From a virus (taxonomy: Duplodnaviria; Caudoviricetes): DNA of 64,000 bases. The position numbers and the translations under genes were made by a program. The DNA is taken from positions 32,001 to 96,000 of the IMG/VR virus record IMGVR_UViG_3300021255_000152; one strand, given 5' to 3'. The notes beneath the pieces are model-generated. The model saw only the letters and a list, made by a program, of their open reading frames with translations. It had not been told where the DNA came from and did not search any database. Positions 1 to 64,000 of this stretch are shown piece after piece; within the stretch, counting starts at the first letter, position 1; each line of letters begins with the position of its first letter.

Positions 1-3000
1 GGACAGTTTTACAAAATCCAATTAGCTTATAGGGACAGAAATGACGTTGTTGGTTATTTCTCAACTGTTGGAGTAACAAAATGCACATCTTTACCAAGTG
101 TAACGATTAAAGGTTTTGAACCTCCAAATGTAGTTAATAATAATGCTCCAGAGTTTTTAGGAGTATTCATGCAGGCTAAGGATGGAGATATTACTGAAAA
201 AGTATATTCTAGTCGTTTTATCATAACAGATATTGCGAACAATGTTATAGAAGATACTGGTGATGTTCTACATAATATAGAAAATAATCCAAATTCATAT
301 GAATCTGTTGATAGCTTTGAATTTAATAGAGATTTGAATTTTGGTGAGATATATAAAATACGATATATTGTAACTACTACTAATGGATGTGAAATCTCTA
401 GTCCAGCATATTTAATGACACAGCAGAAATCTTTAGCGATGGAACTTAAAGGAGATTTGCTTGTTGATTTAAATTATGATGAAGGTTTTGTAGATGTTAG
501 TATTAAAGGTTATGTTGATGAAAATGGAGTAGAAGAAAAGGGTAATGGAACTTTCTTGTTATCAAGAGAAGATTCTGTAAATCCAGGAGTATGAGAGAAG
601 TTATATAAGTTTGCGCTTAAATACGAATCTCCTACTAAAACCATTTTTAGAGATTTTACTATTGAGCATGGTAAAACATATACATACTCTTTACAACAAT
701 ATAACGAGAATAAAATTTATTCTGGAAGAAAAAAATCTAATTCTATATATGCGGATTTTGAAGACATGTTCCTATTTGATGGAGAACGTCAATTAAAGCT
801 TCGTTTTAATCCGCAGGTTTCTAATTTTAAGACTCAGTTATCTGAATCCAGAAGTGAAACTATTGGTAGTAAGTATCCTTTTTTCTTCCGTAACGCAAAA
901 GTTGGATATAAAACATTCCCAATCTCTGGATTGATTTCAATGTTAAGTGATGACAATGAATACTTTACTTCTTATAATAGTATTTTAAGAGAAGATAAAG
1001 AAGGAGAACGTCATGATGTTGAGTATGATAAGTTTATTCGTCCAACCGTTCAAAAAGATACTGATTTAATTTCTGAAAATATCGCATCAGAACGTTTATT
1101 TAAATTAAAGGTTCTTGACTGGGTAAATAACGGAAAGGTTAAATTATTTAGATCTCCTAATGAAGGTAACTATATTGTGCGCTTAATGGATAACTCTTTA
1201 ACTCCAGAAAACGGTCTTGGCCGCATGTTGCACAATTATAGTGGAACTGCTTATGAGTGCGCAGATTACACATATAGAAATCTTGTAGATTTTGAGATTA
1301 TTGATGATACATCTAGCGCAGATAATGAAGAACAAAAAGCATATGTTACAACTTGGAGAGAAAAGCGTTTAGAAGATTTCGCTAAGAATAATATACTTAG
1401 TTCTTCTGGATTGGATTTTGAAACTGGCGTAAATGGCGGAAAGGCTTCTAAGAATCTTCTTGAAGCGGATATTCAAGATGTATATACCAAGAATTTAAAA
1501 TTCACAGATTTCTTACCTGGAACTAGAATTAGATTAGTATTTGACTTTACTGGTGATTTTGATTCAGATGATTATGAAGAAATCACAATTGGCTCTACTG
1601 GCGCATATTTTGCAAATGATATTAGAAGAGTCTATGGCATTTATTTATTAAATGATAGTCAGACTTGAATAAGTTATCAAGATTATCTTCGTTATCAAGA
1701 TTTGAAAGAATCTAGAATCAAAGAAGCTCTTGGTGAAGATAATTATGCTGTTTATGAAGATATTAGAGATTTTACAAAAGATTTAGTTAATCAGCTTGAT
1801 AATGGTATCGACAAACAAACAGTAATGGATTCTTGGGTTAATAAAATTATTGGAACTTTGTATGAAGCAAATAATTACATTGATCCAAATACTGGCGCGA
1901 CATCAAATTGATTAGATAATGATAATACATGACAGGTCTTAAATAATTCTCCTTTGGCAAAAAGTGATGTTATAGGAATGTTAGTTTATTATCTATGGAA
2001 TGCGCAAAAAGATCCTTCTAAGAGAAATGTTTTAAATAATTTTAAAGAAGAAATCGTCAAGAAATTGCCAGAAGATGTTATTGCTGCTTACACTAAAGAA
2101 AATCCAAATTGAGCAGATAATTTTACTTTAACAACTCAAGATGAATGGAAGCAAGCTTGAGAAAAAGAATATGCTAAGGATAGAGAAACTTCTCTTAAAG
2201 AAGAGTTTTATCAGAGATATGGAGAAGATATTTCTGATGAAAGATTTAATGTCTTATGAGAAGAGGATGAGTATGAAGAAGGAATTACTTGGAAAGAAAA
2301 ATTAGAACAAGAAATTCAAGATCATACTTGAAATAAAGTCTTTATTAATAATATTACTGAATGGTGAGAATCACCTCGTTTAACCGCAAGAATGAGCGAA
2401 TTTGTTGATTGAAATACTTTTGTTTCTCTTCAGACAGTCAGATTACAACTCTCTGAATTAGAAAAGAGTTATGAATCTGCGGTAAAAAATATTGATGCGG
2501 TTAAAAAGAAAAAGAAGAGTTTTGAGAAAATATTAGAAGAACGAGTTGCTCAAAAAGAAGAAATTACTGCTGATGTTACCGCATTAGAAACTCGTTTAAC
2601 TGCTGTACAAGAATCTATTGAAGAAAAAGAAACAGCGATTGAAGAGGCAACTGCAGCAGATAGTAGTGATTTAAGTGTTTTAGAGAGCGAGCTTAAAGAA
2701 TTACAAAAGAATAAATCTGATTTAGAGAGAGATATTAAGGGATTGCGCAATAGTATTGTTAATATTGAAGATATTCTTGTTAATACTCAAAAATCTATTG
2801 ATGAATATGCGGAAAAGATTGAAACATATGAAAATATTATTGAACATTATGAGGAAGATAAAGCTAATTATTTGCAGCAAATCGCAGATAATAATGCAAT
2901 TTTAGCAGAACCTCCTTATAGTGAATTTAGTCTAGAATATAAATTCATAGAACCTTCTGATAGTTTAATTCTCTGGAACAATTGGAATAATGTAAAGACT

Positions 3001-5172
3001 TATTTACAAGAAGCTACTTTAAAAATGCCAGTTCCATGGACAAATATAAAGCCAGATGGATCCACTGAAACAAGTAATTCATATCGTTTGCCTGTTGTCT
3101 ATTCAACTGCTAAAAACGCAGTAAATTCAGCATGAGATCAGTTATATCAAACTTTAATGGATAAAACACCTTATGATGAAATTGAAGATGCTGTAAATAA
3201 AGTAGTCAGTGAATTAAAGAATATTCCTTATCCTACTGGAGAAGGAGTATATTATAATAACAATGGTAACCCCGTATATACTGATAAATATTGGTGAGAT
3301 AAATGATCTATGGCAACTGATTCTATTTATTGCGGAACGTTGCAGTCAGGAAGTGGAACCATTATTTATCAATATGATGTTCCTGTTAGAAATAATTTTG
3401 ATTCTATAGAAGCAGTACAAACAGATATTGGTTCTTATAGACAAATTGTTGGTCCAATTAAAGATATCGTTAAATCTGCTATTTCTCCCGATAATGGCGT
3501 TACTGAAAATGTGCGTGAAGAAATGACTAAGATTTGTATGTCAAATTATCACAAGCGTCCAGTTGGTTATCTTTACTCTAAAGAAGAATGAGATAATCCT
3601 ATTTATGACAATATCTTTGAAAATCGTAATGTAGATCAACAATATAGAACGGTTAGAGAAGATTTGAAACTTTATTGGGACAATAATTTTGATGAATCTA
3701 GAGTTTTTAATGACGAAGAATCTATGAAGCAATCACCATTTGCTTTATATGTAATAGCTTCTCCTATTATCGGAAATCAAAATTATTATGATCATATACA
3801 CACTTCTGCTTACAGTGATTTTACGGTAAGCAATAATAAGATATGACTTAAGTTACATCAACAAGCTAATTCATTAGATACTATTATTAGATATGGTGAA
3901 ATTAGAGATGCTGAAGCTGTTGTTATTTTGAACTATGGCATTCGAACACATTTAGACTGGGAACAACAAGATGATAAGTACAAGATAAATCATCCTTGAA
4001 AAGACTTCTCTTTAAGCTATGGAACGCAGATAGGTACAGATGAAGAAAAACTTATTTATAAAAATTCTAAGCAACTATGGGATTCTAATAACAAAAATAT
4101 TCGCACAAGAACCTGGGCTGTAATGCATTTGAATGACGAAACTTTAGCAAAGAAGATTGAAGATTTTTGAACTAATAATATTAGACGAAGAGCTGACAGC
4201 AATAAAACAGAATTCTCTATCTTATTCCCTTCTGGAGTGGTAGATTTATCTAATATAAATGATAATCAGTTAAAGTGGGTTGTAAATAATTTATCTGATT
4301 TAATGTATGAGTTAGAGAATCACCCAGATAAAGGTATTTCTTCATATTTCGCAGTTTCAGATGAACAAGTGCATGACGAGTTATTCCCTAATGTAGATGT
4401 AACAGAAGAGGTTGGCGCACATGTAGCATCACATCTCTTTGAGAAGTATTTTATAGACGCTATTATAAATCAGAGAAATGCTGAAGAGCTTATTACTAGA
4501 TTAAGTGGTTTATATACTTCTATTCAGAATTCAAAAGATAAGTGATATTCAGAATATATTAAAGAAAATTCTACAATAACATATGATGAATATTTGGAAG
4601 CATTAAATAATTTAAATGAAATTTGATTAGAGCAACCAAAAGTTTATGTGCTAGATGCTTGAAGCGGTAAGATTCATGCTATTGGAGATGATTATTTATA
4701 TGAACCAATTATTCGTTTTGATGGCAGTAGAATTGATTTAAGAGAGATTGAAAACTATTCATTAGATGATCTTGATGCTTCAATCACAACAATCGACGTG
4801 GGTAATGGCGTTTATGGTGAAATATTCTTCAGACAAGCAACAAAGACTTATGAGTTAGAGAAGATAGAAAAAGAAGTAGTTACTTTAAAAGAGAACTGAT
4901 CTACTCAAAAAGGCTTGCTTGACAATGTTCATTATTATTATCCTTTTGCTAAGGATAAGAACAATATATATAAATATACATCAAATCCTGATCAATATAA
5001 TAAAGATATTTCTACTGATCAAGAAGTAGTAGATGATTATAGTATTAAATATTTAAATGCTTTAGATGCAGAAAAAGAGGCTTATATTCTATATCTTGCC
5101 GCATTAAAGAAGGCAATAGATGAATGAGTTACTCAGAAATCAGAAGAAGTTTCTAACGCGTTGAATCAGTAA
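1..5172 (+). CDS. Large virion structural (tail/baseplate-region) protein, 5' truncated, >1720 aa under code 4
   Basis: Track ORFs 169, 766, 1702, 2743, 3310, 3664, 4237 and 4915 share one frame and are separated only by TGA (about 20 in-frame). The frame closes at TAA 5170-5172, followed by the RBS of the next gene. Coiled-coil-like segment at about 2440-2910. Confidence 0.8.
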
Positions 5173-5189
5173 GAGAGAAAGGAGAGCAT

Positions 5190-8100
5190 ATGAGAAATCC
5201 ATTGTTAGATGAAGATTTTCTTCATGAATTAGATTTATATCATCATCATCATACTTGGGCAAAAATTATTTCATTGGATTTTAATGAATATCCATTAGAA
5301 GAGATAAGTGGAAAAGTTTCTGCTGGAAGTATAAATATTGATGGAAACTCAGCGGTTAGAAGAACATGCTCTCTAACTCTTTTGAGTGATGAAGTAAATA
5401 TTAATGATTTCTACTGAGGATTAAAAACTAAGTTTAGATTATATATTGGTTTAGAGAATCAAATTAATGATCAATATATAATTAAGAAAAAGGTAGAATT
5501 ACAAAATAGTATAGATGCGGCTATGGCTAAAGGCGAATCTACGGTAGATTTACGTTATCGCTTAGAACATATAGAGGAGTTATACAGATACCCTGATATT
5601 ATCTGATTTAATCAGGGTATCTTCCTCATATCTTCTTTCAATTGCGCCGCAGGTGTAAATAAATATACTGTATCTATTCAGGGTAAAGATAAAATGTCTT
5701 TATTGAATGGAGATATGGGCGGTGTTATCCCAGCATCATGAGATTTCGGAACTATGGATGAAAATGTCCTCGATGAAGAAGGAAAAACTGCTTATGATGC
5801 TTCTGGTTATGCAATTATTAAAAACACACAAATACCTATTAAAGATATTGTTCTCCAGGCGGTCCATGAATTCGCGCAAGAGAAATGACAGAATATTATA
5901 GTTAATGACCTAGATGACTATGGTATTGAGTTATTAGAATATGAAGGAACTACTCCTTTATATTATATCATTAAAGTAACTAATAGTGGAACGGATTCAA
6001 GAGAAGTATCCAATATGACGCTTGATGAAAATATGGAATGTATGGTGAAAATCGTCGATTGAATTGACGATAAACCTGTTTCTCTTGGATGGGCATCTAC
6101 TCGAACTAAAGTAGAGACAGACGAGAATAATAATTCTGTTTCTAAACAAGTTGCTATAAAAATTAGTGAGCTAGATTCTGATTGGATCACGGAAACTGCG
6201 ACCGCTGAGGGCGCAATAGCTGAGCATCCCCCAAAATATTCATATGAAAGACTCATAGAGGAGTTAGATCCAAGCGGCGCAGTAACTGAGTCAGTTAATT
6301 ATTATAGAACTAGAATTGCATTTCCAGATGATTTCTATTATGAAACAGCCTATGATGATGAAGGAAATGAAGTTCAAGTTAAAGTATATAATGAATATAC
6401 TGTTGCTAAGATTACTAGAGACAATGGATTAAATGTTTGCGGTTATAGAATCTGTGATATTGTTTATCCATACGATTTAATAGCCTCTCCTGGAGATACT
6501 GTTACTTCAGTCCTAGATAAGTTAGTAAAAATGCTTGGAAATTTTGAATATTTCTTCGATGAAGATGGACGTTTTATTTTCCAAAAGAAGAGAACATTCT
6601 TAGATGTTTCTTATAATAATATAATTAATGAACACTCTATCTCTCCAGAAGTATGGGCAGATAGTAGTATGTTTAATACAAAATATAGTTATACTTTTGA
6701 TAGTAATACATTAGTATCTTCTATCCAGAATAATCCAAATTTACCTCAGTTAAAAAATGATTATTCTATTTGAGGCGCGCGACAGAATGGAAATGTTACA
6801 ATTCCAATTCACATGCGCTACGCAATAGATAAAAAACCTTATGGTTATAGAACATTTGATACTGTTGATGAAAATGGCATAATAACCAAACCTGGTGCAT
6901 GATACTGAACTGAAGAGGGTTTGGGTTATAGACAAAGACGCATGGAAGTTTTAGCGCAAGAATTTAAAGGAGAAGAAGGCGGAAGTGTCGAATCTTATGA
7001 AAAATATTCTTACACTAAAACTCCAAATGAAAATGGATTGCCAGAAACTTGGTGAGATGTACAAGACTGGGCAAAATATTATGGTTTAATTGCGGCACTA
7101 CAAGATGGAAAAAATCCAGATAGAATGACGCAAGAGGAGCTAGAAGAGTATTATCCTAAAAATTACTTAATGTTTTATAAATCAGATGAAACAAAATATC
7201 CATTACCAACTTATAAAGAAGTTGCTTCTTATTTAGGGGTGGAACCAGATTATGGCTGAAATGGAACTTTACAGATGGTTATCCAACAAGAAGATGGATC
7301 TTGAGATAGTCATGGTTCTAACTGTTCTCATTCCTATTTCCAATTTATTCCTAATTATGAAGTATTAGATGAAAATGGAAAAACTAAATATTATATAGAT
7401 AAAGAACATGGCATTTCAGTCCCAATGAGAACAACTTCGGGCATTTATGAAAATACTAAGGTTTATATTTATAGACCTACCTTTCCAGGAGAATTGGATT
7501 ATTCCTATGAAGATGGTGGGGTTACAACTATTGATGTTTCTGATTATGCAAAAGATCAAACCTATATTGTCGATTGAAGAGAAGTTATTTATCAAATGGC
7601 AAATGATTATCGAAGACATTATAGAGAAGATGATTTCTTAATTAAATTAAGAGATAATAATAAGATTTTGTATTATAATAATATCCCTATTGAATCATTG
7701 TATCCTACTGGATATACTGGGTATGAAAACTATTATATAGATTTTGAAATGAATCTAAGTCAAGGAGTTGTGGCTTATTGAAGAGAACTATATAATCCAG
7801 AAACTATTAATGATAAAAAAGAAAATCATACGGGATATTATAATTCTGATGGAACTTTTGAATTAGATACAGATGTGGCGCTCTGATCTGCAGGAACTAC
7901 TTACCAAAAAGGAGATAGAGCTGCCGTTGAAGAAGATGGAGAACGAGTTATTTATAAATCTTTAAAAAATAATAATGTAGATACAGTTCCTTCTTCAACC
8001 AGTCCAAGTTGATTAGAAACTCCAGGTCAATTCACTTATAATTCAGATGGTTGAAATATTGAAATTTTAGATAATCCTGAAATGTTAAATTTCTGATTTG

Positions 8101-8567
8101 ATTTCCTTGATTCCAAGGGAGAGATGAACAAATACACTGTCCATAATATAGGAATGAGGTCAAAAGCTACAAATGATGATAAGATAAAAGCCATCTATTT
8201 TAGGGAAACGCCCAATGTAATTTTTGATGTTGAGGGAGAAACGGTTCAAAAGGATAATTGAACTAAGCCTGGATATTGTTATATCAGTATTCCAGCAGCA
8301 TTAAATGATTTATTCCATATTAGTTCGCGCGGTAAAAACTGCATGGATGTAGTAGAGGAATATTTGTATAATTATGCTTATCCGATAAGCTCAATTACAT
8401 TGAGTACAATACCTATTTACTACTTAACTCCCAATACCTTGATCTATGTAAATGATCCAGATACTGGAGTTGTAGGTGAATATATAATGACAAAATATAG
8501 TATTCAGTTAGGTTTAAATTCTAGTATGTCTATAACTGGAAATGAAACCGCAAAGAGACTATATTAA
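5190..8567 (+). CDS. Tail/baseplate hub-like protein (DUF5048-like) with an inserted CBM5/12-like module, 1125 aa under code 4
   Basis: AGGAGAG RBS. Fragments 5190, 6531, 7596 and 8343 are in one frame. Motifs GSINIDGNSAVRRTCSL, QGKDKMSLLNG and C-terminal IPIYYLTPNTLIYV..GEY are typical of this phage family. Confidence 0.75.
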
Positions 8568-8582
8568 GGAGGAAAATGAGGA

Positions 8583-8975
8583 ATGGCTAGAAAAATCAAA
8601 CAATTTCGATTGTATAATGCTCCAGTCCGCAAAAGTACAGGTGAATATGATTATACATATTGTACAAACAATTCACCTGCAGAAACTTCTGCCTCAAAGA
8701 ATATTTTAGAAATGTTTGAATCTGGAGAAGTATTTGAAAGTGTTTATCCAATTTCAGAACTAGGCATACAAGCTCCACCTGGGACAAAATTCTATTTAAA
8801 TGGAAGTGTGTATCCAATAGTGATGGGAGCTTCTGGAATTTACGATTTAGATATTAAAAATGGTGCAAGAGTCACTGGTTTAAGTTTTCATCGAGAGTCT
8901 TTGCAAGACATCGTAACTAGTGGCTCTAGTTACCTTATTGTAGATGTATTGTATGGAGAGGAGGATTTAGACTAA
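8583..8975 (+). CDS. Conserved phage structural-region protein, 130 aa
   Basis: AGGAGG RBS; LGIQAPPGTKFYLNG..I..G..GIY motif; TAA overlaps the next ATG. Confidence 0.75.
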   Translation: MARKIKQFRLYNAPVRKSTGEYDYTYCTNNSPAETSASKNILEMFESGEVFESVYPISELGIQAPPGTKFYLNGSVYPIVMGASGIYDLDIKNGARVTGLSFHRESLQDIVTSGSSYLIVDVLYGEEDLD

Positions 8976-11900
8976 TGGGTTTCTATGGCAATATAACCAA
9001 CATAAATAAATCTAGTTTTAGTTTTGATAAGATTTATGCCAATAGAAAAGAAATGGACGCAAATGCGGCCATTGATGGTGTTTATGTTGGAAGATATGTT
9101 CTTGTAGATTATGATAAAAAGAGCATACTAGCAACTCAGGCAAGTGAAGTTGCGGATTCATTTAATGTTTCCAATGATCCTCTTCGATATGCAAATATTG
9201 TAGAAGGCTTTGAGAAATACTATAATTATAATTTAGATTTATTAGAGCAAAAAACAAATTCTAACTTGCGTCCAGCTTGAATGATAATACAAACAGATGG
9301 AAGTTATGAATTTCATACAGGTCCTTCTTATGCAACTCCAGTATATGAATTTTCCGAAGACAGTGGAGAAGGATTACACGCAGGAGATTTAGTTCTTTTA
9401 TTAGGAAAGAGAAAGTGTATTTCTGAAATTCCTGATAACTTGAAATTTACAGATGCATATGAACTAGAGAATTATCAAAGTAATGAATTAGCTAGTATTA
9501 TAACACAAGATGGTGCAGTTTATTCTTACTTTATCCCTGAGATATGGTACTGCACTGGCGGCAGACCTATTGAATGGTCAAGCAATGGAATTGACTATAT
9601 TAAAACAGTTGCAACATTTGAAAAGAGTTCTATCACTTATTCCGAACAGATTGATATGAACAATGCAACCCTCTTCAATAGCAACTATTCAGAAGATGCT
9701 GTTGCTTATGGAAAGATTGGTAGAGGTTGGGATTCTACCGTTTGGCAGAAAACAACTGGCGTAAATGCAAAGGGACAGGTTGTTAATAAATATGTAATGA
9801 TCGCTGAACTTAATTCAGTAGTTCCTACATTAGATATTTCTGTTGATGCGCCTACGCAAACTCCAATCGCGCCACATTTTGGTACAGATATTTCAAATGT
9901 TTATTATAAGATGCATATCCAGCCAACTTGGGGTATGAGAGTAAAGAGTTCTTACTCTGATTACACAACAGATCAAAAGAGATATCCTTCTGATATTAGC
10001 GGAGCTTTCTTAATTGATACTTTACTTAGTGATGGTACTGTTGCTAGAATTGGTAGAAGAGTTAAGACACTACCGGACGGAACAACTCAAATTGTAGATT
10101 ATCCTCCAGTATTGGATGAATTCGGCAATGTTGTTCCAGAAGATATTGAGGATATGCCACTAGCAATTTACTTTAATAAAGATGGTTTTGATCCATATCA
10201 AGCTTCAGATGCGCTTACAACAGTTGAACATGATTATGGTTCAGAAGCATTAAAGAGTATTGCTAGAAATGTTGGAACATCAACTCGTCCAAAATGGGAA
10301 GTAAGAGATACTATCGCTATTAAGCCTACTGGAACGAGTAACCAAGAATATAATGTTCATACTGCTGAAGGTGACCTATTCAAAAAGAATTTACCAGATA
10401 CTTACGAAATGAGTATTATGTTACCATCTATTGGTAATATGGCAAACACTTTCTGGAATATGCTTTATGGTCCAAATGCTAAAGAAGATATTAAGGGCCG
10501 TAGTTTATGGCATGTAAATACTGGTGCCTTCGTTAAGAACGATGATACTTCTACTTATGTAAGAAATACTGAATTTAGATGGAATACTCGTAACGGTAGA
10601 AGAGGAATCACAAATGCGCTATTTGATTCTAGTTTCTATATTGGAAATGCTAGAAATCCAATAGCTAAAACATATGATGAAATAATGGAATTAAAGGACA
10701 CTAGTCCAGCGACATCCTTATTAGTAAAGAATAGTTTTAATGATAATTATATTAATATTGGAACTGTCGGTGACTTTGATCCTATTCATACACACTTGCT
10801 ACAAGATAGACTTCTTTATAATGTAGAGGATTTAAATACAGTAGCAGGTAGTATTAATACATTACATGATTTAACTGGTATGATTGTAAGATATACTAGC
10901 CTTGAAGATGAAAATGCTAGTGTAAAAATACCAGATGATTATATTGCTGATTTTACTAACAGCTCACAAAGAAACTTACTTTGGGAACATCGCGCAGAAA
11001 AATTATCTGATTGAGATCCAACAAAGATTTATTACGATATTTCTGATCAAAGATATTATTACAAGGATAAGACTTATACCTATAATCATTCTACTACTAC
11101 TGGTTATGAAAGAAGTGGAAGTCATTGGTACAAGCCTATTTCTGGTGATAAATTCATTGATTTAAATACTGCTAAATATTATAGAGCAGAACGCATGGAA
11201 TATCCTAGATATTCTGAAACAAACCTTACTAAAGATGTAATGAATCTTCCTTACTTTGATTATATCTTAGCTAAGACTGAAGATGATTACGTTGAAGGTG
11301 CTGTTTATTATCAGGTTTATGATGAAGATTATTTCTTGAGTAATCCAAACGTTCAAGCCGAAAAGACTCGTCTTGAAAATAAGGTTGCTTCAGAAACTGA
11401 TCCAGTTCTCATTGAAGAAGCGCAAGAAGAATTGGCGCAATTCCTCAAAGGAGAATATAAGAATAGTAATGATGAAGTGGTTCTTAGATTCCCTACACCA
11501 TTAATTCTTTACAATGTTGGATATGAGCCAGGTATTTATTCTTATGAAGATACCAATTCTTCTGGACAAAGAATTTATACATTAGACAGTGCGCCACTTC
11601 CAACAAGACCTGATGCAAGATACATTAAGATTACAGATTCAAAACAGCAGCAAGGATTTGTACTTTACACTTCTGGTGGTTTCTACAGATGGGATAATAG
11701 AGATGAAACATTAATTCTTTGTAGAAATGCTTCTCTTAAAGGCGCCCTTGATTTACCAGAAGACTTCGTTCCTGAACATCCAGATACAGAGTTAATCACA
11801 AGTAGCTATGAATGGAACGAAAAAATAAATCTTTATGACGATGATAAAAATGTTATAGGAGAAGATAATAGATTCATATTCTTCCCTAGAAATCAAGCCT

Positions 11901-14900
11901 TTGAAGAATATCTTCATATTGCAGATTCTGAAGAAGGAAAGACAATTTACGTCGCTGGAGATGAAATTCCAGATGTTATTCCTATTAATTTCCCAACAAA
12001 TTTAACTCGTTGGCAAATTGAATTAGAAGATGATAACAAGCTTTATCTTTATATCTATGCTGGATTAAATGATGAGGATCATCCTGCTGATAAATTAGTA
12101 GAACAAGGTCATGATAAAATTCCTGTTGAAAATATCTTATTTAAGAGAGAATCTTATTTACAAGAACTTAATACTAGATTAGCAGCTTATGTAGAAAATC
12201 CTGGAACAATTACCAGAGCAAATCTTGATGCTTACTTAGAATTATTAAACAATAATAATGAAAATAAGTATTTTGATCAATATCAGGCTTATTTATATCT
12301 CTGTGTTACTACTCCTGAAGAAAAAGACGAAGATGGTAATATCGTAACTCAAGAAGTTTCTGACTATCTTCCTTTCTGGACAATTATCACAGAAGGATAT
12401 GCGTTTAAGTTAGAGAATGGCAAAAAAGTTCCTAAGATGGTTATCTCTACCATTGGAAAAGAATCTTCTTCTTCTAGCATTCACTTTGATGTACAAGAAG
12501 CTAAAGAAAAAGGTCTCAATGTTCAGTTAAAAGAATTTGAAGCAAATAAATATTATTATCATCCAAACAATGACGGTAATAAATGAGCTGCTGAAATTAG
12601 AGCAAACCTTTTAACAGAATCTGGTCTTTGAAGAAATACATTAAATGGCGGATATAATGGTTATTATACTATTGAGTATGAAACACTTCCACCAGAATCT
12701 CAAGTAGATGATTTTGAAGAAGTAAATGATAATAATCATTTTAGATTCTTTACTTTGGATAGAGAACAAGCATATCGTTACCAAGATCTTGAAGGTAACT
12801 GAAGAGAAGAAATTCTTAGCAGAACATACCCAAGAGATACTAGAGATATTAATTATTACGATATTAAATTCTTGAGAGTTCCTTCTGATAAGATTGTATA
12901 TCAAAGTGGAATCTATTATGAAAAGAATGGCAATGGTGAGTTTGTTCTTACTGAAGATACAACTCCAGATGCATCTAAGACTTATTATCAGATAGAACAA
13001 AGATATGTTGAATCAGATACCAGTGGTATTTATAAGACAGGTTCTATCTGGAATGAAGAAGTTGTTCCAGTTCCTGATACTGTAACCATCGGATTCAGAG
13101 AAGAGTCTTGGAGAGCAAAACCTATTGAACATTATGCAAATAATGAGAATACTTTCAATGGATTGATTCTCCGACAGAACAATATGATGCGCGATGGTGA
13201 TGAATTAACTCGCGATCGCAGCACCGTTCAAGGAACAATTAATACTCTCAATGATATAATCGCTAAATTCTACACATTAACTCCTCGTGAATTTGTAACA
13301 GTAGATGAATATGGTCGTGTCCATAGCGCAAGCTGGGATTCAATGCAGCCAGATACTATTACAAACCTTGGATTACCTTCAGATGTTAGAACTGTTGCGA
13401 ATACAGATAAGCGTTGGATTAATTTAACATTAGATGATGATAAAGATAATCCACATTTCACAATTAAACATCAGTATAATCCAGTAGAACCTGTGAATAC
13501 ATATGCGAATAAGAATGAAAATACTACTGTTACTGGTAACGTTGGATTAAATCATTCCGCAGATGATACGTTAAAACTCTATACTCCTTTAATTGATGCT
13601 ACTGGACACGTTGTTGGACAGAATACAGAAACTGTAACTCTACCTTTCAATTATAAGGTTGTTACTATTGGTGCGCAAAGTGAAACTGTTTATGATTCTA
13701 CTAAGAATAATTTAACAGCTGGCTCTACAATAGACAAGGGTTATAGTGGAACTGGTAGTTTAATTGCAGAAAATACTAAAGATACATTTACTGTAAATAC
13801 TGGTAATAAATGGATTAGATTAATTCCAAATTCAGGAACAAAGTCTTATCAGATTAGCCATGAAGTTCATAATATAAATGTTTCCGATAACACTTCTACA
13901 AATTTAAATGCGGGAAGTGGTACAAATGTTATTAATATTCCAGATTGGGATTTTGACAATGCTGGACATATTATTGAAAAGCATAATCATGAATATACTT
14001 TACCATATGGTTATAAGTTTGTTCAAGATGAGGGTAATAGCAGCATTCAAGCTGGTAATACTCAAGATAAGTTGATTGTTGTGGGTGATAGTTATCTTAC
14101 AACTTCTGTAAATGATCATACATTAACAATAAGTCATGATAAGGTTAATCCAACAACAGCAACAACGCAGTTGAAGAGCAATGTAGAAACTCCTACTTTT
14201 GGATCAACATTTGTAATTGATGATTATAGCTTTGATAATCAGGGCCATCGTATTGTAACAAGTTCTCATACAGTACAATTCCCTAAAGGACAGCTCGCTA
14301 ATGGCACACATGTTGCAACAAGTGCAAATATCGTTACATCATTAGCCTTTGATGCAACTTCTGGAACTATTACAAAGACAGATGCTAATGTTGGCACATT
14401 ACCTTTAACAGGATATGCACAAGTAGAAAGTATTTCTGCAATGCCAACGGCAACAGATTCTATTAATACTGCTCTTGCTAAAGTAACATATATCTTAAAC
14501 AATAGTACAACTACTGTTGATAGTAGAATTTCTACTGCAATTACTGGATTATATGCAGCTGAATCTTCTGATGATTTTATTGCAAAAATTAAAGAAACAA
14601 ATGGTGTAATTTCTGCTACTACTGGTACTTTCGGAACATCTGGAACTATTGCAACAGATGCAGGCTCCAATAGAGAAGTTGTAACTTCTGTTACTATTAA
14701 TCATAGTGGTGTCATTAGTGGTACTAAATTAACGTTAGGAACTGCTGCATTGTCTGCAACAACAGATTTTGATGCAGCTGGTGCCGCAAATACAGTTAAG
14801 ACTGATTTAATTGGTACTGCTTCAGACACACAAGCCTCTGATACAATTACAGGTGCTAAAAAATATACAGATAATGCTGTAGCCACAATGGAGAGTAAAG

Positions 14901-14995
14901 AGTACGGAGCTTCTGGCTCTACACAATATACTTTTGCAGAGATGGTTGCTAAATTAAATGATTTAGAAGCTAGACTCGCGGCCTTAGAAAGTTAA
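8975..14995 (+). CDS. Large tail fibre/baseplate-associated protein, 2006 aa under code 4
   Basis: Fragments 8975, 9281, 11195 and 12872 are in one frame joined by 5 TGA. C-terminal third is Thr/Gly-rich with D..GH fibre repeats and ends in a coiled coil (LNDLEARLAALES). Confidence 0.8.
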
Positions 14996-14996
14996 T

Positions 14997-15030
14997 ATAA
15001 GGGAGAAGATTTTCTTCTCCCTTATTATTT
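14997..15030 (+). terminator. Rho-independent terminator-like hairpin
   Basis: ATAAGGGAGAAG..CTTCTCCCTTAT stem directly after the stop codon. Confidence 0.65.
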
Positions 15031-15096
15031 AGGGCAAGAGTTAAAAAAATACAAATGTTGTTTTTTAGATAGAATAGAGTAAAGGAGGAACGGACA

Positions 15097-15840
15097 GTGG
15101 TAAGCTATGTTAAGTTTATGCGATGTACGCAAGCATATTTTAACAATTTAACAAAAAAAGATGTAGATACCCTATATTTCGTAGCGAATCCTACGTCTGC
15201 GGATAATGGTTTCCTCTATCTCGGTAATAGATTAATTTCAGGAACTTCAGAAAAAGAATCAAGCACTACCAATGGATATATTTCTATAAATGAGGTAAAA
15301 GATATTCTCATTAAAGAAAATCTGGCGGATAATGATATTCTTTTATATAACGAAGGAACAAAGAAGTGAGAAAATCATGCGCTCCAAGATTTGTTGGTTT
15401 ATTCTTCAATGAAAGGAGCGACAGAAACCAAAGACGGTATTGCGGGATTAGTTCCAGTTCCTATTGCAGGCGATCAGCTTAAATTTTTAAGTGGCGATGG
15501 AACATGGAAAGAAATAAATACCTATGATGCGGAATTACACGCCGTAGTTAAAACCTTAGTTGCTTATGATCCAGACATGTCTGTTAGAGAAATTGCAGAT
15601 GAAGTTGTCATGGACGTACGCTCTAGAGTAGGTAGTTTAGAAAAAATCATTCAAGGTAGTGGTTCTAGTACAGACTTGGGTCTTTCAGCCCGTGTATCAG
15701 CAATAGAAAATACAATAGGTGATTTTCAACCCGTGTCTCCAAACTACCTAGATATTGGAGAAGCAATTAGTTATTTTGACACTTCGATAACTGAACTTAA
15801 TGATCGCTTAAGATGACATACATTATCGGAAAACTTATAA
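15097..15840 (+). CDS. Short tail fibre-like protein, 247 aa under code 4
   Basis: GTG start with AGGAGG RBS. Two TGA read through (GTKK-W-EN; RLR-W-HTL). GLVPVP...FLSGDGTW fibre motif. Confidence 0.75.
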
Positions 15841-15858
15841 TCGAAAGGAGATGTGATT

Positions 15859-17670
15859 ATGGCGGCAGCAAGCAATTTAGTTAATTTTAAACGTGGTACG
15901 TGAGATAACCTTAAAGCCTTAATAGAAGACGGCACAAGTGGCGTAGATGGTTGCTTTTATTTAAGCGTAGATGCCAATATAAAAAGTAGTCGCCTTTATG
16001 TAGGTCGTGCAGATGGTAGCATTGTCCCAGTTAATCAGGGTATTACTAGTGTTGCTAATTTCAATGCTTTACTTAGTGGAACATGGCAAGCTGGTGATTT
16101 CGCATATATTGAAGACAAAAATATTTTAGCTGTTTATGCAGGAGTTGGAGCAGAAACTCCACACTGGATTCAATTAAACCAAGATAAATATATTGAAAGA
16201 TTAGCAAGTGCGGTTAGTGTAACTAACGGTGTTGCAACTATCAATGTTAATGGTTTTTATAACTATGGTGGAGAAGAGGGTGTTCCTGACGTTACAACAT
16301 CCGTTACCATGACTGGTACAAATGGTATTGACGTTAGCGCATCTGGCACAGCAATTACAGTAGATGGTGATAAGTATAGTTTAGCCTCAGATGCTTCTAC
16401 TGCTGGACAGGCTACTATTAACTTAACCTCTACTAAAAATACTGGCGCAAATAACACTACTGCTCATGGTAGTGTAACTATTAAAGCTGGCACAAATGCT
16501 ACTCTTACAACAGCGCAGGGTGGTTCAGAAATTACTATTGGCGCGTTAGATAGATCAATTACAGATTTAGATTTCACAAATGGTACTACTTCTGGATTTG
16601 TTTTAACAGGTACTAAAGAGTATGATAATGATATTGAGGCTACTTTAGATCCAGCAGTTAGATATGGTGTTAATTCTACCGAAACAAAGAAATTCGAAGG
16701 TGGAACAGTAGTTCTTGATGTTTATTCTAAAACTGAAATTGATAACATGAAGAAGTCTCTTAACGCAATGACTTATAGAGGTACTGTTGGTACTGGTGGT
16801 TCTTTCGGTACAGACTGGACTGCGTTAGGAGGAAATATCTCCATTGGTGATACTTTTAAACTTGTTGGAATTAGTTCAGCTACAGAAGTTCAATTAGCTG
16901 CAGAGTATTCTGCAACTGGTAGTCCAGTACGAATCAAGACAGGCGATTTATTAATCGTTTCTGGTGCAGTCGATAAAGACACTCATCTTCCAGTTAATAC
17001 AGAAGGTGCTGATGGTTATGTATCTGGTACTATTAAGTTTGATGTAGTTCCATCTGGAGATGATATTGATACTACTTATAGTATTAATAATAATCAAACA
17101 CATGGAATTGATATTATCAATAATGTTAGTGGTAATCCTATTGGTGGTATTCAACTTCAGCAATTAGGCGGTACGGATGGCGACTATATCACTATGACAG
17201 ATCAAACTGTTACAGATGATGATGGCGTATCCAGAAAAATCGTTAAATTAAATCATAAAAACATTACTCAGCAGCAAACAACTGGTACTGGAATGTCTAA
17301 TAGTGGTGGTGCTACTATTACTGGACAAGTTGTTACTGGACTTACTTTTGATGATAAAGGTCACGTTGTTGGAGTAGAAAAATCTAGTTTAAGTGTTGTA
17401 AGTTCTGCTTCTAATATTACTCAATTTAAAGCAGTAGGAAGTGTAACAAATAATGTTGCAAAAGTAGAAAATCATATTGAGGTAGAGGATGCATCTTCAC
17501 AAGTTCATTCATTCTACAATGGAGCAAAATATACTTCTGACAACTTAACACTTACAGCATCAACAATCTCAAACGAACCTTTTGATTACACAGATTCTAA
17601 TTCTAATCCAGTTACTGGTACTGCAAGTGTCCCTCAGATTAGCATTAACTTTTTATGGGGTAGTTTCTAA
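15859..17670 (+). CDS. Tail fibre-like protein, 603 aa under code 4
   Basis: AAAGGAG RBS; ATG 15859 is in frame with track ORF 16309. One TGA at codon 15 (FKRGT-W). Thr/Gly-rich, ends INFLWGSF. Confidence 0.8.
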
Positions 17671-17733
17671 TTAGAGGACAGAAATCATTAAACAAGAGTG
17701 AATATCTTTCAAAATAGTTAGAAGATATTAAGG

Positions 17734-17769
17734 TAGGAGAGAAGAAATATCTTCTCTCCTATTTTTTTT
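17734..17769 (+). terminator. Rho-independent terminator-like hairpin just upstream of the giant gene RBS
   Basis: TAGGAGAGAAGA-4nt-TCTTCTCTCCTA followed by T8. Confidence 0.7.
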
Positions 17770-17796
17770 ATATGAAAAAGGAGAAAGGAGAAAAGT

Positions 17797-20700
17797 ATGG
17801 CTAATGAACACAAATTTTGGCCTATTCGAGGTACAGAAGATCAGATCTTAAAGCAGCCTTACTTTGATGGTAAAATTTATTTTGCTTATGATACAAATAA
17901 AATTTACCTCGACGTAAATGGTTCTAAGCATCCAATGGGTAGCGGAAGTTCTGGTATCTTATATGCAGAAGCAAATGAAGATACTTTGACAAAAGAAGTT
18001 CCAGAAGATGAAGCTGACGATAAGTATTTTATGTCTATCGAAGCCCTAGAAGAAAAAAGTCGTTCAAAGAAAGTTCTTGCCGATGATTTAATTCTCAATG
18101 CGGATGGTCGATTTTTTAGAATACTTAGTGTTGATGACGCAAATCAACAAATATACTGCCAATTACTTGCGGTTAGTGGTACCGGCGGTGGTGGCGGTGG
18201 TGGAGCCACTTACTCCAATAGAAGTAAAATATATAAAAAAGATCCAGCATCTAACTACCTTATTAACGGAAGAGCTGCTTCCATTGAGGTTTATGCAGTA
18301 TCTGGACGTGATCCAGAAGATGGCAGTCAATTAGATGAAAAGTTAATTGTTCACTGGGTTTTATCAGAAAAGACTTCTACTGGCTTGTGGAGTGAATATA
18401 AATCAGAGACATTCCCTATTGATGCTTCTACAACAGAAGATCCAATTTGGAAATCTTTTGAGTTTGGTACAAAAGCGCGTCAATCTACAACCAATAGACT
18501 CACCATGTGGGTAACTGGTAGCGCAAGTACTGAAAGTAGAAGTTTTGAATATGAATTCTATACTTCTGAATTAAGACTTGAAAAACACCCTAACTTCAGT
18601 AACGTTAATACCTACAGTTCAAATGGCGTAAATATCTACTGCACTACTGTTGGTGATTTGGAAAAAGCTATTTACTACTATTTTGAAACTGATGATGGAG
18701 AAGTTCTTTTAAATCCTGGTGGAACTATCGTTGGCGCAGGTACAAGTGAGCAAAGTTTCACCGTTCCTGCTGAATATGCAACTCATGGTTCTCATAAAGT
18801 TCGTATTGCACTTTATCAGAGTATTAATGGAGAAACTGATTTTAACGCATCTGCAGAACCTATTGAAATGGAAATTGCAGTAGTTGAAGTTGGAAATGAA
18901 AAGCCTATTATTTGGTTAGGCGATTATAAAGACGAATATTACCAGTATGATAATATTAGAATTCCTTTCAGAGTTTATGATCCAAGCGCAGTTATTGGTA
19001 CAGAAATAACTCTCTACAAAGATTCTGATAAGATTGGTAATAGAACAATCACCGATAATACTGTTTTCTCTACTTGGGAAATTATTGACGGCGATTTAAA
19101 TATGCGCAATTACTACTACATTTCTTGCGGAAAAGATGATTTAGAAACTCGTAGAGAAATTACTTTCATGATTTCTGAAGACCCTACCCGTGCAGATATG
19201 AAGATTGCTAAAGCTGGTTTAAGATATGTGTTTGATGCAAGTGGCCGTAGTAACAGTGAATCTGCTACAAATAGAGCAACTGTTGTTTATGGCGAAGGCG
19301 ATAACGCAATCAGAGCAAAATTAGATGGATTCAACTGGTATAACAACGGTTGGGTTACAGATAGTGCTACTGGTAATACTTGCTTAAGAATTAGTAATGG
19401 TGCAGTACTCTCAATTCCTTTAAAACAGACAATATTTGCTACAAGTTCTGCTTCTGAACAATCTCATACTTTTGAATTCCAGTTCAAAGTACGTAACGTT
19501 CAGGACTATAGTAGCATCGTACATAACGTAACTCGTTATCAGGGAAATACAGAAGAACAGCATCCACCAACATATCCTAACTGGACTGATGAAAACGCAT
19601 ATAATGTTTATACTCATCCAGAGCTTTATTTAGAATGGAGTAATGGTAAAGAGTTTGATAACTACGATGCGTTCTTACAATGGTACTTACCTGCTTACGC
19701 AGAACGTCATCCAGAAACAATAGCAACAATTCCTCCTTCTTATGATAACTTGGAATATAGAAAAACAGATAAGATTTTAAGCACTAACTATGCTGCTGGT
19801 CGTTATTTTGATGGACAGCATGGTATCTGCATTGGCGCACAGGATGCGTTATTCACAAATGGTGTAGATACAGTCAATGTTTCTTACGTTGAAGATAAAT
19901 TAGTAAATCTTTCTATCGTATATTCTCACGGTTCTGGTGATGAAGGTGGAAGTAACAAGTTAATGTCCATTTACTTAAATGGTATGCTAACTGGTGTTGC
20001 TCGTTCTACTGTTGATGGCTCTTGGACTATTGGTAATGATGATACAATCAACATTATCTTCGATTCTAAATATTGTGATTTTGATCTTTTCAAGATTAGA
20101 ATTTACAATCAGCCTTTAACATTGCCTGTTATTTTAACTAACTACATGGTTGATTTAAAAGACCCTGTTGGTTATGACTTAACTCGTATTGCGGCTGTAA
20201 ATAACACAATTGGAGAATCTCAGTTGAATTTCAATGATATGATTACATATAATGAAAACCATCCAGATGGTTACATTATGCCATATCTTATCATTACAAC
20301 AAATCCTAAACATGACAATAAACTCCCATGGTCTAAATCTGTAAAATTAGAGGATTATGCAACCTTTGAATTTGTAAATACTGGTCTTGAACGTGCTTAT
20401 AATACTGGCGAACTTGGTCAGCTTGCTGAGCGCGCAGGTCAGACAGTAGAAGAATATTATAAACATCACTGCCCATCTTGGACAGGTGATAATATCACTA
20501 TTCAGATTCAGGGTACTTCATCTGAATTCTATCCAAGACGTAACTATAAAGCAAAAACAAAGGATAGTAGCAAAAAGGTAAATATGTATATGAACCGCGG
20601 ACCATTTGTCCAGACATATGCAAATCCTGAAACTAAAGAACAAACCCATCTAGATTTCTTCTATATGGACAATGATACTGTTGGAACTACAAAATTCACT

Positions 20701-23700
20701 TTGAAGATTGACTTTATGGAATCTTCTGGAACTTATAACATGGGTTTTGCTAACCTTGTTAAGAATGCTTATACTCACCATCCTTTATATGATTATTATC
20801 AAAAGGGTGCTATTATGAAAGCTGATACTGAATATAAAGTATCTACTGAATATAAAGAAGGCACAACTTACTGGTATAAGAACCATAAAGGAAATATGAA
20901 AAACACTGTCGATGATGAATTAAAGATTCAGACAGCAGAAGACTATGCTATGGGTCCTGTTGCTTTTGCGCAGTCTATTGGACAAACAAAGGTTTTAACA
21001 GATCCAGCAGTTGAAGGTTATAATACTTGGTATGAAGCTACAACTGTATATAGTACAGCTCCTACTCCAGATTACCTTGATGATTACAGAACATCTGTAC
21101 AAGGTTTCCCTGTATTAACATTCCATCGTAAGACAGATGCAAACGGTAACGTTACAGGTATCAGCTATATCGGAAGATATAACATGTTACTTGATAAAGG
21201 TTCTGATGAAGCATATGGTTTTAAACCAATTGATGAAGTTTATCAGAAATTCGTTACAAAGAAGAATAAACCTGTTAAAGTTAGTAAGGTTGCAGAGTGC
21301 TGAGAAGCTGAGAACAACTCTCGTGGTTTCTGCTCATTCCGTGACGCTTCTACTAATAGAACAGATGATAAGTTCTTCGACACAGGTGCATTAACTGTAC
21401 ATGGCGCACCTATTGTTGCTGACTACTGGGAATATCGTTATCATAGTTGCGCTGATTCATTAGATATCCTTTATGAATTAGATGCAAATATTTCTGACGA
21501 AGATTCCATCGCTACAGTAGCAGATGAACTTGGAGTAGATATCCAGGATTCTACAGCAATTCCATCTCCAGATTCAAATTATAAGGGAACTTATACTCAG
21601 GGTATGAAGAATGCTGGCGATGCTTTATTAAAGACTTACTCTAACTGGGAAAGAGCAGTAAGATGGGTTTATAGTACAGACCAAGATGCTGTTCCTTCTA
21701 TGGGTGTTTATTCTAAAGTAGATTTAGGTTTAGAAGCATATGTGCCAAATCTTTATTACATCTTAAATAGTGATAGTGAATATGAATTAGATACTAGCGA
21801 AACATATGATCCACTTCTCACATATTATAAAGCATCTGGAGAAGAATATACTCCTATTAAGCTCTGCGCAGATAGTAGTTTGATTTATCAGCCAAATACT
21901 TACTACATTCCTTCTACATTAAAAGAAGGTGAGTATGTATTAGACCCTGAAACTGCATTTAATCCAAACTATACATATTACAACCTTACTGCAAATGAAG
22001 CAGAAAGTGGCGCAGTTGCACTTCCAGAGCCAGTTACATATAATGGACACGTATATTCATACGATACAAAAGAATATAGAAATGCTAAATTCACAAACGA
22101 TTTAAGCAAACACTTTAATCTTGAGTATCTCGTTACTTACTTCGTAATGACTGAAGTCTTCGAGTGCTATGACTCTCGTGGTAAGAACGCGATGTTCGCT
22201 TCTTGGGGTCCTCAGGAAGAAGGCGGAGATTATATTTGGTATCCAATATTCTACGATATTGATACTCAGTTAGGTATTAATAACACAGGTATTCCTTCTT
22301 TCGAATACTACGTAGATGCAACTGAAAATGGTACTTTCTCTACTAACGATAGCTTGCTATGGAATAACTTATATAAGAACTTCCGTGGTTTAATTATCCA
22401 AAAGTATAGACAGTTAAGAGGTACTAACTCCACATATCAGAGCTTAAAGTACGCTCCATTACAGACAGTAGATAGAATTGAAAGCTGGTATCTTGCAGAT
22501 CCAGAAGCTACTGGTAGTATGGTAATGAGAGGTGAAAAACCTTTAATCGCTCTTAACCTTGATGAATACTATAAGTACATTACTATTACTAATCCATTAA
22601 TGGGTTATCAGGATAGAAATGGCGGAACTGGTATTGATAATGGTACTTACTTCTACGCACTTCAGGGTGATAGAAGCTTATCAAGACAGCAGTTCTTAAT
22701 TAACCGTTTCAATTACATTGACTCTTGGTTAAATCAGGGTAACTACGAACGTGGTGGTACAAACATTATTCGTGGTCGTATCGCCGCAAACAGTCCTTCA
22801 AATACATCCGATAAATGGATTGAAGGTGAAACTATTAACACTGAACCAACACTTAATACAAATGTTCCTTACTGGAAAGATGCTGCCGAAACTCAAAAGA
22901 CACACCTTTTTGATGGTGAATATTGGATTAACATGGAGCCTGTTAGAAACTCTTATGTTACTGTTGGTACAGATACAGCAAACTTCCCATCTTTGAAATA
23001 TACAAACCTTGATGGTCCAGTTAAGTTCGTAACTCCAGACTTAGAGAACGGTGTTCGTAAGAGTGGTGGATATCACGAACAGCTCTACTATATCTATGGA
23101 CTTGACCAAATGAAGAGTCTTGGCGATATGAGTAGATTATATTGGACTGAATTTAATATTGAAGGTTCTGCTACAAAGATGACTGACTTATTACTTGGTT
23201 ATGACGGCTTGGATGAAGAAGGCAATTTCTATCTTAACGATAGAATCAATATGTACGGTATTCATGCAAGCAGCTCCGCAAGTGATAAGGGAGGTATGCC
23301 ACTCTTAAAGAGAGTAAATCTTTCCTATGTTAGATTCAATGATGAAGCTCCTACATATAATTTCACAAGCTGTGAAAAACTTGAAGACTTTAGAGCTATT
23401 GGTTCTAACATTACAAATGTTTCCTTCGCAAATGGTGTTGCTTTAAATACACTCTATCTCCCAGAGACAATCAAGAGATTAGACTTAACTGAAGCAACAA
23501 AACTTAATAACATTGTAACACAGTACATTCCTCGTAATGATGCTGCAGGCATTGATGTTACACGCGGATTATATATTCCTAATTTAACAGATAAGGCCGA
23601 TAACGAAGCTACTTCTCAAATTGAAACAATTAGTCTCATTGGAGATTGCTTAGGTTATGATAGTTATAAGTTATTAAGAAAATACTATAACGCACGTATG

Positions 23701-25641
23701 GGTGCGGCAATGTCTTATATTACAATGACAGATGTAAGATGGACTCCATATAAGCAATTAGATGAAGGAACTCCTTACAATGTTGATGATAATAATGCTC
23801 ATTTATATTGGGTAGATGATGGTCACTTCGGACTTAAAGAATATGTTCATGAGAACTATGATACTTGAACATTATTAATTAAGAATGGAGAACTTTACAG
23901 ACTTAATACTCAATTAGATGGCTCTACTATTAAATCTACAGATTTATTGATGCAGTTAAAGAACGCAAGTAATTTCAGAAGTGCTGCTGCTACAAGCACA
24001 CCAGTTCCTGTTATTACTGGTATCATCTACGTTGATAATGATACTCCTATCAACGAAAGAGATATTGAAGCTAACCTAGTTTCTGCTTACCCAGACTTGA
24101 AATTCTTCTTCAAGCAGGTTGAACAGGTTCCTGCTGCTAAATATATTATCCTCAATGATGATGGTACTTACGATACTCTCGTAAGAAGAACATTAGCCGC
24201 AAATGAGACATTCTTCCCTAATCCTCTAACTCTCGTTTCTTCTAGAGAATTAGATAGATATGAAACTCGCTTAAAGTACGACTTCTATGGTTGGGGTACA
24301 GTTCCACTAAGTCCTGCTGGAGTAGAAAACCTCAGAGACGATAACTGGTTTAAAGAAGAAAAAGGTAATCTTGTTGTAACAACAGATAACCCTGAATCTC
24401 CTGCCTTAACTTCCGACATGTGGTATAATAATTGAGATTCACTTTCTATTCAAGAAGGTGTAAATGATTACGTATTCTATGCTGTCTTTGGTGTGCATAA
24501 GTACATCATGACATTTAAGAATGGCGATAATACTACAGATGCTGGTATCTTGAAGATCGAAGCTGAAAGTCCAGTTCCATATCCAAAGACAATTGTTCCT
24601 TCTAAATCTGAAAAAGATTTACCTTTCGATCAGACATATTACTTCACAGGTATATGGAGATTAGAAAATGGAACAGAGTTGAAGGATGGAGTATTTAAGT
24701 CTCAAAGAAATCTTACTTTCTATCCTGAGTTTGCAACAAGAGACGTTCATTCCGCTCCAACAAACTTAGACTACTTTGAATTTAAGACATACGAATACTT
24801 GGATGGTAGTCCTAACTTTAGTACAAACTTTGCGATTCCTCAGTATGTAAGTGGTTCAACATATAACGTAAATGGTGTTTCAATTGGTATTAAACCTGGA
24901 GTTACTCTAAGTGGAAAGGTTACACTTCCTACTTATGATCCAAATGGAAGACCTGTTGTAGCATTTGATGCAAGCTGAAGTATTCCGGGCCTTACTCAGA
25001 AGCCATTACCTCAAGGCTGTGTAGGCGGACAAAACATTACACATATTTTCTGGTATCATACAGATGGTAAGGATCCAATGCTCAGAATTATTCCTGAATA
25101 CACATTTGCTGGTTCAACAGATGACAAAATGAACTTGCAGTATTTTGAATTCCCATCTTCATTACGTGTAGTTAATCACTATGCATTCTATCGTGCTCAA
25201 TCATTAACTGATATTAATCTTAGAGATGCTAACAATCTTTTATGGATTGGTAATAACGCATTTAGATTATCCACAGGTAGTACCGAAGAAGAAATTTTAA
25301 ATATGGGAGATATTTACATCCCAAGCTCTGTTGCTTCCATTGGTGCGCAAGCATTTGCCGCAATTAATGGTAACTATGGAACTGTTCAATTTGGTACTGC
25401 TCCTACTGGTTCTCGCTTATGTAGATTAGGAGAGTTAGATTTTACTGCTCAAGATGTAACAGTAACAATATTCTCTTCTATTGGAAACATTGGCGTATTT
25501 AGATTCTATGCTTCTTCAACCGCCCAAAAGAATGCTATGATGAAATTTGTTAATGATACTGGTGATGCTTTCCAGACATTCTCAATGTTTGAAAGAGCCG
25601 GAACAAAAGAGTATCTTGATGCAGGAAATCTTTCAAGTTAA
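17797..25641 (+). CDS. Giant multidomain virion protein: anchor module, LamG/ConA-like, CotH-kinase-like, LRR, B-repeat-like, BspA-type LRR; 2614 aa under code 4
   Basis: Fragments 17797, 21604, 23947, 24493 and 25078 are in one frame with 4 TGA. CotH-like motifs QGTSS..YPRRNYK, TLKIDFMESS, C-W-E, DSRGKN, WYPIFYDIDT. C-terminal FPSSL.....AF / IPSSV.SIG..AF LRR repeats. Confidence 0.75.
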
Positions 25642-25654
25642 AGGAGAATAAAAT

Positions 25655-25870
25655 ATGATTAAGACACCAATTTATACTTATTTAGGTACAAATGGAACTC
25701 TTACTACTCCAATTCATCTTGAGGGTATTTATGCTGTCGTAAAGTATCAGCTTGATGCAGAAGGAGATAAGTTCTTAACAAAGGATAATAAATCTTATGT
25801 TAAGACAGTTCTTTGTCCTGAAAGTGAAGTTGCCCTTTGGAAAGAAGTTTCCAAAAAGGCCAAAATATAA
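25655..25870 (+). CDS. Small phage protein, 71 aa (possible fibre assembly chaperone)
   Basis: AGGAG RBS; L.A..DK.LT.D....W.E motif often seen in small genes following tail fibres. Confidence 0.65.
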   Translation: MIKTPIYTYLGTNGTLTTPIHLEGIYAVVKYQLDAEGDKFLTKDNKSYVKTVLCPESEVALWKEVSKKAKI

Positions 25871-25906
25871 CAATAAAACTTAATATAAAATTAAGTATAA
25901 TAGTTA

Positions 25907-25940
25907 AGGGGAAGGGAAACCCCCTTCCCCTATTTTTTTT
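25907..25940 (+). terminator. Rho-independent terminator-like hairpin
   Basis: AGGGGAAGGG..CCCTTCCCCT followed by T8. Confidence 0.7.
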
Positions 25941-25962
25941 CAAAAGTTAGGAGGAAACATAA

Positions 25963-28467
25963 ATGATCACTTATATTGACAGTGAAAATAAACAAGACTA
26001 TACCGTGTTGTTTAATAAAGCCTCTGCAAAACTAGGATTAATTCCAATTATAAAAGAAACTCTTAATCCTACTACTCTTAAAACAGAAATCACTTATCAA
26101 AAGAGTGTTTTCAAGAATGAGAAGTGGGAAGTTGTTGATTGCGAAGTCAAGAAAGACGAGCAGGGTAATCCAGTAAGAGATTCTGAAGGAAATTTAATTC
26201 AGCTCGAAGTTGATGCCGATGGTAATCTCTTAGAGCTTGAAAGAAATGGTGCCGGTGAAATTGTACTTGACACACAGGGAAATCCTACTGTTTTAAGAAC
26301 AATTCGTGGTATCGCAAGCTTAAACGAATATTTCCAACACATTGTTGAATTAGCTGGTTTAGCTATTGGCGAAGGCCGTTCAGGTTCTGATCCATATTTC
26401 TTAAGAGTTCCTCTTGATGAACCTTTCTTTGAAATTAATGCAAATACTCGTGGAATTACAGTTCCAGGAGAATTGAGTCAGGTAGGTATCATAGGCGATA
26501 AACTTGCTGAAGTAGTATTCTTCAGAATTGATAGATACTTTGATGCCGTTGATTTAAACACAAGAGATATTTATATTGAGTGGGAACTTCCTGACGGAAC
26601 AAAGGGTATCTCAAGAGATTATCTTCGTGATGTTCAATCCGAAAAAGATAAGATTATCTTCGGTTGGGTAATTGGTGACGAATTAACTCAGCAAGTTGGT
26701 ACAATCCGCTTCGCTGTTAGATTTGTTGAATGGCTTGATAAGAATTATAAAGTTAATGAAAGTACAGGCGAAAGAGAACAGATTGATGAAGCTATTACTG
26801 GAACAGAGTTACTTTATAGCTTTAGCTCTTTACCTGCAACAATTTCTGTTTCTGATAGCTTACATTATTCTTTATTTGAAGATGATGAAGCTTTAGAGAT
26901 TTATTCCAGACAGACAGAACAGAACGTTGGTACAATTTCTCTCTATCTTGAACCATCTCTTCCAGATAGCACAGATCAGACAGCTCCTATTCCAGCAGAT
27001 ACACCTAGATTCATTAGAGACTTGAATAAGACTTACTATCCTACTGCTACTGCCGCTTCCGCAGATAAGAGTTTTGACTTCATTATTAATTTAATTGATG
27101 AAAAGCTTGATCTTGATGTTGAAGCAGTTGCTGAAGATGGTGGCGCAATTAGCTACATCTTCGGTAGAAGAGAACACTCTGAAGATGAAGGTACAGGTGT
27201 TAAGCCTACTGGAACAGTTGGTCTTGTAGCGAAGACTTCTTTTGTTGCTTGGACAAAGCAGGCGATTTTAGCAGGTGCTGTAGATCAGCATGGCAAGCTT
27301 GATAGAACATTCTACAAGAAGTTAGAAAATCAGACTTATGAAGTTGTAAGTCAGGTTTATATTGAAGATAGTGATGATGACACTGTTTTCTATGAAAAGG
27401 TTGCTAAGACAGTTATTGACAAACCTGGTCATTACTATGCTATTGCAACAAATAGAGCTGGTGGTAAGAAACCTACTAAGGCATATAGTTCTACATTCTA
27501 TGTTCCTTGGGCAGCTAAACCTACTGCAACAAAGCAAATGCCTTCTAGATTCATTCCTAAAGAAGATGTTTATACTATCGCTGCAAACCCAGAAATTCCT
27601 GAATCTAACGTAGGTGAATATCAGAATCAAACTAACGTTCGTGCAACTAAGACAGCTGTACATAATAATGTTACAGTTACACTTGCACCAGAGGTTAGCG
27701 TAGATAATGATATCAATGTTCCAAACTTAACATATCAGTGGTATAGAAACCCTAATAACCACTTACAGAGTTTATCTACATTCCATCCAGAAGCTTACAC
27801 AAGACCTACTGATGGAGCTAATAAAGTAACAGATGATGTTTGGGCAGCAACAGAAGCAGCTCTTATTACTAGAGATGGTTGGACACCTATTGAGGGCGCA
27901 ACTAATGCAACATATACTACAAATGAACCTGGATGCTATGCAGTAAAGATCACTAACTCTTATAATAATAGTAGCAAAGCTACTAACTTATTAGATGCTG
28001 GCGTATGCCGTGTTACTAATATGCCTAGTGTTCCTACTGTAGATTGGGATAAGTTCATTTCTGATGCAACAGATCATGGTACTATTGATACTGAAATTGG
28101 TATCAGCCTCAATAAGCATATTTCTGAAAGAGCAGATGGTGAAGAACCAACTCCTATTGATTACGATGAGATTAAGTATATCTGGCACAAGATTACTCTT
28201 GCTAAAGATATGCCTGAAGGCTCTGAAGAAAATGCATATCTCTATGATACAGAATATGCTACAGATGCCGACATTGAGCGCCCACAGGGAATCTTAACAT
28301 TCAATGATGGCCTTACTGATAAGATTCCTTTTGGTTTTAAGAAAACTGGAAACTACTATCTTGAACTTCAGATTACATTAAATGGTGCAACACGTATCAT
28401 TAACTATGGACAGAAGGAAGATACACCAAACGGTGGAATAGTAATTGGTATTACTAGCGGAAACTAA
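25963..28467 (+). CDS. BppU-like baseplate domain plus Ig-like domains, 834 aa
   Basis: F.I.ANTR.I.VP...AE.V.F.IDRYFD..DL...W.I....T...G.I.FAVRF segment; later YQWY..IEGAT..TY Ig-like motif. No in-frame TGA. Confidence 0.7.
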   Translation: MITYIDSENKQDYTVLFNKASAKLGLIPIIKETLNPTTLKTEITYQKSVFKNEKWEVVDCEVKKDEQGNPVRDSEGNLIQLEVDADGNLLELERNGAGEIVLDTQGNPTVLRTIRGIASLNEYFQHIVELAGLAIGEGRSGSDPYFLRVPLDEPFFEINANTRGITVPGELSQVGIIGDKLAEVVFFRIDRYFDAVDLNTRDIYIEWELPDGTKGISRDYLRDVQSEKDKIIFGWVIGDELTQQVGTIRFAVRFVEWLDKNYKVNESTGEREQIDEAITGTELLYSFSSLPATISVSDSLHYSLFEDDEALEIYSRQTEQNVGTISLYLEPSLPDSTDQTAPIPADTPRFIRDLNKTYYPTATAASADKSFDFIINLIDEKLDLDVEAVAEDGGAISYIFGRREHSEDEGTGVKPTGTVGLVAKTSFVAWTKQAILAGAVDQHGKLDRTFYKKLENQTYEVVSQVYIEDSDDDTVFYEKVAKTVIDKPGHYYAIATNRAGGKKPTKAYSSTFYVPWAAKPTATKQMPSRFIPKEDVYTIAANPEIPESNVGEYQNQTNVRATKTAVHNNVTVTLAPEVSVDNDINVPNLTYQWYRNPNNHLQSLSTFHPEAYTRPTDGANKVTDDVWAATEAALITRDGWTPIEGATNATYTTNEPGCYAVKITNSYNNSSKATNLLDAGVCRVTNMPSVPTVDWDKFISDATDHGTIDTEIGISLNKHISERADGEEPTPIDYDEIKYIWHKITLAKDMPEGSEENAYLYDTEYATDADIERPQGILTFNDGLTDKIPFGFKKTGNYYLELQITLNGATRIINYGQKEDTPNGGIVIGITSGN

Positions 28468-28481
28468 AGGAGGTATAAGAG

Positions 28482-29189
28482 ATGATTACAACTCCTGAAG
28501 AATATTTTAAATATCTTTGAGGTATTGAAGCTCAGGAGCCTCTTTTAGACGATGAAGGTAACGTACAATATGATGAAAATGGGGAGGTTATTATGACGGG
28601 TGTTAATCCTAATAATAACCGCCCTATCCTTTCTATCATTCTACCTTCTGATGAAAGAACTTTTGACGTCGATTTAGACAGCAGAGAGATTTCAGTACCT
28701 ACCTTTTTAAGTGTTCAAAAAGATCATCGCGCAGAAACAGTATATTTCTTAGTCGATAGATTTTACGAATATAAAGATTTAGCAACAACATCTTGTGTTA
28801 TTGAATATATCAATGCAAAAGGAGAAGGTGGATTCTACGTTGTTCCTTTCTATGATATTTCAACATATAAACATTACATGGATGATAATGATGTCCTCCA
28901 TCAAGATAAGATGTTGATTCCTTGGTGCATTGAAGGTGATGTTACCAAGGCCCCAGGCGCAGTACAATTTGCGATAAGATTCTATGAATTAGACGCAACA
29001 GGAACAGAATTTATCTATAACCTTAGAACAAATACCGCTAGTGCGCAAGTTCTTGAGGGAATGGATGAAAGCATTCTTGATAAAAGTATTGACCCAGAAT
29101 TATCTCCTAATTTAATTCACCAATTAAATGATAAGTACGACAATATCGTAACAACCATTTATTGGACTGATTTGCCTGGTTTGCATTAA
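28482..29189 (+). CDS. BppU-like baseplate protein, paralogue of the upstream gene, 235 aa under code 4
   Basis: AGGAGG RBS and ATG 28482 in frame with track ORF 28593, one TGA at codon 13. Same AETVYF.VDRFY..DL...W.I....T...G.VQFAIRF motif. Confidence 0.75.
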
Positions 29190-29194
29190 AAACT

Positions 29195-29223
29195 AATAGA
29201 GCCGAAAGGCTCTATTTTTTTTT
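29195..29223 (+). terminator. Rho-independent terminator
   Basis: AATAGAGCC-GAAA-GGCTCTATT plus T-run (GNRA loop). Confidence 0.8.
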
Positions 29224-29282
29224 GGCCAGGTATTATTAAATTTCATTTTATAGCTTTTATTTCTCTTAGAGAAAGAAATTTT

Positions 29283-29314
29283 GTTATGCTCTATATGTGA
29301 GCATAACTTTTTTT
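29283..29314 (+). terminator. Terminator/attenuator-like hairpin in the leader of the tail fibre gene
   Basis: GTTATGCTC-7nt-GAGCATAAC plus T7, directly upstream of the RBS. Confidence 0.55.
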
Positions 29315-29337
29315 ATATTAAGGAGAAAGGAGCAAGT

Positions 29338-32300
29338 ATGGCAGATACTAATGTTTTAATAAAATTAAAATATGGTGCGATATCTACTTTAGCGCAAAGA
29401 GAAGAACTAACAAATAATCCTCTTATTGCGCTAGATAGAGGTACTGTATATTTTGCTGTCGATACTACCAATCGTAAAGGTAAGATAGTTTTTGATGCTC
29501 CTGTTGGTGCTAGTGGTACAGAAAGAATCGTAATGAGTACCGATGCTGAATACGCAGAAAGGGCTGGTTATGCAACCAACGCAGGAAATGCATCAACCGC
29601 CGATTTAGCGAATGAACTTGTTGGCGCAAATATTGATGGTATATTCTTTAACGGTGCAAATGCTATTACACATTATTCTTCTTGTGCTACAGCTGGAAAT
29701 GTTGCAGAGAAAGTTGTTAGTTGCGGGAATTATAGACTAACAACAGGCTCTAGAATTGCTGTTAAATTTGGATTTGAAAATAGCGCCAACAACATGTCGT
29801 TAAATGTTAATAACACAGGAGCAAAACCTGTTTATTATAATGGCGCGCAAATTGAAGCAAATAAAATATTGGCTAATAAAGTCTATGATTTTATATATGA
29901 TGGAAATGTATATAATTTAGTAGGAGATTTAGATACTAATACTACCTATCCTGTTGCGGAGACAGGTGTTACTGGATTATTATCTGGAGATCTTTATACT
30001 AAATTACAAGGTATAGACTTTGACGCCACTTATCTTACACTACAAGGAACTTCTCCTATTTCAGTAAGTGATTCAGTAGGAGATGTTACAATTAGCCATG
30101 ATGATACTGATGTAAATGCAGGTAATTATGGAGATACTGAAGCGCAAACACCGGGATTCGGAGACACTTTTAAAGTTCCTAGTTACACAGTAAATAGTAT
30201 GGGTCACTTAACTCAAAGTGGAGAACATACTGTTACAATTCCAAATGATTTAGTTTCTATTTATACTCCTGGTTTATTTGGATCTACAGATTATAATAAT
30301 TTCTTGGACGGTATTACCATTGCTGGACATAATTTACAGTTAGGTAGTGTTGAATGGACTGCAGCTGAAGTTAGACAAGCATTGGGACTCTCTAATGCCC
30401 TTCATTTTATTGGTAAAGCTACTGCGACTATTTCAGATGGTAGTACCACTGATCCAGGTATCACTGGATATACTACAAAACAAGCTGGTGATGTAGTTAT
30501 AGATGCAGATACCTCATATGAATTTGTATGAACAAATGAAGGCAAGTGGGAAAGATTAGGCCCAGATGGAAGTTATTCTTTATCCACTCATGGTCATGGT
30601 AATATCACCAATGAAGGTGGCTTGCTTGGTGGAATTATTGGTTCTTCTGTTGTTATAGATTCAAATGGTTTAATTAATTATAGAGATTTAACCGTTCTTG
30701 ATCCAGACCCAGATGGAACTAATTCTATTACATTTATTGCGCAAATTGAACAAAACGCAGATGGACAGATCGTTCCTATTAAAAAGATTGTTCGAGATGC
30801 ATCTACTTTAGTAAGTGGCGTTGTTAATACAACTGCACAGAGTTTCGCAGGACATAAAACATTTGCTACTAATTTATCTGTTATTAATGATGCTAGTAAT
30901 GAATCTACAACAGATTCCTTGGTATATTTCCAAGTTCATAATTCAAATGATTGAGGTTTAACTATCTCCAAAGGCGGAAATAATAAAGGCTTACTCATTG
31001 ATGGTGTAGGTAGTAAATTATTACAGGTCGGCACGGATGAATTACTTGTTGTTAATTCTTCTGGTCTTACTGTTGGTACCGCTACTAAGAATGTTAATTC
31101 TACATTTGCAGGTGATATAAATCCAGTAGCTGATCAAGCCTTTAGTTTAGGCTCTTCTGGATTAAGATGAACCAACTTATATGTAGGTACTAGTGATACC
31201 TATGGTTCTGCAACCAAACCTATTTACTGAAAAGATGGTGTCCCAACAGCAACTTCTTATTCACTCGCCGCAACCGTAAATGCTGGCGTAGTAAATAGAC
31301 TTGCTTTCTATAAATCTTCAAGGTCAGTCGATGATGCTGTTGGTGCAAATTTTGAAACTACTCAAAATTCAAAAAGTAAAGAAGTTCGTGCTTTACATCT
31401 TTGAGGAACAACTGTCGGTAATACAGCAGCCGATTTAATTAGTGGAACTGCTGGTATTATTAGAATGGGCGATGGCGGTCCGCAAATTACTTTTAGTGCC
31501 TCTGAATCTGGCACACAAAATGGCGCACTTATTTTTACAGACAACGATAATGCGGGAAGTGGCGTAAGCTGGCATTTTGTCACTACAGAAGGTGATGATG
31601 ACTTTGGTGGAAACGCTACTGTTACTGCGCCAAGATTTAGAGCAAGAAAAAATTTAACCGTTGGTACAAATAATGAACAGACAGCTTATAGTCTTTATGT
31701 AGAAAATGAATCTTATCTTCATGGAGATTTAACAGTTGATGGTAGTCAAACTATTACTGGAACTTTTGAATCTACCAATGAAACCAATTCTACATCACGC
31801 ACTACTGGTTCTGCTATCTTTGCAGGCGGTGTAGGCGTTGCAAAAGAATTATGGGCTGGTGGAATTGGTGTTAGCACTAATTCAATGGTAATTAATAAAG
31901 GTAAGGTATATTCAAACCTTACTGGCACAAATGTAGCTCCGCCTATTAAAACAACTTCTTTATATGCTGATGGTATTGCTATAATTAGTCCTTCAGTTAG
32001 AGATGCAGGATGAATGAGAGTTACTGGTACTACTGAAGCAGATACTACTTTAGAAATTGCTACTGGTGATGATGGCGGTGCTGGAGAACAAATTGTCGTT
32101 AGACAGTATAATACTTCAAATGAAGTTGCTAGAGAAGTTAAATTATTAGATACAAATGGTCAGAGTGTAATGCGCGATGTATTACCAACTACGACTAATG
32201 TTAATACTTTAGGTTCTTCCACAAAGAGATGGAAGAATGTTTATATTGGTACGCAAGATACTTATGGAACTACTGACACTCCTATCTATTGGAATGCAGG

Positions 32301-33216
32301 CGTACCTACTCCAATAGATCCAAGTGCAATGTTTAGTAGTCTCACTTCTAGTGGTAATACTCTTACCGCAGTTATTGCAAATCAAGATAGAAGTGTTAAT
32401 ATAATTAATAGTGTTTCTAATAAATATACAAATGGTACTTCTGGAGCTGCTAAAATTACTACAACTGTTAATGGAGTAACAGGAGCTGCCATAAGTATTC
32501 CTATTAACTCTAAAAGTGTCGCAGGCTTAGTTCCAGCTGGAGGAACAAGTCATGCAAACATGGCTTGGCGTACTGATGATCAGGGTGTTCCAAGTTGAAG
32601 ACCAGATGAAACAGCAGCGCCTGTCTTCGAAGACATTACATTATTACATGATGAATGAGATGGTAATCAATATGTAGTTTATTCTAATAATGTAACAGTT
32701 GATTCAGTTCAAATTGTATCTTTACCTAATTATACTTTAGCATCAAGTGATGAAATGGATGCGCTTGGAGCTGCTAAATTAGTAGATGGTGGTCAAGCAG
32801 CTGGTCGATTTACTTTAGTTGCTCTTGGTGATGTTCCAACAATTGATATTGATATTAGAGTTTGTTATTATTTCAGTACAGATTCTAATGTTATTTCAAT
32901 GCAAACTGCGGCAGCTAGTGCAAATCAAGCTGCACAATCAGCAGCACAGGCAGCGGCATTTGCTAAGATGCAAGTCAAAAAAATTAGCATTGGACCAAGT
33001 AACCTATCAGAAGATACAACAAATACTACTTATCCATATAAGTATCAACTTTCTTGAGCTGGCGTTAAAGCAGATGACTGAGTAGATGGTTCTGGTGTAA
33101 GTAATATGGATTGAGCGGTTGAAAGTGGTGCTAATAAGATTATATTACATTTTGCAAAAAATTTAACTGCAAGCACAGCAATTAATATTTATTGAGCAGC
33201 TTGTGAGGTAGCGTAA
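29338..33216 (+). CDS. Long tail fibre protein, 1292 aa under code 4
   Basis: AAAGGAG RBS. Fragments 29281/29338, 30622, 31465, 32014 and 32755 are in one frame; ends TAA 33214-33216. Fibre motifs (LNVNNTGAKPV, LGSS..RW..VY). Confidence 0.8.
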
Positions 33217-33225
33217 TATAATATG

Positions 33226-33260
33226 GGGCAAGTTAAATTAACTTGCCCTTTTTCTTTTTT
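33226..33260 (+). terminator. Rho-independent terminator-like hairpin overlapping a GGGCAA motif
   Basis: GGGCAAGTTAA-A-TTAACTTGCCC plus T-runs. Confidence 0.6.
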
Positions 33261-33290
33261 ATATTTATTGATATATGAAGGAGGTTACTT

Positions 33291-33923
33291 ATGATACAAT
33301 ATAATAATGATAAAGTCGTAGATGCGGATTTAGACGCACTTAAATTATTAATGCTAGATACTATTTATCCAGTAGGATCTATCTATATGAGTGTCAATAA
33401 TGTTTCTCCTTCTACTTTATTTGGTGGAACATGGGAAGCTATTCAAGATAGATTTCTTTTGGCGGCGGGTGAGAGTTATAGTGGCGGAACGACTGGCGGT
33501 AGTGCAAAGCATACCCCCAGCGGTACCTTAAGTGGTGGTGCAGTTGGAAATCATACTCTAACTGTGGCTGAAACACCTGCTCATACACATACTAGAGGTA
33601 CCATGAATATTACTGGTGCATTTCGTGTTGATTTTGGTGGATCAGGATGATGTGCTGTTCGTAGTAGAAGTGGTGCATTTGCTGAGACTAATTCAGATAC
33701 TTCTGCTTGGATGAAGCAGGTTTCGTCAAGTGCAGTTGCTCCCCCTTCTGATGGTAAACAAACAGCAACATTTGATGCATCTCGTTCATGAACAGGTGAA
33801 ACTTCATCTGTTGGTAGTGGTGGAGCACATGATCACCCATTCACGCAACCTACTTTTAAAGGCACAAGCCAAAATACACTTCCACCATATTTAACTGTTT
33901 ATATGTGAAAGAGAGTTGATTAA
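33291..33923 (+). CDS. Baseplate wedge gp10 C-terminal / tail-collar-like protein, 210 aa under code 4
   Basis: YPVGSIYMS..P..LFGGTWE, HxH motifs, FDASRS-W(TGA)-TGETS and terminal LPPYLTVYM-W(TGA)-KRV. Confidence 0.85.
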
Positions 33924-33924
33924 T

Positions 33925-35061
33925 ATGGCTATTCAAATTAAAAATGATAATGTATTAATTGGCCATATTAATGATTTACAAAGTTCAATAAATAGTTTGG
34001 ATAGTAGAGTAACTACTGTCGAGAATAAATTCGCGCAATACCTGCCTTTAACGGGTGGGGGGCTTACAGGTAATCTTTCTGTTGGAGGAGTAATAACTGG
34101 AAAACTAGATGGGGCAGCTAGATATTTAACAAGTCCTGATACTAGAAGTGTTGTTATAAACCCATCAGATATTATTGCTTCTGAAAATGGGGTAAGATTT
34201 GATTTTAAATCTTCATCAACCATTGGATTATCTTCTAGTCCTGCTTATAGTGGAGTTATGACTTATAGACCTTATAGTAAAAACAGTGACTGATCAGGTG
34301 GCCCAGCTCATCAAATAGCTTTTAATGCAAATGGTTTATATTGAAGAAAAAGTTCTGGAGATACAACATGAGCTGATTGATATACTATTTTAGACAGTAA
34401 TAATTATACTTCTTATTATCCCACAGGAGTCAAAGACTATAATAATGGAAATACCATTACTTTTGGTTATTCTACTTCTGGAATGTCTTCAACATCTTGA
34501 TTAGGTTCTTGAGATGGTTATAAGTTAAGAGCAATAGCACCTAATGTATTAACAGTTAAATCAGCTTATACTTTAACTATTTCTCACGGTAATGAAATAA
34601 GATTTAATAACAATAGTAGTGCTAGTTCGCTTTGATTTAATTATTTAAGAGAAGATGGTAATACTTGTAACGTGACTTCATTTTACTGAGGAAATGGTAA
34701 TAAAGGAGCTAGTGCAACAATGGTTGCAGGATCTTTTTCTACTTCGAGTTCTAAAAAAATAAAAGAAAATATTTCGGACATGTCAGAAGAAGAAGCTTCT
34801 AAAATATTAAACATAGGAATAAAATCTTTTGATTATAAAGAGGGATTTGGAGAAAAAAATCAATTTGGATGTATTGCAGAAGATATATACAATGAAATTC
34901 CTTCTGTTGTACATATTCCAGATGAATATAATGAAGATACTCCTTTAGAAGAAAACAATATTGGTTTTCCTTCTATTGATTATTCTAAATTTGTTCCATA
35001 TATTATTAAAATGATTCAAATTCAACAAAAAGAAATAAATGAATTAAAAGGAGATCGATAA
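33925..35061 (+). CDS. Tail fibre/receptor-binding protein with pyocin-knob-like region and C-terminal peptidase S74 chaperone, 378 aa under code 4
   Basis: YLPLTGG.LTG; LY-W-RK...T-W-AD-W-YTILDSNNY (all TGA); SSKKIKENI..FDYK..GCIAED..IDYSK..coiled coil. Confidence 0.8.
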
Positions 35062-35062
35062 T

Positions 35063-35269
35063 ATGCCAACAATTTTAGCTTTTGGCGGAGGTGGTGGTGG
35101 CATGAAATTTATTCGTGCGGCGGCCACTGGTTCAGGCACTTCTATTCAGCCTTATGGATATACTGCAACGAAGTATAAAGATGGTAGTTGAGCCTGGTAT
35201 AATACAGATAATAATTTATTATATTTTTATACTGGTAGTCAGTGAAGAGCTGTCAATACTTATCAATAA
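35063..35269 (+). CDS. Small tail-associated protein, 68 aa under code 4
   Basis: AAAGGAG RBS; MPTILAFGGGGGG...GS-W-AWYNTDNNLLYFYTGSQ-W-RAV; followed by a terminator. Confidence 0.65.
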
Positions 35270-35274
35270 AATTA

Positions 35275-35312
35275 AAGAGGAATACCTTTATGGTATTCCT
35301 CTTATTTTTTTT
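35275..35312 (+). terminator. Rho-independent terminator ending the structural block
   Basis: AAGAGGAATACC-5nt-GGTATTCCTCTT plus T-run. Confidence 0.75.
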
Positions 35313-35319
35313 GCTTTTT

Positions 35320-35697
35320 AGAAAGAGTAGAATTTTAACCTAATTATCTCTTAATGAAGAGAATACCTTTCAATTTTTTATTTAACCTACGATGAAAACC
35401 CGCTTTTCTCACAGCTCCATATAAAATCTCGCCATTTTTTAAAACATATTTACATCCTTCTAACTCTGAAATTCAGAGAATGTTGATATATAATGCTTTA
35501 TTAACAAGAATAAAATTTTCTGATAGCTTACTAGCGACTTCCTTGGTCGTTTGGTAAGTACAGAAAATTTCATTTGCTGTATGAATGTAGGTTTTCCGGT
35601 CGTAATGGTCGAGGTAGATTATTTCATCTTCCTCTAAGATAATTTTTCTGTTAATTCTAACTTTCATAAAGAGTGAATTAAAAATTCTACTCTTTCT
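35320..35697. repeat. 17-bp perfect inverted repeat pair flanking the LytTR gene
   Basis: AGAAAGAGTAGAATTTT at 35320-35336 and AAAATTCTACTCTTTCT at 35681-35697. Confidence 0.8.
35344..35667 (-). CDS. Stand-alone LytTR-type DNA-binding protein, 107 aa under code 4
   Basis: EIIYLDHYDRKTYIHT..F..VNKALYINIL-W-I..L....VLKNGE.L LytTR pattern, complete only with TGA read-through; ends TAA 35344. Confidence 0.75.
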
Positions 35698-35818
35698 TAT
35701 AATATTATATAATAATTTTTATATGTTTAAAAATCAGGATTCCTGAGGCGCATCTTTGTTCTCTGAATTATCTACTTTTTTATATTTTATGAAGATAGAA
35801 AGGAGATATATATCTAAG

Positions 35819-36175
35819 ATGAACAATTATGTTAATCCTTATTGGCCAAATACTTCTATACTTCAAAAACAGGAGGTCGTTCAAGTCAGTGGCCGCAATG
35901 GTGCAGAAATGTACCAAATGGGTCCAAATAGTAGCGCGTTGCTTTTGGATTCGACCGCACCAATAGTGTGATTAAAAGTCACTGATGGAGCTGGCTATCC
36001 TACAATTACCGCTTATGATATAGCTCTACACCAAGAGCCAAAGCAGGTAGATTTATCAGCGATAGAAGAACGGCTATTAAAATTGGAGGAAAAAGTAAAT
36101 GAACAATCAAAACCCGATACTAATGGCACTTCAGGGACAAAGACAACCATCATTAAACCAATTGTTACAAAATAA
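35819..36175 (+). CDS. Conserved hypothetical protein, first gene of the Cys-rich cassette, 118 aa under code 4
   Basis: AAAGGAG RBS; V.G..GA..Y...PNSSALLLD...PIV-W-LKVTDGAG; C-terminal coiled coil. Confidence 0.75.
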
Positions 36176-36305
36176 TCCTCAAATGGCATATGTAATGCAA
36201 TATGTACAGCAACATGGAGGAGACCCTAAAGAAGCGTTTTTCGCCATGGCTAAAGAGAAAGGTGTAGATCCTATGAGTATCATAAACGGCCTTAATAATA
36301 AATAA
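36099..36305 (+). CDS. Small Gln/Met-rich helical protein, 68 aa
   Basis: GGAGG RBS; NPQM..V...V..HGGDPKEAFF.MAKEKGVDP. Confidence 0.7.
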   Translation: MNNQNPILMALQGQRQPSLNQLLQNNPQMAYVMQYVQQHGGDPKEAFFAMAKEKGVDPMSIINGLNNK

Positions 36306-36318
36306 GGAGGATTCGTTT

Positions 36319-36972
36319 ATGGGTGAAAATGGACTTAGCGCAAGCGATGTCGCTTTACTCAATGACCGTAATGGATATGGAGATATGTGGGGCGGAAATT
36401 CTATGATGTGGATTTTTGCTTTATTAATTCTTGCTGGCGGCGGATTTGGTGGCTTTGGCAATAGAAATGCAATCGGTTATGAAAATCTTGCTACTCAGGC
36501 TCAGGTTGATCGTGGATTCGATACACAGAATATGATGGCAAATCAGCGTGAAACCCTTGCCGCAGTAAATGCTGGAACAGCTCAAGCTGTTGCCGCAACT
36601 AACCAGACTTTCCATGATACAATTAATGCGCTTAGTGATAAATATAGCGAATTAGCGAGAGATATTGGTGGTTTGGCTGTTGGACAAGCAGGTCTTCTTG
36701 CTAAAGAAAATGAATGTTGCTGCTCTATCCAGCGTGCTATTGATGGCGTAAATTATAATAATGCCCTTAATACCGCAGCTATTAACGAAAATACAACTGC
36801 GCAGACCCAGAAGATTCTTGATGCTATTACAGGAAACCGTATGGCAGATATGCAGAATCAAATTAATCAGCTTCAACTTCAGCAGGCTGTCGCTGGTGTA
36901 GTTCGTTATCCAAATTCAAGCGCATATTTTGCAGGAAATAATCCTTTCTGCAATTGCGGCGCAAACCTTTAA
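36319..36972 (+). CDS. Conserved membrane-anchored Gly/Asn-rich protein with CCC motif and coiled coil, 217 aa
   Basis: AGGAGG RBS; hydrophobic WIFALLILAGGGFGG; ECCCS; TQKILD..QNQINQLQLQ; terminal CNCG. Confidence 0.75.
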   Translation: MGENGLSASDVALLNDRNGYGDMWGGNSMMWIFALLILAGGGFGGFGNRNAIGYENLATQAQVDRGFDTQNMMANQRETLAAVNAGTAQAVAATNQTFHDTINALSDKYSELARDIGGLAVGQAGLLAKENECCCSIQRAIDGVNYNNALNTAAINENTTAQTQKILDAITGNRMADMQNQINQLQLQQAVAGVVRYPNSSAYFAGNNPFCNCGANL

Positions 36973-36978
36973 TCTAAT

Positions 36979-37008
36979 AAGGGGCATATATTGCCCCTTT
37001 CTTTTTTT
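36979..37008 (+). terminator. Rho-independent terminator
   Basis: AAGGGGCA..TGCCCCTT plus T-run. Confidence 0.7.
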
Positions 37009-37043
37009 ATCCAAAGGATGAAGTTTAGGGAGGAAAAATTAGT

Positions 37044-37454
37044 ATGATAGATATTTATTCAAAAAACGTAACAGTGGGCGCGAACAGCACAATTCCATTA
37101 AATACAGTTGCCTTATTGAAAGGTACAAGCACACAACCACTAGGTGCAGGTTCTATACAGTTTAATAAATGTGGAATTTACCAAGTAACAGTGTCAGGTA
37201 GTGTAGTAGGTAGTGCTGCTGGAGAAATTGAAATTCAATTAGAGAAAGATGGCGTTGCACAGCCTCAAGCAATTTCTTTAATTACTGCTGCTGATGCTAC
37301 AAGTAATATACCTTTTAGCTTTACTACTTTAGTTCAAGTACCAGACAACAATAATGTTTGTTGCCCTTGCGCGCAAACCACTGTAATTTCTTTAAGAAAT
37401 GCTGGTATTGAAGCAACTTATTCAACAATTGATGTAAATGTAGTTAGAATCTAA
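37044..37454 (+). CDS. Beta-sandwich protein (BclA C-terminal/C1q-like), 136 aa
   Basis: GGGAGG RBS; IPL......G.Y.V.VS.......I.L..DG pattern; VCCPC insertion. Confidence 0.55.
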   Translation: MIDIYSKNVTVGANSTIPLNTVALLKGTSTQPLGAGSIQFNKCGIYQVTVSGSVVGSAAGEIEIQLEKDGVAQPQAISLITAADATSNIPFSFTTLVQVPDNNNVCCPCAQTTVISLRNAGIEATYSTIDVNVVRI

Positions 37455-37468
37455 TAGGGAGAATCCAT

Positions 37469-38038
37469 ATGACAGTAGAAGATGTTTTTGCTGAAGTAAA
37501 TGCGCATATGATTCAAGGACTTATGGTTCATAGTCAAATGGCTAATTATTATGGATTTTTAGGTTTAAAAGGATATTCTAAATGTCATTTATACCATTAT
37601 TGAATGGAAGGAAAATGTCATGTTAAGTTAATGGAATATTATTTTAAATATCATAATAAACTTATTAAAGATATGCCAGTAGAAGATCCAAAATTAATTC
37701 CTAAATCTTGATATAATTATGAGATGAAAGATGTTGATATAACTACAAAGCGCAATGCTGTAAAGGCTGGTATGGAAAAATGGGTTGAATGAGAAGAAAA
37801 TACTGTAAAAACTTTTAAAAAAGCATATAAAGATTTACTTTCTCTTGGAGCAGTTGAAGATGCTAATTATATTATGAATTTATTAGAAGAAGCTAGAGAA
37901 GAGTTAAGTGAAGTAAAATATTGACATATGATGAAAATTGCACAAGATTTTGAAATCGGACCAATTTTAGCTGAACAAGATAAAAAACAGCATAAATATA
38001 AGAAAAAAATTCATAAGCATTGTTGCTGTTGTGAATAA
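37469..38038 (+). CDS. Ferritin-like four-helix protein with HKHCCCCE tail, 189 aa under code 4
   Basis: Absent from the track because of 4 TGA. H..M..YY.FLGL.GY..CH.YHY..E..H, W.EWE..T...Y..L...G...A..I..L.E...EL ferritin-like spacing. Confidence 0.65.
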
Positions 38039-38043
38039 AAAAT

Positions 38044-38075
38044 GGGAACGCTTATTGCGTTCCCTTATTTTTTTT
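38044..38075 (+). terminator. Rho-independent terminator
   Basis: GGGAACGC-5nt-GCGTTCCC plus T-run; overlaps a TGTTATAAT extended -10 upstream of ycaO. Confidence 0.7.
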
Positions 38076-38104
38076 GTTATAATCTATTTAAGGAGATTGT
38101 CCTA

Positions 38105-39865
38105 ATGAATAAAGAAATTTTAGACTATAAATATAAAGAAAGAACTCCAACGGAAACAGTACAAATTATAAAGGATTTTTTTGAGAAAAAAGGATTTACT
38201 CTTGACTTAGAACATGAAGGTGCTTCAGAGGCTGGAACATATAGTTGCCATATTAAATTATTTTTTGAGGGTGACTTTATTATGTTTTCTAATGGAAAGG
38301 GTGCTACTCGAGATTTAGCTTTAGCTAGCGGATATGCAGAAATGTATGAACGTTTTTGTAATGGTATGAAATCTTTTACTCAGAAAAATTTCTATCATAA
38401 AGTTAAAGAAGTTTGTGAAAAAACTTTTGGATATAAAATTCATCCTCAAGAAAAACAATTAACTTATGAACAAGCCGTATTAGAAGAAAACAATGTTAAT
38501 AATTATTATTCTGTAGTAAGTAATTACAATGAGAAAATTAAAGAAAGAATTGCCAGAACATTAACAAATGATGAATTTATTGGATTACCTTATAAAAATG
38601 TTTTAACTAATGATATAAAATATATTGACCCACAATTAGTTTTAAGATTTGACAATAGTACAGGTATGTGCGCAGGTAATACTTATGAAGAAGCTTTTAA
38701 TGAGGGATTTTCTGAAATATTAGAACGATATTGCTATATTGATTTATTTGGTTCAGAAGGATTAGAAAAATATCATGTTGTAGATTTAACTAAAATAGAA
38801 AATGAGATATTGCGCGAAAAAGCTGAAAATATTAAAAAAGCGGGATATGATTTTTATTTAGTAGATATGTCTTATGAATATGGATTACCTGTTGTTATGG
38901 GACTTTTGGTCAATACTAGAGATCATTTTTGCAGACTTAATTTTGGTAGTTTTCCTATTTTTGAAGTTGCAGCAATGCGCACAATAACAGAAGCATATCA
39001 AAATGTAGATTCTTTTAAAAAATATGAAGATTTAATTCAAGTTCCAGCAGAGAAAAATTTTAACCTTAGTGCATTTTTAAAAGAAAATGGTACTGGATTA
39101 TCTGCTGCTGCTTTTGCGCCAGCTCATTTTTTCACTAGAATTGAACAAATTGATTCTTATAATAAAAATTTTTATATGGACGTTAATTCTACTCCTAAAG
39201 AAATTTATGAATATTATATGCATTTTATTGCAGAGAATGATTTAAATGTTTGGGTGATTGATAATAGTTTAATGAAAGAAGTATTTTCTTTGCATATATA
39301 TGTAGATAATCTCTCTTATAGTTATCCAATGGATTATTTAGTTGAATATAACGATATTAATTATAGATATCTATTTGATCAAATGGAAATTATGAAGAAA
39401 TATGAATATATGATGTATGATATCTCTCCAAATTTTCAAGATATAGATCATTTTGATGTAGAAATTTTATTAGCAAAAGATATAGGCACAAGTTTAGTTA
39501 CATTATTAATGTATTCTCAAACAATCTATCCTTATTTTATTGATTTTGATCCATTTATAAGAATTGTTTTAGATATGGATGAATTAAATTCTGGTACAAT
39601 AGTACGAAAATATTGTTGGACTTTCCTTTTTCCTTATTGTAAAAGATATTATACAATTAGAAGATATGTAGATTCTAATTATTCTTATGAAGAAATGTTA
39701 CCAATTATGGAAAAATTAGGCATTAAGAATTTTTCTAAAGAGGAATATGAACATGCCGCAGATTTGAATTATTTATTGCGAAAAATTTTAATTGAACCAT
39801 GTTGGAATTATTATCATTCAGATAGATATGAAAAATTTTGCCTAGCATTAATAGAAAAAATATAA
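38105..39865 (+). CDS. ycaO: YcaO-family ATP-dependent peptide backbone-modifying enzyme, 586 aa
   Basis: AAGGAG RBS before ATG 38105. SNGKGAT..LALASGYAEMYER and STGMCAGNTYEEA..EG.SEILER ATP/Mg-binding motifs. No in-frame TGA. Confidence 0.9.
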   Translation: MNKEILDYKYKERTPTETVQIIKDFFEKKGFTLDLEHEGASEAGTYSCHIKLFFEGDFIMFSNGKGATRDLALASGYAEMYERFCNGMKSFTQKNFYHKVKEVCEKTFGYKIHPQEKQLTYEQAVLEENNVNNYYSVVSNYNEKIKERIARTLTNDEFIGLPYKNVLTNDIKYIDPQLVLRFDNSTGMCAGNTYEEAFNEGFSEILERYCYIDLFGSEGLEKYHVVDLTKIENEILREKAENIKKAGYDFYLVDMSYEYGLPVVMGLLVNTRDHFCRLNFGSFPIFEVAAMRTITEAYQNVDSFKKYEDLIQVPAEKNFNLSAFLKENGTGLSAAAFAPAHFFTRIEQIDSYNKNFYMDVNSTPKEIYEYYMHFIAENDLNVWVIDNSLMKEVFSLHIYVDNLSYSYPMDYLVEYNDINYRYLFDQMEIMKKYEYMMYDISPNFQDIDHFDVEILLAKDIGTSLVTLLMYSQTIYPYFIDFDPFIRIVLDMDELNSGTIVRKYCWTFLFPYCKRYYTIRRYVDSNYSYEEMLPIMEKLGIKNFSKEEYEHAADLNYLLRKILIEPCWNYYHSDRYEKFCLALIEKI

Positions 39866-39867
39866 AA

Positions 39868-39929
39868 AAAAGATGGAGAATTAGTCTTTAACCAAATCCC
39901 CTAGGATTGTGACTAATTCTCCATCTTTT
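39868..39929. terminator. Long inverted repeat, probable terminator between convergent ycaO and the radical SAM operon
   Basis: AAAAGATGGAGAATTAGTC (39868-39886) and GACTAATTCTCCATCTTTT (39911-39929), 19 bp perfect. Confidence 0.65.
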
Positions 39930-40129
39930 ATCATGTGTTTTATCCATATCTCATAAGAGAGCGGACGCATTTCATCAAGACGACGTGAATACTCAATTAA
40001 TTCTTCATCAGTAAATTCTTCTAAATACATTAAAATAAGACTTCGTATTTTTACTTCATCTTTTGGAATGCCAAAAAAGTAATTAATTGTTTCTTTTACA
40101 AACTCTTTTTGTTGATGACTAAGGCTCAT
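39881..40129 (-). CDS. Small acidic helical protein, 82 aa (paralogue of 40628-40837)
   Basis: GAGGTG RBS; F..E...YF..I......R...L.Y.....TD...I..S pattern. Confidence 0.65.
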   Translation of the reverse strand: MSLSHQQKEFVKETINYFFGIPKDEVKIRSLILMYLEEFTDEELIEYSRRLDEMRPLSYEIWIKHMIKDGELVTILGDLVKD

Positions 40130-40628
40130 TTTTATTCACCTCTTTTATAAATTTTAATAAAAAATCTTTTCCATTTAAAGCTAAAATTGATAAAAATACA
40201 CAATAGGCACTAGTTCCAGTTATTCCTATATCCTGTTCATTTACATTTGTAGCTCAATGAAGAGTATAATTTGCAGAAAATATATTCGATATACATCATG
40301 GATATTGATACTCTTCATCTACTGCTGCAATAACAATATTATTATTTGCTAATTTTATTCATTTTTTTATATCTACTTTTTCAAAAGCAATTGGAACGCA
40401 AATAATAGAATTTTTTATATTAAAATCAATATTAGCTTCATCCATAAAAGTAATTTTTATATTATTTTTTAAATAAGGATAAAATTCATTTTTAAACAAA
40501 TTTAAAATTATCTCTTTATGAAAATTATCTTTATCTATTAAAATAATTTGTTGATTAAAATTATCTAAGGGGATGAGTTTTTGGAATAATTTATCTGTTG
40601 CTAAAAAAGATTCTGATGTTGTTAGCAT
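40119..40628 (-). CDS. Hypothetical protein, possibly a minimal S8/subtilase-like peptidase, 169 aa under code 4
   Basis: Track ORF 40359-40628 extends through 3 TGA to TAG 40119. Ordered IILID, H, IVIAA...YP and GTSA motifs. Confidence 0.45.
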
Positions 40629-40837
40629 TAGCCGTTAATTTCAATATCACTATTTGTACTTTCAGAAGTCTCTGGTTTAACATTAGAGCCTAAAATATTA
40701 CTAATAGCAATAATTTGATCATCAGTTAAAAGACCTCTATCAATGTATGTTAATGTCATTTGACGAGCATTAGTTTCATCAATTTGCGCAAAATAACACA
40801 AAGATTCAAAAATAAACTGTAAAGCAACTTGACTCAT
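40628..40837 (-). CDS. Small helical protein, 69 aa (paralogue of 39881-40129)
   Basis: GGAGG RBS; TAA/ATG coupling with the next gene. Confidence 0.65.
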   Translation of the reverse strand: MSQVALQFIFESLCYFAQIDETNARQMTLTYIDRGLLTDDQIIAISNILGSNVKPETSESTNSDIEING

Positions 40838-40838
40838 A

Positions 40839-41804
40839 TTATTTTCCCTCCATTATTTGATCGCAGTAAGAACAATGTCAGCATTCTCCTTTGCAATTTC
40901 TTCTATATAAAAGTCATTTTTGAGGATACTTTATTTGTTCCTCTGGATTTAGATAAATACAAGAACCAGAAATACAATCTAATAAATATGTTGGATTAGT
41001 TCTTGTTGCATAATATTTTAAAATTTTAGATATTTTTTCTGTAGGTAAAGTTCTATCTTCTAGCTTGAATCCATTAAAATATTGATTATAATAATCTAAT
41101 TCTTCTGGTAAAATAAATGGTCCTTTTAATCAATTATGAGTAAATTGATCGGTTAAAAGATTAAAAGTTTCTCTTATTTCAAAAGTATCATTTTCTTTTC
41201 AAGAAGAATTATTTGAACAATATGCGTTTTGATGCCAATAATATAATGGACAATTTATCCTACAAATACTATTTACAATTGTTGAATATTTTATTGAAGT
41301 TTGAGATGTTAAAATTTTTAACATATCCTCATTTCTATTTAAGTCTTGTGGCAAACATATTTCTTGAATATACCCAAGCTTTTCTATTTCTTTTATTTTA
41401 TTTAAATCTTTAATACCAGATAAAATACTTAATCGAATTTTTAAATTAGGAAAATTTATGTATATTCAATGTGCTAAAATTGGATCAGCTACGACTACGC
41501 CAAAAAGTCCAAAAGAACATAGTTTTTTTATATTTTGGCGTAAAATTGTAAGATTATAATTAGAATAATCTATCTTTGAAGAATTTAGAACGACCATTGG
41601 TTTAATATCATATTGATTCATTGTTTGACATAGATAAGATATTATTTCATTATATTTTTCAATATTTGGATAATCGTTTTGTCTAGCACTAGGAAATATA
41701 TCTGGATGTAGTGGAAAGTATATTTCAGAAATATATTTAGAGTATTTTTTATATAAATCTAAAACTTTTAAATCTAAATTAAAGGGGACTTGTAATTTTT
41801 TCAT
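40839..41804 (-). CDS. Peptidase U32-family (Fe-S, probable O2-independent hydroxylase-type) protein, 321 aa under code 4
   Basis: VVLNS, GVVVADP, IRLS, DLNRN, IVNSICRINCP..WH, LKGPFILPEEL, FKLEDR, terminal CKGECWHCSYC. 5 TGA read through. Confidence 0.75.
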
Positions 41805-42892
41805 TCTTTAAACTCCATTTTATTACTGGCATGAATAGAAAAAATTATTTTATTATTTATTAGAGTTTCTTCTCTAAGATGCTTTTTTAAAACTTTTAAG
41901 CATCCATCATAGAAAGTTTTATTATAAGCACATTGAGCCAAATCTTTATGATATTCTTTTCCTATAAATCCAGTAAAAGGACACTTTCCTCTACATGTTA
42001 TGACATACTTACAATGCTTACAATCTTCTAATTGTTGCTGACGGGTGTTTCTTAAAATATTGCGAAATTCCGATTGTTCAATTTTTTGTTTAAGATTTTC
42101 TTTATCCGTAAATACATTTGCCATACATGTTTCATCGCTTCAAGGCTTTCCGCATGAATAAACGCCGCCATCTGGATGAATTCCATATCAATGTCCAACG
42201 CAATTTTTTCCTTCACAAAAGAACAATTCTTTTCCTTCAATATAAGAAAGTATTTCATCAAAAGGTCTGTCTAAATCATCTGTTTCTGTAATGCATATAT
42301 AATCAAATAATTCAACCATTCTTTTGGCTAATTCAATATGGTCTTCAATCGTTAATCCAATTCCAAAAGCTGTATTAAAAATTAGATTAAACTCATTATC
42401 TCGCGCAAATTGATAAGATTCAATAATTCTCTTACTATTCTCTGGAGTCATTGTAAAAATAGCATTTACAACAACTCCTTTTTCTTTTCCTCGTTGCATT
42501 AATTCAAAGAAATTTCTTGAACCTCTAGATATATTATTATCAATACCATCCCAAGAACTTCCTATGTTTATTTGCAATTTTTTAAAATAATCTAATCAAG
42601 CATCATTTATTAATGTTCCATTTGATTGAAAAGCTCAATTAATAGGTTTATCGGAAAAATGTTGTGTTACATTTTTAAAATAATCAAGTCCTAAAATTGA
42701 AGGTTCCCCTCCATGTCAAATAATTTCTCAAGACTCATTTGGATCAATAGCAATTATATTTTCAAGTGCTTCAATAGCTTGTTCTTGGGTCATTTCTAAA
42801 GGATGTTCTGCATCTCGATTATTTTTTTCATAACAATAAGTGCATTTTAAATTACATCTATATGTTGGTTTAAATATTACTGTATTTGACAT
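41774..42892 (-). CDS. Radical SAM/SPASM maturase (rSAM-C), about 372 aa under code 4 (ends 41801 if the last TGA is a stop)
   Basis: AGGAGG RBS; KPTYRCNLKCTYC, II-W-HGGEP, QSNGTL, SSWDG; SPASM cysteines C..C / I.PDG.VY.C / CKHC.....C.G.C / C. Confidence 0.9.
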
Positions 42893-44210
42893 AATCTTTT
42901 TGTAGTTCCTCCTTTAAGTATGCTGGCATATATAATTGCTGAATTAAATATTGTTTTAAAGTAGGATTTAATTTAACAAATTCTTTTGGTGTTAAATTTC
43001 CTAATTTATCATAAATATATGGGACAATAGCTTTTCAAAATTTACATTGTGCAGAATATGGCTTTAATCCTTTTGATTCTTTTAAAGAACAATTCAAACA
43101 GCCTTGACCGCAAACAGGAAGATAATCACAGTTTAAACATTGATTTTGTATTTGAGTTTGTTTTAGTTGTTGTAATTTTAAGCTTTTATCTCCATTAAAG
43201 AAATCTTTAATTGAATTAAGCTCATCTATATTGCAAACATGCATTTCTTCAATACTTGTGTCATCACATCTATATAATTCACCATCTGCGTTAATACAAA
43301 TACGATTTGAATATAAGCAATTATCTAAATTGCATATCTCAGCAGAACGATTTAATGCTCGACGTATATAAGCGAGAGCAGATCGTTCTGGAACTCTTGG
43401 ATTATTATCATATATAAAAAATTCTAAATATTTTTTATACTCTTGGATAAATTCATCTATATCTAAGAATTTTTCTAATGGATTATTAGTAGTACCAAAT
43501 ACTGCATTAAAACTAAAAGGAACTCCATTATCAGAAGCCTTTTTAGAATCTGCAATTAAATTTTTAACATTTTGTTTAGTAATTACAGATATTATAAAAT
43601 AAAAATTAGATAATTTTTCTTGAGATAATTCATATCCTCTACATTGCTGCCCACTTCAGTCATAACTGGTTCCAATAGGAACATTATATTTATCTAAAAG
43701 ATATTTTCATTCATCATCTAAAAGAGTTCCATTACTTTGTGCATTAAAAATTAATTTTATATCTTCTTTAATAGCATATTTATACATTTCTAAACAAACA
43801 TCATCAAATCATTGTTTATCTACTGTTAAGAACTCTCCTCCATGTCAAGTTCATTCGATTTTTGAATAACCTTCTTCATTTAATAATCTAAGTAATCTTA
43901 AAATGCGCTCTTTTGATAAAACCATTCTTGGTTTTTGCTGATTTTTTTTATCAAAACAATAAATACAGTTTTGATTACAAAAATTTGTCACTTTACAAAT
44001 AACTTCACAATTATTATAACAATGATGATCGTTTCAATCTCCTTGGAATGTTTTTTCTGAATCCTTTTTTCCCAAAAGAACTTGTAGATATTCGTTTTTT
44101 AATAAAGAGTAATAATTTTGAATTCCTTCTTCTGTAGTTTCATCAATAACTTGATTAAAGTCAATGTTTGGAAGATAATTATCAAAATCTATATAATCAC
44201 TATATTTCAT
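42870..44210 (-). CDS. Radical SAM/SPASM maturase (rSAM-B) with about 70-aa N-terminal extension, 446 aa under code 4
   Basis: GGAGG RBS; KVTNFCNQNCIYC, E-W-T-W-HGGE, QSNGTLL; SPASM C....C / INADGELYRC / CLNC.....CGQGC / C. 7 TGA. Confidence 0.9.
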
Positions 44211-44598
44211 TGAAACCTCCTATATAATGAATAAAATCATTATCTTGTTTATTTTCTTGTGGAGATTTTAAAATATAAATAGTTAATTTATTTTCAATAC
44301 AATATTGAATTATCACATTGATATATTGTAAGGGATAATCTTTAGAAAGGTCAAAGATAACACCACCATTTATAATATCTATATTATTAATTAAATTTTC
44401 AACAGAAGTTTTTGTTATTTTTGTAAAAAGATAATATAAATCAATTCTAGAATCTCAATTATTAGCAATAAATCTTTTTTTAAAAAATTCTGGAATTATT
44501 TTATCTTCAAAAGATAAAGCTATCTTGCATTCTTCTGTTTTGTCGAAAACATGACGAATATTTTTATAAATATCTTTATCATATTGAAAAATTTTCAT
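44200..44598 (-). CDS. Hypothetical protein in the radical SAM operon, 132 aa under code 4
   Basis: ATG 44598 two bases after the upstream stop; one TGA; TAG 44200 overlaps the rSAM-B start region. Confidence 0.6.
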
Positions 44599-44600
44599 AA

Positions 44601-45782
44601 TTAATCTCCTGTTCCTAAATATGTAAGTAAATCTTGAATATCAATAATTTTTTGATTTTCAATAAATTCATCTACTCCTCCACCAGTAGAATAATTTGGG
44701 TTATTTCCTGTTCTTAAATTATAAGCTGTTGATGTTCCTTGGCGCATTTGAAGAATATCTTCCCATGTAATAATGGTAAAATTAGAAACTACTGGACTAT
44801 TTGTAAAAGTAACAGTAGTTTGACCCATTGCAGTGAGAACTTTATTTACTTCTCCTTGTACCTGATCTTCATTTGGTTTAGTATAATAGTCAGTATTTCA
44901 AGTAGGAGCTGTATAGTGATAAATTCTAATTGGAGAAGAGACTGCGGCATAAGTGGTTTCGTATGCGGTTGTATCTTGTCTAACATTACTATAACCAGTA
45001 CCATTATTTGATGCAGTAACTGCATTGGTAGCATGATTTTCAATATGATGATAAGTTCAGCCATTTCCTGAAGGAATAGCACTCCAACTACCATTATCAT
45101 AAACAGTAACACCAATTTTATACCAACCAGCGGTTAATGAAGTAGCTGTTCAAGTATAAGAGGTTGAAGTCTGTTCTGATAATAAGGTCCAATTTCCATA
45201 AGTACCGTTTTGGGTAGCACAATATTGATAATATATACGAAATTTTGTGGCTGTGCTAGTATTATCATCAGAATATATTAATGATGTTAATATAATTTTT
45301 ATAGATTTGCTGTTATAATATCTAGAATTTGCAAATGTTGAACCAGATACTTGAGGTGCTTTATTGGTAGTGTTTGTTGGAGTTCTTCCAGTTTCTACTG
45401 TTGTATTAACTGCTGCAGTGTTGGTGTGATTATTATATCCAGTATTTCTATGGTTACTATATCCACTATTTGTATGGTTATTATATCCGCTTTTAGTATA
45501 TCCACCATTGTTTGTGTGGTCATCATAACCTCTGTCGTTATGATTTGCGTATCATCCATCATTCATAGTTCATCCAGAACTTCTTCTATCGGTATGATCG
45601 TCACTACCGCTATTTCTATGGTTGCTATAATTTCTATGGTTATTATATCCAGTATTTCTATGGTTATTAGCACCAGACTGAGAATAATTATTATAACCTG
45701 ATTGACGATATGCAGAATTTGTATGTCTATAATTTATTCTATATCCATTGGTATGAACCGCTTTTTGATGAGATTTAATCAT
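44601..45782 (-). CDS. Candidate substrate/precursor: N-terminal (S/T)GY-x-N-H-x-N repeats, Ig/FN3-like domain, C-terminal helical domain; 393 aa under code 4
   Basis: GAAAGGAG RBS, ATG 45782, in frame with track ORF 44601-44828. 5 TGA. 11 H-x-(N/D) and 7 Y-x-(N/D)-H motifs in the first about 122 aa. Confidence 0.8.
45417..45756 (-). repeat. Degenerate 24-nt coding tandem repeats (8-aa unit)
   Basis: AACCATAGAAATACTGGATATAATAA occurs twice, with further degenerate copies encoding xGYNNHRN / xGYSNHRN / xGYDDHTN. Confidence 0.8.
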
Positions 45783-46734
45783 TTTCTTTCTCCTTTCTAT
45801 ATCCAAGACAGGCGCAATAAAGTCCCGTTCGAGCATGTCTTGGACAAGATAAGCATTCTTTTTGAGGCGGAGTTTTTCTTAGAGAATCTTCTTCCGCATG
45901 AAGTAAATCTAATATTTCATCAAAAGTTTCAAACTCTGATAAAGCATGTTTGAACTTGTTGCATCCAAAACAACCAATAATATCTAATTCTGGCGTAACA
46001 TCTAAGGCAGAACCATCACAAGCAAAACTTCCAAAAAATGATGGGTCTATCTTCATAGCAAATGCAACGAAATCATCGTCATATGCGCAAATAGGCGGAT
46101 TATTACAATCGCAAGAAAATGTTACATTATATTTGGTTGCCCAAGTCAGCATTTCTTTTAATATAGGTTGAAATTCATGAAAATACTGTTTAAAATTAAA
46201 ATCTTTAGATAATTTCATATTTGGTACAGTAATTGACCATCTAATATCAGAAATATTATATTTTGCAATAATGTCTTCCCAAAAGCTCATATCTTGATGC
46301 GGATCAAAAATATTAATACTAATACGACTTACAGCATTTGGAATGCATAAAGAAAGATAGTCTAAATTACGTTCTATCGTAGGAAGAAATTGCGGATTAT
46401 TGTTAATATTTGGTAAAAATTCAATAAAAATTTCATCACTATATTCCACAATTTTTTGAGCAAATTCAAAAGAAAATGAAAAATTAGAAAAAACTAACAC
46501 GGAAGAAAAACAATCATAAGAAATTATAATATCTAATAAATCAAAAAATTGCGGATGTAATGATGGCTCTCCTCCGATAAGTCTAACATTTTTTTCATTA
46601 TTTTGCTTTAAAAAATCTAAATATATTTTAAAGTTATCTAAATTTATATTTTTTACTGTATTTGTTTTCATTTCTGTTTGCGCGAAGCAATAAGGACAAT
46701 GAAAATTGCAATAAGTATTTATCATTAAGTTCAT
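45775..46734 (-). CDS. Radical SAM enzyme (rSAM-A) with C-terminal twitch/SPASM-like cysteines, 319 aa
   Basis: CNFHCPYC, LIGGEPSLHP, C...LDVTPEL.I.GCF, CLSC....C.C. No in-frame TGA. Confidence 0.9.
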   Translation of the reverse strand: MNLMINTYCNFHCPYCFAQTEMKTNTVKNINLDNFKIYLDFLKQNNEKNVRLIGGEPSLHPQFFDLLDIIISYDCFSSVLVFSNFSFSFEFAQKIVEYSDEIFIEFLPNINNNPQFLPTIERNLDYLSLCIPNAVSRISINIFDPHQDMSFWEDIIAKYNISDIRWSITVPNMKLSKDFNFKQYFHEFQPILKEMLTWATKYNVTFSCDCNNPPICAYDDDFVAFAMKIDPSFFGSFACDGSALDVTPELDIIGCFGCNKFKHALSEFETFDEILDLLHAEEDSLRKTPPQKECLSCPRHARTGLYCACLGYRKEKEND

Positions 46735-46752
46735 AGTCTATACCTCAATATA

Positions 46753-46781
46753 ATTCTATCAAAAAAAAACGCTTCTGTCAA
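46753..46781 (-). promoter_or_regulatory. Sigma-A/70 consensus promoter driving the radical SAM operon
   Basis: TTGACA-17 nt-TAGAAT with TG extension, 18 nt upstream of the rSAM-A ATG. Confidence 0.8.
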
Positions 46782-46890
46782 GACCTATTATGTTTAAAAA
46801 AAGGTCTAAAATAATTAATATTAAACGGCCAATTTATGTTAAAAGCCTTTTTGACTCTTTAAAATACAAGAGAGAGAAAGGAGAAGAAAT

Positions 46891-55899: not shown

Positions 55900-58178
55900 T
55901 ATCGTTTCCAACTATCAATATCTTTTGAATGCTTAAAGCGCATTTCTACTTCCTGTTGTTTTCCTTTGTTAAATGCGGTTGTATAGTTTCCTGTTAGATA
56001 ACCTGTTACTCGACGAAGACGCTGAATATTGTGTCCTCCGCACATAGGACAGGTATCATTCATATCATCTGTATATCCGCAATCTAAACATGTATCATTT
56101 GGTACATTGATTGCAAAATATGGAATATCTTTATCCATCGCATAATTTACAATAGTTTCAAGTGCTTCCAAGTTATTCTTGGCACTTGATTCCAATTCAA
56201 CATATGTAATGCATCCAGCATTTGAATATCCAGTTAATTGAGATTCAATATCAATTTTTGTAAATGGATCCATATCGACCCAAACTGGAACATGAATACT
56301 ATTTGTGAAGAATTCATTTTCAGAAACATCTCGAATAACTCCATATTTTTCCTTGAACTTCTGCATTGCTGTGTAGCAAAGGTTCTCAGCAGGTGTGTAA
56401 TAAACACCAAAGTTTAAATGTTCTTCTTGTTTAAATTCTGCACAACGATCCTTAAATAATTGTTCAATGCGTTTAGCTACTTCCATACCTCTTGGATCAG
56501 TATGATCACAGCCAATAAGAATCTGAAGTGTTTCTGCAAGACCAAGCTGACCAATTACAAGTGTGCCATGTTTGAGCGCACTTCTAATGCCTTCTTCTGG
56601 ATGATAGCCAAGCATTGTGCCATTTTCATACATGAACTTAGCTGAATCTGGAGATTGCGCGCACATCCATTCATAACGCTCTTTAAGCATATCTCTTGCT
56701 TCATGAAGTTTAATATCTAATAAATCCAAAAACTCTTCAACAATATCATATGCAGATTCTTCACTATTAGATAATTTAGCGTATGTTTCAATCTTCTCTT
56801 TTGTCATCATAGCAAGAGTTGGCAAAATAATTGTTACAGGAGCAAGATTTCCACGGCCATCCTTTGTTTGCGGATTTGTTCCAGGTTCTGCATTAATATC
56901 AGCACCATTATATGTGCGGCAACCCATTGTGGATACGTATGTATTAGGGTCATTTCTATCATAACCTGCGTTTGTACTCCAATCTACATTAACATAGTTT
57001 GGATATAATCTCTGCGCAGTTGATTTAAGTGCAAGCTGGAATAAATCATAATTAGGCTCTCCTGGCTTACGATTTACACCTTTCATGCATTGGAAGATAC
57101 CACAAGGGAAAATTGAAGTTTTATGTAATCTACCAAGACCTTCAATAGAAACATTGAGAATTTCTTCAGTAACCATTCTTCCTTCTAGAAGAGTGCATGT
57201 ACCATAGTTAATAGATGTGAATGGGAGCTGATTTCCACTACGCGATTGAAGAGTATTTAAATTATGGTACATACCTTCAACTGCTTGATGAATTTCACGC
57301 CATGTCATATCCATAGCATAGTCATAAGCATTTGGACAATTTAAGTCTTTATAGAAATCACCATCAATGGCTATATCTTTAGCATCTACATCATCAGAAA
57401 GAGCATCAATTATTTTTCCTTCGATATAATGCACTCCATCTTTAAAGTGTTTATAGAAACTTTTTCTAACATAAGGAACCATTGTCCAGTCAATATGACT
57501 TGCACTAACGCCTCCAAATTGCTGTAAAGACTGAAGCTGGAAAATTACGGCAACCAACTGGAAAGCAGTATTTACAGAATTAGCTGGGCGCACATCACTC
57601 TGACGAGTATTAAATCCTTCTGCTAATAACTTGTCAAATGGAATAGTTAAACAATTATGCATTCCAACAGCATATGAATCTAAATCGTGAATATAAATTT
57701 CATTGTTTAAGTGGTTGTTGCGAGACATTTCAGACATGCAATAATCAAGCGCAAATTTTTTAGTTAATGCTCTACTGGCTTCTCCTACTCGTCCTCCAAA
57801 AGAATGTTCATCAACATTAGCGTTTTGATTCTGAACATCGCTTGCATCAAGTTTTCTAGCAACTTCTTTCATGAAGGTTGTGTTGTGTTCGCGCACACGC
57901 TGACGCTCGTAGCGATAGTGCATATAGGAACGTGCAACGTCTTTGCGGCGACAACTCATTAAGCCATTTTCAACCAAATCTTGAATATCTTCTACATTCA
58001 ATGTTTTTTCAGATGCCTTAACTTTGTCTTCTACATAATCTGCGATATTCTTTGCTTTTTGTTCTGCGTACTCTGTGACTTCTCCATCAACATCTAAGAA
58101 AGCAGACAAGATTGCCTGCTCAATTTTCATTGGGTTAAAGCCTTGAATAGTACCGTCTCGTTTTTCAATAAATAACAT
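55899..58178 (-). CDS. nrdD: Class III (anaerobic) ribonucleoside-triphosphate reductase
   Basis: ATP cone, IYIHDLD, MGCRT, TPAENLC, Zn-binding CxxC..CxxC, RRVTGYL glycyl-radical motif. Confidence 0.97.
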   Translation of the reverse strand: MLFIEKRDGTIQGFNPMKIEQAILSAFLDVDGEVTEYAEQKAKNIADYVEDKVKASEKTLNVEDIQDLVENGLMSCRRKDVARSYMHYRYERQRVREHNTTFMKEVARKLDASDVQNQNANVDEHSFGGRVGEASRALTKKFALDYCMSEMSRNNHLNNEIYIHDLDSYAVGMHNCLTIPFDKLLAEGFNTRQSDVRPANSVNTAFQLVAVIFQLQSLQQFGGVSASHIDWTMVPYVRKSFYKHFKDGVHYIEGKIIDALSDDVDAKDIAIDGDFYKDLNCPNAYDYAMDMTWREIHQAVEGMYHNLNTLQSRSGNQLPFTSINYGTCTLLEGRMVTEEILNVSIEGLGRLHKTSIFPCGIFQCMKGVNRKPGEPNYDLFQLALKSTAQRLYPNYVNVDWSTNAGYDRNDPNTYVSTMGCRTYNGADINAEPGTNPQTKDGRGNLAPVTIILPTLAMMTKEKIETYAKLSNSEESAYDIVEEFLDLLDIKLHEARDMLKERYEWMCAQSPDSAKFMYENGTMLGYHPEEGIRSALKHGTLVIGQLGLAETLQILIGCDHTDPRGMEVAKRIEQLFKDRCAEFKQEEHLNFGVYYTPAENLCYTAMQKFKEKYGVIRDVSENEFFTNSIHVPVWVDMDPFTKIDIESQLTGYSNAGCITYVELESSAKNNLEALETIVNYAMDKDIPYFAINVPNDTCLDCGYTDDMNDTCPMCGGHNIQRLRRVTGYLTGNYTTAFNKGKQQEVEMRFKHSKDIDSWKR

Positions 58179-58236
58179 TTCGTTTTCCTCCTAAGTAGTT
58201 AAAATATTTCTAGGAATCGTAGCGATTCAGTATTAT

Positions 58237-58833
58237 TTAATTTTCATTTTTGATATATTCTCTTTTTTCGGCCTCTTTAATAAATTGAACTATTTCATAA
58301 ACAGTTTCAATTCCATTTTGTGAGTTATCCACACAGAAACGATCTTCTGGCGGTAGCATCTGTAAGCTATAATGAATTCCTGCAAAATCTGCTTCATCAG
58401 TCTCATATCTTCGGAAAATTTCTTTAATATCGGGATTTTCTTCTCTTTGTAATTGACGAATTAAACGAACTTTATCATTGGCCAATAGATAAATAACACG
58501 TACTCTATCTACTTCGCTTTCTATAAGGTCATATAATCCGTCCGGATTAAATACACCAATATTAATTTTTTCTTCACTTAAATCTTCATATCGAGTACCA
58601 TACCACCATCCATTAAATGATTGATATTCAAGGAATTTATCATGATTGTTCTTAAAATATTCAGGCGAGACAAAATGATAATCCTTGCCCTCAACCTCGC
58701 CCTCACGAGGAGGGCGAGAAGTGCAAGATACAATACCATGAGCGTCTATATTTTTTAAAACCTTTTTTAAAATGTAATCTTTTCCGCTGCCAGCTTTGCC
58801 GATAATCGCATATACTCTAATCATCTTCGTCAT
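58237..58833 (-). CDS. gmk: Guanylate kinase-like nucleotide kinase
   Basis: GKAGSGKD P-loop, TSRPPREGEVEGKDYHFV, WYGT. Confidence 0.85.
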   Translation of the reverse strand: MTKMIRVYAIIGKAGSGKDYILKKVLKNIDAHGIVSCTSRPPREGEVEGKDYHFVSPEYFKNNHDKFLEYQSFNGWWYGTRYEDLSEEKINIGVFNPDGLYDLIESEVDRVRVIYLLANDKVRLIRQLQREENPDIKEIFRRYETDEADFAGIHYSLQMLPPEDRFCVDNSQNGIETVYEIVQFIKEAEKREYIKNEN

Positions 58834-61800
58834 ATTCTCCTTGCGCTCTTGTCGTTTGTAATGTAATATCTCCATTAGGGAAGATTTCAGCTATTTTATA
58901 TAATTGATGTCCTTGACTATTACTATATTTACGAGGAATGAATGTATCACCATTTCTGATTCCCTGAACAACAATCATATTTCCTCTATTAAACCAGCTC
59001 TTTTCAATAACATGTTTAACACCGTCACTGCCAAGAGCAGAAATCTGTTTGTCAAATAAAGCAAAATATTCTTTTCTAAATTTAACATCCACAACCCCAT
59101 TAGTGGTTAATAGAGTTACTGTTGAACGCACCTTATCTTTAGCAATGCATGTGCCGCAAATGCGCGCAAGCTGAAATCTATTAATGGTATGACCAGTTTT
59201 AGTTCTATAAGTTTCAACTACTACTGGTTCTTCTGGAATATCATTGAAGTTTTGATAACCATACTTCTTCATATTTAAATGTGCTAATTCATGCTCATGA
59301 TAGTAGAAGCACAATACTTCCATTTCCCAAGCAGAAAGCGTACCTGACGCATATTTTTCCCAATCGTCTTTAAAGATAATATCATTTAAATTTTGCAATG
59401 CTATATCTTTGTTTGCGGTAATCCAAGAACGAAGTGTATCCATATATGTCTGATAAACTTTGTCCCACTTTTTTGCATCAAGAGTTAAATCATTTTCAAT
59501 TAAATCTTCTCTTTCAATTTTTGTGAGGAAATTTATCGCACGATCTGTGAGTCGATAAACTGTTTTCTGCGGTGTGGCGCAAATCTTTTTTAAGTAGCGT
59601 GTAAATTCATATACACTACGAGCCTTTTTAATACTAGGATTATCTTCTGGAAGAATCTTATACTTAATAAGACTGTTCATATTTTGAAGCGTTAATCTCT
59701 GCTTTTTATCGCAGGTTTCCCAAATATACCAAGCCATGAGTTCTTTACGATCCATCATATTATCAAAGGCGCCGCCCTTAATAAGACTGATCATTGCTTG
59801 TTTATTTGGATGAACTTTCATCAAAAACTCTTTGGGTGATTTATATGGACGATTTGCTATTGCAGCATCAATAACATCGTCGCCAACGTTAAGCATACTC
59901 TTTAAGCCGAATAGAATCTGATTGTTCTCAATATCTGGTTCAAATCCAAGAGCAGAACGATTAATATCAACAAGGCTAACTTTAATACCCTCATTCATAA
60001 TATCGCCTAATGCCTTAGCCATTTTAACGTAGTTAGTAGAACCACCACCAACAGAACCACTATTTACAGTAAGACAAGCAGTGTTCCAATAAATCGGATT
60101 AAAATGCGTGCCAATATATGCGGTTTGGAAACCGATGAATGAATATGCTAATGCATGAATAATGGAGAATGAATAACCCATCTGCGGGCCAGCACCATAT
60201 TGCCATACATAGCGTCCCAGTGCTTCACTCTTCGCTTGCTTATAAACCTTTTCGCGTAACTCAGGAATCTTAGACATTTGTTTCTTACCAACGATCTTAC
60301 GTGCAGAGTTGGCTTCACCAAGAGTAAATCCGCAAATATTGGGATCCATAAGCATAGTCATTAACTGCTCCTGGCTTGGTGGAACTCCATAAGAAGATAA
60401 GAAGTATGGTTCAAGTGTTTTCTGTTCTTCTGGGCTTAATCCAGCTTTACGCATTTCATCGTACCAAAGACTAATGTCCTTTTTATAGCGAACATATTTA
60501 TCCATCGGCGTTTCAGCACCTTTTTCGGCAGTCATGAGTCGCATGAGGCCGTTTGCGTCTGCCAACTCAAGAATAGTTTTTGGTTGGATTTTCTTTGCGG
60601 CCTGTGCGCCAACCATAGAATCGAACTGGAAAATATTAATTACAGTTCCGTTTTCAATGGCATCCCAAGCTTTCTTGTCATCAAGAGGAAGAACCTCTGG
60701 GTGGAAGTATTTATCATATACTTGGCGTAAAGTTAAATCAGATTCAATCTCTCCATTTTCTTGGAGCAATCTAATTGTTTCGACAAGTTTATCTTGCACA
60801 TCAGTAACAAGGAAGTCAAATTTAGTCATGCCCATAGATTCGCACATATGGAGATCAAACTGTGTAATTACATCTCCTCCTGGTGTTTTCATAAAGGCGC
60901 CAAATTCATATGGGTCTTCGTCAAAGAAGATAACACCAGAAGCGTGAGAACCTCTTTGTTTAATAAGGCCCTGAATACCAAGCATAATATCAATTAAACC
61001 TGGATAGTTTTCAACTTCATTTATAAATTGAATAATAGGCTGTCTTTCTTTCTCAACGTTGCCATACATAACATCTTCGAGAGGCCAAATAAAGCCTCGT
61101 TCAGAAGGCACAAGAGAAGAAAGATACTGTGCTTGATCAACATCAATTCCATTAGGGAAATCTTCAGAACGATAACCTCTACAAGCTGTAAGAATTGCGC
61201 TTTTAGTTGATTCTGTGCCGTAAGTGGCGATAAGGGTGCATCCAAGATTTCGACGTGCCAAATCATCAACATCAGCATTAAAATTCTGACCACGCTCTTC
61301 TTTAATCTTCTCAATAATCATTGGACGTTTAGAAGGACATAGGTCAATATCAATATCTCCTAACTCAATACGTTCTTTATTGAGATAACGGAAGAATGGA
61401 AGATTCCATTGAATTGGGTCAAGCTGTGTAACACCTAAAAGGTAATGATTCAATCCTGAACAAGATGAACCACGACCTGCGCCAACCATGCTGCCGCAAT
61501 CCCAGAACATATTGATATAATGTTGAAGGGTTACAGGATAACAGAACATATTAGTTTCAAGTTTTTCACCAATGGTTCTTTTAATATCTGCTTCTTCCTC
61601 AAGGCGCGCAAGATATGTAGGAGTATTTTTATTAAGTTCGTTTAACTTCTTAATACATGTATTTACCCAATATCTTTCATAAATATCATCAGAAATATAC
61701 ATAGATGAAAGAGTAGGATAATTATTTTCAAAGAAATCTCCTTGTCTGCTAACAGGTTTAGGATAATCTTTAACTTTTACTCTTGGAATTTGCTGTTTAT

Positions 61801-62707
61801 GCTGAATTGAAAAGTTTTCAATCTTATTATAAATATCCAGCGAATTAGCACAAAGTTCTTCATAGTTAAGATTTGTTTGCGCCAAATGCTCAATAATTTC
61901 TTCTTCAGACTGAAGATAGGCAAATTCATAGAATGAATCAATTTCACGTTCGCCATCTTTGGAATTAAGATATGCTTTATGTACATATCTATCTTCTTTT
62001 TTAAGATAATGTGCGTCTGTGCCAATAACAATTTTCTTTTTATATGCCTTGGCAATAGAAGACATTCTGTTATTTACGGCTAACTGGTCAGGCGAAGTAC
62101 CTGGAGCGATCTCACAATAAAAATCATCGCCAAATAATTCATTCATATAAAGCATAAAATCGTTGATTTCTTTCTTTAAAGAATGAATTTTATCTGGAGA
62201 TTCATTTCTATTCTCAGCTCGCACCAACTCTAAAATTGTGCTTGAAAGAAAACCACCAATACAAGCACTGGTCGCAATTAGATGGCCCTTGCCATGCTTA
62301 TTAATTATATTTTCTAATTCTGAATACAGAGTTGGAACTCTCTCTAATCCTCGATCCATATAACTCTGCATCCAAGAGGTTGAAGATAATTCTCTCATCA
62401 TTCTCCAACCAATTTTATCTTTGCAAATCAAAATAAAGTGATAATATTTTATCCCTTTATCTCGTGTATTTGTCAAATATATTTCATTACCAATAGCGAC
62501 TTTAAAATCTGGCTTTACCTTTTGGATTTCTTGTGCAAATAGATTAATTTCTGGCGCAGCTGCGACTGTTTCATGATCTGTAATCGCAATTCCCGCAAGC
62601 CCTAATTCGATAGCACGATTAATTAAATCCTTTGGTTTATTGATACTATCAATAATTCTAAAGTTACTATAATGCGTATGAGAATGCGGCTCGAATCTTT
62701 TCTGCAT
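58817..62707 (-). CDS. dnaE: DNA polymerase III alpha subunit (family C)
   Basis: PHP domain (HSHTHYS, AITDHE, TDAHY), GRGS, DIDIDL, HASGV, KFDFL, C-terminal OB fold. 1296 aa with no TGA. Confidence 0.95.
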   Translation of the reverse strand: MQKRFEPHSHTHYSNFRIIDSINKPKDLINRAIELGLAGIAITDHETVAAAPEINLFAQEIQKVKPDFKVAIGNEIYLTNTRDKGIKYYHFILICKDKIGWRMMRELSSTSWMQSYMDRGLERVPTLYSELENIINKHGKGHLIATSACIGGFLSSTILELVRAENRNESPDKIHSLKKEINDFMLYMNELFGDDFYCEIAPGTSPDQLAVNNRMSSIAKAYKKKIVIGTDAHYLKKEDRYVHKAYLNSKDGEREIDSFYEFAYLQSEEEIIEHLAQTNLNYEELCANSLDIYNKIENFSIQHKQQIPRVKVKDYPKPVSRQGDFFENNYPTLSSMYISDDIYERYWVNTCIKKLNELNKNTPTYLARLEEEADIKRTIGEKLETNMFCYPVTLQHYINMFWDCGSMVGAGRGSSCSGLNHYLLGVTQLDPIQWNLPFFRYLNKERIELGDIDIDLCPSKRPMIIEKIKEERGQNFNADVDDLARRNLGCTLIATYGTESTKSAILTACRGYRSEDFPNGIDVDQAQYLSSLVPSERGFIWPLEDVMYGNVEKERQPIIQFINEVENYPGLIDIMLGIQGLIKQRGSHASGVIFFDEDPYEFGAFMKTPGGDVITQFDLHMCESMGMTKFDFLVTDVQDKLVETIRLLQENGEIESDLTLRQVYDKYFHPEVLPLDDKKAWDAIENGTVINIFQFDSMVGAQAAKKIQPKTILELADANGLMRLMTAEKGAETPMDKYVRYKKDISLWYDEMRKAGLSPEEQKTLEPYFLSSYGVPPSQEQLMTMLMDPNICGFTLGEANSARKIVGKKQMSKIPELREKVYKQAKSEALGRYVWQYGAGPQMGYSFSIIHALAYSFIGFQTAYIGTHFNPIYWNTACLTVNSGSVGGGSTNYVKMAKALGDIMNEGIKVSLVDINRSALGFEPDIENNQILFGLKSMLNVGDDVIDAAIANRPYKSPKEFLMKVHPNKQAMISLIKGGAFDNMMDRKELMAWYIWETCDKKQRLTLQNMNSLIKYKILPEDNPSIKKARSVYEFTRYLKKICATPQKTVYRLTDRAINFLTKIEREDLIENDLTLDAKKWDKVYQTYMDTLRSWITANKDIALQNLNDIIFKDDWEKYASGTLSAWEMEVLCFYYHEHELAHLNMKKYGYQNFNDIPEEPVVVETYRTKTGHTINRFQLARICGTCIAKDKVRSTVTLLTTNGVVDVKFRKEYFALFDKQISALGSDGVKHVIEKSWFNRGNMIVVQGIRNGDTFIPRKYSNSQGHQLYKIAEIFPNGDITLQTTRAQGEYDEDD

Positions 62708-62760
62708 CGGGCAATCTCTCCTTTTCTAATTATATTATAACATATTTTTTTATAAAAAGT

Positions 62761-63393
62761 TTATTTTATTTTGCGCGGATTCTCTTCTATTTGTTTTGTT
62801 CCAAAATATCTATTATAAAAATCTAACCATAAATAAAATAGTGGTATAAATTGCGTTGGAATCCAAGCAAAACTTGCGCAAATAACTAATATATCTGGTG
62901 TGGGAATGTCGAATAAGTTGTAGTTAGTTATTATATCTGTTTTAAATTTTTCTTTATTTAATAATTCTTCGGGAAAGGGCGAAGAAGTTTCATTGGCCAA
63001 CCACAAATATTCTTTTAAACGATTATTTTCTTCTAATTTTAATGCCCAGTTTCCACAATATAGATCAGAATTTGCTCTTGGATAACCACAATCATGATGA
63101 TGATCTATATTTATAACATTATATTGATATTCATCGGAAGTGTAATCATATAATTGATCATGGTCAAAAACAAAGTGTATATTTTCTTGTGGCAAAAAAT
63201 TAAATAAATGAAAAATATACATAGAAATATATGAGTATTTGTTTAAATCTGCATTACAATATTTTATTAAATCATTAATTTGAATGGCAATATCTTCTAC
63301 ACAAAATTCTTCATTTATAAAATTATTATATAGCTCAATACTTGGTGCCATAATTATATCAAAATCAATTGTTACAATATTTTTTACTTCCAT
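62761..63393 (-). CDS. Putative metal-binding hydrolase (UPF0489/arginase-deacetylase-like fold)
   Basis: TIDFD, H, NIDHHHD, CGNW motifs. Confidence 0.55.
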   Translation of the reverse strand: MEVKNIVTIDFDIIMAPSIELYNNFINEEFCVEDIAIQINDLIKYCNADLNKYSYISMYIFHLFNFLPQENIHFVFDHDQLYDYTSDEYQYNVINIDHHHDCGYPRANSDLYCGNWALKLEENNRLKEYLWLANETSSPFPEELLNKEKFKTDIITNYNLFDIPTPDILVICASFAWIPTQFIPLFYLWLDFYNRYFGTKQIEENPRKIK

Positions 63394-63394
63394 A

Positions 63395-64000
63395 CTATTT
63401 TCTCACTATAATAAGCTTATCTCTAGCCCTAGTTACTGCTGTATATAACCAGCGCCTATGTTCATCGCCCCAAGGAAAATCTTCTTCAAATACTAATACT
63501 TTATTGTATTCACTACCTTGTGCTTTATGGGCAGTAATGGCATATCCATAATCAAATTGATGAGGATGGAATTTTCTATTTACTCGTCTGAAATTATCAG
63601 CAGTAATACTTGGTTCCCATGTAGTAAATAATTTATAATCCATATTTACTTGATTAAATACTGCCTGTCCATATAAAACAGCATCATCATTTTCGTCATA
63701 ATGGTCAGGAATAAAGTCCGCATACATTAAGGTATCTATATACTTCTTGGGAATTAAACTTCCCATATTATTTTCTTTATATTCTATATTCTCTACAAAG
63801 CCAGTTAGTCCATTAACAAGTACATCACCAGCTTCATTTACCGCATCCCAATCGTTGCGCAAACAGATTACTTTATCTCCTGGAACTGGGGCTTTTGGCA
63901 CATCATGTCCGAAATAATATTCTCTCATTAAGTCATTATAGAAATGGCGTGTTTGATTTTTTGCCACGATTATTTGGTCTGCCCATTTCAACATACCACT
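63395..64000 (-). CDS. RecD/Dda-like SF1B helicase, C-terminal part (5' end outside the window)
   Basis: GDKVICLRN..NG..G, YAITAHKAQGSEY, LYTAVTRA. Confidence 0.9.
   Translation of the reverse strand, partial: SGMLKWADQIIVAKNQTRHFYNDLMREYYFGHDVPKAPVPGDKVICLRNDWDAVNEAGDVLVNGLTGFVENIEYKENNMGSLIPKKYIDTLMYADFIPDHYDENDDAVLYGQAVFNQVNMDYKLFTTWEPSITADNFRRVNRKFHPHQFDYGYAITAHKAQGSEYNKVLVFEEDFPWGDEHRRWLYTAVTRARDKLIIVRK

What the first reader, a model, noticed from the sequence alone, without database searches (positions are those of the whole stretch)
38105..46781. Phage-encoded RiPP-like protein modification locus (YcaO + 3 radical SAM + U32 + repeat substrate) hidden by UGA recoding
Seen: read with TGA=Trp, the fragmented 39.9-46.7 kb region becomes a tightly packed minus-strand operon behind a consensus sigma-A promoter. 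Order: rSAM-A, a 393-aa repeat protein, a 132-aa orf, rSAM/SPASM-B, rSAM/SPASM-C, a U32 protein, a small helical protein, a possible mini-subtilase and a second small helical protein. It converges on a YcaO gene. Established: SPASM radical SAM enzymes and YcaO are core RiPP maturases, and U32 proteins are Fe-S hydroxylase-type enzymes. Inference: this is a complete post-translational tailoring pathway in a phage, placed between the tail genes and the lysis cassette, acting on its own repeat protein. It may make a cross-linked virion appendage or a released bioactive peptide. No exporter is present, so lysis or virion incorporation would be the release route. Standard-code pipelines would see only YcaO and one rSAM intact.
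Basis: partly seen in the sequence, partly recalled or inferred. Interest (0 to 1): 0.95.

Follow-up and report, generated by a model that had tools for sequence, protein, structure and literature searches.

The report
Phage operon that modifies its own repeat protein
A large gut phage that reads the stop codon TGA as tryptophan hides a nine-gene operon of radical-SAM enzymes, a U32 iron-sulfur enzyme and a miniature subtilisin-like protease (a YcaO gene lies alongside) that most likely chemically cross-links the phage's own His/Tyr/Asn-rich repeat protein, a system not found in the literature searched here.

Summary
Read with TGA=Trp, 39881-46734 (- strand) is one gap-free nine-gene operon behind the best sigma-70-type promoter of the region. 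It converges on a YcaO gene and lies between tail-fibre genes and the endolysin of a 138-kb TGA-recoded phage record that carries a UGA-suppressor tRNA.

Domain calls hold: three radical SAM enzymes (two anSME-like SPASM), a U32 protein and an E. coli-type YcaO. The "mini-subtilase" guess is supported at fold level (Z 14, all top hits subtilases).

The 393-aa protein has 11 H-x-N/D motifs in a disordered N-terminus, then an FN3 domain. In six phage loci its gene directly follows rSAM-A, overlapping or within 2 nt. YcaO is linked in two different gene orders.

Related cassettes occur in a TAG-recoded phage and another TGA-recoded contig. A SPASM / U32 / aromatic-x-Asn repeat protein / rSAM-A module occurs in Dehalobacter-group bacteria.

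Best reading: a late-expressed protein-maturation pathway acting on the repeat protein. It works like triceptide synthases and the HXS system but belongs to neither. The chemistry and the product's fate (virion appendage, released peptide or exclusion factor) remain untested. This scan has noted it only on this same genome.

The parts
38105..39865 (+). YcaO, E. coli type, 586 aa, no in-frame TGA
   Evidence: PF02624 scores 124 bits. The closest solved structure is E. coli YcaO 4Q84 (E 9e-16), far ahead of MusD, TruD and LynD. Homologues are 576-594 aa. The gene is TGA-free in 4 of 4 phages.
38044..38064 (+). Terminator-like hairpin after the 189-aa gene, upstream of the YcaO start
   Evidence: 8-bp stem with 6 GC pairs, followed by a T run.
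39881..40129 (-). Small helical protein, 82 aa, paralogue of the 69-aa protein
   Evidence: ORF. Orthologue in L004 (73% identity). Shared sequence pattern with the 64-71-aa proteins of L003, L007 and L008. Function unknown.
40119..40628 (-). Miniature subtilisin-fold protein, 169 aa, putative processing protease
   Evidence: Orthologues in L003, L004, L007 and L008. AF2 model of the L003 orthologue: pLDDT 80.6, pTM 0.80. VIA-align gives Z 14.2-10 to about 40 S8/S53 proteases, including PatA, EpiP and NisP. Asp (I-D), His (N-x-H) and Ser (G-x-S) are conserved in all full-length members. No Pfam or PDB sequence hit.
40628..40837 (-). Small helical protein, 69 aa
   Evidence: ORF. Orthologue in L004. 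Function unknown.
40839..41804 (-). U32-family protein, 321 aa, 5 TGA
   Evidence: PF01136 scores 23.1 bits against a 22.4 cut-off. phrog_5757 E 1.7e-10. Orthologues in L003, L004, L007 and L008 carry PF01136. Six invariant Cys. 25% identity to the Dehalobacter cassette U32, E 5e-10.
41774..42892 (-). rSAM/SPASM-C, 372 aa, 7 TGA
   Evidence: PF04055 57 bits. NCBIfam best hits: anSME 117, DynA 110, AmcB 90 bits, all below family cut-offs. Closest PDB entries: anSME 4K37 (3e-15), CteB, ChlB.
42870..44210 (-). rSAM/SPASM-B, 446 aa, 7 TGA, with a fused ~55-aa N-terminal module
   Evidence: PF04055, and TIGR04085 SPASM at 39.5 bits against a cut-off of 27. The N-terminal module is a separate small ORF in L003, L007 and L008.
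44200..44598 (-). 132-aa protein of unknown family
   Evidence: ORF. BLAST orthologues in L004 (38%) and, weakly, L003. Same-position 114-133-aa ORFs in L007 and L008 are assigned by position and sequence pattern only. No family hit.
44601..45782 (-). Candidate substrate, 393 aa: conserved N-terminus, 8-residue G-Y-x-N-H-x-N repeats, FN3 domain, three-helix C-terminus
   Evidence: 11 of the 12 His in residues 1-121 sit in H-x-N/D motifs; the shuffle mean is 3.2, p<0.0005. AF2: residues 1-140 disordered, 140-290 FN3-like (Z 9.7-8, ~96 aa aligned, rmsd 2.5 A). About 25 homologues, all from metagenomic contigs.
45775..46734 (-). rSAM-A, 319 aa, no TGA: CxxxCxxC plus eight invariant C-terminal Cys
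   Evidence: PF04055 and PF13353. Invariant residues. Its stop overlaps the start of the repeat gene. Full-length relatives at 23-31% identity occur in bacteria.
46753..46781 (-). Sigma-70-type promoter of the operon
   Evidence: TTGACA-17-TAGAAT with TG, 11 of 12 matches, the best in 37.9-47 kb.
50481..50552 (+). UGA-suppressor tRNA (anticodon UCA)
   Evidence: ARAGORN. It is needed to read the 28 in-frame TGA of the operon.

Best explanation
The locus is a late-expressed phage operon for enzymatic maturation of a phage-encoded protein.

Shown:
- The genes, their domains and the TGA=Trp code.
- Conserved linkage in related phages.
- A homologous enzyme trio beside an analogous repeat protein in bacteria.

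Inferred:
- The 393-aa protein is translated in step with rSAM-A.
- Its disordered N-terminal array of G-Y-x-N-H-x-N repeats is the substrate.
- The two anSME-like rSAM/SPASM enzymes abstract hydrogen from Asn/Asp side chains and cross-link them to the His or Tyr two residues upstream. This is the aromatic-X-X 'triceptide' logic.
- rSAM-A adds a further radical modification.
- The U32 Fe-S protein performs an O2-independent hydroxylation.
- The E. coli-type YcaO activates backbone amides with ATP.
- The miniature subtilisin-fold protein trims the product.
- The result would be a rigid, protease-resistant His/Tyr/Asn-rich arm on an FN3 plus helical domain.
- With no signal peptide and no exporter, this arm would leave the cell on the virion or at lysis.
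For: 1. ORFs and code. The operon is gap-free under TGA=W. TGA aligns to Trp. A suppressor tRNA is present. The genome splits into a TGA-rich late block and a TGA-free early block, and the cassette is TGA-rich. This matches the published late-gene recoding model (bioRxiv 10.1101/2021.08.26.457843).

2. Enzyme identities.

3. Linkage in phages. All six loci (window, L003, L004, L006, L007, L008) keep the order rSAM-A, then the repeat protein, then two SPASM-type proteins (three in L006). A U32 gene follows in five; in L006 the contig ends first. The rSAM-A stop and the repeat-gene start overlap or lie within 2 nt. These loci span 23-67% identity and three genomic neighbourhoods.

4. YcaO linkage. 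YcaO lies next to the cassette in four loci, in two arrangements: convergent, or as first gene of the operon (L008). It also sits with rSAM-A in L009. It overlaps an rSAM-A-like gene in a Prolixibacteraceae LanB/LanC/YcaO cluster.

5. Related cassettes. L005 (TAG=Q phage) and L009 carry YcaO, then a protein with an N/H/C/Y-rich low-complexity half, then two rSAM enzymes.

6. Bacterial module. Five loci in four Dehalobacter-group genomes carry SPASM rSAM, U32, a secreted 258-aa protein full of Y/W-x-N repeats plus a Thr/Ser-rich region that looks Ig-like by eye, and rSAM-A. Enzyme similarity to the phage proteins: E 1e-27 to 1e-32 for the rSAMs and 5e-10 for U32.

7. Substrate motif. H-x-N/D is enriched at p<0.0005. 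His- and Tyr-containing aromatic-X-X motifs are proven substrates of rSAM cyclophane synthases (PMC11499958; PMC12912966). NCBIfam hits of rSAM-B and rSAM-C are dominated by anSME and aromatic cross-linkers: DynA, AmcB, DarE, YhhB, GrrM/OscB, XyeB.

8. Protease. The mini-subtilisin fold has conserved Asp, His and Ser.

9. Precedent. The HXS system shows that rSAM enzymes can mature a whole protein carrying His-X-Ser repeats (PMC13128918).
Against: - No biochemical, proteomic or transcript data exist for any component.
- Every enzyme scores far below the curated cut-offs of named families, so the chemistry is extrapolated.
- The repeat motif is not uniform. Many homologues have Cys where the window has Tyr. 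The L008 protein has only 2 H-x-N/D motifs.
- N-H-S/T is also an N-x-S/T glycosylation sequon, and a GT8 gene lies nearby.
- The phage and Dehalobacter repeat proteins are not detectably homologous.
- No YcaO gene was called near the cassette in L007 or in the held part of L006.
- In L006 the cassette lies beside replication genes, not tail genes.
- The L008 rSAM-C lacks the CxxxCxxC motif.
- Known U32 substrates are RNA and quinones, not proteins. E. coli YcaO has no proven peptide chemistry.
- Nothing places the product in the virion.
Confidence: 0.6

Rival explanations
1. The pathway makes a small bioactive peptide (a phage RiPP or bacteriocin). The modified repeat region is cut from the FN3 domain by the mini-subtilase and released at lysis to act on competing bacteria.
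For: The subtilisin-fold protein resembles RiPP leader peptidases such as PatA, EpiP and NisP. L005- and L009-type precursors look like leader plus Cys-rich core. rSAM-A relatives sit in a LanB/LanC/YcaO cluster and beside ABC transporter genes. Without suppression, the window's substrate gene would stop after 70 aa, a RiPP-sized product.
Against: There is no immunity gene and no exporter. The FN3 and helical domains are conserved across the whole family, which is unexpected for a discarded follower. The 70-aa stop is not conserved: the L003 and L006 genes have no TGA.
Confidence: 0.15
2. It is a phage-borne counterpart of the HXS defence system. An rSAM-matured His-repeat protein would block DNA entry of competing phages (superinfection exclusion).
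For: The logic matches HXS: paired rSAM enzymes, small accessory proteins, an effector with His-X-Ser-like repeats plus a folded anchoring domain, and N-terminal processing (PMC13128918). The L008 homologue carries H-S-R-S repeats.
Against: HxsA and HxsD models give no hit, HxsC is not among the best listed hits, and HxsB scores 57-62 bits against a 370 cut-off. PADLOC gives only generic viperin-type rSAM hits. The protein has no signal peptide or peptidoglycan-binding domain. Heavy TGA load points to late expression, whereas exclusion should act early.
Confidence: 0.1
3. The enzymes act on host RNA or ribosomal proteins: U32-type rRNA/tRNA hydroxylation, and YcaO as helper of an rSAM acting on ribosomal protein S12. 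The repeat protein would then be an unrelated structural protein.
For: Characterised U32 members hydroxylate RNA or ubiquinone (own knowledge of RlhA, TrhP and UbiU/V). The YcaO is closest to E. coli YcaO, the S12 methylthiotransferase accessory factor.
Against: No methylthiotransferase-type rSAM is present. rSAM-A and the repeat gene are strictly adjacent, overlapping or within 2 nt, in six loci. The bacterial module again pairs the enzymes with a repeat protein.
Confidence: 0.07

Closest known systems
HXS antiphage system (HxsA/B/C/D; Nat Commun 2026, PMC13128918)
   Same: Radical SAM enzymes and small accessory proteins mature a whole protein that carries tandem His-X-(Ser/Asn) repeats next to a folded domain. 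Proteolytic processing accompanies the modification.
   Different: HXS is bacterial (99.7% Pseudomonadota), has four genes and uses a periplasmic effector with a peptidoglycan-binding domain. The present locus is phage-borne and adds a third rSAM, U32, YcaO and a mini-subtilase. Its repeats are H-x-N/D with Tyr, and it has an FN3 domain and no signal peptide. Sequence models of HxsA, HxsB and HxsD are not met.
Triceptide / three-residue cyclophane RiPPs (3-CyFE rSAM-SPASM enzymes such as HtkB, HaaB, ChlB, MicB, XyeB, GrrM/OscB)
   Same: anSME-like rSAM/SPASM enzymes next to a substrate with repeated aromatic-X-X motifs that include His and Tyr. ChlB is among the closest solved structures.
   Different: Scores are far below family cut-offs. 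The substrate is a 393-aa protein, not a short peptide. There are two SPASM paralogues plus other enzyme classes. The cross-link itself is untested.
Stop-codon-recoded gut phages (Borges et al., bioRxiv 10.1101/2021.08.26.457843)
   Same: TGA is read as Trp in late structural and lysis modules. A suppressor tRNA is present, early genes use the standard code, and the hosts are gut Firmicutes or Bacteroidetes.
   Different: That work describes the code change. It does not mention radical SAM or YcaO genes.
E. coli YcaO (PDB 4Q84) and azoline- or thioamide-forming YcaOs
   Same: YcaO ATP-grasp-like domain, and a total length (586 aa) like E. coli YcaO.
   Different: NF040716 scores 97.5 bits against a 700 cut-off. 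No E1-like or TfuA partner is detected. The context is a phage rSAM cassette.
Subtilisin-like RiPP leader peptidases (NisP, EpiP, PatA)
   Same: Same fold (Z 11.7-13.3) with candidate Asp/His/Ser residues, encoded in a modification cluster.
   Different: Only about 165 aa against 265 or more. Asp and His lie 5 residues apart. No S8 profile match. Activity is untested.

Membership tests
TGA-to-Trp recoded phage (code-4-like late genes) | In-frame TGA in late genes aligning to Trp, TGA never used as a stop, a suppressor tRNA(UCA), and standard-code early genes | tested here: met
RiPP-type biosynthetic cluster | A precursor gene next to the modifying enzymes and co-inherited with them | tested here: met
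   The repeat gene directly follows rSAM-A in 6 of 6 phage loci.
RiPP-type biosynthetic cluster | A short precursor with leader and core, a recognition element (RRE), and an exporter or immunity gene | tested here: not met
   The substrate is 393 aa with folded domains. No RRE, exporter or membrane protein was detected.
RiPP-type biosynthetic cluster | A demonstrated post-translational modification | not testable with these tools
   Needs mass spectrometry.
Triceptide synthase (3-CyFE) system | The enzyme reaches the curated family score (GrrM/OscB, XyeB, FxsB, YhhB, AmcB) | tested here: not met
   39-90 bits against cut-offs of 310-450.
Triceptide synthase (3-CyFE) system | Aromatic-X-X motifs repeated in the substrate | tested here: met
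   11 H-x-N/D motifs plus Y-x-N motifs; shuffle p<0.0005.
Triceptide synthase (3-CyFE) system | An aromatic carbon to C-beta cross-link (-2 Da per motif) | not testable with these tools
   Needs LC-MS/MS and NMR.
HXS defence system | HxsA, HxsB, HxsC and HxsD family models | tested here: not met
   No hit for HxsA or HxsD. HxsB scores 57-62 bits against a 370 cut-off. HxsC is not among the 25 best hits listed for any protein. PADLOC finds nothing specific.
YcaO superfamily | YcaO domain PF02624 | tested here: met
   123.8 bits against a 25.7 cut-off.
TOMM azoline-forming YcaO (SagD type) | TIGR03604 score and an E1-like partner | tested here: not met
   53.8 bits against 219. No partner domain in the neighbouring genes.
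S12 accessory YcaO (E. coli equivalog) | NF040716 equivalog score | tested here: not met
   97.5 bits against 700, although 4Q84 is the closest structure.
Peptidase U32 family | PF01136 match and conserved Cys ligands | tested here: met
   23.1 bits against 22.4 (marginal). Orthologues match PF01136 (weakly in L003). Six invariant Cys. The Fe-S cluster itself is not testable.
Subtilase (S8) | Sequence profile match | tested here: not met
   No Pfam hit. No PDB profile hit.
Subtilase (S8) | Subtilisin fold | tested here: met
   Z 14.2, 164 aa aligned at rmsd 2.7 A. About 40 top hits are all S8/S53 proteases.
Subtilase (S8) | Asp-His-Ser triad in catalytic geometry | tested here: inconclusive
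   Candidate D, H and S are conserved in all full-length members. The geometry could not be inspected.

The most novel reading that the evidence does not exclude
Recoded gut phages may carry a previously unrecognised class of multi-enzyme 'protein-hardening' system: three radical SAM enzymes, U32, YcaO and a miniature subtilase. It would convert a disordered His/Tyr/Asn (or Cys) repeat array into a densely cross-linked appendage of the virion. That would be the first RiPP-like maturation of a phage structural protein. A homologous module would modify a secreted surface protein beside Tad-pilus genes in Dehalobacter-group bacteria.
Probability: 0.3. Interest if true: 0.9.

Novelty: new variant of a known kind. 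Interest (0 to 1): 0.8.

Why it matters
If the reading holds, phages do not only borrow single auxiliary enzymes. They would carry complete anaerobic post-translational chemistry for their own proteins, and standard gene callers miss it because of the code change.

It would give a new set of radical SAM enzymes, a new YcaO context, a protein-directed U32 enzyme and the smallest subtilisin-fold protein seen in this analysis. All are directly testable by co-expression.

It would also link three recent topics: recoded gut phages, cyclophane-forming rSAM enzymes, and rSAM-matured His-repeat proteins such as HXS. The Dehalobacter-group module, and the related cassettes in a TAG-recoded phage and a second TGA-recoded contig, suggest the system is wider than one phage lineage.

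Tried and rejected
- DNA search of GenBank phages with 38-47 kb: no match. A protein search with rSAM-C found only distant anSME-like hits of 32% identity or less.
- Pattern scans of IMG/VR with the repeat protein, rSAM-C and the family alignment found no confirmed relative. A scan of representative bacterial genomes with the repeat-protein alignment found none either. The back-translated patterns read Trp as TGG only, so recoded relatives can be missed.
- Complex prediction of rSAM-A with the first 70 residues of the repeat protein gave no verdict (score 0.01). This is not evidence either way.
- Profile searches of the PDB with the repeat-protein and mini-subtilase alignments gave no hit. U32 had no PDB sequence hit.
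- hhalign of the phage repeat family against the Dehalobacter repeat protein showed no homology.
The 132-aa protein therefore stays without a fold.
- 'Two-tier gating' (TGA-free rSAM-A plus YcaO made early) holds for YcaO in 4 of 4 phages. It does not hold for rSAM-A, which has 2-3 TGA in L004, L006 and L007.
- TGA=Gly (code 25) is rejected by the alignment counts.
- Pseudogene decay is rejected: the frames stay open under one rule in several diverged phages.

Full report
**What is there**

The window is bases 32001-96000 of a 138-kb IMG/VR virus record, estimated 79% complete. Under the standard code, the stretch 39.9-46.7 kb is broken into short frames, apart from a 319-aa ORF and the 607-aa YcaO frame next to it.

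Read with TGA=Trp, the stretch becomes nine abutting minus-strand ORFs from 46734 down to 39881. Junctions are overlaps of 1-31 nt or gaps of 1-2 nt. The operon holds 28 in-frame TGA. No ORF in the window ends in TGA. A tRNA with anticodon UCA lies at 50481-50552.

In alignments with orthologues from five other contigs, TGA codons face TGG-Trp 125 times, Tyr 37, Phe 31 and Gly 13. TGA therefore means Trp.

The whole record splits into two blocks. A plus-strand late block (structural and lysis genes) is rich in TGA. A minus-strand early block has almost none. The cassette runs on the minus strand but lies inside the late block and is TGA-rich. This is the pattern published for recoded gut phages, where recoding marks late genes (bioRxiv 10.1101/2021.08.26.457843).

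The best sigma-70-type promoter of the region is TTGACA-17-TAGAAT with a TG extension. It sits directly upstream of the first gene. Upstream of the locus lie baseplate and tail-fibre genes. Downstream lie a GH25/CW_7 endolysin and a holin-like ORF.

**The proteins**

- **rSAM-A (319 aa).** It has the CxxxCxxC motif and eight further invariant Cys.
- **rSAM-B and rSAM-C.** Both are SPASM enzymes. Their best NCBIfam hits are anaerobic sulfatase maturase and a run of aromatic cross-linkers: DynA, AmcB, DarE, DarW, YhhB, GrrM/OscB and XyeB. All scores are far below the family cut-offs. The closest solved structures are anSME, CteB and the triceptide synthase ChlB.
- **U32 protein (321 aa).** It just reaches the U32 Pfam threshold. 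Its orthologues match the family, weakly in L003. Six Cys are invariant.
- **YcaO.** It is 586 aa from the start at 38105. It resembles E. coli YcaO much more than the azoline-forming enzymes.
- **Mini-subtilase (169 aa).** It has no sequence-family hit. A confident model of its L003 orthologue (pLDDT 80.6, pTM 0.80) aligns over about 160 residues with about forty subtilisin-like proteases. Z scores run from 14.2 to 10, and the hits include the RiPP leader peptidases PatA, EpiP and NisP. An Asp, a His five residues later and a Gly-x-Ser are conserved in every full-length member. Activity is untested.
- **Small proteins.** The 69-aa and 82-aa proteins are paralogous and helical. The 132-aa protein is unexplained.
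- **The ~55-residue module.** It is fused to the N-terminus of rSAM-B here. In L003, L007 and L008 it is a separate small ORF.

**The candidate substrate**

The 393-aa protein starts at 45782, overlapping the stop of rSAM-A. It opens with a conserved N-terminal segment, M-x-x-x-Q-K-A-V-H-(S/T)-N-G. An array with an 8-residue period follows, consensus G-Y-x-N-H-x-N.

In the first 121 residues, 11 of the 12 His sit in H-x-N/D motifs. Shuffles of the same residues give a mean of 3.2 (p<0.0005). In homologues the repeat number varies, and the Tyr position is often Cys, Ala or Ser.

AlphaFold predicts residues 1-140 as disordered. A beta-sandwich follows that matches FN3 domains (Z 9.7-8, about 96 residues aligned, rmsd 2.5 A), then three helices with no match. 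The protein has no signal peptide, and the cassette has no membrane protein or exporter.

**Comparative evidence in phages**

Homologues of YcaO (72 hits) and of the repeat protein (about 25 hits) come from metagenomic contigs. Several of these contigs are 120-180 kb long.

| Locus | Marker used | Layout |
|---|---|---|
| L003, L004 | YcaO 49% and 54% identical | Same layout as the window |
| L008 | YcaO 37% identical | YcaO is the first, co-directional gene of the operon |
| L007 | Repeat protein 34% identical | Cassette sits beside a CHAP lysin; no YcaO gene called within 10 kb |
| L006 | Repeat protein about 23-27% identical | Cassette follows primase, Pol III alpha and helicase genes |

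In all six loci (window included), rSAM-A is immediately followed by the repeat gene. The two genes overlap or lie within 2 nt. Then come a small protein and two or three SPASM-type proteins. A U32 gene follows in five of the six loci; in L006 the contig ends first.

Two further contigs carry a related layout:

- **L005**, a TAG=Gln phage: YcaO, then a 291-aa protein whose C-terminal half is Cys/Asn/His-rich, then two rSAM enzymes.
- **L009**, another TGA-recoded contig: YcaO, then a 186-aa protein with an N/Y/C-rich C-terminal half, then two rSAM enzymes, then an rSAM-A.

These tie YcaO, rSAM-A and low-complexity N/H/Y/C-rich proteins together across phage lineages.

**Comparative evidence in bacteria**

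rSAM-A has full-length relatives at 23-31% identity in bacterial genomes.

- In a Prolixibacteraceae genome, an rSAM-A-like gene overlaps a YcaO gene inside a LanB/LanC/YcaO cluster.
- Five loci in four Dehalobacter-group genomes lie beside Flp/Tad pilus genes. They carry, in order: a SPASM rSAM, a U32 protein, a secreted 258-aa protein, and rSAM-A. The 258-aa protein is rich in Y/W-x-N repeats (runs of Y-S-N, and W-E-N-H-T) followed by a Thr/Ser-rich region that looks Ig-like by eye.

The three enzymes of this module are homologous to the phage ones. The repeat proteins are only analogous, with no detectable homology. Other rSAM-A relatives stand alone or next to ABC transporter genes. The rSAM-A family is therefore wider than this cassette.

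**How it most likely works**

Radical SAM cyclophane synthases cross-link an aromatic residue to the C-beta of the residue two positions on. They do this in aromatic-X-X motifs, including His motifs (HTK, HAA, HAS) and Tyr motifs (YSK) (PMC11499958; PMC12912966).

The HXS antiphage system shows that paired rSAM enzymes plus a small protein can mature a whole protein carrying His-X-Ser repeats, with N-terminal processing (PMC13128918).

By analogy, I propose the following steps. All of them are inference:

1. rSAM-B and rSAM-C cross-link the H-x-N/D and Y-x-N triads of the disordered array.
2. rSAM-A, U32 and YcaO add further tailoring: a radical modification, an O2-independent hydroxylation and ATP-dependent backbone activation.
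3. The mini-subtilase trims the product.

Late-type coding, the absence of any export signal and the FN3 domain point to a product that leaves the cell on the virion or at lysis.

Alternatives remain open: a released bioactive peptide, an HXS-like exclusion factor, and action on RNA or ribosomal proteins. Another caveat is that N-H-S/T is also an N-x-S/T glycosylation sequon.

**Membership and novelty**

The locus works like triceptide and HXS systems but meets the sequence definition of neither. PADLOC has nothing specific. Literature searches for phage rSAM/YcaO cassettes and for U32 with SPASM enzymes found no description of it.

The code change itself is known. I rate the locus as a new variant of a known kind, namely rSAM-dependent peptide or protein maturation, with high interest. 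Other first-stage notes of this scan cover the same stretch of the same genome. None comes from other DNA.

Noticed in passing
window 46891-49368 (+): 825-aa endolysin that needs three TGA read-throughs. It combines an N-terminal peptidase-like part, GH25, a NAGPA-like region and CW_7 repeats. A TM-like 142-aa ORF at 49382-49810 may be the holin.
   Followed up: partly
window 50481-51253 (+): The suppressor tRNA (50481-50552) overlaps the listed start of a GT8 glycosyltransferase ORF (50525-51253), so the true start of that gene is probably later. A glycosyltransferase near an Asn-rich N-x-S/T protein is worth a look.
   Followed up: no
L003:9082-10008 (+) and L008:16553-17587 (-): A second, divergent U32-like paralogue (24% identical to the cassette U32; the two copies are 51% identical to each other) lies next to YcaO or at the operon end in two relatives. 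It is absent from this phage record. Known U32 proteins such as UbiU/UbiV act in pairs (own knowledge).
   Followed up: partly
L008:13704-14825 (+): The rSAM-C orthologue of this relative lacks the CxxxCxxC radical SAM motif and has no Pfam hit on record. It keeps the C-terminal SPASM cysteines. It may be a degenerate, non-catalytic paralogue.
   Followed up: partly
L005:10001-15769 and L009:77-6228: A related cassette type in a TAG=Gln phage and in a TGA-recoded contig: YcaO, then a protein with a leader-like N-terminal domain and a Cys/Asn/Tyr/His-rich C-terminal half, then two ~460-480-aa radical SAM enzymes and a ~110-aa protein. L009 also has an rSAM-A.
   Followed up: partly
L012-L016 (Dehalobacter, Dichloromethanomonas, Peptococcaceae), e.g. 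L015:4796-10981: A conserved bacterial module beside Flp/Tad pilus genes: A24 prepilin peptidase, a 275-aa lipoprotein, a SPASM rSAM, U32, a secreted Y/W-x-N repeat protein and rSAM-A. One genome carries two copies.
   Followed up: partly
L011:6153-20213 (Prolixibacteraceae MAG): A large RiPP-type cluster with three YcaO genes, two LanC-like genes, LanB, a NusG-like regulator and two rSAM-A-like genes. One rSAM-A-like gene overlaps a YcaO gene by 20 nt.
   Followed up: no
window 44601-45782 (-): Without UGA suppression the substrate gene stops after 70 residues (conserved N-terminus plus the first repeats), a RiPP-sized product. This is not conserved: the L003 and L006 genes have no TGA.
   Followed up: partly
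window 35344-35667 (-): A lone minus-strand 107-aa ORF lies between the tail-fibre genes and the cassette. The same-sized ORF at the same place in L004 carries a LytTR DNA-binding domain. It may be a local regulator.
   Followed up: no
window 1-33216 (+): Very large late ORFs (1667, 1125, 2006, 2614 and 1311 aa), most of them needing many TGA read-throughs (up to 22). They were not annotated here.
   Followed up: no

What the first reader, a model, noticed from the sequence alone, without database searches (positions are those of the whole stretch)
44601..45782. Candidate substrate: tandem Y-x-N-H-x-N repeats fused to an Ig/FN3-like domain
Seen: the N-terminal about 122 aa read MIKSHQKAVHTNGYRINYRHTNSAYRQSGYNNYSQSGANNHRNTGYNNHRNYSNHRNSGSDDHTDRRSSGWTMNDGWYANHNDRGYDDHTNNGGYTKSGYNNHTNSGYSNHRNTGYNNHTN. 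This holds 11 H-x-(N/D) and 7 Y-x-(N/D)-H motifs on an 8-residue period. A Thr linker follows, then a beta-sandwich (NKAPQV...YTWTATSLTAGWYKIGVTVYD) and a C-terminal FTNSPV..FTII.WEDILQMR segment. There is no signal peptide or obvious N-terminal leader. Established: triceptide-type rSAM/SPASM enzymes cross-link an aromatic residue to residue +2 in three-residue motifs, and His-Xaa-Ser repeat proteins are likewise paired with two rSAMs. Inference: each repeat offers two adjacent cyclophane sites (Y-x-N and H-x-N), possibly one per SPASM enzyme, giving a rigid poly-macrocyclic rod displayed on a folded carrier. The C-terminal part may act as follower or virion anchor.
Basis: partly seen in the sequence, partly recalled or inferred. 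Interest (0 to 1): 0.9.

Follow-up and report, generated by a model that had tools for sequence, protein, structure and literature searches.

The report
Phage repeat protein with radical-SAM maturases
A rumen phage that reads TGA as tryptophan encodes a 393-residue protein whose floppy front end is a string of Tyr/His-x-Asn repeats, and it always sits among three radical-SAM enzymes that probably cross-link it, though nobody has shown this chemistry.

Summary
The gene lies on the minus strand (44601-45782) and is open only if TGA is read as Trp.

The protein founds an unnamed family of about 31 clusters at 50% identity. Each member has:
- a short conserved N-terminal motif;
- a hypervariable array G-(Y/C)-x-(N/D)-(H/Y/W)-(S/T)-(N/D);
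- a Trp-rich centre;
- an FN3 domain;
- a small C-terminal domain of unknown fold.

In all 11 loci examined (26-100% identity, recoded and standard code) the gene lies next to radical-SAM genes. The full set is rSAM-A, a half-barrel protein, two or three SPASM paralogues, and a U32 or S8 protein.

The cassette usually lies between tail-fibre and lysis genes. In one prophage it fills the tail-fibre slot.

My best reading (0.6) is that this is the protein substrate of the neighbouring enzymes, cross-linked at each repeat and probably destined for the virion. No chemistry was tested, and no enzyme reaches any curated family cut-off.

It is not an HxS protein. The closest published analogues are triceptides, HxsA and CrpA.

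This scan has already noted similar phage rSAM and repeat-fibre cassettes on other DNA. None of those notes shares sequence with this family.

The parts
44601..45782 (-). Repeat/FN3 protein gene (393 aa, P0001), with five in-frame TGA=Trp codons and a TAA stop
   Evidence: Homologues start at the same Met. SD AAGGAG lies upstream.
45717..45782 (-). Residues 1-22: conserved N-terminal motif (hydrophobic-x-hydrophobic ... H-T-N-G-Y), a candidate recognition (leader-like) element
   Evidence: The best-conserved part of the N-terminal region in alignments A1 and A5. AF2 gives a low-confidence strand at 14-23. The role is inferred.
45417..45716 (-). Residues 23-122: array of 8-residue repeats G-Y-x-(N/D)-H-x-(N/D)-(S/T), predicted disordered
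   Evidence: family logo from 163 units; 24-nt period; pLDDT about 30.
45543..45581 (-). Residues 68-80: Trp-rich centre. W71 and W77 are both TGA codons and nearly invariant in the family.
45357..45416 (-). Residues 123-142: Thr/Asn-rich linker
44907..45356 (-). Residues 143-292: FN3-type beta-sandwich, with a low-confidence loop at 247-273
   Evidence: AF2. VIA-align Z 9.5 to titin FnIII over model residues 138-289. No Pfam fn3 match.
44604..44906 (-). Residues 293-393: small helix-rich C-terminal domain with no recognised family or fold
   Evidence: AF2 pLDDT about 75-90. The A6 profile finds nothing in PDB. ESM Atlas features score below 0.9. No second copy in the phage.
45775..46734 (-). 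rSAM-A (319 aa, TGA-free). It overlaps the repeat gene start by 8 nt. It has CxxxCxxC plus eight invariant C-terminal Cys.
   Evidence: Pfam Radical_SAM 1.1e-08. Alignment A7. It lies beside the repeat gene in most loci with upstream flank: directly upstream in the window, L002, L003, L004, L006, L008/L009, L010 and L011, and one small gene away in L013. In L012 a U32-like C-terminus takes this place.
46753..46781 (-). Promoter-like site TTGACA-17-TAGAAT with an extended TG, just upstream of rSAM-A
   Evidence: 11 of 12 matches, the best in the region. This is a consensus match only.
44200..44598 (-). orf132: conserved partner protein with a (beta-alpha)5 half-barrel fold. Its invariant Trp48 is a TGA codon.
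   Evidence: pLDDT 88; generic TIM-barrel-like matches only, Z about 9. Present after the repeat gene in most loci.
42870..44210 (-). rSAM-B (446 aa, 7 TGA): radical SAM plus SPASM, with an N-terminal extension of about 70 aa that is a separate 51-58-aa gene in L008, L010 and L002
   Evidence: (SPASM domain model TIGR04085 39.5 bits against cut-off 27).
41774..42892 (-). rSAM-C (372 aa, 7 TGA): radical SAM plus SPASM (CX2CX5CX3C), a paralogue of rSAM-B
   Evidence: 26% identity to rSAM-B, E 5e-21.
40839..41804 (-). U32-family protein (321 aa, 5 TGA)
   Evidence: Pfam Peptidase_U32 5.2e-05, 23.1 bits against cut-off 22.4. Conserved in L003, L008, L010 and L012.
39881..40837 (-). Three small conserved downstream genes (69, 169 and 82 aa). 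The 169-aa product is weakly S8-like.
   Evidence: BLASTP E 0.028 to the S8 protease of L013.
50481..50552 (+). Suppressor tRNA (anticodon UCA) needed to translate the repeat protein, rSAM-B, rSAM-C and U32

Best explanation
The 393-aa protein is the dedicated protein substrate of the radical-SAM enzymes encoded around it.

Proposed steps, all inferred:
1. A short conserved N-terminal motif, perhaps with the half-barrel partner orf132 or the N-terminal extension of rSAM-B, brings the disordered N-terminal region to the enzymes.
2. The three auxiliary-cluster rSAMs (A, B, C) abstract hydrogen from side chains. They install intramolecular cross-links in each 8-residue unit G-(Y/C)-x-(N/D)-(H/Y/W)-(S/T)-(N/D) and possibly in the Trp-rich centre.
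3. The most likely chemistry is triceptide-type bonds from the aromatic ring to the beta-carbon of the residue two positions on. Thioethers would replace them in relatives where Cys replaces Tyr.
4. The U32 protein (or a subtilisin-like S8 protease in Cys-type relatives) adds a further step, either hydroxylation or proteolytic trimming.
5. The product is a stiff, protease-resistant, poly-macrocyclic arm carried on an FN3 domain and a small C-terminal domain.

The gene's position and its late-type codon usage suggest that the product is made late and joins, or acts with, the tail or fibre apparatus.

What is shown: the family exists, the motifs are conserved, the fold layout is as described, and the gene linkage is conserved. 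The chemistry and the virion location are inferred.
For: 1. Gene linkage. In all 11 loci examined, spanning 26-100% identity, both genetic codes, and phages of about 70 to 250 kb plus one prophage, the repeat gene lies next to radical-SAM genes. Loci with enough downstream flank carry 2-3 further rSAM/SPASM genes, and most carry U32 or S8.

2. Translational coupling. rSAM-A and the repeat gene overlap by 8 nt behind one strong promoter-like site.

3. Motif conservation despite hypervariable length and sequence. Over 28 members [YC]-x-x-[HYW]-x-[NDQ] occurs 150 times against 21 expected, and [HYWF]-x-[ND] 359 against 143. Close variants change the x positions (7 of 9) far more than the aromatic positions (1 of 7 and 3 of 9, the latter all H to Y).

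4. Accessibility. The repeat region is predicted disordered while the rest folds. SPASM maturases need an extended substrate.

5. Enzyme type. rSAM-B and rSAM-C are SPASM enzymes. Their best profile matches are protein- and peptide-modifying enzymes: anSME, DynA, AmcB, PapB, DarE, YhhB, GrrM, HxsB. PDB matches are anSME, CteB and the cyclophane synthase ChlB.

6. Published precedents. Aromatic-X-X motifs including His are cross-linked by 3-CyFE rSAMs at -2 Da each (PMC12912966). Whole proteins with repeats are matured by rSAMs in HXS (PMC13128918) and Crp (PMC13692751).

7. No other gene of the cassette looks like a precursor. The small ORFs are helical or alpha/beta and lack repeats.

8. Late or virion context. 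Tail and tail-fibre genes lie at 33243-35061 and the endolysin at 46891-49368. The same holds in L008, L010 and L011. In prophage L013 the cassette lies between Baseplate_J/gp48 and holin/amidase, where PBSX-type elements carry their fibre gene (that gene order is from my own knowledge).

9. Habitat. The phage occurs in cattle and goat gut samples, an anoxic habitat that suits rSAM chemistry.
Against: - No modification, binding or virion location has been observed. Everything rests on gene linkage and motif logic.
- None of the three rSAMs reaches the curated cut-off of any characterised family, so the reaction type cannot be read from homology.
- The substrate is far larger than any triceptide precursor and has no recognisable RRE partner. 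orf132 is not RRE-like.
- Replacement of Tyr by Cys at the first repeat position (65 of 163 units) also fits a metal-binding array (C-x-x-H).
- Some members have few canonical repeats (P0029, P0014).
- In the large phage L002 the cassette lies among replication and metabolic genes, not tail genes.
- N, S, Y and G-rich composition is also typical of unmodified low-complexity regions.
Confidence: 0.6

Rival explanations
1. The N-terminal array is an unmodified low-complexity or metal-binding region of a phage structural or adhesion protein. His, Tyr, Cys, Asn and Asp would act as ligands, or the region would be sticky like a prion-like domain. The radical-SAM enzymes would then act on something else: another small protein of the cassette, a host protein, or a non-protein substrate.
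For: - The composition is N/S/Y/G/H-rich and predicted disordered.
- Tyr/Cys interchange and C-x-x-H spacing in relatives resemble metal sites.
- rSAM-A matches only generic cluster-binding regions of viperin and MoaA models.
- No enzyme reaches a peptide-maturase cut-off.
Against: - Linkage of this one protein with 3-4 rSAM genes persists across very divergent phages and includes gene overlap.
- The periodic motif conservation goes beyond composition: no shuffle reaches the observed counts in P0001 (0 of 5000), and at most 1% of shuffles do in 18-21 of 28 family members.
- SPASM enzymes of this clade act on peptides and proteins.
- The other cassette proteins show no core-like sequence.
Confidence: 0.15
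2. The protein is a carrier precursor. After modification, the U32, S8 or S8-like protein cuts off the repeat region, and a free poly-cyclic peptide is released as a RiPP natural product, for example an antibacterial or a signal. The FN3 and C-terminal part would serve only as a large follower.
For: - A protease-type gene (S8 in L002 and L013; U32 and a weak S8-like orf169 here) belongs to every complete cassette.
- The minviopeptin paper (PMC12912966) states that all triceptides characterised so far are cut just before the first cyclophane motif.
- HxsA is processed at its N-terminus.
Against: - The FN3 and C-terminal domains are the best-conserved parts of the family. That is unexpected for a discarded follower.
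- Characterised U32 members are hydroxylation factors rather than proteases (my own knowledge of RlhA, TrhP and UbiU/V).
- The gene lies in the fibre or lysis region.
- No exporter gene is present in the cassette.
Confidence: 0.1
3. The protein is an HXS-like effector used by the phage inside or on the infected cell, for example for superinfection exclusion or counter-defence. It would be matured by the rSAMs but would not be part of the virion.
For: - HXS shows that an rSAM-matured repeat protein with an anchoring domain can block phage DNA entry.
- FN3 domains often bind cell-wall polymers (my own knowledge).
- In L002 the cassette is not in a structural region.
Against: - There is no signal peptide or membrane segment.
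- H-x-S is depleted.
- HxsB scores are far below cut-off, no HxsC model is among the listed matches, and orf132 matches no HxsD model.
- The charge of the array is not conserved: basic here, acidic in relatives.
- The heavy TGA load matches the tail genes of this phage.
Confidence: 0.1

Closest known systems
Triceptides and their three-residue cyclophane-forming rSAM/SPASM enzymes (XyeB, GrrM/OscB, FxsB, YhhB, AmcB, ChlB, MicB)
   Same: Both have repeated aromatic-X-X3 motifs, with His and Tyr accepted as the aromatic residue (YSK, HAS and FTK in MicA; PMC12912966). Both use SPASM-type rSAMs without an RRE. These models are among the best profile matches of rSAM-B and rSAM-C.
   Different: - The substrate is a 393-aa protein with folded domains, not a short leader-core peptide.
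- It carries up to 19 motifs.
- Three to four rSAMs accompany it instead of one.
- All scores lie far below family cut-offs (39-90 bits against 310-450).
- The system is phage-encoded.
- Cys replaces Tyr in many relatives.
HXS antiphage system (HxsA with rSAMs HxsB/HxsC and HxsD; Li et al., Nat Commun 2026, PMC13128918)
   Same: A repeat-bearing protein with an anchoring domain is matured by two paired rSAM enzymes plus a small partner. The repeats are His-centred triplets. N-terminal processing accompanies maturation.
   Different: - The motif is H-x-N/D within an 8-residue unit, not H-x-S, and H-x-S is depleted.
- There are 10-20 units, not five.
- The folded part is FN3 plus an unknown domain, not a peptidoglycan-binding domain.
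- There is no export signal.
- HxsB scores are 57 and 62 bits against a cut-off of 370, and orf132 matches no HxsD model.
- The system is encoded by phages of anaerobic gut hosts, not by Pseudomonadota chromosomes.
Crp system of Methanococcus voltae (CrpC SPASM rSAM installs ranthionine cross-links on the protein CrpA; PMC13692751)
   Same: It is an experimentally shown case of a SPASM rSAM cross-linking a large protein substrate encoded next to it. It is a plausible model for the Cys-type relatives (P0017, P0035, P0038).
   Different: - CrpA is Cys-rich, whereas the array of P0001 has no Cys (its single Cys is at residue 188).
- CrpC has an RRE.
- The system is archaeal, not viral.
Dynobactin and darobactin maturases (DynA, DarE)
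   Same: The DynA model is the second-best NCBIfam match of both SPASM paralogues (74 and 110 bits). From my own knowledge, dynobactin is built from the same residue palette: a Trp to Asn carbon-carbon link and a His to Tyr nitrogen-carbon link. The family keeps a Trp-rich centre.
   Different: - Scores are far below cut-offs (450 and 650).
- P0001 has no W-x-W core.
- The product is a protein rather than a 7-10-residue antibiotic.
Quinohemoprotein amine dehydrogenase gamma subunit maturation (QhpC, rSAM QhpD, subtilisin-like QhpE); from my own knowledge
   Same: An rSAM/SPASM enzyme makes several intra-protein cross-links in a structural polypeptide, and an S8 protease removes a leader. S8 genes belong to the Cys-type cassettes.
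   Different: The QhpD model scores 49 bits against a cut-off of 453. There is no dehydrogenase context. The substrate architecture is different.

Membership tests
Triceptide (3-CyFE) systems | Substrate carries aromatic-X-X3 three-residue motifs | tested here: met
   19 [YH]-x-[ND] in residues 1-122. Family-wide count is 359 against 143 expected.
Triceptide (3-CyFE) systems | Maturase scores above the curated cut-off of a cyclophane-forming rSAM model (XyeB, GrrM/OscB, FxsB, YhhB, AmcB) | tested here: not met
   rSAM-B scores 39-53 bits and rSAM-C 42-90 bits, against cut-offs of 310-450.
Triceptide (3-CyFE) systems | Short ribosomal precursor peptide (leader plus core) released by proteolysis | tested here: not met
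   The candidate is 393 aa with two confidently folded domains. Cleavage itself cannot be tested here.
Triceptide (3-CyFE) systems | Aromatic carbon to beta-carbon bond, -2 Da per motif | not testable with these tools
   Needs mass spectrometry or NMR of co-expressed protein.
HXS system (HxsA-D) | Effector with His-Xaa-Ser repeats | tested here: not met
   No H-x-S in residues 1-125. Family-wide count is 5 against 30.6 expected.
HXS system (HxsA-D) | HxsB, HxsC and HxsD family membership of the partner proteins | tested here: not met
   HxsB model TIGR03978 scores 57.3 and 62.3 bits against cut-off 370. No HxsC model is among the 25 best matches listed for any rSAM. orf132 has no NCBIfam match at E <= 0.01, so no HxsD match. 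PADLOC gives only weak pVip-like matches to the cluster-binding region.
HXS system (HxsA-D) | Peptidoglycan-binding domain and export to the envelope | tested here: not met
   The folded part is FN3 plus an unknown domain. There is no hydrophobic N-terminus.
Anaerobic sulfatase-maturating enzymes | TIGR03942 score above cut-off, and a sulfatase substrate with C/S-x-P/A-x-R | tested here: not met
   Scores are 81.5 and 116.9 bits against 349.45. No sulfatase gene is nearby. One chance S-S-P-I-R lies inside the FN3 strand.
Daropeptide/dynobactin maturases | DarE, DarW or DynA model cut-off, and a W-x-W core | tested here: not met
   DynA scores 74.3 and 110.3 bits against 450. DarE scores 38 and 78.6 against 650. 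W71 and W77 are five residues apart.
SPASM-domain radical SAM enzymes | CxxxCxxC plus a C-terminal CX2CX5CX3C auxiliary-cluster motif, or the SPASM domain model | tested here: met
   rSAM-B scores 39.5 bits on TIGR04085 against cut-off 27. Both paralogues keep the Cys motif as invariant columns. rSAM-A has eight invariant C-terminal Cys in a non-canonical spacing.
Fibronectin type III domain | FN3 beta-sandwich fold | tested here: met
   VIA-align Z 9.5, rmsd 2.7, 99 residues aligned to titin FnIII. The sequence models do not match.
Phage tail fibre / receptor-binding proteins | Homology to a known fibre family, or presence in virions | tested here: inconclusive
   No PHROG, Pfam or PDB match. 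Only positional evidence exists: the fibre slot of prophage L013 and neighbours in L008, L010 and L011.

The most novel reading that the evidence does not exclude
Phages of anaerobic gut bacteria build a virion (tail or fibre) protein whose exposed arm is a chain of 10-20 enzyme-made macrocycles. A team of three radical-SAM enzymes plus an oxygen-independent U32 factor would use RiPP antibiotic chemistry on a whole structural protein. The same scaffold would switch between Tyr/His carbon-carbon staples and Cys thioethers in different lineages. This would be the first covalently 'stapled' virus particle protein and a natural display platform for poly-cyclophane peptides.
Probability: 0.3. Interest if true: 0.85.

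Novelty: new variant of a known kind. Interest (0 to 1): 0.72.

Why it matters
Maturation of whole proteins by radical SAM enzymes has only just been shown: HxsA in defence and CrpA in methanogens, both in 2026. I found no paper describing such a system in a virus.

If the repeats are cross-linked, three things follow:
- RiPP-type cyclophane or thioether chemistry would extend to phage proteins.
- There would be a new way for phages to harden or diversify a host-contacting part in the protease-rich, anoxic rumen.
- The field would gain three new rSAM subfamilies with a multi-site, genetically encoded, length-variable substrate, which is useful for enzymology and for making poly-macrocyclic peptides.

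The case also shows how stop-codon recoding hides whole operons from standard annotation.

Tried and rejected
- Plus-strand and table-11 readings give only fragments.
- TGA as anything other than Trp is rejected by the TGA/TGG alternation at conserved Trp columns.
- P0001 and 14 relatives match no family in Pfam, NCBIfam, PHROGs or PADLOC.
- tblastn of P0001, P0038 and P0025 against 50,697 GenBank phages found no match.
- Pattern scans of IMG/VR and of GTDB genomes found no relative. Two alignments were too variable to scan with.
- Foldseek against PDB and BFVD gave only generic FN3/Ig rows. The ESM Atlas searches by shape and by features gave nothing usable.
- The C-terminal domain profile found nothing significant in PDB and no second copy in the phage.
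- orf132 as an RRE/PqqD-like leader binder is rejected. It is a (beta-alpha)5 half-barrel with generic matches only.
- orf132 against the 261-aa protein of L002 shows no similarity.
I did not send those sequences anywhere else. A run with search-result homologues of rSAM-C and residues 1-70 of the family alignment returned 'no answer' (score 0.00), which is no evidence either way.
- Contigs from four metatranscriptome libraries cover the repeat gene and the rSAM-A/repeat junction. Contigs in RNA libraries do not prove transcription, so I do not use this as evidence.
- A word search with rSAM-C found only the same small phage family and no named bacterial relatives.
- Literature searches for phage-encoded SPASM or RiPP systems, and for accession CP063353, found no description of this cassette.
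Full report
**Observation**

The finding's coordinates hold a gene on the minus strand. Under table 11 the frame is cut into pieces by five TGA codons.

Three results support the recoding:
- A tRNA with anticodon UCA lies at 50481-50552.
- Many long frames of the window open only with TGA read through.
- At conserved Trp columns of the family, TGA in recoded phages alternates with TGG, and the standard-code relatives use only TGG.

The window is bases 32001-96000 of a 138-kb IMG/VR virus record estimated 79% complete.

The motif counts are exact: 11 H-x-[ND], 7 Y-x-[ND]-H and 5 G-Y-x-[ND]-H-x-N in the first 125 residues. None of 5000 shuffles reaches them. The 8-residue period is visible as 24-nt tandem arrays. 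There is no hydrophobic N-terminus, and a good Shine-Dalgarno precedes the ATG at 45782.

**Anatomy of the protein**

AlphaFold2 with a 15-sequence alignment gives the following:
- residues 1-138 are disordered (pLDDT about 30);
- residues 140-245 plus a last strand at 285-287 form a confident beta-sandwich;
- residues 295-393 form a helix-rich domain.

The sandwich is FN3: VIA-align Z 9.5, rmsd 2.7 A over 99 residues to titin FnIII, followed by dozens of FN3 rows. Foldseek gives only weak FN3/Ig rows.

The C-terminal domain matches nothing. A 27-sequence profile finds nothing significant in PDB, ESM Atlas feature scores stay below 0.9, and the phage has no second copy. No Pfam, NCBIfam, PHROG or PADLOC family matches the protein or its relatives.

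**The family**

A word-based search found 18 relatives. An exhaustive HMMER search of 1.84 billion representatives found 31. All are unnamed, about 310-460 aa, and come from metagenomes.

Alignments show five shared parts:
- a short conserved N-terminal motif ending in H-(T/S)-N-x-G-Y;
- a repeat region that varies greatly in length and sequence;
- a Trp-rich centre, where W71 and W77 (both TGA here) are nearly invariant;
- the FN3 domain;
- the C-terminal domain.

From 163 repeat units in 28 proteins the unit is (N/D)-(S/T)-G-(Y 98 / C 65)-(S/D/N)-(N/D/T)-(H 80 / Y 26 / W 7)-(S/T)-(N/D). Three counts stand out in the same call:
- [YC]-x-x-[HYW]-x-[NDQ] occurs 150 times against 21 expected.
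- [HYWF]-x-[ND] occurs 359 times against 143 expected.
- H-x-S occurs 5 times against 31 expected, so it is depleted.

Among close variants (at least 71% identity):
- The x position after His changes in 7 of 9 columns.
- The first aromatic position changes in 1 of 7 columns.
- The His position changes in 3 of 9 columns, always to Tyr.
- Some +2 Asn become Arg or Lys.

The frequent Tyr to Cys replacement is a new fact that any model must explain.

**Surroundings**

Behind the best promoter-like site of the region (46781-46753) the minus strand carries a tight operon:

| Gene | Coordinates | Size and notes |
|---|---|---|
| rSAM-A | 45775-46734 | 319 aa, TGA-free; overlaps the repeat gene by 8 nt |
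| repeat protein | 44601-45782 | 393 aa |
| orf132 | 44200-44598 | 132 aa |
| rSAM-B | 42870-44210 | 446 aa |
| rSAM-C | 41774-42892 | 372 aa |
| U32-family protein | 40839-41804 | 321 aa |
| three small genes | 39881-40837 | 69, 169 and 82 aa |

rSAM-B and rSAM-C are paralogues (26% identity, E 5e-21) with full SPASM cysteine motifs. rSAM-A has CxxxCxxC and eight invariant C-terminal cysteines.

The best NCBIfam matches of B and C are anSME, DynA, TIGR04083, AmcB, PapB, DarE/DarW, YhhB, GrrM/OscB, HxsB and XyeB. All lie far below the curated cut-offs. In PDB the matches are anSME, CteB and the cyclophane synthase ChlB. The enzymes therefore belong to the peptide- and protein-modifying SPASM clade but to no described family.

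orf132 folds confidently (pLDDT 88) as a (beta-alpha)5 half-barrel. It has only generic TIM-barrel-like matches and is not RRE-like.

A YcaO gene (38042-39865, plus strand) converges on the operon. It recurs only in the closest relative, so it is not part of the core.

**Conserved linkage**

I examined contigs carrying divergent family members.

| Locus | Family member | Code | Gene order or neighbours |
|---|---|---|---|
| L003 | 71% identity | TGA=Trp | Repeats the whole operon, including YcaO |
| L005-L007 | 38% | TGA=Trp | rSAM-A, repeat, 121 aa, rSAM, rSAM |
| L008/L009 | about 30% | TGA=Trp | rSAM-A, repeat, 114-133 aa, 51-58 aa, two rSAMs, U32 |
| L010 | about 36% | TGA=Trp | Same order as L008/L009 |
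| L004 | 30% | standard | rSAM-A, repeat, 133 aa |
| L011 | P0039 | standard | Fibre-like protein, rSAM-A, repeat, 137 aa, rSAM/SPASM, 57 aa, rSAM |
| L012 | P0029 | standard | U32 C-terminus, repeat, pieces of an rSAM |
| L002 | 26%; contig of at least 106 kb | standard | rSAM, repeat, small genes, three rSAMs, S8 protease |
| L013 | P0038; prophage in a complete 3.8-Mb chromosome | standard | S8, rSAM, 94 aa, repeat, three rSAMs |

No locus lacks the enzymes. This is the strongest evidence that the repeat protein and the enzymes work together. No other protein of the cassette has a core-like sequence.

**Where the cassette sits**

- In the window it lies between tail and tail-fibre genes (33243-35061; PHROG tail-fibre matches down to 1e-18) and the endolysin (GH25, CW_7 and NAGPA).
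- L008/L009 and L010 show the same neighbours: Gp10_C, endolysin, holin, CHAP.
- In prophage L013 the order is LysM, YQBQ, DUF2577, sheath initiator, Baseplate_J, gp48-like, two small ORFs, the cassette, holin, amidase. From my own knowledge, PBSX-type elements carry their tail-fibre gene in that position. The repeat protein is the only sizeable non-enzyme there.
- L002 is an exception, with replication and metabolic neighbours.
- In this phage, the repeat protein, rSAM-B, rSAM-C and U32 are rich in TGA, like the tail genes. rSAM-A is TGA-free.

A late, virion-associated role is therefore plausible. It rests on position only.

**Habitat**

Near-identical DNA occurs in cattle and goat gut metagenomes from several studies. 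This is an anoxic habitat that suits oxygen-sensitive rSAM enzymes.

**Comparison with what is known**

- Triceptides. Their rSAMs join an aromatic ring (Tyr, His, Phe or Trp) to the residue two positions on, at -2 Da per motif (PMC12912966). The motif logic matches. The substrate size, the number of enzymes and the family scores do not.
- HXS defence system. HxsA has five H-x-S repeats and a peptidoglycan-binding domain. Two rSAMs and HxsD mature it, with N-terminal processing and a +8 Da change (PMC13128918). The logic of a repeat protein matured by paired rSAMs matches. Every membership feature tested here fails.
- CrpC/CrpA. This shows SPASM-made thioethers on a large protein (PMC13692751). 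It is a model for the Cys-type relatives.
- Literature. I found no paper describing this cassette.

**Earlier notes of this scan**

Notes on other genomes describe phage rSAM cassettes next to fibre-like proteins with His-x-Asp, Cys or Cys-His repeats. One note describes nearly the same 8-residue [HY]-D-x-[HY]-[ST]-[ND]-x-G unit. None shares sequence with this family.

These are unchecked AI notes and I do not count them as evidence. They do mean that this kind of system has been seen before in the scan.

**Verdict**

- Gene linkage and motif conservation make it likely (0.6) that this protein is the substrate of the neighbouring rSAMs.
- The specific two-cyclophane-per-repeat chemistry is one of several possibilities.
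- The virion role rests on position.
- The Tyr/Cys interchange, the Trp-rich centre, the half-barrel partner and the U32/S8 alternation remain unexplained.

It is a new variant of a recently recognised kind: rSAM-matured repeat proteins with triceptide-type motifs, here in a new carrier, a phage.

Noticed in passing
window 37469-39865 (+): A 189-aa protein (4 TGA) ends in a basic tail followed by four cysteines and a Glu. It is followed after 3 nt by the TGA-free YcaO. The same pair occurs in L003. This may be a separate YcaO and substrate unit. YcaO is absent from the flanks of L002, L008, L010 and L013.
   Followed up: partly
window 40119-40628 (-): orf169 aligns weakly with the central part of the S8 protease of L013 (BLASTP E 0.028, 27% over 129 aa). 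Cys-type cassettes (L002, L013) carry a full S8 protease and no U32. Tyr-type cassettes carry U32. The sample is small and confounded by phylogeny.
   Followed up: partly
window 45570-45572 and 45552-45554 (-): The first two TGA codons of the repeat gene encode the two nearly invariant Trp residues of the Trp-rich centre. Without suppression a 70-aa repeat peptide would result. Standard-code relatives (L002, L004, L011, L013) have TGG there, so such gating cannot be essential to the system.
   Followed up: partly
window 42870-44210 (-); L008 11518-11694; L010 3700-3855; L002 12467-12634: The roughly 70-aa acidic N-terminal extension of rSAM-B is a separate 51-58-aa gene in other lineages. It is a candidate small partner or recognition module.
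   Followed up: no
window 46891-49368 (+): An 825-aa endolysin frame with GH25, two CW_7 repeats and a weak NAGPA-like region needs three TGA read-throughs. CW_7 and GH25 point to a Gram-positive host.
   Followed up: partly
window 50481-50552 (+): A 72-nt tRNA with anticodon UCA, which ARAGORN labels SeC. It is the likely Trp-inserting suppressor. It sits just before, and overlaps the start of, a TGA-containing glycosyltransferase-like frame (50525-51253).
   Followed up: partly
window 37400-49400: Contigs from four gut metatranscriptome libraries (three studies) cover the repeat gene and bridge the rSAM-A/repeat junction. Near-identical DNA occurs in cattle and goat gut metagenomes.
   Followed up: partly
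L013 5547-5804: An 85-aa ORF between the gp48-like gene and the S8 protease carries a D-F-N-R-I-E motif. The motif resembles the three D-x-x-E-L-R helices of the C-terminal domain in Cys-type family members. This may be a shared fibre-attachment motif.
   Followed up: no
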